Assembly: GCA_964658695.1 (NCBI GenBank)
Contig: CBAAAA010000001.1
Coordinates: 6,269 to 37,519 of the forward strand
Direction: 5' to 3'
DNA length: 31,251 nucleotides
Origin: an uncultured Solirubrobacteraceae bacterium
GTDB taxonomy: Bacteria; Acidobacteriota; Terriglobia; Bryobacterales; Bryobacteraceae
The notes under the pieces were generated by a model. It was not told the DNA's origin. It made no database searches and saw nothing but the letters and a program-made list of their open reading frames with translations. This document shows positions 1 to 31,251 of the stretch, one piece after another; positions within the stretch are counted from its first letter, which is position 1; every line of letters starts with the position of its first letter. The translations under genes were made by a program, and so were the position numbers.

Positions 1-705
1 TGCCTGCTCGCGGCTCTGGCTGCTCTGTCGCTCTTGTATATGTTTCGACTGCGGCGTCTGTCGACGCAGATGCAAGGCAGGTTTGACGAACGGTTAGCGG
101 AGAGAATGCGCATCGCTCGAGAGCTGCATGATACTTTGCTGCAGAACATGACCGGACTCTCGCTTCAGATTGCCGGGTTATCTAAGGTCGTGGCCACTCC
201 AGAAGTGGCCAGAGAGCGGCTGCAAGGTTTGAGACAGCAAGCCGAAGACTGCCTGCGTGAAGCCCGGCAGTCCGTTTGGGATATACGAGAGGCAGAGATC
301 ATCGATGTCGGCGCCGCCCTGCGCGAATCTGGTGAGCGCTTCACTGCCGGGAAATCGACAAAGTTTTCCTTCCTTGTTGAGGGTGCCTCCGTACCGATAG
401 AGGCGACGGCGCGGCAGCAACTTCTACGGATCGGCCGAGAGGCCATCGGCAATGCGGTGCACCATGCTCAGGCGACCCGGATTGACGCGCTGTTAAGCTT
501 TCAACCTGGTTTTATTATGTTGCGAATTTCTGACGACGGCTGCGGCTTCGATCCCGACCGGGCCGGTAGCCTGCCTGGGCACTTCGGCATGGTAACCATG
601 CGGGAGCGCGCAGAGCAGCTGCATGGTTCAATAACGATATCCAGTAAGGTCGGGCAAGGTACGTGTATACAAGTCTCTGTTCCAAGTTCCAGAGATCTGG
701 GATGA
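1..705 (+). CDS. Sensor histidine kinase, NarX/UhpB (HisKA_3) type; C-terminal fragment, 5' end outside window
   Basis: Frame is open from base 1 (CLLAALAALSLLY, a TM helix). H-box ERMRIARELHDTLLQ, N-box EAIGNAVHHA, G-boxes DDGCGF and GHFGMVTMRER..GTCI. Stop TGA 703-705. Confidence 0.9.
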   Translation, partial: CLLAALAALSLLYMFRLRRLSTQMQGRFDERLAERMRIARELHDTLLQNMTGLSLQIAGLSKVVATPEVARERLQGLRQQAEDCLREARQSVWDIREAEIIDVGAALRESGERFTAGKSTKFSFLVEGASVPIEATARQQLLRIGREAIGNAVHHAQATRIDALLSFQPGFIMLRISDDGCGFDPDRAGSLPGHFGMVTMRERAEQLHGSITISSKVGQGTCIQVSVPSSRDLG

Positions 706-1482
706 CTAAGCGTGACGAGGCCAGCGAGCCGGGCGCTTCTGGATGAACGCCGTCATGCCTTCCTGAGCCTCTGGTTGCTGAGCGTTGGCGCTCATCGCTT
801 GACTGGCAAGAACATAGGCGTCAGCCTGGTCGAGTTCGGCCTGCTTATAGAAAGCATTTTTCCCAATGCCTACGACCACCGGGCTCGATTCGGCAATGCG
901 TGCCGCGAGCGACCGGGTAGCCGAGCGTAGACTTGCCGCCGGTACCACCCGGTTCACCAATCCCCAGTCAGCGGCCATATGTGCGCTGATCGTCTCTCCA
1001 GTGAGGAGCATCTCCATGGCGCGTTTTCGGCCAATCGAGCGGGTTAGCGCCACCATCGGCGTTGAACAGAACAGCCCGATCCGGACTCCCGGAGTTGCAA
1101 AGGAGGCCTCTTCAGACGCAATGGCCAGATCGCACGTAGCGACAAGCTGGCAGCCGGTAGCGGTAGCCAATCCCTGCACTTCGGCGATCACCGGCTGCCG
1201 CATCGATTGAATCTTCGTCATCAGGTGAGTGCAAGCGCAGAAGATCCGCTTGTAATCTGACGGACACCGCTCCAGCATTTCATTCAGATCGTGTCCTGCG
1301 GAAAACACCGGGCCCTGGGAGGCCAGAATGACCACCTGAACGGAACGGTTGAGTTCCAGAGTGTGGAGAGACTCGTGCAGCTCGAGCATCAGATCAAGCG
1401 AAAGCGCATTGCGTCGTTCTGGGCGGTTCAGAGTAACGGTAGCGATTCCATTTTCAACGTCCGAAAACAATCCTGGTTTCAT
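706..1482 (-). CDS. Enoyl-CoA hydratase/isomerase (crotonase) family protein
   Basis: Motifs TLNRPERRNAL, FSAGHDL, QPVIAEVQGLATATGCQL, FATPGVRIG, EMLLTGE, EAQEGMTAFIQKR. ATG 1482 is preceded by GAGG; GTG 1488 is an alternative start. Stop abuts the kinase stop with no gap. Confidence 0.9.
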   Translation of the reverse strand: MKPGLFSDVENGIATVTLNRPERRNALSLDLMLELHESLHTLELNRSVQVVILASQGPVFSAGHDLNEMLERCPSDYKRIFCACTHLMTKIQSMRQPVIAEVQGLATATGCQLVATCDLAIASEEASFATPGVRIGLFCSTPMVALTRSIGRKRAMEMLLTGETISAHMAADWGLVNRVVPAASLRSATRSLAARIAESSPVVVGIGKNAFYKQAELDQADAYVLASQAMSANAQQPEAQEGMTAFIQKRPARWPRHA

Positions 1483-1556
1483 AGACACCTCAGATCTATT
1501 GTGCGTTATAACTGGGCGGCTGGAGTCCGGAAGGTTCTGGCCGACGGGTTTTGATT

Positions 1557-1616
1557 GAAGAAAAACGATTGAAACAGGTGGTCCGGCTTTATCGACCGCA
1601 AGCCGGACCTCCTGTT
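1557..1616 (-). terminator. Strong hairpin after secE, probable intrinsic terminator
   Basis: Arms aacagg-t-ggtccggctt (1573-1589) and aagccggacc-t-cctgtt (1600-1616): 16 bp with one mismatch and a 10-nt loop. Followed on the minus strand by UCAAUCGUUUUUCUU. Confidence 0.65.
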
Positions 1617-1626
1617 CCCGCAGGAA

Positions 1627-1881
1627 CTATCTGCCACCAACAAGCCGGTAAAAGAACACTGTTATGGCGTCCACGACGCGTATATAAACTGCCATGGAAA
1701 GAGCGAAAAAGAGAACAACGAAGGTGGTCTCGCGGATTTGATTCCAAGTCGGCCAAGCTACTTGTTTCATCTCCAACCGGACTTCTTTGAGGTATCGCTG
1801 AACTCTTCCGCCATCGCTGGCAGCGTCCTTCGCTTGCTCAATGGACGCAGATGTTTCAGCGGACGTTTTGTCCTCTGACAT
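1627..1881 (-). CDS. secE: Preprotein translocase subunit SecE (single-TM type), outside the canonical tRNA-Trp/nusG/rplK locus
   Basis: RYLKEVRLEMKQVAWPTWNQIRETTFVVLFFALSMAVYIRVVD matches the SecE signature E-x-K/R-x-V-x-W-P followed by a TM helix. SD GAAAGG (1891-1896) lies 9 nt before ATG 1881; TTG 1887 is the track's start. Confidence 0.85.
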   Translation of the reverse strand: MSEDKTSAETSASIEQAKDAASDGGRVQRYLKEVRLEMKQVAWPTWNQIRETTFVVLFFALSMAVYIRVVDAITVFFYRLVGGR

Positions 1882-1975
1882 ATCCAACGACCTTTCAAGC
1901 TTTATGTTTCAGTTCGAAAAGGTTCCACCCGGGCATGAGCAAGGTGCAAGCTTTTCGTTAACGGAATTGAAATGT

Positions 1976-2218
1976 TTAGGCCGGAGGTGCTCTATCGGGG
2001 GCGGCGGGAAAATAGGGTCCAGGAGCGGAACTTGCGCATCGATCGGGCGCCTGCTTTAGTCGAGCGCAAGCGATCAAGGGCGCAGACAACATCAGGAAGA
2101 CCGGAACGAGCAGGTCCACGGATGAGTCGTACGTAGTGAGGCAGCAGACCCCGAGTATCAGGATCAGGACCAGCAGCAGCAAGATGAACGATTTTCGTCT
2201 TGCGCGGTAGTGGCTCAT
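1976..2218 (-). CDS. 80-aa membrane peptide ending in RAPPA; candidate translation-arrest (monitoring) leader peptide for secE
   Basis: Basic N-region RARRK, hydrophobic FILLLLVLILILGV, second hydrophobic stretch LLVPVFLMLSAPLIA, Pro-rich linker, codons GAT AGA GCA CCT CCG GCC TAA (DRAPPA*). Ends 94 nt upstream of the secE ATG. Confidence 0.7.
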   Translation of the reverse strand: MSHYRARRKSFILLLLVLILILGVCCLTTYDSSVDLLVPVFLMLSAPLIACARLKQAPDRCASSAPGPYFPAAPDRAPPA

Positions 2219-2288
2219 GAGCAGTAGTTTACTGGATCGGTTTGAAGGGTGTTGTTGATGCCCGGTAAACTACTCGCGGACAACTTCT

Positions 2289-4844
2289 TTAAAGCCGTGG
2301 ATCGACAGGTTCGCTTTCGAGAGCCAAAACACCGAAGACACACTCGTGAACTCGGCGCAACGGCTCTTCCCGTACAAACCTTTCCAACGCTTCGAGCCCC
2401 AGAGCAAATTCGCGCAATGCGAGAGAGCGTTTCGTGCTTAAGTTGCGCTGTCGTAACCGCGTCAGGTTCTCTTCGTCTGCGTATTCAGGCCCGTATATGA
2501 TTCGAAGATATTCGCGTCCGCGGCATTTCAATGCGGGCTGCGCCAGATCCCGTCGTCCACGCTGGATGAAGTCAAGCGGCTTTATCACCATGCCTTCGCC
2601 GCCGCTGCTGGTCATTTCCTCCCACCAGTCAATGGCATCCTGCTCGCTTGCCGCATCCGCCAGGTCCACCTTCTTCCATTCAGTGGCCATTAGCAGATTG
2701 GCGTTTTGCGCGCAGAGCTTCGCGATCATTTCCATGTGCCATATATGGTTCTGATTGGAGTGAACAGCGCCCTGCGAAGCCAGCACATAGAAGGGCGCCA
2801 GACGGATATCCGCAATCGACTGAACCGGCCAGCAATAGCGACTGTAAGCTGTCACATAACGTGAAGCCGCCTCCTGCTTGTGGCGAAAGCGATCCGCGAG
2901 CGCCATTGCCTCAGGATTGAAGCTGGCTGCGGAATCGAGTGCCGCAATCACATACGGCAGAGAAGCGCGCGCCGCTGCGCCGGCCGGGGCATATTGATCA
3001 CGCAGCAATTCCTTTGATTTCACCGACCAGGGCATCAGCTCGCAATCGAGTGTCAACCAATCAGTATGCAGCTCTTCCCATAGGTTCGCTTGACTGATGG
3101 CGGCGTGAACACCCGATAGCAGCGCTCTCTCCAAAGACCCATCCCCGAAAAAGCGCCGGCCCGTGCGCGTGTAGCAGATTCCTATGCCTTCTCCGACCAT
3201 GCCAAAGCGCTTGCGAGCCGATGGTTCATCGCGACAGATACTGACGACTGCACGGGAACCCATATGCTTCCTTTCGCAGACCACGGAAGCAACGCCCTCG
3301 TTCCGGTAGTAACGAAACGCATCGTCGGGATACTCAAGATACCCTGTGCGGTGACTGGTCTCAGACGGCGACATGGTGGGCGGCAGATAGGTCAGCCATT
3401 TCGGATTCGCTGCAAAACGGCTCATCACTTCGAGAGCCGCGGCCGCGTTCTCCTCACGAATCGTCACCGCGCGATGGATCCGGGTAGTAATGATGCGCTT
3501 GCCGAGCACATCTTCAATCTCCAGCAGCTCATCTTCACGCTGCTGCGCACTTAGCGACGCGGTCTCTTCCGTCTTTGCAAAGCCCCGCAGCGGCTGATAG
3601 TAGGTGCGGAAGGCCGGAACCGAGACGAGCTCCTTTTCCGGGTAACGCAAGGCAGTCAGGCTGCCGCCGAATACACATCCGGTATCGATGTTGATGGTCC
3701 GGTTCAGCCACTCGGGCTCCGGCACTGGAGTGTGGCCGTAGACAACGGTGGCCTGTCCCCGATATCCGGCGGCCCAATTCAGTCTGACCGGCAGGCCCAG
3801 ATCATCCAGCTCGCCGGTTGTTTCTCCGTAGAGTGCAAAATCGCGAACCTTGGCCGATCCGCGTCCCTGCATTTCCTCCTTCATCCCGGCGTGCGCGACC
3901 ACCAGCTTGCCGTCATCCAGAACGTAGTGACTGACCAGGCCATCAAGAAAGACTGCAACGGCATCACGGAACTCGGCGCTTTCTTCCTGCAATTGTTCGA
4001 TCGACTCTGCAAGACCATGAGTAACCGGTCCCTCTTTGCCGCGAAGTTTCTTCACGAGTTTAAGATCGTGATTGCCCGGCACACAAAGGGCCAAGCCGGA
4101 TTGGACCATGCTCATCACCAGCTTCAAAACGGCTGGAATTTTGGGACCTCGATCGACCAGATCGCCGACAAAAACGGCTTTCCTTCCCGCCGGAGCACTC
4201 ACCTGGATCTGATCGTTCTCGATCTCAATCCGATAACCAAGGCGTTCCAGCAGCGTCACTAACTCGTCGTAACACCCATGCACATCGCCAATGAAGTCAA
4301 ACGGCCCGTGGTCGGATTTGCGATTATTCCAAAGCGGCTGACGCTCAATTTCAACTGAATCGATCTTCTCCGGGCTGTCGAGAATGTGTACATGACGGAA
4401 GCCTTCGCGCTCCAGATTGCGCAGGGATTGTTTCATCATCTGCGACTGGTTGCGGATCACGTGAGATCCAAAGTTTCGATCCGGGCGCTGGCGATTGCGG
4501 TCCGCACAAAGGTGTTCTGGAAGATTCAGAACGATGGCGACGGGAAGCACATGATATTCGCGCGCCAGATCCACTAACCGCTTGCGTCCTTCAGGCTGCA
4601 CGTTGGTGGCATCAACAACGGTCAAACGTCCGGATGCGAGCCGCCTGGCCGCGATGAAATGCAGAACCGCAAATGCGTCATTAGTTGCGGCCTGATCGTT
4701 CTCGTCATCGGACACGAGATACCGGCAGTAATCGGAGGACAGCACCTCGCTCCCTTTGAAATGCCGTCTTGCAAAGGTCGACTTACCGCTGCCCGATGGT
4801 CCGATTAGAATGACGAAGGACAATTCGGGGATCACCAACTTCAT
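2289..4844 (-). CDS. pnkp: Bacterial polynucleotide kinase-phosphatase-ligase (Pnkp), RNA repair
   Basis: P-loop GPSGSGKST and DATN (kinase). GDVHG, GDLVDRGP, GNHD, GHTP, DTGC (metallophosphoesterase). YLPPTMSP, KHMGSR, DCELMPW, GEGMVIKP, KCRGREYLRIIYG (adenylyltransferase). ATGA overlap with hen1. Confidence 0.95.
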   Translation of the reverse strand: MKLVIPELSFVILIGPSGSGKSTFARRHFKGSEVLSSDYCRYLVSDDENDQAATNDAFAVLHFIAARRLASGRLTVVDATNVQPEGRKRLVDLAREYHVLPVAIVLNLPEHLCADRNRQRPDRNFGSHVIRNQSQMMKQSLRNLEREGFRHVHILDSPEKIDSVEIERQPLWNNRKSDHGPFDFIGDVHGCYDELVTLLERLGYRIEIENDQIQVSAPAGRKAVFVGDLVDRGPKIPAVLKLVMSMVQSGLALCVPGNHDLKLVKKLRGKEGPVTHGLAESIEQLQEESAEFRDAVAVFLDGLVSHYVLDDGKLVVAHAGMKEEMQGRGSAKVRDFALYGETTGELDDLGLPVRLNWAAGYRGQATVVYGHTPVPEPEWLNRTINIDTGCVFGGSLTALRYPEKELVSVPAFRTYYQPLRGFAKTEETASLSAQQREDELLEIEDVLGKRIITTRIHRAVTIREENAAAALEVMSRFAANPKWLTYLPPTMSPSETSHRTGYLEYPDDAFRYYRNEGVASVVCERKHMGSRAVVSICRDEPSARKRFGMVGEGIGICYTRTGRRFFGDGSLERALLSGVHAAISQANLWEELHTDWLTLDCELMPWSVKSKELLRDQYAPAGAAARASLPYVIAALDSAASFNPEAMALADRFRHKQEAASRYVTAYSRYCWPVQSIADIRLAPFYVLASQGAVHSNQNHIWHMEMIAKLCAQNANLLMATEWKKVDLADAASEQDAIDWWEEMTSSGGEGMVIKPLDFIQRGRRDLAQPALKCRGREYLRIIYGPEYADEENLTRLRQRNLSTKRSLALREFALGLEALERFVREEPLRRVHECVFGVLALESEPVDPRL

Positions 4845-6223
4845 CGTTCAAAAACTCCCATCTGCGTAGGAGGGCCCACCATCGGGTCCTCGACGCCCAC
4901 AGGCAGGAAACGGACGTGATAGTCGAACCTCTCTCCAATACCGTTGGCCCAAGTCTGAAACTCTGACCTGGTCCATTCGAAACGATGATCGCGATGCCGC
5001 AAACGTCCTGCCGGCAGGGATTCGAAACAGTCGTTGTACTCGGCGTTCGGCGTAGTGATGATTACTGCACCTGGACGCGCATGTTTGAAAAGCACCTGTT
5101 CAAACGCAGCCAGTCGTGCGGGGTCCAGATGTTCAATCACCTCAATGACAGCCGCGGCATCGAATCCATTCAGACGCGCATCGCGGTAGAGAAGCGACCC
5201 ATGAATCAACTGAATGCGACTCCTCGCGGCCGGCGCCATTTGATCCAGGTGTAAGCCTTTAGACGCCTTCTCGAGCACGCGCCAGGAAACATCCATTCCA
5301 ACAATTCGTTCGAAGGCACGATCCTGCAAGAGCGGCCGCAACAACTTCCCTTCACCGCACCCAACATCCAGGACGCTCTTCGCCGTAATCGACTTCAAGA
5401 CAGAGAGAACAGTCCCGATGCGCTGCTCCCACAATTTCAGCGGCTCCTCGACTGCGATTTCTTCTTCCGGGGGGGATGCGTCGCTCTCTGCCGTGTCTTC
5501 TTCTGAGAGCCGCGAAAGAGCGCTGCTGGTCAGCTTGCGATCGTGGCGCAGGTATCGCGCGGTGATGCTGTCCCGTTCGGGGTGATTGGCCAGCCAGCCC
5601 TCGCCCTTTCGCAGCAGTTTCTCCACTTCATCCTCACCGACCCAGTAATGCTTCTCCGCATCCAACACCGGCACGAGGACATAGAGATGTGTCAACAAAT
5701 CCTGAAGGCGACAACGGTTCTTCAGACGAATGGTGCGGTGTGGTCCAATGCCCCACTCAGGAAAGTTCTCATCGAGCAGATAGCCGGTGGACTGCAGATC
5801 ATAGCCGAGGGGGTGAAAGAGCCGGTCCAAGTAGTCTGGTTCCGCTCTGCAAGGTACGGCGGTCACCACAGCTTCGAAATCCAGCACCTGATCCGCTAGC
5901 GCCTGCCTTTCCTTGCTGCGGCCGTTCATAGCCGTGCCAAATACATTCGAAAGCGCAACGCTGAGAAACGAAGAAGCCGCATAGGGCCGGTCATTCACGT
6001 ATTGCCGCAGTGATTCGTTCACTGCCTGCGAGCGTCCACGAACCAGTCCCACCGGATCCACATCAAGCAGCAGCGCCGCTTGTGATCGTTCCACACTCTG
6101 TTCAGGGTAGAAGACATGCGCTTTTCCGAACGGCAAGTCGAAATCGTGAATTCGCGCCGGGTTCTTGTGGAGCAGATATCCAAGGTCGGAGGTCGAGATG
6201 TCCGCGGCGATGGTGAGCAGCAC
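4841..6223 (-). CDS. hen1: 3'-terminal RNA ribose 2'-O-methyltransferase Hen1
   Basis: N-terminal MLLTI..DLGYLLHK.P..HVFYPE, YVNDRPYAASSFLSVAL, KHYWVGEDEVEKLL. MTase motifs VLDVGCGEG, EVIEHL, TTPNAEYN, RHRDHRFEWTR. GTG start. Confidence 0.95.
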   Translation of the reverse strand: MLLTIAADISTSDLGYLLHKNPARIHDFDLPFGKAHVFYPEQSVERSQAALLLDVDPVGLVRGRSQAVNESLRQYVNDRPYAASSFLSVALSNVFGTAMNGRSKERQALADQVLDFEAVVTAVPCRAEPDYLDRLFHPLGYDLQSTGYLLDENFPEWGIGPHRTIRLKNRCRLQDLLTHLYVLVPVLDAEKHYWVGEDEVEKLLRKGEGWLANHPERDSITARYLRHDRKLTSSALSRLSEEDTAESDASPPEEEIAVEEPLKLWEQRIGTVLSVLKSITAKSVLDVGCGEGKLLRPLLQDRAFERIVGMDVSWRVLEKASKGLHLDQMAPAARSRIQLIHGSLLYRDARLNGFDAAAVIEVIEHLDPARLAAFEQVLFKHARPGAVIITTPNAEYNDCFESLPAGRLRHRDHRFEWTRSEFQTWANGIGERFDYHVRFLPVGVEDPMVGPPTQMGVFER

Positions 6224-6234
6224 TTCCCGAGTAT

Positions 6235-6262
6235 AAAAAAGGCCTGCCCCGAAGGACAGGCC
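6235..6262 (-). terminator. Rho-independent terminator of the TonB-dependent transporter gene
   Basis: Minus strand GGCCUGUCC UUCG GGGCAGGCC UUUUUU: 9-bp stem with one G-U pair, UUCG tetraloop and U6 tract, 28 nt after the transporter stop. Confidence 0.85.
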
Positions 6263-6290
6263 GGTACGAACGGAAGTTGCAGGAGCTTCC

Positions 6291-9200
6291 TCAGAAGAGG
6301 AACTTCACCGCCAGTTGAACCTGCCTTGGCGAAACCGCCGTTGAACTGATCACACCAAATGTGGTGTCGTTGATATTTGTGTCCGGGGCAGAGAACTGCG
6401 GATGGTTCAGCGCGTTGAAGGCCTCCAGCCGGAACTGAACGTTGTATCGGTTTTCGGCGCCAAAATAGTTGTTCTTGAACAGCGACAGATCAGCTGAAGC
6501 GACTCCGGGGTTTCTCACATCCGGCAAGGTGCGGCTGGTGTTTCCAATCGTGAATGCAGGCGGGTTTGAGAAGACTGACGTGTTGAACCACCGATAGATG
6601 TTCGGGTTGCTGATTGCAGCCGACGTGCCGTTATTGTCCGGCGGTTCCGGATATACCGTCTTTAGGCCAGTGTTCACGTTGGCCGAACCGAGCACGATCG
6701 GCGTACCGCTCTGAAACGTGATAATGCCATTCACTTCCCAGCCCGAAACCATCAGGTTTGCGAACCGCGGCGCATTGTTGGCGAAGGCCTTTCCTTTTCC
6801 GAACGGAAGCTCGTACAGGAAGTTGCCGACCACGCTATGCGAGATGTCCTGCGGAGAGACTGCCCACTCCAGGCCCCGATTGTACTGATCCGCATAAGTT
6901 CCGCTGTTGGGGCCGAGATAGGTAACAGCCGCGGCTGAGTTATCCATCAGCTTGGCCCCGGTGAACGAAAGCAGGAAGGTGAGGCCGTTTGAGAACTTCT
7001 TGTCGAGGCGAAGCGTGAATGCATTGTAGAACGAAGCGGCATCGGGCTTGCGGAATGCCGCGACGCTAGTGTACTGCGGGTAAGGCGAGAGCAGCTGATT
7101 GTAAGAAACAGTCTTTGCGCTCAAGGGCGATGTAGGGTCAGTGATCACGCCATAGAACGGGTTGTTGACCTGCTGCAGCAGTTGATTACCGAGCGATGCA
7201 TAGCTGGTAGGCAGCTGGCTGTATGGCACACCGGGGTCGCCATTTACCAGGAAAAGGCTCTTATTTCCCAGGTAGCCGACTTCCAGCGTAATGTTGCCTG
7301 GAAGAACTCGCTGGATGTTGAAGTTCCACTGCATGGTGTACGGGTTCCGATAAGAATCGAAGAACGAATCGCCGATTGCCTGACCGAGATAAGTCGATGC
7401 GCCGAGACGCGAGCCGGTAGGGAGATTGAATCCGCCGGGGAACGGATTGTTGAGCGTCGCGTTGATCGTCTGGTAGTTGGTGAGGGTTGAGTTCACGCTG
7501 GTGCTGGAAGAGAAGCCCTGCGTACCCGCGGCTCCGGACGTGCCGGCCGCTTCCAGTGCCGACGGCAAATAGGCAATGCCGAAGCCGGATCGGATCACCG
7601 TCTTGTCCAGCGCGTTCCAGGCGAACCCGACGCGCGGACCGAAATCTTTCCATTGCGTGGGAGCCTGGCTCCTGCCGTACTGTGCGGCGGAAGTTCCGAC
7701 GAAGACCATCTGGCCTTTCAGATCGCCGCAGGCCGGACAAGCGCTGGACGGCACTAGTCCTTGCAGCGGAGACGGCAGGTTCGGATCCCAATAGGAGAGG
7801 CGGTTATAGCGCTCGGTGCGCGGAATTTCGACGTCCCATCGAAGTCCAAGATTCAGCGTCAGCTTGCGCGTTATCTTCCAGTCGTCCTGGATATAGTAAC
7901 CCATGTAAGCACTGGATGACGCGGCGGTGGGATCGTGCGTGATCTGGCCGCTGGTCGGCAGTCCCAGCAGGAGCGACGCAATCGAGTTTCCGGTGTTGTT
8001 GCCGCTATTGAGATACTGCTGCGTCCAGGTGTTATCAAAGCTGAACTGGCCGTCCGGCTCCCCGAACTGCGTGAAGTTGATATAGAGCTTGCGAAATTCG
8101 CCGCCAAATTTGATGGTCTGCCCGCCAACAATCTTCGTCAGGTTCGCAGCCACGTCATGCGCGAAGGGATTTTCAATCAGATACACATAGCCATTCGCAC
8201 CAAGGCCGCTGGTGCTCGATACATCAAAACGCGGAAACTGCAGATCCTCCCCTTGCGCTATCTGCGAGATGGAGGAAGGAAGGCCGAGCGTTGTCGGATC
8301 AAAGCCGGCGCCAAACGGAGTTCGGGTTACGTAAGAGCGGCTCATGCCGTAGCGGAAGTCGCCGATCAAAGTCGGCGTAAACGTGTAAGTGTGATCGAGT
8401 GACACGCTCCACGAACCACCGATAGATGGACCGCCATAACCTGTAGTGGCTGCGTTGCCGTAATCCTGCACTGGCGTGTTGTTATTCCAATCATGTGAGA
8501 AGCGGGCGAATGAATGCCACTTGTCGCTGAAGTTGTGATCCAGGCGGGTGTCCCAATGATCGTCATTGTTAGTGGTTGTGCCGGCTATCGAATAGTTGTT
8601 GGTGAGCGCAGCGGCACCGCCGGTGTTAGGAAGCGGAAAGAAGTTAATCGCCTTCACAGCTACAGGGTTGAGGAACTGCGGAAGGATCTTGTTGCCTGGA
8701 AATGGATTGCGAACCCAGGTTCCGCTGGCGTCCTGATGCGCGGTGGTTGGATCGTAGATGGTAGCGATGCCAGCGGCCGAGAAATCTCCGCCGCGTTCTG
8801 CCACGGTCGGAACGGTTTCGGTGACCGCCGACAGATCTTTTTCTTTGGTATCTTCGAATGCGAAGAAGAAGAAGGTGCGGTTTTTGCCGTTGTACAGTTT
8901 TGGAATTTCGATCGGTCCGCCCAGCGTGCCGCCGCTCTGATAGCGATGCATGTCGGGCTTGGCCTGGCCAGCACGATTAGCGAAAAAGTCGTTTGCGTCG
9001 AGGACGCCATTTCGCGCGAAGAAGAAACCGCTGCCGTGCAGATTGTTAGTGCCCGATTTGGTGACCAGGTTGATCACTCCACCGCCAAAGCGTCCATATT
9101 CGGCGGACAGCGCATTGGTCTGTACGCTGAACTCCTGTACCGAATCGACGATTGGTGTATAGGCGCCGGTAGTGTTACCGACATTGTTCTCCGGAAGGAT

Positions 9201-9767
9201 GTTCGACACGCCGTCAAGCGTCTCTTCGTTCACGGCATTACGAGAGCCGCCGATGTGGGGAGTGGACGCGTTACCCACGTTATTTACACCCGGTACCAGC
9301 GAGGCCAAGCTAAACGGGTTTCTTCCGTTTAACGGTAAGTCCACGATCTGCTGCGATTGGATGACTGTTCCGACCGTTGAGCTGTCCACCTGGAGCGGCG
9401 GCGTGCTGGCTTCCACCTGTACCTGGGAACTGATGCTCCCCACGTTGAGCTTGAAATCGATGGCACGAATCTCAGCGACTTCGACCAGCACGTCCTGTTG
9501 TTTCTCGGGAGTGAATCCGGTGGCCTGTACCTCTACTGTGTAGTGACCAGGGTTGAGAAACGGTTGAACGTAGCGGCCGGCGGAGTCGGTTTTCAACTCT
9601 TTCGATTCGTTTGTTGCGTTGTTTGTAATCCGGACCATAGCATCGGGAACTGCACCTCCGGAAGAATCAAGCACCTCGCCGGAAATTGTGCCTGTGGGTG
9701 TTTGCGCGTTAAGGGCAAGCGCGCACAGTGCGAAACAGACCGCAAAAGCTGAAAGTAGCTTCCGCAT
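6291..9767 (-). CDS. TonB-dependent transporter, Oar-like (carboxypeptidase regulatory-like N-domain, plug, beta-barrel)
   Basis: Signal peptide MRKLLSAFAVCFALCALALNA. GTISGEVLDSSGGAVP..V..TN, LPLNGRN, DSVQEFSVQTN..SAEYGRFGGGVIN..TKSGTN..HG, FGPRVGFAW, C-terminal RQVQLAVKFLF ending in Phe. SD GGAGG precedes ATG 9767; the track starts at 9788. Confidence 0.9.
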   Translation of the reverse strand: MRKLLSAFAVCFALCALALNAQTPTGTISGEVLDSSGGAVPDAMVRITNNATNESKELKTDSAGRYVQPFLNPGHYTVEVQATGFTPEKQQDVLVEVAEIRAIDFKLNVGSISSQVQVEASTPPLQVDSSTVGTVIQSQQIVDLPLNGRNPFSLASLVPGVNNVGNASTPHIGGSRNAVNEETLDGVSNILPENNVGNTTGAYTPIVDSVQEFSVQTNALSAEYGRFGGGVINLVTKSGTNNLHGSGFFFARNGVLDANDFFANRAGQAKPDMHRYQSGGTLGGPIEIPKLYNGKNRTFFFFAFEDTKEKDLSAVTETVPTVAERGGDFSAAGIATIYDPTTAHQDASGTWVRNPFPGNKILPQFLNPVAVKAINFFPLPNTGGAAALTNNYSIAGTTTNNDDHWDTRLDHNFSDKWHSFARFSHDWNNNTPVQDYGNAATTGYGGPSIGGSWSVSLDHTYTFTPTLIGDFRYGMSRSYVTRTPFGAGFDPTTLGLPSSISQIAQGEDLQFPRFDVSSTSGLGANGYVYLIENPFAHDVAANLTKIVGGQTIKFGGEFRKLYINFTQFGEPDGQFSFDNTWTQQYLNSGNNTGNSIASLLLGLPTSGQITHDPTAASSSAYMGYYIQDDWKITRKLTLNLGLRWDVEIPRTERYNRLSYWDPNLPSPLQGLVPSSACPACGDLKGQMVFVGTSAAQYGRSQAPTQWKDFGPRVGFAWNALDKTVIRSGFGIAYLPSALEAAGTSGAAGTQGFSSSTSVNSTLTNYQTINATLNNPFPGGFNLPTGSRLGASTYLGQAIGDSFFDSYRNPYTMQWNFNIQRVLPGNITLEVGYLGNKSLFLVNGDPGVPYSQLPTSYASLGNQLLQQVNNPFYGVITDPTSPLSAKTVSYNQLLSPYPQYTSVAAFRKPDAASFYNAFTLRLDKKFSNGLTFLLSFTGAKLMDNSAAAVTYLGPNSGTYADQYNRGLEWAVSPQDISHSVVGNFLYELPFGKGKAFANNAPRFANLMVSGWEVNGIITFQSGTPIVLGSANVNTGLKTVYPEPPDNNGTSAAISNPNIYRWFNTSVFSNPPAFTIGNTSRTLPDVRNPGVASADLSLFKNNYFGAENRYNVQFRLEAFNALNHPQFSAPDTNINDTTFGVISSTAVSPRQVQLAVKFLF

Positions 9768-9873
9768 CGTGGAGACCTCCTGAGTCATGGAACTGCTGGG
9801 TTCTTCTGTAAACCACCTGAAACTTCTGAACTAACAGTTGGAATATCACGGCTCAGAATGCGTTTAAAAGTAG

Positions 9874-9896
9874 ATTACCTGCGTCACGCAGGTAAT
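9874..9896. promoter_or_regulatory. Perfect 23-bp palindrome between regulator and transporter genes (operator or terminator hairpin)
   Basis: attacctgcgt-c-acgcaggtaat: 11-bp perfect arms. Followed on the minus strand by CUACUUUU. Confidence 0.5.
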
Positions 9897-9901
9897 TCAC
9901 A

Positions 9902-9928
9902 TGTGTGTAACCGGGTGTGTGTAACTGG
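9902..9928. repeat. Tandem 13-bp direct repeat, period 14
   Basis: tgtgtgtaaccgg (9902-9914) and tgtgtgtaactgg (9916-9928), 12/13 identical. Confidence 0.6.
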
Positions 9929-9936
9929 CGTGAAGG

Positions 9937-11285
9937 CTACTTAGTGTCGGGCAACCGGCGAACAGCTACAATCTCCGTGGATGCGGAGGCTCCGGCTAAG
10001 GTTTTTGTTTTCAGTAGCGCCTCAAACCAGGTGTGGTCCCCCTCGGACGGCTTGATTCCCAAGCGGAGTTGGAGGGCTTGGCAGGCGTTCGGGTCAGCCA
10101 TGAACAAGCCGGCCGCCTCAGTCCCTTCTTCCTTTGCGCCCTGAATCAACAGAACTGCTCCACGCTTTTCGTTGGGGATGACTGCTATTGCGGCGTAATC
10201 GTCTCCAGAGTTCCCGGTGATGCCCTGCACGATATACGAAGAGCTTTCGCCAGCCAGCGGCTTTCGGTTCACAAATCGCAGCGGGTCGTCCGGGGCGACT
10301 ACGAAATTCAGCCTGCTTTCATATAGCTCGACCCACGGATTCGAATAGGTGCTGCCAAGCAGGACGTAACTGCCATCCTGGATCTCCCGGGCTTTGATGT
10401 CGCGGCATGGTCGGATGAGCCAGGGAGTGGCCAGACGGAAACGCGCCATTGCTCCGACGATGGCGGAGTCGGCGTAGGAAGTCACCTGTTTCCTGCCCAG
10501 TTGATCGGTGAAATCTGCAAGCGGAGGTGACGCGAGCGCGCCGAGATAAGGGCTCAAATTGGCCGGATAATTGGTTTTCAGGTAGTCGGCAAGATGGAAC
10601 CTCCGTTTCGCGGCCACCTGAAAAAAGGCGAAGGAGTTATCGCTCATCACGATGGTCACGGCCTGTCCATTCGCCGTCAGAGCTGAATACGGCCAAATGG
10701 AACTAGTCGAGCTTGCTCCTGCGGCATCGAAGGCTGTGACGCCGCGCCGCGCAAGGACGGCGATGAGCAGCACGAGCAGAATGCCAGCCGCCAGCCATCC
10801 CAGGGAAAGGGTTCCCCTCTCCGCACGAGTCGTCGCGGGTGAATGTTGCAGTTCTTGCGAAATTGCAGGCGCAGCGCCAGTAACTACCGCACCCGCCTCC
10901 ACTGTCGCAGGGTGCAGCGGCCGAAACACCGGCACGTACGACCCCTTTGGTATCTCGATAATAATTGGCTCGTCGCGCCCGAAGCTGTCGAAGTACTCCA
11001 GCAGCCGAAGCCGGAGTTGCCGCGCATGCGTGCGAACGGTTTGTCTTCCGCCTGATCGTAGGAATCGGTTTTGCCGAAAACGGCGATCCCAATTTGATGT
11101 CCGGTCAGCTTCTCGGGATGTCCGGCCAGATACTGCTGCACCACATACGTCAAAAATGCTTTGAGGCGCTCTGATTTTTGGAAGGAGGGGCTTTGAACGA
11201 TTCGCTCTACCACCTGCCAGCGCGGATCTTGAATCAGCGCCGCACTAACGGGTGTTATCTCCTGAATCTGATTCGGAATCGACAT
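9937..11285 (-). pseudogene. Membrane-anchored regulator-like protein (cytoplasmic wHTH-like N-domain, single TM, periplasmic domain) split by a 1-nt deletion; pseudogene or sequence error
   Basis: ORF 10884-11285 begins ERIVQSPSFQKSERLKAFLTYVV..IGIAVFGK..YD..ED. After GAC AAA (ttt at 11040-11042) the family motif continues in the -1 frame: TVRTHARQLRLRLLEYFDSFGRDEPIIIEIPKGSYVPVFRP. That frame runs into ORF 9937-10935 (TM LGWLAAGILLVLLIAVLA; VLLGSTYSNPW). Adding one base gives 449 aa. Confidence 0.8.
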
Positions 11286-11352
11286 AGACTTCCTCGTGAG
11301 CTACATGTATACTACACGCATCAACGGGAAGTCACTGGTTGGGTTTTAGCCT

Positions 11353-14300
11353 TTACCCTTCATTTCCGGTCTGGTTTTCCTCCTTGTTCAACAAGTGAAG
11401 GATCACACGAAACGGAACCGGCGCGAGGTCAGGCTTCTCACTGATGTCAGCCCGTACATCGAGCAATGAACGTTCCAGCAAGTAGTTGTCTAAAAGCACC
11501 TGCTGGTCCCCTTGGGTAGGAGGCATGTAGAGCGCTTGACCCGCCGTTTTCCAATAACCGCGGATAAACGCAGCGCTCATATGGGAGTACCAGAAACGCC
11601 CCCAGACCCGATAAGTCGCCGCATCCACCCTGCTGCGCATCTCGCTTTCGGCGAGGTGCCGGCCAGTGGTCAAGGTGGCATATCCGAACGAAAGGAGCAT
11701 GCTCGCGACATCGCGAAGCGGACATCGCTTGATCCGGCGTTCGCTGATATGAAGGCTCGGATCTCCTTCGAAATCGAAGATCGTAATGTCGTCGCCAGGG
11801 GTGACCAATAGATGGCCTAAATGAAGCCGGCCGTGAAAGCGGATTCGTACCGACGGAACACGCCGCTCGAAGATGGCCTTAAACTTCGTGACGATCGCGT
11901 CTTCCAGCTCAATGACCCGCGCCGCGGCTGCACGAACTTCAGGAGCCATATCGGTGTAACGCTGCCTGAGAAATTCGAGACGCCGTCCGGTGAGTGAAAT
12001 GTTGGCGTGATAAAGACCCTGGCGATAGAAGTCGTTGAAAACCTCTGGCGAGAATGCCGGATCGCCACTTCCATTGAGCAGGGTCAAATGCATCTCGGCT
12101 ACACGTTTGCCCGCGTTTTCCGCAAACTTCAGCGCTGGTCCAAGCAGGTCGATCGCCATCTGTGGCGGGTCTGGCAGGGCAAAATCCAGATTGTAAGCAC
12201 CGGCTGGCGAGGCCTTCAGAAAATCCGTCTTCGATAGCTTGCTTTCGTCAGCACGCTTCAGGAATGCATTCAGCTCATTCCGCGTGTAGCTCCAGCCGTC
12301 ACCATCGTGGGCAACATATCCGTGCAGTAGCCCCAGAACAGTTGTCTCTCCGTTCCGGGATTGGTATTCCATGGACCCGGCAAACGGAGCGGCATTTGGA
12401 AACGGATGGCGCTCGGTCAGGAACTCGCCAAACTCTACTCCGGGATGAACTCCTGCTTCCACTCTCCGCAGCAGCTTCATTACAAAACGATCGCCAAACT
12501 GGGTCGTGGTGTCGATCTCGGCAGAAGGAAGAACCTTGGGGGCGAGATTGGGATGCGTGTTGCCCCACAGCTGCCGGAAGTCACGATTTCGCAGCGCACT
12601 CAACACGCCCTGTTGCCCGTTAAACCGTTTGCGGCGTGCGAATGCTTCGAACAACGCACTGGAGAAGTCTTTATCGAGCGAGCCTTCGTACAGCAGCGCC
12701 TCAGCCCCGTTTGCCCACTTGACCTGCGCCACCAGATCCTCGGGATATTCCAGGCGGACTATCCTGGCCTCGTCGTTTTGTGCCAGTGAAATTGGCAGCG
12801 AGTAAGTTTCCGGGTCGCCGCTCGTGTACTCCGCACGAACCAGCAGAATTGATTTTCCGGCTTTCCCAATTGGAATTACTTCTCCGATGACGACTGACCG
12901 GAATCGCCGGTCCTTACTGTGGAACCAGGTCCGCGTGGTGAGAAAAGCGGGAAGCGCGCCCGCGATCACCGGCAAGTTAGCCGCATCCCACACGTCCCCG
13001 CCGTGCAGTGTTACCGTCGCCAACTCTCGCTCCTGCGATTCTATCGACGGCGCCGAGACAGTTACTGGAACTGCCCGCTGCTCCAATGAGAACCAGTAAA
13101 ACGAGTTTGGACCGAGCGTCAGTGAGTAGTAGGATTCTCCAACCGCCGGGAAGTCTGTTCTGCCGAACATCTCAACCGGTGTGTAGCCCTGATACTTATG
13201 CAGATCCAGCTGCACCGGTTGTGCAAACCGGGACAAATTTGCGATCACCAGGATGGTCTCTTCCTGGTAGCGCCGGAAGTAGACAATCACTCGCTGATTC
13301 GAAGGATACAGGAACTCCAGCGTGCCACGTCCGAAGGCTTTGTACTGTTTTCGGAGAGCGATCAAACGCTTGGTCCAGTTCAACAACGAGTGCGGATTGT
13401 CCTGCTGCGCTTCCACATTGATCGCTTCATAGTGGTAAGCGGGATCGATGTTCACCGGCAGGTATAACCGCTGAGGATTGGTGCTGGAAAAACCGGCGTT
13501 CCGGTCCGGGCTCCATTGCATGGGCGTGCGGACGCCATTCCGGTCGCCCAGATAGACGTTGTCGCCCATGCCGATTTCGTCGCCATAGTAGATGACGGGC
13601 GTTCCCGGCATGGAGAACAACAAAGCGTTCATCACCTCAATGCGCGGCCGGTCATTTTGCAGCAGCGGAGCCAGCCGGCGCCGGATACCGAGATTGATTC
13701 GTGCACGAACGTCAGAGGCGTACATCCGGTACATGTAATCGCGCTCCTCGTCCGTGACCATTTCCAGCGTCAGTTCGTCGTGGTTGCGCAGGAACATCGC
13801 CCATTGACAGGTCTCGGGAAGCGTAGGAGTGCGGTTGAGAATCTCGACAATCGGCAGCCTGTCTTCCAGCCGCAGCGCCATAAACAGCCGTGGCATCAGC
13901 GGGAAATGGAAGTTCATATGGCATTCATCGCCATTGCCCATATAGGCCACCGCATCTTCGGGCCACATGTTGGCTTCGGAAAGCAGCAGCCGGTTGGGAA
14001 ACCGCTCGTCTAAATGCCGCCGCAGTTCTTTCAGGAAGGCATGCGTCTCAGGCAAGTTTTCGCAGCTGGTCCCTTCCCGCTCGAACAGGTACGGAATAGC
14101 GTCCAGCCGAAAGCCATCCACGCCCATCTCCGCCCAGAAGTCGAGTAAGTGCATCACCGAACGCTGCACGAGCGGATTATCGAAGTTCAGATCCGGCTGG
14201 TGAGAGAAGAATCGATGCCAGTAGTAAGCCTTGGCTACCGGATCCCAGCTCCAGTTAGAGGGTTCAAAGTCCTTGAAGATAATGCGGGTGCCGGCATACT

Positions 14301-14736
14301 TGTCGGGGGTATCGCTCCAGACGTAGAAATCACGCCATCTTGATCCCGGTTCCGCCCTGCGCGACTTCTGAAACCACTCATGCTGGTCTGAGGTATGGTT
14401 AATGACCAACTCCGTGATGACCCGCAGTCCACGCCGGTGCGCTTCTTTCAAGAAGAGCTGGAAGTCTTTTAAGGTGCCATACGAAGGATGAACGCTTCGA
14501 AAGTCTGCGATGTCATACCCGTCATCTTTCCAGGGCGAAGGAAAAAATGGCAGCAACCAGATTGCCGTGACGCCAAGGTCCTCCAGGTAGTCCAGCTTTT
14601 GAGCCAGACCCTTGAAGTCCCCCATTCCGTCACCATTGCTGTCATAAAAGGCGCGCACGTGCGCCTCATAAATTATTGCGTCTTTGTACCAGAGAGGGTC
14701 ATTTTCCAACCCGCTGAGCGTTTGCGGCTGATGCAT
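11353..14736 (-). CDS. treS: Trehalose synthase (maltose alpha-D-glucosyltransferase, GH13) fused to a C-terminal maltokinase-like domain
   Basis: WYKDAIIYE.HVRAFYDSNGDGMGDF, ELVINHTSDQH, FRLDAIPYL, LLSEAN, FLRNHDELTLEMVT intact. The C-terminal half has Mak-like DFEGDP..ERRIKRCPLRDVASML.SF. Start overlaps the otsB end by 38 nt, so the exact start is uncertain. Confidence 0.93.
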   Translation of the reverse strand: MHQPQTLSGLENDPLWYKDAIIYEAHVRAFYDSNGDGMGDFKGLAQKLDYLEDLGVTAIWLLPFFPSPWKDDGYDIADFRSVHPSYGTLKDFQLFLKEAHRRGLRVITELVINHTSDQHEWFQKSRRAEPGSRWRDFYVWSDTPDKYAGTRIIFKDFEPSNWSWDPVAKAYYWHRFFSHQPDLNFDNPLVQRSVMHLLDFWAEMGVDGFRLDAIPYLFEREGTSCENLPETHAFLKELRRHLDERFPNRLLLSEANMWPEDAVAYMGNGDECHMNFHFPLMPRLFMALRLEDRLPIVEILNRTPTLPETCQWAMFLRNHDELTLEMVTDEERDYMYRMYASDVRARINLGIRRRLAPLLQNDRPRIEVMNALLFSMPGTPVIYYGDEIGMGDNVYLGDRNGVRTPMQWSPDRNAGFSSTNPQRLYLPVNIDPAYHYEAINVEAQQDNPHSLLNWTKRLIALRKQYKAFGRGTLEFLYPSNQRVIVYFRRYQEETILVIANLSRFAQPVQLDLHKYQGYTPVEMFGRTDFPAVGESYYSLTLGPNSFYWFSLEQRAVPVTVSAPSIESQERELATVTLHGGDVWDAANLPVIAGALPAFLTTRTWFHSKDRRFRSVVIGEVIPIGKAGKSILLVRAEYTSGDPETYSLPISLAQNDEARIVRLEYPEDLVAQVKWANGAEALLYEGSLDKDFSSALFEAFARRKRFNGQQGVLSALRNRDFRQLWGNTHPNLAPKVLPSAEIDTTTQFGDRFVMKLLRRVEAGVHPGVEFGEFLTERHPFPNAAPFAGSMEYQSRNGETTVLGLLHGYVAHDGDGWSYTRNELNAFLKRADESKLSKTDFLKASPAGAYNLDFALPDPPQMAIDLLGPALKFAENAGKRVAEMHLTLLNGSGDPAFSPEVFNDFYRQGLYHANISLTGRRLEFLRQRYTDMAPEVRAAAARVIELEDAIVTKFKAIFERRVPSVRIRFHGRLHLGHLLVTPGDDITIFDFEGDPSLHISERRIKRCPLRDVASMLLSFGYATLTTGRHLAESEMRSRVDAATYRVWGRFWYSHMSAAFIRGYWKTAGQALYMPPTQGDQQVLLDNYLLERSLLDVRADISEKPDLAPVPFRVILHLLNKEENQTGNEG

Positions 14737-15532
14737 TCGGTTTCGCGTGAGTTAACCAGCTGAGGAAGTGCGCGACGGATTGAACATCGGGCAGTACAAA
14801 CTGCGCACGTGTTCCGGCGGCGGGAACTCCCCCGACTTTGATAGTAATCCCTTGCGGAATTGCGGCAATCGCATCTTCGGTTGTGACATCGTCACCTATA
14901 TAGATAGGAAGCGTCGAAGCCGGTAACACTTCCCTTAAAAGCCATTTCAGCGCATGGGCTCTGTCCCACTCCAGCCGGGGCTGAATTTCGACTACTTTTC
15001 TGCCTTCCTGCGCCGTGAACGACTGGTATTTACCGGCGATGTCGAGCGCCGTGTCCCGAACCCAGTTCTGGAGATCGTCGTGGACGCGGCGATAATGTAC
15101 CGACAGAGTCAAGCTTTTATCTTCAATCTCCACACCCTCAAGGTCGTCGATCGCCAGCTTCAGCTGCAACGAAACGCATTTGAGCTCCCGTCGCAATGCC
15201 TCGGCTTCCGGCTCGCGGAAGCGCGTCTCCCCAGCTTCGATCTCCAATCCGTGATTGCCGACATAGATTAGTCCATGGATCGCGGTTTTCGTTCTCAGAT
15301 CAGCCAACGAACGTCCGCTGATTACGGCAACCGTGAAATCCGGTCTACTCGCCAGCGCCTGGAAAAGCTGCCGAATTCGCGGATCCAGCTGTGCCTCAGA
15401 AGGAACCTCGACGATCGGCGAAACGGTTCCGTCGAAATCGGTGAACAACGCAATGTGCGGTGCTGTAGAAACCCGGTCTCTAAGCGCATCGAAAAGCTCG
15501 GAAGAAGTGTGTGTCGAATATTCGCTGGTCAT
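14699..15532 (-). CDS. otsB: Trehalose-6-phosphate phosphatase-like HAD protein
   Basis: LFTDFDGTVSP (motif I), VISGRS (motif II), YVGNHGLE, KSLTLSVHYR, GRKVVEIQP, YIGDD. Motifs III and IV are atypical (see findings). Confidence 0.8.
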   Translation of the reverse strand: MTSEYSTHTSSELFDALRDRVSTAPHIALFTDFDGTVSPIVEVPSEAQLDPRIRQLFQALASRPDFTVAVISGRSLADLRTKTAIHGLIYVGNHGLEIEAGETRFREPEAEALRRELKCVSLQLKLAIDDLEGVEIEDKSLTLSVHYRRVHDDLQNWVRDTALDIAGKYQSFTAQEGRKVVEIQPRLEWDRAHALKWLLREVLPASTLPIYIGDDVTTEDAIAAIPQGITIKVGGVPAAGTRAQFVLPDVQSVAHFLSWLTHAKPNASAANAQRVGK

Positions 15533-15590
15533 ACAATTGCCTGGACTATGCCCTAAGTGAGCTTAAAGCAAAACAATTAAGGCTCAGACA

Positions 15591-15618
15591 ATTATAAATG
15601 TTTTTTCATGTGTCTGAA
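15591..15618 (-). promoter_or_regulatory. Sigma70-type promoter for otsB-treS
   Basis: Minus strand TTCAGA (15613-15618), 16-nt spacer, perfect TATAAT (15591-15596), in an AT-rich intergenic region about 58 nt upstream of the otsB ATG. Confidence 0.55.
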
Positions 15619-15664
15619 TGATGAAGTTGGGGTTCACCCGAGGCGACACCAGGAAACTCGTTGT

Positions 15665-18600
15665 TTACTGCTCTGCCAAGGCGGCTGGTTCCAGAGCAAG
15701 GTGCCTGGGAGCTATGGCCAAGGCTGCGACCTGCTCCATCAGGCGCTTCACGTTTATTGGCTTGGTCAGATAATCGTCCATACCGGCGTTCAGACAGCGT
15801 TCCCTGTCGCCCTCCATCGCATGCGCGGTGAGCGCGATGATCGGAAGCCGACTCCGGCCTTTCTCAGCTTTTCTGATGGCCGAAGTAGCTTCCAGGCCAT
15901 CCATTCCCGGCATCTGTACGTCCATAAGCACCAGATCGAACTCAGACTGCGCAACTGCCGCAACCGCTTCCAGACCGTCATTGGCCAGAGTAACGAAGTG
16001 TCCGGCCTTTTGCAATAATGCCCTTGCCAGGCGTTGATTCACCGGGTTATCTTCAGCTACCAGGACTCTGAGCTTGTGAAATAACTCTGGCTTACGAGTC
16101 TCTACACGCACATTATTCCCGTACTCGCTTGTGGCCGTCGGGTTTGCTACGGGATCCTGTTGCAAAGTGTCTCTGCGAGTGAGCGGAATTGAGAATGAGA
16201 ACGCGCTGCCCGAGCCGATTTCGCTTTCTACCTCAATTCTCCCACCCATTAAGCGGACCAGGTGATCTGATATCGCCAGCCCTATCCCGGTACCGCCGAA
16301 TTTACGCGCAACTCCTCCGTCCACTTGTACAAAGGATTCGAAGATGCTTGCCCGTTGATCGGGGGCTATGCCAATGCCCGTGTCGATCACGGTGAATTGT
16401 GCGACCCCTCCGTCTTTCCAGGTAGTCAAGAGCTCAATGCGCCCCGCCGCGGTGAACTTGATGCCATTACTCACCAGATTGAACAACACCTGCCTTAACC
16501 TGGCCGGGTCCGTTACAACGTATCGAGGCAGGTTGGGATCTATCGCGGTCCTTAGGGTGAGGCCTTTCTGCTCAGCGGCCGGGGACATCGTGCGTCCCAG
16601 TCTCTCGATCAGCTCGATTAGATCGAATTCAGCTTCTTCGAGAAGCAGTTTGCCCGACTCGATTTTAGAAAAATCCAGAAGGTCATTGAGGACCGAAAGG
16701 AGATGGTCCGCGGATTGGCTGAGCAGTTCCAGGTACTCTCGCTGCTGGGGGTTCTCACAGATCTGAATAGCCAGATTGGTCATTCCGATCACGCCATTCA
16801 TCGGCGTCCTGAGTTCATGGCTCATGTTCGTGAGGAACTGCGATTTCGCCTGGCTGGCGGCTTCAGCTTTCTGTTCGGCTTCTCTCCGGACTGTGACCTC
16901 GGCCCCTAGTTGTTGGTTTGCCTGCGAGAGTTCGCTGGTCCGCTGCTCAACTCTCGACTCCAGCTGGTCCCGAGACTCTTGTAGCTCGCTCGTTCGCTCA
17001 GCAATCAGACGCTGCAGCCTTTTCTCTTTGAGCTTCAGTTGCTTGACATGTAGCTTATTCGCTCCGTAGCCGAGGCCGCATAGAGACAAGCCGGCCAGTA
17101 AAAAGAAGATCCTGGTTTCGTACCATGCCGGCAATAGCTTGAAATCCAATTCGGTCGCCGATTTCGTGCAGATGTCGTTCACACAAGCAACCACTCGAAA
17201 CTGATAATCGCCGGGCGGCAGATTGGTATAGTTGGCGACCCTTCGGCCCTCCGCGCTAGCCCAGTGCCGGTCGAATCCAGCCAGCATGTATTTATAATTC
17301 AGGGCGTCCGGTGACGTGAAATACGGTGATGTGAACGTGAACTCGAGCTGTTTAGTCCGGGCGGGAATGACGATCGGATGTTTTGGCGCAACCGGTTTGT
17401 CACCGGCGAGAATCCGCTCCAGCACCACCGCGGAAGGAGGCGGCGGATTCAAGAGCCTGGATGGGTTCAGGGTGGCGACCCCCTTCACAGTGGGAAACCA
17501 GAGCACGCCATCTGGGCTGCGTAAACCCGCGCTTTGAAACCCGCCATTACATTCGCGGCTTCTCATCCCGTCGTTCGTCCCGTAAAGTGTGGACGAGATG
17601 GAGCTTCTAACCCCGTCCGCGAAAGCCTGGAGTTCCGCTTTGCGTGCACTGAAGATACCTTTGTTGGAGCTGAACCAAAGGCGTCCGAGAGTATCATCTA
17701 AGACAGCAAACACATCGTCATCGCTCAAACCCGACTGACGGGTGAAGGCAACGAACTTGCCTTTCGAGAACCGCATCAACCCGCCTCCCCGAGTGCCAAG
17801 CCACAGCGTTCCGTCCGGATCGCCGGCGATTGCGCAGATCGTGTCGCTAGACAACCCGTCGTGTGAAGTGAAGGCCCTGAATTGTCCGTCTCTGAAACGA
17901 ATCAGACCGCCTCCATCCGTGCCGATCCAGAGAGTTCCCGCTCCATCCTCAAACAGAGACATGACGATCTTGTTTGGTAATCCGTCCTCATAGGTGTAAG
18001 TCTTGACTCGCTTCCCTTTGATATAGGTCAACGAGCCTCTGCCGCCAGCCCATATACCGCCCTGGTGATCGGCATAAACGCACAGGATGGGGCGTAGCAG
18101 CGCAGGTTGACCCGGTCCCGCAAACTGTTCGAATCTGCTGCCCCTTAAACGGGCAAGACCATGTCGGGTACCAGCCCAGATGGTCTCCTTGTCGTCCTGA
18201 GTGATCGAGAAAACAAGGTTGTCCGGTAGTCCCTGCTCGGCGGTATACCTGCGAAACCGGCCCCGCTTTCTTAAGCTGACACCCTGATCGGAGCCAATCC
18301 AGATTCCCTGATGGCGATCGCGATACAGGCCCAGTATAGTATCCGGCTGCAGTCCCTCCGGTCTGCCAATCGGTGTGATCGCCCCTTGACGAAGGCAGCT
18401 CAAGCCACTCTCTGTTCCGCCGAGCCATACCGATCCCGCCTTATCTTCGAAAATCGTCCACACCCCTCCGCTTGGGAAACCATTTGAAGTAGTCAGCGAG
18501 GTGAAGCGGCCATCATCGAAACGGTTTATCCCATTGTCAAGAGTGCCGACCCAGAGAGTACCCGCCCGGTCTTCGTAAATGGATGAAATTACGTTGCTGC

Positions 18601-19396
18601 TTAAGCCGTTCTCAGTCCCGAAGCGGCGTGATTCATGGGCTTCCAGACGATATAGGCCAGTTCGCCGGCTGCCGATCCACAAGACCCCGCTTCGGTCGCA
18701 CAACAGGCTTCGAATGTCGGTGGTGGGCAGGCTGACGCTCTGAGCTATGCGATTGAATTGGTTGTTCTCAAAACGGGAGAGACCCGTCTGCGTCGCCAAC
18801 CAGACCGTTCCCTCGCTATCGCCGGCAATGGCGAAGACCGAATTGTCCGCCAGGCCGGACTCCTTCGTGAATCTTTTGGACTTTCCGTGTTCGAATCGAA
18901 GCAGACCGTTGCCATCTGTCCCGACCCACATGCGGCCTCCCGGGTCTTCGAAGAGTGAAGTAACGCTGTCATTCTTATCGTCGCTTGCCGGATCGGGCGC
19001 TTGAAACAAACCATCTTTCATGCGGACCACGCCTTGCCCCGCTGTCCCGATCCAAAGCGTGCCACCGCGATCCACCCTCAAAGCCATGACCACGTTATGG
19101 CCCATCGCCGGAGTATTCAGGTGGTCGAAGGCGGTAAAAGTGACTCCATCGAACCGAAACAACCCATTCTCTGTGCCCAACCATATGTAGCCGTCCGGAG
19201 TCTGGGCCACCGACATGACGGAACTTTCCGACAGCCCCGCTTCGCCCTGCCAAGCCTTGTGAATGTATTGAGTGATCGCACTGCCAGGGTTCAGGCTCGC
19301 CTTAACCGGGGCAATTTGCAGGCTGAGCACTGTGATCGCCAGCAGGAGGTGGATCACCGGTCCCGATTGCGAATTGTTTGCCCTTAAGACGACCAT
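15665..19396 (-). CDS. Hybrid sensor histidine kinase: periplasmic beta-propeller repeats, Y_Y_Y domain, TM, HisKA, HATPase_c, receiver
   Basis: Many 'D..G.LW.GT..G' repeats and YTNLPPGDYQFRV. FLTNMSHELRTPMNGVIGM, LFNLVSNGIKFT, DTGIG, GGTGIGLAIS. Receiver LVAEDNPVNQ..DLVLMD..PGMDG..TAHA..YLTKP. Start position uncertain. Confidence 0.93.
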   Translation of the reverse strand: MVVLRANNSQSGPVIHLLLAITVLSLQIAPVKASLNPGSAITQYIHKAWQGEAGLSESSVMSVAQTPDGYIWLGTENGLFRFDGVTFTAFDHLNTPAMGHNVVMALRVDRGGTLWIGTAGQGVVRMKDGLFQAPDPASDDKNDSVTSLFEDPGGRMWVGTDGNGLLRFEHGKSKRFTKESGLADNSVFAIAGDSEGTVWLATQTGLSRFENNQFNRIAQSVSLPTTDIRSLLCDRSGVLWIGSRRTGLYRLEAHESRRFGTENGLSSNVISSIYEDRAGTLWVGTLDNGINRFDDGRFTSLTTSNGFPSGGVWTIFEDKAGSVWLGGTESGLSCLRQGAITPIGRPEGLQPDTILGLYRDRHQGIWIGSDQGVSLRKRGRFRRYTAEQGLPDNLVFSITQDDKETIWAGTRHGLARLRGSRFEQFAGPGQPALLRPILCVYADHQGGIWAGGRGSLTYIKGKRVKTYTYEDGLPNKIVMSLFEDGAGTLWIGTDGGGLIRFRDGQFRAFTSHDGLSSDTICAIAGDPDGTLWLGTRGGGLMRFSKGKFVAFTRQSGLSDDDVFAVLDDTLGRLWFSSNKGIFSARKAELQAFADGVRSSISSTLYGTNDGMRSRECNGGFQSAGLRSPDGVLWFPTVKGVATLNPSRLLNPPPPSAVVLERILAGDKPVAPKHPIVIPARTKQLEFTFTSPYFTSPDALNYKYMLAGFDRHWASAEGRRVANYTNLPPGDYQFRVVACVNDICTKSATELDFKLLPAWYETRIFFLLAGLSLCGLGYGANKLHVKQLKLKEKRLQRLIAERTSELQESRDQLESRVEQRTSELSQANQQLGAEVTVRREAEQKAEAASQAKSQFLTNMSHELRTPMNGVIGMTNLAIQICENPQQREYLELLSQSADHLLSVLNDLLDFSKIESGKLLLEEAEFDLIELIERLGRTMSPAAEQKGLTLRTAIDPNLPRYVVTDPARLRQVLFNLVSNGIKFTAAGRIELLTTWKDGGVAQFTVIDTGIGIAPDQRASIFESFVQVDGGVARKFGGTGIGLAISDHLVRLMGGRIEVESEIGSGSAFSFSIPLTRRDTLQQDPVANPTATSEYGNNVRVETRKPELFHKLRVLVAEDNPVNQRLARALLQKAGHFVTLANDGLEAVAAVAQSEFDLVLMDVQMPGMDGLEATSAIRKAEKGRSRLPIIALTAHAMEGDRERCLNAGMDDYLTKPINVKRLMEQVAALAIAPRHLALEPAALAEQ

Positions 19397-19634
19397 ATCT
19401 AATTGCCACGTCGAGAACAGATTCCCGCTCCGTTCGAAACTAAGCGAACCTATCCTTTCCTATCGGACACCGGCCCGGTATTTTTGGAATCCGCGTAATT
19501 TAAGCTCCCTTTCTTGTCCTCCCATTCGGACTTGGCTTTCTCTCAAAAAAAAGTTAAAGAGATTACCTCGCGGGCCGAAAACGCAATCAGCAGTTAATTT
19601 TTTGGAAGGATCTCAGGAACAAACAGGAACAAAT

Positions 19635-21449
19635 ATGAGGAAGCCGGTTTTTTCCCTGTTCACTCTGGCGCTTCTGTGCTCAAGCGCACAGAGTGCACAG
19701 CTCAGCAAAATCTCAAAGGATGCGGCGACCACGGATGCCGCGGCTTTAGTGCAGGTGATTGTGCAGTGGAATACTCCCATTGGTACCGCCACCTCGGCTA
19801 AAATAGTTTCTCTCGGCGGCCATGTCAATCATGAATTCCCTACGGTTCGGCAGGGGGTCTACTTCATTCCCGGGGCCGCGCTCAGCAGCTTGAACGCTGA
19901 TCCGACGGTTAAATACGTCTCGGTGGACCGGGCGGTGAAGCACAAACTTGCCACAACCGCAGCCACCATCAACGCCCCTCAGATTTGGCATTTAGGGTTC
20001 ATCGGAACGGGCGTTGGAGTTGCCGTCTTAGATAGCGGTATCAATCCTGATCTGAATCTTGGAACCCAGGCGCTCAAGACCGTTACATACACCCAGGATT
20101 TCACTCCATCTGCCCATGACGCGTCTGGGCGCCCGACCGCCAGCTACGGAGCGGACTGGTACGGCCATGGCCAGCATATTGCGGGAATCATCGCATCGAA
20201 CGGAACCTCATCCACCTGCGCGTTTTTTTGCGCCAATCAGATGATCGGCATCGCGTCTGGCGCCAGCCTGATCGACTTGAAGGTGCTTGACTCCACTGGT
20301 GAAGGTACCGACAGTCAGGTCATCGCCGCCATCGACCAGGCGATCACATTGAAGAACACCTACAACATCCGTGTGATGAATTTATCCCTGGGCCGCCCTG
20401 TGTATGAGAGCTATACCCAGGATCCTCTCTGTCAGGCGGTAGAAGCGGCCTGGCAGGCGGGAATCGTGGTTGTCGTCGCTACCGGCAATGACGGCCGGGA
20501 CAACTCCAACAGTAATCAGGGATATGGGACGATTCTCGCGCCCGGCAACGACCCCTACGTCATCACAGTTGGGGCCATGAAGACGATGGGCACACCCAGT
20601 CGCGCCGACGATTTGGTGGCCAGCTACAGTTCGAAGGGTCCCACAGCAGTTGACGGTATCGTTAAGCCGGATCTCGTGGCTCCAGGAAATTTAATCGTGT
20701 CTCTGCTGGCTCACAACGCTACTCTTCCGCTCACCGCGCCCCAGAACGCAGTGACGACCGCTTCGATCTCCGGGGGTCTCCAGCCGTTCCTGGCGCCGAT
20801 GGGAGGAACACCTCCCGCCAATCCAGCTCAGCAGCCACCTCTGGTGAATTTCGGCCTCCTCTACTCCAACAACTACTACACTCTGAGCGGAACAAGTATG
20901 GCCGCCGCCGTCGTCAGTGGCTCCGTAGCTGATCTGATCCAGGCATATCCAAAGCTGACTCCGGATCAGGTAAAGATTCTTCTGATGCTGAGCGCTTCAA
21001 AGACTTTCCCGCAATCAAGCACCGTGGTCGACAACACCGGCAACTCTTTCACCGATTACTATGACATCTTCACCATCGGCGCGGGATATCTTGATTTGCA
21101 GGCTGCGATGAACCAGGTTGCACAGGTTCCTGCTTCCGGCAACTCTTTGTCTCCGGTCAGCTCTTATAACTCGACGTCCGGCAAAGTGTACCTCTCGTTC
21201 GCTCCGCAATCGGCATGGACGAACCAGTCCGTCTGGTCGAACAAGAGTCTGTGGGGCGCAAACGCAGTCTGGAGTTCTGCGGTCCTAAGCGGAACTCAGA
21301 CTGTCGCCAACTCCAAATCCATGTGGGGCGTTTCCACCGACACAGCAGCCGGCAGTTTGTGGAGCCAAAAATCGGTGTGGGGTGCTTCCTCTGACGAGAG
21401 CGCCGGCACAGACAACGCGCAGAGCGTGGAGATTACTGGAGAGAACTAA
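19635..21449 (+). CDS. Secreted S8 (subtilisin-like) serine peptidase with propeptide and C-terminal Trp repeat tail
   Basis: Signal peptide MRKPVFSLFTLALLCSSAQSA. Triad motifs VAVLDSG, HGQHIAGII, SGTSMAA; oxyanion ATGND. ATG 19635 follows AGGA; the track's upstream extension to 19272 overlaps the divergent kinase and is not credible. Confidence 0.9.
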   Translation: MRKPVFSLFTLALLCSSAQSAQLSKISKDAATTDAAALVQVIVQWNTPIGTATSAKIVSLGGHVNHEFPTVRQGVYFIPGAALSSLNADPTVKYVSVDRAVKHKLATTAATINAPQIWHLGFIGTGVGVAVLDSGINPDLNLGTQALKTVTYTQDFTPSAHDASGRPTASYGADWYGHGQHIAGIIASNGTSSTCAFFCANQMIGIASGASLIDLKVLDSTGEGTDSQVIAAIDQAITLKNTYNIRVMNLSLGRPVYESYTQDPLCQAVEAAWQAGIVVVVATGNDGRDNSNSNQGYGTILAPGNDPYVITVGAMKTMGTPSRADDLVASYSSKGPTAVDGIVKPDLVAPGNLIVSLLAHNATLPLTAPQNAVTTASISGGLQPFLAPMGGTPPANPAQQPPLVNFGLLYSNNYYTLSGTSMAAAVVSGSVADLIQAYPKLTPDQVKILLMLSASKTFPQSSTVVDNTGNSFTDYYDIFTIGAGYLDLQAAMNQVAQVPASGNSLSPVSSYNSTSGKVYLSFAPQSAWTNQSVWSNKSLWGANAVWSSAVLSGTQTVANSKSMWGVSTDTAAGSLWSQKSVWGASSDESAGTDNAQSVEITGEN

Positions 21450-21515
21450 TCCCAGCGGTGCCAGCTCTCGCCGGGGAGCCAGCGGTGTTGAATTCGACAG
21501 ATATCCTTGTCGGAC

Positions 21516-22529
21516 TCACGCCACTGGCGCCTCGACCGGCTGACTTGCCTGCTCCAGACTCGCCTCCAGAGCATCGGCAATCAGCCTGCCGTGAAAGCGG
21601 CCATTCTCAATAAAGATCTCGTTCGTATGCGTACCCGCAACAATCACGCCCGCCAGATAAACGCCTTTCCTTTCGCTTTCAAGCGTCTGCGGGTCCGTAA
21701 TCGGCTTCGAAGTCTTCTGATCAAGATGGATCCCGTGTTCGGCCATGAACTCGAAGTCTGGCCGATAGCCAGTCATCGCAAACACAAAGTCGTTCTTGAC
21801 CGCAATCTCTCCCTCCGGAGTGTTTAGAACGACTTCATGCTGTCGAATCTCCTTCACGGTGCTGTGGAAGTAGGCCTTCACCTCGCCGCATTTGATTCGG
21901 TTCTCTATATTCGGTTTGATCCAGTACTTCACGCTGTCAGAGATGCCCGACCCGCGATGCACCAGCGTCACCCGGGCGCCGGTCCAGAATAATTCTAGGG
22001 CCGCGATGGCTGCTGAATTCTTCGCTCCCACCAGCAACACATCCTGGTTGTAATATGGGTGCGCTTCGCGGTAGTAGTGAATCACTTTATCCAGGTCTTC
22101 ACCAGGTACGCCGAGCCGGTTCGGGATGTCGTAGTATCCGCTCGCCAGGATGATTTTCTTCGCCTGATAACAGAAAGCCTCGCCCTCGCTGGTCTCGGTC
22201 CGAACTACGAAATTTCCATCGGAGCCATCGAACCCAAGTACCCGCTCATATTGATGAACATCCAGCCTGTAGTGGTCCGCGACACGCCTGTAATACTTCA
22301 GGCCCTCGGTCCGCCCCGGCTTCTCGTTCAGCGAAGTCATCGGGATGTCGCCGATCTCCAGTAACTCCGGAGTTGTAAAGAACACGAGATTGATCGGATA
22401 GTGGTAGATAGAATTCACCACGCAGCCTTTGTCAAACAACACCGGCCGCAGTCCTCGCTTCTTCAACTCAATCCCGCATGCCAGACCCGTTGGGCCTGCT
22501 CCAACAATCGCTACGTCGAATGTTTCCAC
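21516..22529 (-). CDS. ypdA: YpdA-family FAD/NAD(P)H oxidoreductase (putative bacillithiol disulfide reductase)
   Basis: IVGAGPTG, DKGCVVNSIYHYP..FFTTPELLEIG, KP.R.EGLKYYRRV, ASGYYD.PN.LGVPGEDL, HYY.EAHPY, VGAKNSA, AMTGYRP, FIENGRFH. GTG start overlaps the alaS TAG by 1 nt. Confidence 0.88.
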   Translation of the reverse strand: METFDVAIVGAGPTGLACGIELKKRGLRPVLFDKGCVVNSIYHYPINLVFFTTPELLEIGDIPMTSLNEKPGRTEGLKYYRRVADHYRLDVHQYERVLGFDGSDGNFVVRTETSEGEAFCYQAKKIILASGYYDIPNRLGVPGEDLDKVIHYYREAHPYYNQDVLLVGAKNSAAIAALELFWTGARVTLVHRGSGISDSVKYWIKPNIENRIKCGEVKAYFHSTVKEIRQHEVVLNTPEGEIAVKNDFVFAMTGYRPDFEFMAEHGIHLDQKTSKPITDPQTLESERKGVYLAGVIVAGTHTNEIFIENGRFHGRLIADALEASLEQASQPVEAPVA

Positions 22530-25168
22530 TAAAGCAATGCCCCCACCTTTTGATAAACGTCCTCGAGCGCCGCGTGCAGAGCGCCCGCATTCTTGCCAGC
22601 ACCCTCCGCCATATCTGGCCGGCCGCCGCCTTTGCCGCCCGTCGCCCGCGCAATCTCGCTGACCAGCTTGCCGGCATTCACCTTACTCGTCAGGTCTTTG
22701 CTGACCGCCGAAATAATCGAAATCTCAGCGTCATTCACCGATGCTATGACGACGACGGAACTACCCCACTTGTTGCGTAGGGAATCTGCCAGGATCCGCA
22801 GTTGTGCCCGGTCGAACCCTTCCATCTGTTCCGCGAATACCGTTGCCCCGTTCAGCTTTCGCCCGCTCAGCTTGTCCATCTGCTGATGCGCCATTTTCGC
22901 CTTCAGCTGGTCCACCTGCCGCTTCAGGATCGCTTGCTGCTCCAGCAGCTTTTCCATGTGCTCCAGCACACCGCTCTCGGTGGTCTGCAGCAGCTTCCCG
23001 ACGCTGGCAAGCTGCGCTGTCGCCTGCTGGAACCGTCCCAGCGCACCCTCGCCGGTGATCGCCTCGATGCGCCGCGTGCCCGCTGCCACGCTGCCTTCAT
23101 AGACGATCTTGAACAAGCCGATATCCCCGGTACGCGCCACATGCGTTCCGCCACATAGTTCACGGCTGAAGCCCGGAATGCTCACCACCCGTACACTCTC
23201 GCCATACTTCTCCCCGAACAACGCCATAGCGCCCGTTGCCAAAGCATTGTCCAGATCCATGATGTCGGTCGCGACCTCCGTGTTCACCATGATCTGCTGG
23301 TTCACAATCCGTTCCACTTCGCTCAGCTCGTCTTCCGTCATCGCTGAATAATGCGAGAAGTCAAAGCGTAAACGTCCAGGCTCCACCACGCTGCCGGCCT
23401 GCTTCACATGCGGTCCCAGCACCTGCCGCAGAGCCGCGTGTAACAGATGAGTGGCGGTATGATTGCGCATCGTCGCCGCCCGCGCCGGCTTGTCCACGAT
23501 CGCCGCCAGCTTGTCGCCCACCGAAATGGACCGCAGCAGTTGAACCCTCTGCACCATTGCCGAGGACGTCGGCTTGTAAGCGCCCTCCACAACCGCGACA
23601 CGCTCCCGTGTGTCCACATCCAGCAGCAGCCCGGTATCGCCCACCTGGCCTCCTGATTCCGCATAGAACGGTGTCTTCTTGAAGATCACCTCCGCAGAGC
23701 CAGTGTCCACCGACTGCACCGCCCGCTTATCCACCACGATCGAGCTGACTTCGACCACCGCCTCCAGCGATTCACGGCCAACAAACTCGACCGCCGGCAG
23801 TTCCTTGTACACCTCGGCAACCTGCGCCTTATCGGCGCCGCGCCAGCTTGCTCGCGCCCGCGTCCGTTGCTTCTCCATCTCGGCCGAAAAGCTTTCGCGA
23901 TCGATGCTGAGTCCGAACTCCCGCGCCATCTCTTCCTGTTCATCCAGAGCCAGGCCGTAGGTGTCGTATAACTTAAACGCCACGGCCCCCGGCAGCACCC
24001 CGTCCGCCGCCGACTTCGCCTCGTCTTGAAATACCCGCTCCGCGACCTGGAAGGTGGTCGCATAGCGCCCTTCTTCCTCTTTCACAAGGCGCGCCACTCG
24101 ATCCACGCTCTCGAGCATCTCCGGATAGCCCGCCTTCATCAACTCCGCAACGAATCCAGTCAGCTGATACAGATAAGGCTCGGTTGCTCCGGCCAGCCGT
24201 CCATTGCGCAGCGCCCGCCGCATAATCTTGCGCAGTACATATCCGCGTCCTTCGTTAGCCGGAACCACACCGTCATGGATCAGAAACGCCGTTGCCCTCG
24301 CATGGTCAGCATTGATCCGAAGCGCCGTTTCCGTCCGCGCATCCGCGTTCCTTTTTACCTTCAACAACTCCGCCGCTCGCTGCACAATCGGCTGAATCAG
24401 ATCCGTCGCGTAATTTGAAAGATGGCCTTGCAACACCGCTGCCACGCGCTCCAGTCCCATCCCCGTATCAATAGAAGGACGGGGAAGCGGCGTCATGCTT
24501 CCATCCTGTCCGCGATCGAACTGCATGAACACCAGGTTCCAGATCTCTACAAAGCGCCCGCCCGCGTCTGATGGAAAGTGTTCCTGCTCGCGGCCCGGTT
24601 CCGCTGCCTCCGGTCCCAGGTCGTAGTGAATCTCTGAACAGGGACCGCACGGACCGGTCTCACCCATCTGCCAGAAATTATCCTTTTCGTCCAGCCGGAA
24701 GATCCGCTCTTTCGAAACACCGGCAACTTTCTGCCACAGCTCTTCTGCTTCGTCGTCTTCGCGAAATACCGTGATGTAAAGCCGGTCCTTCGCCATGCCG
24801 AACCACTGCGGACTTGTCACCAGCTCCCACGCAAAAGCGATGGCGTCCCGCTTGAAGTAATCCCCAAACGAAAAATTGCCCAACATCTCAAAAAACGTAT
24901 GGTGCCGTCGAGTGTAACCTACGTTTTCAAGATCGTTATGTTTGCCGCCCGCCCGCACGCACTTCTGTGACGAGGTCGCGCGCGTGTAATCCCGCTTCTC
25001 CAAACCAAGAAAGACTTCCTTGAACTGGTTCATCCCCGCGTTGGTAAACAACAGCGTGGGATCATTGGCCGGAACCAGCGATGAACTCCGCACCGGTTTG
25101 TGCCCGTGCCCGGCGAAATACTCCAAAAATTTCGCCCGAATCTCGTTTCCACTCATTATTTCTTTCAT
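22529..25168 (-). CDS. alaS: Alanine--tRNA ligase
   Basis: DPTLLFTNAGMNQFK, HHTFFEMLGNFSFGDYFK, GPCGPCSEIHYD, EIWNLVFMQF, IDTGMGLER; editing NHTATHLLH and ELCGGTH; C-Ala GGKGGGRPDMAEG. ATG 25156 (MSGNEIR) is an alternative start. Confidence 0.98.
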   Translation of the reverse strand: MKEIMSGNEIRAKFLEYFAGHGHKPVRSSSLVPANDPTLLFTNAGMNQFKEVFLGLEKRDYTRATSSQKCVRAGGKHNDLENVGYTRRHHTFFEMLGNFSFGDYFKRDAIAFAWELVTSPQWFGMAKDRLYITVFREDDEAEELWQKVAGVSKERIFRLDEKDNFWQMGETGPCGPCSEIHYDLGPEAAEPGREQEHFPSDAGGRFVEIWNLVFMQFDRGQDGSMTPLPRPSIDTGMGLERVAAVLQGHLSNYATDLIQPIVQRAAELLKVKRNADARTETALRINADHARATAFLIHDGVVPANEGRGYVLRKIMRRALRNGRLAGATEPYLYQLTGFVAELMKAGYPEMLESVDRVARLVKEEEGRYATTFQVAERVFQDEAKSAADGVLPGAVAFKLYDTYGLALDEQEEMAREFGLSIDRESFSAEMEKQRTRARASWRGADKAQVAEVYKELPAVEFVGRESLEAVVEVSSIVVDKRAVQSVDTGSAEVIFKKTPFYAESGGQVGDTGLLLDVDTRERVAVVEGAYKPTSSAMVQRVQLLRSISVGDKLAAIVDKPARAATMRNHTATHLLHAALRQVLGPHVKQAGSVVEPGRLRFDFSHYSAMTEDELSEVERIVNQQIMVNTEVATDIMDLDNALATGAMALFGEKYGESVRVVSIPGFSRELCGGTHVARTGDIGLFKIVYEGSVAAGTRRIEAITGEGALGRFQQATAQLASVGKLLQTTESGVLEHMEKLLEQQAILKRQVDQLKAKMAHQQMDKLSGRKLNGATVFAEQMEGFDRAQLRILADSLRNKWGSSVVVIASVNDAEISIISAVSKDLTSKVNAGKLVSEIARATGGKGGGRPDMAEGAGKNAGALHAALEDVYQKVGALL

Positions 25169-25231
25169 TTTCGCATCGGAGCCGCCATTGTCGACTTACC
25201 CGCTGTATGACCGGGTTACTATGATGTCCTC

Positions 25232-26320
25232 ATGCAGGCCGCGACGCCACTCCGAGCGCTCCCCTTACTCTTCCCACTGGCGCTCCTGACAACACCAGGC
25301 GTGCGCGCCGCCTACACGGAGGCCGACGTGACCATCCCAAACCCCGCCGCGGCAAGCGTAACCCTGGCCGGAACACTACTTACGCCTGACTCCGGCAACA
25401 AAGTACCCGCGATCCTGTTGATCTCCGGCGCGGGGCCACAGGATCGTGACGGAACGTTCGCGGGTCACAAACCGTTCCGTGTACTCGCCGACTATCTGAG
25501 TCATCGCGGCTTCGCCGTATTACGCATGGACGACCGCGGGACCGCCAGTTCCACTGGCAAGTTCGAATCCGCCACCACCGCTGACTTTGCGACTGACGCT
25601 CAAGCCGAGCTGCAATTCCTGCGCTCGCGCCCGGAAGTAGATTCCGCTCATGTCGGCTTACTCGGACATGGGGAAGGCGCCGTGATCGCGGCTATGCTGG
25701 CGGCGAAAGATCAGACCATCGCCTTCGCCATTCTTCTGGCGTGTCCCGCGGTTCCCGGTATTAACGTTCTGGTTGCACAAACCATGGAGGCAGAAACCGC
25801 CAGCGGACTTCCGCAGGAACACATTGACCTGGATGCCCAGATCGGTTCCACGCTCTACAAACTGGCCGCTGAAGGAAAATCCGAAGACGACCTCCATACC
25901 GCTTTGAAGAAAGTCTCCCGTGGCGCTCCCCCGTTTTTAGTCGAGAACTGGAAGGCTCAGATTCCGCGGTTGACAAATCCCTGGCTGCGGTTTTTTCTGA
26001 ATTACGACCCCTCCAGCGCACTCGAACACGTTACTTGTCCAGTGCTCGCTCTTTACGGAGAACGGGATCTCCAGGTGCTCCCCGACCAGAACGCGCCCGA
26101 GCTGGAACGGGCTCTCAAACGGGCCCACAATCGCGAGGTGACGGTTCTCTCTTTAGCCCAGCTCAATTACATGTTCCAGACGTCCAAGACCGGCCTCGGG
26201 TCCGAATACCCGACCATCCCGGAAGACATCTCGAATGTGGCCTTGCACGACATCGGTCATTGGCTCGCCCGAGTTGCCAGTTCTTCGCATTCGGGAAGCC
26301 CGGCCCCTGCTCAGTTCTAG
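25232..26320 (+). CDS. Secreted alpha/beta-hydrolase-fold protein with substituted catalytic Ser and His
   Basis: Signal-like N-terminus; TLAGTLLTP, LLISGAGPQDRDG, RGFAVLRMDDRG, PVLALYGERDLQV. Nucleophile elbow reads GHGEG and the His loop reads LNYMFQ. Confidence 0.8.
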   Translation: MQAATPLRALPLLFPLALLTTPGVRAAYTEADVTIPNPAAASVTLAGTLLTPDSGNKVPAILLISGAGPQDRDGTFAGHKPFRVLADYLSHRGFAVLRMDDRGTASSTGKFESATTADFATDAQAELQFLRSRPEVDSAHVGLLGHGEGAVIAAMLAAKDQTIAFAILLACPAVPGINVLVAQTMEAETASGLPQEHIDLDAQIGSTLYKLAAEGKSEDDLHTALKKVSRGAPPFLVENWKAQIPRLTNPWLRFFLNYDPSSALEHVTCPVLALYGERDLQVLPDQNAPELERALKRAHNREVTVLSLAQLNYMFQTSKTGLGSEYPTIPEDISNVALHDIGHWLARVASSSHSGSPAPAQF

Positions 26321-26342
26321 CAACTGGCAAGTTGTAAATGGA

Positions 26343-26861
26343 TTACTGGACGCCCGGTCTGCGCTTCGATCGCGACCGTAGCGAAATGAATTCGCTGGCA
26401 GGAAGACTATTCGAAACAGCCCTAGGAAACAGGCTCTCAGGCTGTCCGCTACCCAGCAAATCGCGGAGAGTCGTCGTGCTTAGTACGCTGTCAACCGCGT
26501 CCTGTAACGAACGCCACAATGAACGCATCGAGCAACTGGTCGAATGCACGCACGAGCTCTCGGTGCCGGCATGGCGCGTGCAGAAATCGCCTTCATAGAT
26601 CCGGCCTCCGCCCAACGTTGTCAGAGCATCACCGACCATAATCCGCTCCGGAGGCAGCGCCAGCGTGTAGCCGCCTATCTTCCCGCGTGCGGCCTGCACC
26701 AGCCCGGCCTGCCGCAAAATGCGTAACAGCTTTGCTACATAAGGCGCCGAGATTCCTTCAATGCGGCTGATTTCCGGAATCGTGGCGCTCCCATCTGCGC
26801 CATGCCGCGCCACCTGCAATAGGCAGCGCAGACCGTATTCCTCATGAGAACTCAGCTTCAT
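26343..26861 (-). CDS. Rrf2-family transcriptional regulator with three Cys (likely Fe-S sensing), last gene of the suf operon
   Basis: MKLSSHEEYGLRCLL, HTH EISRIEGISAPYVAKLLRILRQAGLV, wing RGKIGGYTLA, C-x9-C-x5-C (FCTRHAGTESSCVHSTSCSMRSLW). TAATG overlap with sufT. Confidence 0.9.
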   Translation of the reverse strand: MKLSSHEEYGLRCLLQVARHGADGSATIPEISRIEGISAPYVAKLLRILRQAGLVQAARGKIGGYTLALPPERIMVGDALTTLGGGRIYEGDFCTRHAGTESSCVHSTSCSMRSLWRSLQDAVDSVLSTTTLRDLLGSGQPESLFPRAVSNSLPASEFISLRSRSKRRPGVQ

Positions 26862-27211
26862 TACCGTATCTTCGAAAGCGGAACCATATCCCGGCCCAAA
26901 TCCAGGTCAAAGCCAAGCGCCAGCCTCGCTGCATCCGACATCTTGCTGCGATCCCATGGTGGATCGAATACCAGCTCAATCTTTGCAGACTTCACCCCGT
27001 CGATGCCAAGGATCTTTTGTCGCACCTGATTCGGCATCACGTCTGCCACGGGACAGTTCGGCGCAGTCAGCGTCATCGTGACCACCACATCGCTCTCCTG
27101 GGAAATCTGGACGTCATAAATTAGTCCAAGCTCATAAATGTTCACCGGAATCTCAGGATCGTAGACCGTCTTGATAACGTTCACAACGCGAGTGCGCAGG
27201 TCTTCAGACAT
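26861..27211 (-). CDS. sufT: DUF59 / SufT-like Fe-S assembly protein
   Basis: VYDPEIPVNIYELGLIY, TLTAPNCPVA, FDPPW; located within the suf operon. Confidence 0.85.
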   Translation of the reverse strand: MSEDLRTRVVNVIKTVYDPEIPVNIYELGLIYDVQISQESDVVVTMTLTAPNCPVADVMPNQVRQKILGIDGVKSAKIELVFDPPWDRSKMSDAARLALGFDLDLGRDMVPLSKIR

Positions 27212-27213
27212 AC

Positions 27214-27657
27214 TTACTCGGTCGAAACCGGCTTATGCTCGCCTAGCAGCGCGGCATGCAGCGTGTGCCACGCCAGAGTCGCACACTTGACCCGCATCGG
27301 ATAGGCGCGCACTCCCGAGAACACCGCCAGCTTTCCAAGGTTCGCCGAAGCCGGTTTGTCTTCGGTCAGTAGTTCGTGAAAGCTTTCGAAGGTCTTCTCT
27401 GCTTCCTCTGGCGTCATACCCTTGATCGCGTCAGTCATGAGTGAAGCCGACGCCGTCGAGATCGCGCATCCAGCCCCTTGAAACGCCACCCCGGCCACGC
27501 GCCCGTCTTCGATCTTTAAGTGCAGCGTCAGGCGGTCTCCGCACAGCGGGTTGTACCCTTCGGCACTGTGTGTCGCCTGCTCCAGCGCGCCCCGGTTCCG
27601 CGGCCGCTTGCTGTGGTCAATGATCGTTTCCTGGTAAAGATCGCTGAGATCTGACAT
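27214..27657 (-). CDS. sufU: SUF-system sulfur-transfer/scaffold protein SufU
   Basis: LYQETIIDH, NPLCGD, GCAISTASAS, RVKCATLAWH; carries the SufU-type insert before the last Cys. Confidence 0.92.
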   Translation of the reverse strand: MSDLSDLYQETIIDHSKRPRNRGALEQATHSAEGYNPLCGDRLTLHLKIEDGRVAGVAFQGAGCAISTASASLMTDAIKGMTPEEAEKTFESFHELLTEDKPASANLGKLAVFSGVRAYPMRVKCATLAWHTLHAALLGEHKPVSTE

Positions 27658-28910
27658 TAGAGGAAAAACTCCTGAATCTTGCGCAGTCCGGCCATCAATG
27701 CATCAATCTCTGCAGCGGTGTTGTAAAAGGCCACCGATGCGCGCGTGGTAGCCGGAATCAGATAACGGTCCATCACCGGCTGCGCGCAATGGTGCCCGGT
27801 TCGCACCGCAATCCCCTGCTGATCGAGAATGGTTCCGATATCATGCGGATGCACGCCGTCCATGACAAACGAAAGAACACTCGCCTTGTGCGGCGCGGTC
27901 CCAATGATCCGGATGCCCTCTAAACGGGAGATCGACTCCGTGGCATACGCCAGCAACTCAGTCTCATATGCGGCAATGTTATCCAGGCCGATACGGCTTA
28001 CATAATCAATCGCCACGCCCAGGCCGATGATGCCGGCTACATCCGGGGTGCCTGCTTCAAACTTGTAGGGCAGCACGTTGTATTCTGTCTTCTCAAACGT
28101 GACCGAGCGGATCATGTCGCCGCCACCCTGAAAAGGAGGCATCGCTTCGAACAGCGCCCGCTTCCCGTACAACACACCGATTCCTGTCGGCCCAAATAAC
28201 TTGTGGCCAGAGAAGGCGTAAAAATCAGCGTTCAATTTCCGCACGTCCACCTGGATGTGCGGAACTGCCTGTGCCCCATCCACCACCACGACGGCTTTCG
28301 ATCGATGCGCCATCTCGACCATTTCGGCCAGAGGATTAACTGTCCCGAGCGCATTCGAGACATGCGATAGGGCCACCACACGAGTGCGCTCGTTCAATGC
28401 GTTCTGAAACTCATCGAGCGGCACGACACCGCGTTCATCGATGTGAACGACACGCAGATGCGCGCCCTTCTCTTCGCATAACATCTGCCAGGGAACGATA
28501 TTAGAGTGATGCTCCAGTCCTGTGATCAGGACCTCATCGCCAGATCCAATGTTCTGACGCCCGTGAGTCTGCGCAACCAGGTTAAGCGCCTCGGTCGCGC
28601 CACGTACGAAGACGATCTCGTCCGTCGAACCGGCATTGATAAACCGCTTCACCTTCTCGCGCGCCACATCACAGGCTTCCGTCGCCCGCACGCTCAATAA
28701 ATGCACCGCACGGTGAACATTCGCGTTGTAGTGAGTGTAGTAATCGACCAGCGAATCAATTACCGCCTGCGGCTTCTGTGTCGTTGCCGCATTGTCCAGA
28801 TACACCAGCGCTTTGCCGTGAACCCGTTCCTTCAGAATGGGAAAGTCATTGCGAACCGCTTCGACATCAAAGACCGCGGCGGTCTGTACCAACTCCGCCT
28901 GCGCGCTCAC
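27657..28910 (-). CDS. sufS: Cysteine desulfurase SufS (group II)
   Basis: YLDNAATTQKP, EHHSNIVPWQ, DGAQAVPH, SGHKLFGPTGIG, FEAGTP, RTGHHCAQP. GTGA overlap with sufD. Confidence 0.96.
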   Translation of the reverse strand: MSAQAELVQTAAVFDVEAVRNDFPILKERVHGKALVYLDNAATTQKPQAVIDSLVDYYTHYNANVHRAVHLLSVRATEACDVAREKVKRFINAGSTDEIVFVRGATEALNLVAQTHGRQNIGSGDEVLITGLEHHSNIVPWQMLCEEKGAHLRVVHIDERGVVPLDEFQNALNERTRVVALSHVSNALGTVNPLAEMVEMAHRSKAVVVVDGAQAVPHIQVDVRKLNADFYAFSGHKLFGPTGIGVLYGKRALFEAMPPFQGGGDMIRSVTFEKTEYNVLPYKFEAGTPDVAGIIGLGVAIDYVSRIGLDNIAAYETELLAYATESISRLEGIRIIGTAPHKASVLSFVMDGVHPHDIGTILDQQGIAVRTGHHCAQPVMDRYLIPATTRASVAFYNTAAEIDALMAGLRKIQEFFL

Positions 28911-30046
28911 GATGCCTTCTCCACCAGGTGACGGGAGTGAGCCAGCGATTCGAACAGCGCAGTCTCAAGATAACTGCGGACTTCCGCCACGCCAATCCGT
29001 TCGATCACGTCCCGTGCGAACGCAAAGATCAGCAGATTCCGCGCATCGATCTTCCCGATCCCGCGTGCGCGCAGATAAAACAGCGCCTCTTCATCCAGCT
29101 GCCCAACCGTAGCGCCATGGGTACAGCGCACATCATCGGCCAGAATCTGAAGCTCCGGCTTAGTATTGATGGTCGCGTTTTCCGACAACACCAGATTCTT
29201 GTTGGTCTGCTTGGCATCGGTCTTCTGAGCGTCTTTGCGCACGAAGATCTTGCCATTAAACACCGCGCTCGACGAGCCGTCCAGAATTCCCTTGTACAAT
29301 TCGTGGCTATTGGCATATGGATGCGCGTGATCGATCGCCGTATGATTGTCCACGTGCTGCCTGCCATGCAGCAGGTAAAGACCATTGACCGTGCCTTCAG
29401 CACCGGTCGAAAGATACGCGTTCACGTCGTTCCGCACCAGCAGGCCGCCCAACGAGATATTGTGCGACTTGAAATTCGAGTTCCTCGCCTGATGGACCTG
29501 AATCGTCGCGACGTGAAATGCTTCGGCGCTCTCCTCTTCCAGCTTGACGTGCTCGACAACCGCGTTCTCGCCGACCACAATCTCGGTTACCGCATTCGTG
29601 AAGTACCGGCCGCTGCCGCTATATCGCTCGACGATCTGCACCTGGCTACCTGATCCGACCACGATCAGATTCCGCTGATGCGTGGTCCGCTCCACCGTTG
29701 CCTTGTAATCGATCCAGATCGGCTTTTCAACAACGGTGTTGTCCGGAATATGAAGAAATGCTCCGTCTTCGAAGTTCGCCGTATTCAGCGCCACAAATGG
29801 ATTGCTCTCAAAAGAGGCGTAGCGGCCCAGATGCATCTCCACTAAATCCGGATTGCGCTCCAGGGCCGTACGCAGGCTAAACCCGTTCTCGCTGGGCGCA
29901 GCAACCGGATAGGGATTGCGAGCAATCGCAGCGACGCTAGTGAAGCGCCACTCCTCGTCGCGCGTGGTCGGAAACCCGCGGGCTTCAAAATGCTCCGCGG
30001 CGCGTCTGCGAACTTCTTCAAGCCCGGAGATCATCGCCATGGTCAT
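28907..30046 (-). CDS. sufD: Fe-S cluster assembly protein SufD
   Basis: [27 protein letters not shown]...[49 protein letters not shown] overlap with sufC. Confidence 0.95.
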
Positions 30047-30816
30047 TGCGCAGTCCCCGCCAGTTCCTCGATTCCGACATAACCGCTCTCCTCAAGTGAA
30101 AGCGCCAGTTCTTTGCCGCCTGACTTCACAATGCGCCCTTCCGCCAGTACGTGAACGAAATCAGGAACGATGTGATTCAACAGTCGTTGGTAGTGCGTGA
30201 TGACGAGAATCGCCCGGTCGGGAGTTCGAAGCGTGTTCACGCCACTTGAGACAACCTTCAGAGCGTCAATGTCCAGGCCCGAATCCGTCTCATCCAGCAC
30301 CGCAAGAATGGGCTCCAGCACTGCCATTTGGAAGATCTCGTTGCGCTTCTTCTCACCGCCCGAGAACCCGGCATTCACTGCCCGGTTCAACAAACTTTCG
30401 TCCATGTTCATCATCGACATCTTCTGCCGCACCAGCGCCAGGAAGTCCATGGCATCCAGTTCCGGCTCGCCCTTCTTCTTGCGAACAGCGTTCAAGGCCG
30501 CTTTTAAGAAGTACAGGTTGCTCACGCCGGGGATCTCGACCGGATATTGAAACGCCAGGAAAATACCTTCCTGCGCGCGCTCCTCCGGATCCAGTTCCAG
30601 CAGGTTCTGCCCCTTGTAGATCACTTCGCCATCCGTGACCTCATACAGATCACGCCCGGCAATAACCTGCGACAGTGTGCTCTTGCCGGAGCCATTCGGC
30701 CCCATCACGGCATGCACTTCGCCCGGGTAAATGGTCAAATTGATCCCACGCAGGATCGGCTTGTCCCCGGCCTTGGCATGTAAATTCTTAATTTCGAGAA
30801 TCGGACTCTTCGACAC
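30043..30816 (-). CDS. sufC: Fe-S cluster assembly ABC ATPase SufC
   Basis: [53 protein letters not shown]. Confidence 0.97.
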
Positions 30817-30873
30817 TATGCTTCTCTCCGCCTGATTAAACCCAAGTGACTAACCAAATTGATGCTGACGTGA

Positions 30874-31251
30874 CTAGCCAACGCTTCCTTCCAAACTGAC
30901 GCCCAATAACTTCTGCGCTTCCACGGCGAACTCCATTGGGAGTTCCCGGAACACTTCTTTGCAGAAGCCGTTCACGATCATGTTTACGGCATCCTCCGTC
31001 GGGATCCCGCGCTGGCGGCAGTAAAAAATCTGATCCTCGCCGATCTTTGAGGTGGACGCCTCATGCTCGATGCTCGAGGACGTGTTCTTTACTTCGAGAT
31101 ACGGAAACGTGTGCGCCCCGCACTTGTCGCCTAGCAGCATTGAGTCGCACTGTGAATAATTTCGCGCGCCCGCCGCACCTTTCAAAATCTTGACCGAGCC
31201 GCGGTAGGTATTCTGCCCGTGGCCGGCAGAGATGCCCTTGGCGACGATGGT
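30874..31251 (-). CDS. sufB: Fe-S cluster assembly protein SufB, C-terminal fragment (5' part outside window)
   Basis: Frame is open to the window end: [83 protein letters not shown]. Confidence 0.96.

Follow-up and report, generated by a model that had tools for sequence, protein, structure and literature searches.

The window, a 31,251-nucleotide stretch of DNA from an uncultured member of the Bryobacteraceae, carries a two-gene cassette on its minus strand, in which a small upstream open reading frame (uORF) ending in R-A-P-P-A is followed by secE2, a gene for a divergent SecE paralog. We consider it fairly probable that the uORF product is a RAPP-class sensor that works as a nascent chain and acts in cis on secE2. 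We established directly the anatomy of the cassette, its conservation pattern, the paralog status of SecE2 and the linkage of the two genes. The initial annotation had read the uORF as part of a Sec-monitoring module, and this reading is supported as far as sequence can test it, with all testable predictions turning out as proposed. To our knowledge, the characterised secretion and insertion monitors all control paralogs of SecA, SecDF or YidC, none is described for a subunit of SecYEG, and SecE paralogs in bacteria have hardly been described at all.

The uORF runs from 2218 to 1979 on the minus strand (80 codons) with its stop codon at 1978..1976 and, as initially annotated, combines a basic N-terminal region, two hydrophobic segments and a terminal D-R-A-P-P-A. 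The N-terminus reads MSHYRARRK and has a net charge of +2. Hydrophobic segment 1 (residues ~8-30; 2129..2197, minus strand) is a putative N-in signal-anchor, and hydrophobic segment 2 (residues ~33-52; 2063..2122, minus strand) follows after a polar loop of 2-8 residues. Segment 2 would bring the chain back to the cytoplasm, giving a putative N-in/C-in hairpin; the transmembrane (TM) and topology calls for the uORF were all made by a Kyte-Doolittle hydropathy scan and by nothing else. The C-terminus is PYFPAAPDRAPPA-stop, that is, R76-A77-P78-P79-A80-stop, and the conserved motif P68-Y-F-P-A-A-P-D-R-A-P-P79 lies at 1982..2017 on the minus strand, with the RAPP core at 1982-1993. The structures of stalled ApdA and ApdP show that peptide-bond formation fails at RAPP (PMC10951233). 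With the stall position borrowed from these structures, the predicted stall codons on the minus strand are those of P78 in the P site (1985-1987) and P79 in the A site (1982-1984). The second hydrophobic segment had been placed about 25 residues before RAPP; from its end it is 24 residues to R76 and 26 to P78.

It is evident that the uORF is conserved together with secE2. Wherever upstream DNA is available, at 20 of 20 SecE2 loci, secE2 is preceded by an ORF with TM segments and RAPP. This holds even for the most divergent SecE2 (38% identity, L096), whose uORF the annotation had missed. Five residues, P71, R76, A77, P78 and P79, are unchanged across the 20 sequences. The R, A, P and P codons show 4, 4, 3 and 4 synonymous variants, respectively, and zero amino-acid changes. 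The pN/pS ratio is ~0.02 in RAPP, 0.19 in the 12-residue motif, 0.70 in the linker and 0.43-0.52 in the TM regions. Both the conservation of a TM+RAPP ORF ahead of homologous secE paralogs and the purifying selection on the RAPP codons, which the initial annotation had put forward as checks, are thus borne out. The conserved C-terminal consensus is PYxPAAPDRAPP; conservation breaks off directly past RAPP, and the ORFs stop 1-13 residues further on with unrelated tails. The basic N-terminus and the two hydrophobic segments, each ~20 residues long, are present in every homologue. Despite its variable sequence, the linker is constant in length to ±1 residue, and in the hydropathy scan the distance to the P-site proline is 47-51 residues from the end of TM1 and 23-30 residues, mostly 26-27, from the end of TM2. 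At L042 (genome G068) codon 4 of the uORF is TGA and secE2 is intact, and at L055 secE2 appears frameshifted.

These data contradict the view that the uORF is a chance reading frame in a spacer, untranslated and functionless. Such a frame would fit the lack of a Pfam family (no match at E≤0.01) and the missing gene calls in several assemblies, L096 among them, but it would not account for an open frame of constant length with synonymous codon turnover at 20 loci, which is a coding-type substitution pattern. The uORF is also unique in its genome: when the complete 4.8-Mb assembly was scanned in six frames for small ORFs that combine a hydrophobic segment near the N-terminus with a RAPP-like motif no more than 15 residues from the end, it was the sole match. 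We therefore regard a chance origin as extremely improbable.

The downstream gene, secE2, lies at 1627..1881 on the minus strand (84 codons plus a stop) and likely starts with the ATG at 1879-1881, so that the spacer measures exactly the 94 nt initially annotated (1882-1975). It is recognisable as secE, with 48.1 bits against Pfam SecE (PF00584) at a cut-off of 22.7. The RLEMxxVxWPxW helix and the TM segment are conserved under purifying selection (core pN/pS 0.25-0.32), which fits the SecE/Sec61-gamma architecture of an amphipathic helix and, after it, a single TM helix at the C-terminus. The gene is an orphan, as had been stated: Pnkp/Hen1 lies upstream and enoyl-CoA hydratase downstream, and the neighbours that mark the canonical position (tuf or tRNA-Trp, then secE, nusG and rplK) are not there. 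In a tree, SecE2 forms a clade apart from 29 canonical SecE sequences; its support is 100/100, and its stem is 2.16 substitutions per site long. About 40 SecE2 clusters are found in a database of 5.8 billion proteins, with a score gap to canonical SecE. Because of its non-canonical position and its separate clade, we take the window gene to be a paralog.

That this SecE is a spare one agrees with the separate clade and with its coexistence with a canonical copy in four genomes, each of which has the tuf-secE-nusG copy, a single SecY and SecE2; in G010 the canonical gene is located at tuf-secE-nusG-rplK. No SecY2 partner was found, each of the four SecY-bearing genomes having one SecY. With only one SecY per genome, SecE2 would serve this SecY as an inducible partner, either in place of the usual SecE or in addition to it. 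In the window's own genome, we found neither a canonical secE nor SecY, and only a paralog of NusG. This MAG is 77.5% complete and lacks SecY as well, and the missing canonical secE is therefore an assembly gap rather than evidence that SecE2 is the sole SecE.

The uORF-secE2 cassette was found at 20 loci with DNA and at one more known from a gene table, all in Bryobacteraceae/Bryobacterales MAGs or soil metagenomes. The genes flanking the cassette differ at almost every locus, which indicates that the uORF and secE2 travel as a unit. By contrast with the SecE2 loci, none of the 29 canonical secE loci has a TM+RAPP uORF. The family occurs in a single group of uncultured Bryobacteraceae, of about genus rank, and nowhere else in the searches. 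No further true members were found among 401 genomes of the order or 401 of the phylum, a family-level search of 401 genomes gave none beyond the already known G010, and a pattern scan of the genomes of 185,579 species returned three Bryobacterales MAGs, all of them known. A weak match in the wider search, L047, proved unrelated to the cassette family. The neighbours in the ESM Atlas are unnamed Acidobacteriota clusters and are uninformative. The sequencing runs that contain the stretch are all DNA runs from one moss-metagenome study. A second, more distant group with LPAAPDRAPP also exists (P0069-P0082), and in another genus of the family, a weakly similar TM ORF with the end SRAPPIA lies upstream of a DUF3738 gene.

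Given that the RAPP uORF is invariably linked to secE2, it is most likely a stall-based switch for the spare SecE. The 80-residue product could instead be a stable membrane protein of two helices and act jointly with SecE2, for example as an accessory subunit of a SecY-SecE2 channel. Its conserved proline-rich C-terminus would then have its role in the protein, RAPP would be incidental or would only slow translation, and the two genes would just be expressed together. The strict co-inheritance of the two genes fits this possibility, as do the moderate constraint on the N-terminal two-thirds (pN/pS 0.43-0.52) and the residues there that are invariant (K9, the LLLVL core of segment 1, G23 and P39) or nearly so (C25). 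However, constraint peaks on the last 12 residues and stops abruptly at RAPP, ahead of variable tails, and a docking motif is not expected to bear 1-13 extra residues. RAPP is moreover generally avoided in proteomes (PMC12992588), and in the genome of the window its count in long frames falls short of expectation (observed/expected 0.41, versus 1.31 for AAPP). We find a stable partner protein of this kind unlikely. A complex prediction for the uORF peptide with SecE2 gave a score of 0.01, which weighs neither for nor against binding. Conservation is also fairly good across the N-terminal half, where it extends to a Cys (usually Cys-Cys) at the end of TM1, and this could mean that the finished peptide has a function.

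The cassette probably has its own transcript ends. A -10-like hexamer, TAAACT (2226..2231, minus strand), lies 7 nt upstream of the uORF ATG with no Shine-Dalgarno (SD) sequence between them, and a TAnnnT hexamer (consensus TACACT) is present 6-8 nt ahead of the start codon at 20 of the 20 loci, upstream of which the sequence is not conserved. A promoter/terminator scan called no canonical site. The position and conservation of the hexamer suggest that TAAACT is probably the cassette's own promoter and that the uORF mRNA is probably leaderless or near-leaderless. Downstream of secE2, a long GC-rich hairpin with a U-rich tail (1556..1621, minus strand; -33.1 kcal/mol, z -4.23) is predicted to be the probable end of the cassette transcript. 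The terminator proposed after secE is therefore upheld in part: a hairpin of -33 kcal/mol (z -4.2) with a U-rich tail is there, but a simple terminator scan did not call it.

The 94-nt spacer (1882..1975, minus strand) is structured and contains an inner hairpin. We rejected this hairpin as an intrinsic attenuator because it lacks a U-tract, and we rejected Rho-dependent attenuation as the spacers have no C-over-G bias. The SD of secE2, GAAAGG (1891..1896, minus strand), is located 9 nt ahead of the ATG at 1879-1881, and TTGAAAGGT at this SD is invariant in the 11 aligned loci. In the local fold of the window (1876-1996, minus strand; -33.1 kcal/mol, z -2.24), the SD pairs with CGGCCU of P79/A80/stop, and GAUA of D75/R76 pairs with UGUC of the secE2 start region. 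A consensus structure of six loci retains these helices with 7 compensatory pairs (z -5.5). When a 30-nt footprint was blocked in the local model, the accessibility of the ribosome-binding site (RBS) in the window rose from 0.34 to 0.56; across 19 loci, its mean rose from 0.37 to 0.45-0.48. With 150 nt of upstream context, the block gave no mean gain. An alignment of 11 loci gave no significant consensus structure, at about half of the loci (L041, L042, L048, L050, L056, L058, L067 and L068) the local fold does not beat its shuffled controls, and the arrest site is the top-ranked partner of the RBS in 6 of 19 loci. These modelling results point to a possible RNA switch between the arrest codons and the RBS, which has good support in the window and in one subgroup of loci and is not universal.

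That the RNA switch is weak or missing at several loci would be compatible with a constitutive RAPP stall, which would hold secE2 translation at a fixed low level or protect a short leaderless mRNA and would take no feedback from insertion. One large screen (PMC12992588) describes RAPP as an arrest module that is robust in a variety of contexts and resists EF-P, and such an arrest can be robust without a special upstream context. A pause alone, however, needs neither two TM segments nor a linker of fixed length, and both are kept in all homologues, so we find a stall of this kind improbable.

For a regulated stall, we infer a sequence of arrest, force release and secE2 induction. The cassette would probably be transcribed leaderless from its own -10-like box. 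With P78 in the P site and Pro79-tRNA in the A site, peptide-bond formation would fail. During the stall TM1, ~48 residues from the peptidyl-transferase centre, would be exposed, and TM2, ~26 residues from it, would be just leaving the tunnel; as the latter distance is under the >30-40-residue rule of the published screens, only TM1 would surely be outside the ribosome. SecYEG and/or YidC may then engage the two-helix hairpin, and the pull would release the stall, so that the last one or two codons are translated and the ribosome departs; the fixed spacer and the two-TM geometry would fit a release by insertion. On the free mRNA, the last uORF codons would pair with the SD and start region of secE2 and mask them, the helix arms under the model being GAYA/GCNCCGCC opposite GGUGG...AUGUC. 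When insertion capacity is short, the ribosome would stay parked on the final uORF codons, leaving the secE2 site open, and SecE2 would be produced.

A short TM-to-arrest spacer of low variability is a hallmark of YidC-type insertion monitors (Fujiwara et al. 2024, PMC10987492). By analogy, the two-TM N-in/C-in arrangement and the short fixed spacer of the uORF resemble these monitors (ApcA, MifM) more closely than the Sec-export monitors. We tentatively suggest, at clearly less than even odds, that the uORF may be a YidC-type insertion monitor that answers failing insertion with an alternative SecE for the single SecY, which would make it the first monitor of the SecYEG core.

The RAPP peptide might also answer another cue, for example a redox or metal signal sensed through the conserved cysteines where TM1 reaches the periplasm, much as the RAPP leaders CruR and CutF sense copper. 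C25, at the end of TM1, is nearly invariant and mostly occurs as Cys-Cys, and further cysteines are common in the linker. RAPP uORFs precede genes of many functions (PMC12992588), and the SRAPPIA-ending ORF ahead of the DUF3738 gene could be counted on the same side. Like CruR/CutF (DUF2946), the uORF would encode a small leader, membrane-bound or exported, that ends in RAPP and governs how the following gene is translated. Unlike them, it has no match to DUF2946 or any other Pfam family and has neither CxxC nor a His cluster, the window peptide showing adjacent Cys-Cys only, and the gene downstream encodes a translocon subunit, SecE, rather than a metal or redox protein. The topology and fixed spacer are, furthermore, those of insertion monitors (PMC10987492, PMC7897499). 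We accordingly give a different cue a low probability.

Judged by its sequence, the uORF shows every feature by which Sakiyama 2021 and Fujiwara 2024 recognise Sec/YidC-associated monitoring substrates with RAPP-like arrest motifs. It is a small ORF with no Pfam match, directly upstream of and co-oriented with a gene for localisation machinery (20 loci); it has an N-terminal signal or TM segment in all homologues (by hydropathy scan only); and it bears a conserved C-terminal candidate arrest motif (RAPP in 20 of 20). The spacer exceeds the thresholds of 30 (2024) and 40 (2021) residues when counted from TM1 (47-51) and falls below them from TM2 (23-30). The 2024 screen covered the regions upstream of secA, secDF and yidC only (PMC10987492), and secE is absent from the main texts and the searched supplements of both large screens (PMC10987492, PMC12992588). 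Neither these screens nor our full-text searches turned up a described arrest peptide upstream of secE, in agreement with the initial annotation, which knew of none. A SecE paralog is thus a target unreported for RAPP sensors in the literature searched.

If the uORF is such a sensor, feedback through nascent chains would extend to the channel core, some Acidobacteria would hold an inducible second SecE for one SecY, and the RAPP module would have been recruited again, in a new phylum, into a probably leaderless two-gene unit with an 80-codon leader. If it is an insertion monitor, bacteria would remodel the core of the translocon under stress, beyond the accessory SecA, SecDF and YidC. The cassette is small enough to be transferred whole to E. 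coli or to a cell-free system. Searches by motif and context upstream of secE, secY and secG, which lay outside the 2024 screen, can still yield new regulators.

Among known systems, ApdP (Sinorhizobium medicae) and ApdA (Amycolatopsis japonica) are, like the uORF, small ORFs ahead of a paralog of a Sec component, with an N-terminal hydrophobic targeting segment and a C-terminal R-A-P-P a few codons from the stop. They differ in their target, SecDF2 (PMC7897499) rather than a SecE paralog, in having a cleavable signal or a single N-in/C-out anchor rather than two TM segments in an N-in/C-in arrangement, and in length (128 and 140 aa for the pair, 80 aa for the uORF). We detected no sequence homology between them and the uORF, which comes from the Acidobacteriota and whose mRNA, unlike theirs, is probably leaderless. 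SecM (secA) and VemP (secDF2) share the logic proposed here, a force-released stall near the end of the uORF that opens the RBS of the next gene by breaking an mRNA helix. They are exported, however, with cleavable signals and long spacers (medians ~71-133 residues), and their arrest sequences differ from RAPP, that of SecM being RAGP. The RQH family and the orphan RAPP/RGPP uORFs (PMC10987492, PMC12992588) share the same four screening criteria with the uORF and a patchy, narrow phylogenetic spread. In architecture, the uORF is like ApcA (Actinobacteria), whose target is YidC2 (PMC7897499), MifM (Bacillus subtilis, yidC2) and CliM/uC_KYxIW, all of which begin with one or two TM segments, expose very little outside the cytoplasm and keep the C-terminus in the cytosol. 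In all of them the spacer is short and varies little, and the gene under control is a spare paralog. Their motifs are RAPG in ApcA, multi-site arrest in MifM and KYxIW in CliM/uC_KYxIW, as against RAPP in the uORF, and they precede yidC2, whereas the uORF precedes secE2.

On the minus strand of the window, an 80-codon upstream ORF (uORF; ATG at 2218, stop at 1978-1976) encodes MSHYRARRKSFILLLLVLILILGVCCLTTYDSSVDLLVPVFLMLSAPLIACARLKQAPDRCASSAPGPYFPAAPDRAPPA. A hydropathy scan gives an N-terminus of net charge +2, two hydrophobic segments (TM1 and TM2, approximately residues 8-30 and 33-52) with a very short polar loop between them, and a tail of 28 residues that closes with R76-A77-P78-P79-A80-stop. 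Beyond a 94-nt spacer comes secE2 (1881..1627, ATG at 1881, 84 codons), which matches Pfam SecE at 48.1 bits (cut-off 22.7 bits) and has a Shine-Dalgarno sequence, GAAAGG, 9 nt 5′ of its ATG. The initial annotation described this arrangement correctly throughout, from the basic N-terminus and two hydrophobic segments of the 80-aa ORF to the RAPPA-stop and the 94-nt gap. The terminator that it placed after secE is partly borne out by a hairpin with a U-rich tail on the same strand (−33 kcal/mol, z = −4.2), although a simple terminator scan makes no call there. It had also called this secE an orphan, and the neighbors are indeed atypical for secE: on the upstream side lies a Pnkp/Hen1 RNA-repair pair, on the downstream side a gene for an enoyl-CoA hydratase. 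The Pnkp/Hen1 pair (2289-6223, minus strand), directly upstream of the cassette, is complete (Pnkp, a kinase-phosphatase-ligase of 851 aa; Hen1, 460 aa), and its stop and start overlap. A trehalose-metabolism cluster lies at 11353-15532 (minus strand), where the gene for a TreS-Mak-like fusion of alpha-amylase and maltokinase (1127 aa) overlaps one for a trehalose-phosphatase.

The uORF and secE2 are found together wherever they can be compared. Among the 122 genomes of the genus set, the window's own included, four others (G010, G065, G068 and G081) carry a uORF homolog, in each case directly upstream of a SecE that is 49–53% identical to that of the window; one unpublished genome in the set, G057, contributes only a uORF negative and a canonical SecE match. 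A profile search of 5.8 billion proteins yielded 13 uORF homologs, one of them named “Bryobacteraceae bacterium”, and all 11 contigs looked up have an 84-aa SecE gene 22–94 nt downstream. Scanning with a SecE2 alignment added four metagenome loci, all four with the uORF. In front of the most divergent SecE2 (P0053, 38% identity) is an 80-codon ORF that gene calling had missed and that ends PYLPAAPGRAPPRKA-stop. In total, the cassette is present at 20 loci with DNA and at one with a gene table only; the TM+RAPP uORF precedes secE2 at every one of the 20, as the initial annotation would predict, and no SecE2 locus with upstream sequence is without it. The genes flanking the cassette vary at almost every locus, which indicates that the inherited unit is the two-gene cassette. 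In searches over 401 genomes at each level, the order and phylum gave no cassette members outside the group and the family gave only the already known G010; a pattern scan across 185,579 species found just three MAGs, all Bryobacterales/Bryobacteraceae. PadR genes and/or large MacB_PCD/FtsX duplicated-permease genes adjoin the cassette at seven loci (L040, L042, L048, L052, L053, L056 and L058), which may be due to chance, as such permease genes are perhaps common in these genomes. The G068 uORF has a TGA at codon 4 (MRH-stop; L042:1504-1515) and the secE2 at L055 is apparently frameshifted after about 50 codons (L055:1187-1440); these damaged-looking copies could reflect decay or assembly errors.

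It is also evident that SecE2 is a paralog, as expected of the spare SecE that had been proposed. In a maximum-likelihood tree, the 14 SecE2 sequences group as a single clade (support 100/100), separated from 29 canonical SecE sequences from the order by a stem of 2.16 substitutions per site. About 40 SecE2 clusters in the protein database, nearly all of 84 aa, score at least 99 bits, whereas canonical SecE scores at most 81 bits, with a gap between. Canonical SecE coexists with SecE2 in G010 (within tuf-secE-nusG-rplK), G065, G068 and G081, and each of these genomes encodes one SecY, so SecE2 has no dedicated SecY2. In the window's own assembly SecE2 is the sole SecE found; since SecY and canonical nusG are missing as well, the missing canonical SecE is an assembly gap. 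The canonical secE-nusG and secY regions are absent from this MAG, and its sole NusG-family gene encodes a 177-aa paralog on another contig (C283, locus L008), away from secE. SecE2 retains the amphipathic-helix signature and the TM, and its core is under purifying selection (pN/pS 0.25–0.32). None of the 29 canonical secE loci has a TM+RAPP uORF.

We then considered how selection acts on the uORF. Purifying selection on the RAPP codons, which the initial annotation had named as a check, is strong (pN/pS 0.02): RAPP is invariant in 15 codon-aligned loci even though R, A, P and P are written by 4, 4, 3 and 4 codons, and P71 and P74 are likewise invariant. The ratio is 0.19 for the 12-residue motif PYxPAAPDRAPP, 0.43–0.52 for the hydrophobic regions and 0.70 for the linker. 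Conservation stops at RAPP, after which the tails are A, L, AR, VR, LQS, AKS, VQI, RKA, ANQTA or a 13-residue tail. The linker is variable in sequence and constant in length within one residue; the predicted P-site proline (P78 in the window) lies 47–51 residues from the end of TM1 and 23–30, mostly 26–27, from the end of TM2. Taken together, the unvarying stall module, the free tail and the fixed spacer length are what would be expected of a nascent-chain arrest element rather than a protein-protein docking motif. A stable accessory membrane protein is an unlikely product, being hard to reconcile with the abrupt end of conservation and the variable tails, and a constitutive pause, which would require neither the TM segments nor a fixed spacer, is improbable. 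We also give little weight to a stall that responds to redox or metal rather than insertion capacity: a Cys pair is conserved in the uORF, but neither a DUF2946 match nor a CxxC/His site is present, and the targeted gene encodes a translocon subunit. A chance ORF is to all intents ruled out by the conservation. All 4.83 Mb of the window's assembly (652 contigs, 77.5% complete) were scanned in six frames for ORFs of 40–220 aa that have a hydrophobic segment near the N-terminus together with RAPP, RGPP, RAPG or RAGP at most 15 residues from the end, and the uORF was the only match. RAPP occurs at 0.41 of its composition-based expectation in the long frames of this genome (AAPP at 1.31), in line with the published proteome avoidance of RAPP (PMC12992588).

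A TAnnnT hexamer (2231-2226, minus strand, TAAACT in the window; consensus GAGTACACTAC (TACACT)) lies 6–8 nt 5′ of the uORF start, ATG or GTG, without a Shine-Dalgarno sequence in all 20 loci (the window and loci within L039-L096), and no conservation is seen upstream of it. This suggests a −10 box that would give the cassette its own promoter and the uORF a leaderless mRNA; the cassette is thus probably a leaderless two-gene unit. From the D75 codon to secE2 codon 2, the window RNA is predicted to fold locally (−33.1 kcal/mol, z = −2.24), with GAUA (D75/R76) paired to UGUC of the start region, CGGCCU (P79/A80/stop) paired to the Shine-Dalgarno AGGUCG, and an inner hairpin enclosed. A six-locus subgroup has a consensus structure of 35 pairs, seven of them with compensatory changes (alignment-shuffle z = −5.5; 0 of 300 shuffles as good); the D-R-A-P-P codons pair with GGUGG...AUGUC and the stop-codon region with the sequence immediately 5′ of the Shine-Dalgarno, and compensatory changes occur in an inner hairpin. 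With P78 in its P site, a parked ribosome would sit over every one of the 5′ arms. When its footprint is blocked in a local partition-function model, accessibility of the secE2 ribosome-binding site (RBS) rises from 0.34 to 0.56 in the window and from a mean of 0.37 to 0.45–0.48 over 19 loci (Wilcoxon P = 0.003–0.008, overstated since the loci are related). The footprint effect is gone once 150 nt of upstream context is added, the fold is no better than shuffles in about half of the loci, no significant consensus structure comes out of an 11-locus MAFFT alignment, and in just 6 of 19 loci does the arrest site rank first among RBS partners. There is no indication of Rho-dependent or intrinsic attenuation, because the spacers are not biased toward C over G and the inner hairpin lacks a U-tract. 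RBS unmasking would be the likeliest coupling of uORF and secE2 in the window and its closest relatives.

Similar small ORFs may also occur apart from secE2. A second, more distant group of metagenome proteins (P0069-P0082) combines a TM at the N-terminus with a further hydrophobic stretch and an invariant LPAAPDRAPP, after which the tails vary (for example, ..QTVLSV). The contig sizes of this group match no SecE2 hit except in one case, P0079 and P0028, which are both 939 nt but come from different sources, likely a coincidence, so these ORFs may control genes other than secE2. A 77-aa ORF from another genus of this family, with two hydrophobic segments and the ending SRAPPIA-stop (L100:1474-1707, plus strand), precedes a gene for a DUF3738 protein (L100:1880-2974, plus strand) by about 170 nt; it may be a further RAPP leader, one whose target lies outside Sec.

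The survey by Sakiyama et al. took in the regions upstream of secE in 449 species and reported only ApcA, ApdA and ApdP, and the screen of Fujiwara et al. (2024) was restricted to secA, secDF and yidC. “SecE” does not appear in the main text or the searched supplements of that paper or of the 2025 proteome-wide RAPP paper, and a literature search on secE paralogs and secE monitoring substrates gave nothing relevant; within the literature searched, an arrest peptide for secE is therefore new; the initial annotation, too, knew of none that had been characterised. So far as sequence evidence reaches, its reading of the uORF is supported. Sakiyama et al. (2021) and Fujiwara et al. (2024) looked for four sequence features, all of which the uORF has: it is small, unannotated and placed upstream of a sec or yidC gene, it has a signal or TM at the N-terminus, its C-terminus is conserved, and its spacer, here counted from TM1, exceeds 30–40 residues. 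It is best filed among the RAPP-type monitoring substrates, with putative stalling, force release and induction; new are the target, a paralog of the channel-core subunit SecE, and the phylum, Acidobacteriota (Bryobacteraceae). As with secE2, the genes regulated by ApcA, ApdA, ApdP, MifM and VemP are secondary paralogs. YidC-type monitors (ApcA, MifM and uC_KYxIW) have one or two TM, expose very little outside the cytoplasm, keep the C-terminus in the cytosol and have a short spacer that varies little (Sakiyama et al.; Fujiwara et al.). The uORF shares their topology, whereas its RAPP motif is that of ApdA and ApdP; it thus joins an ApcA/MifM-like topology to an ApdA/ApdP-like motif.
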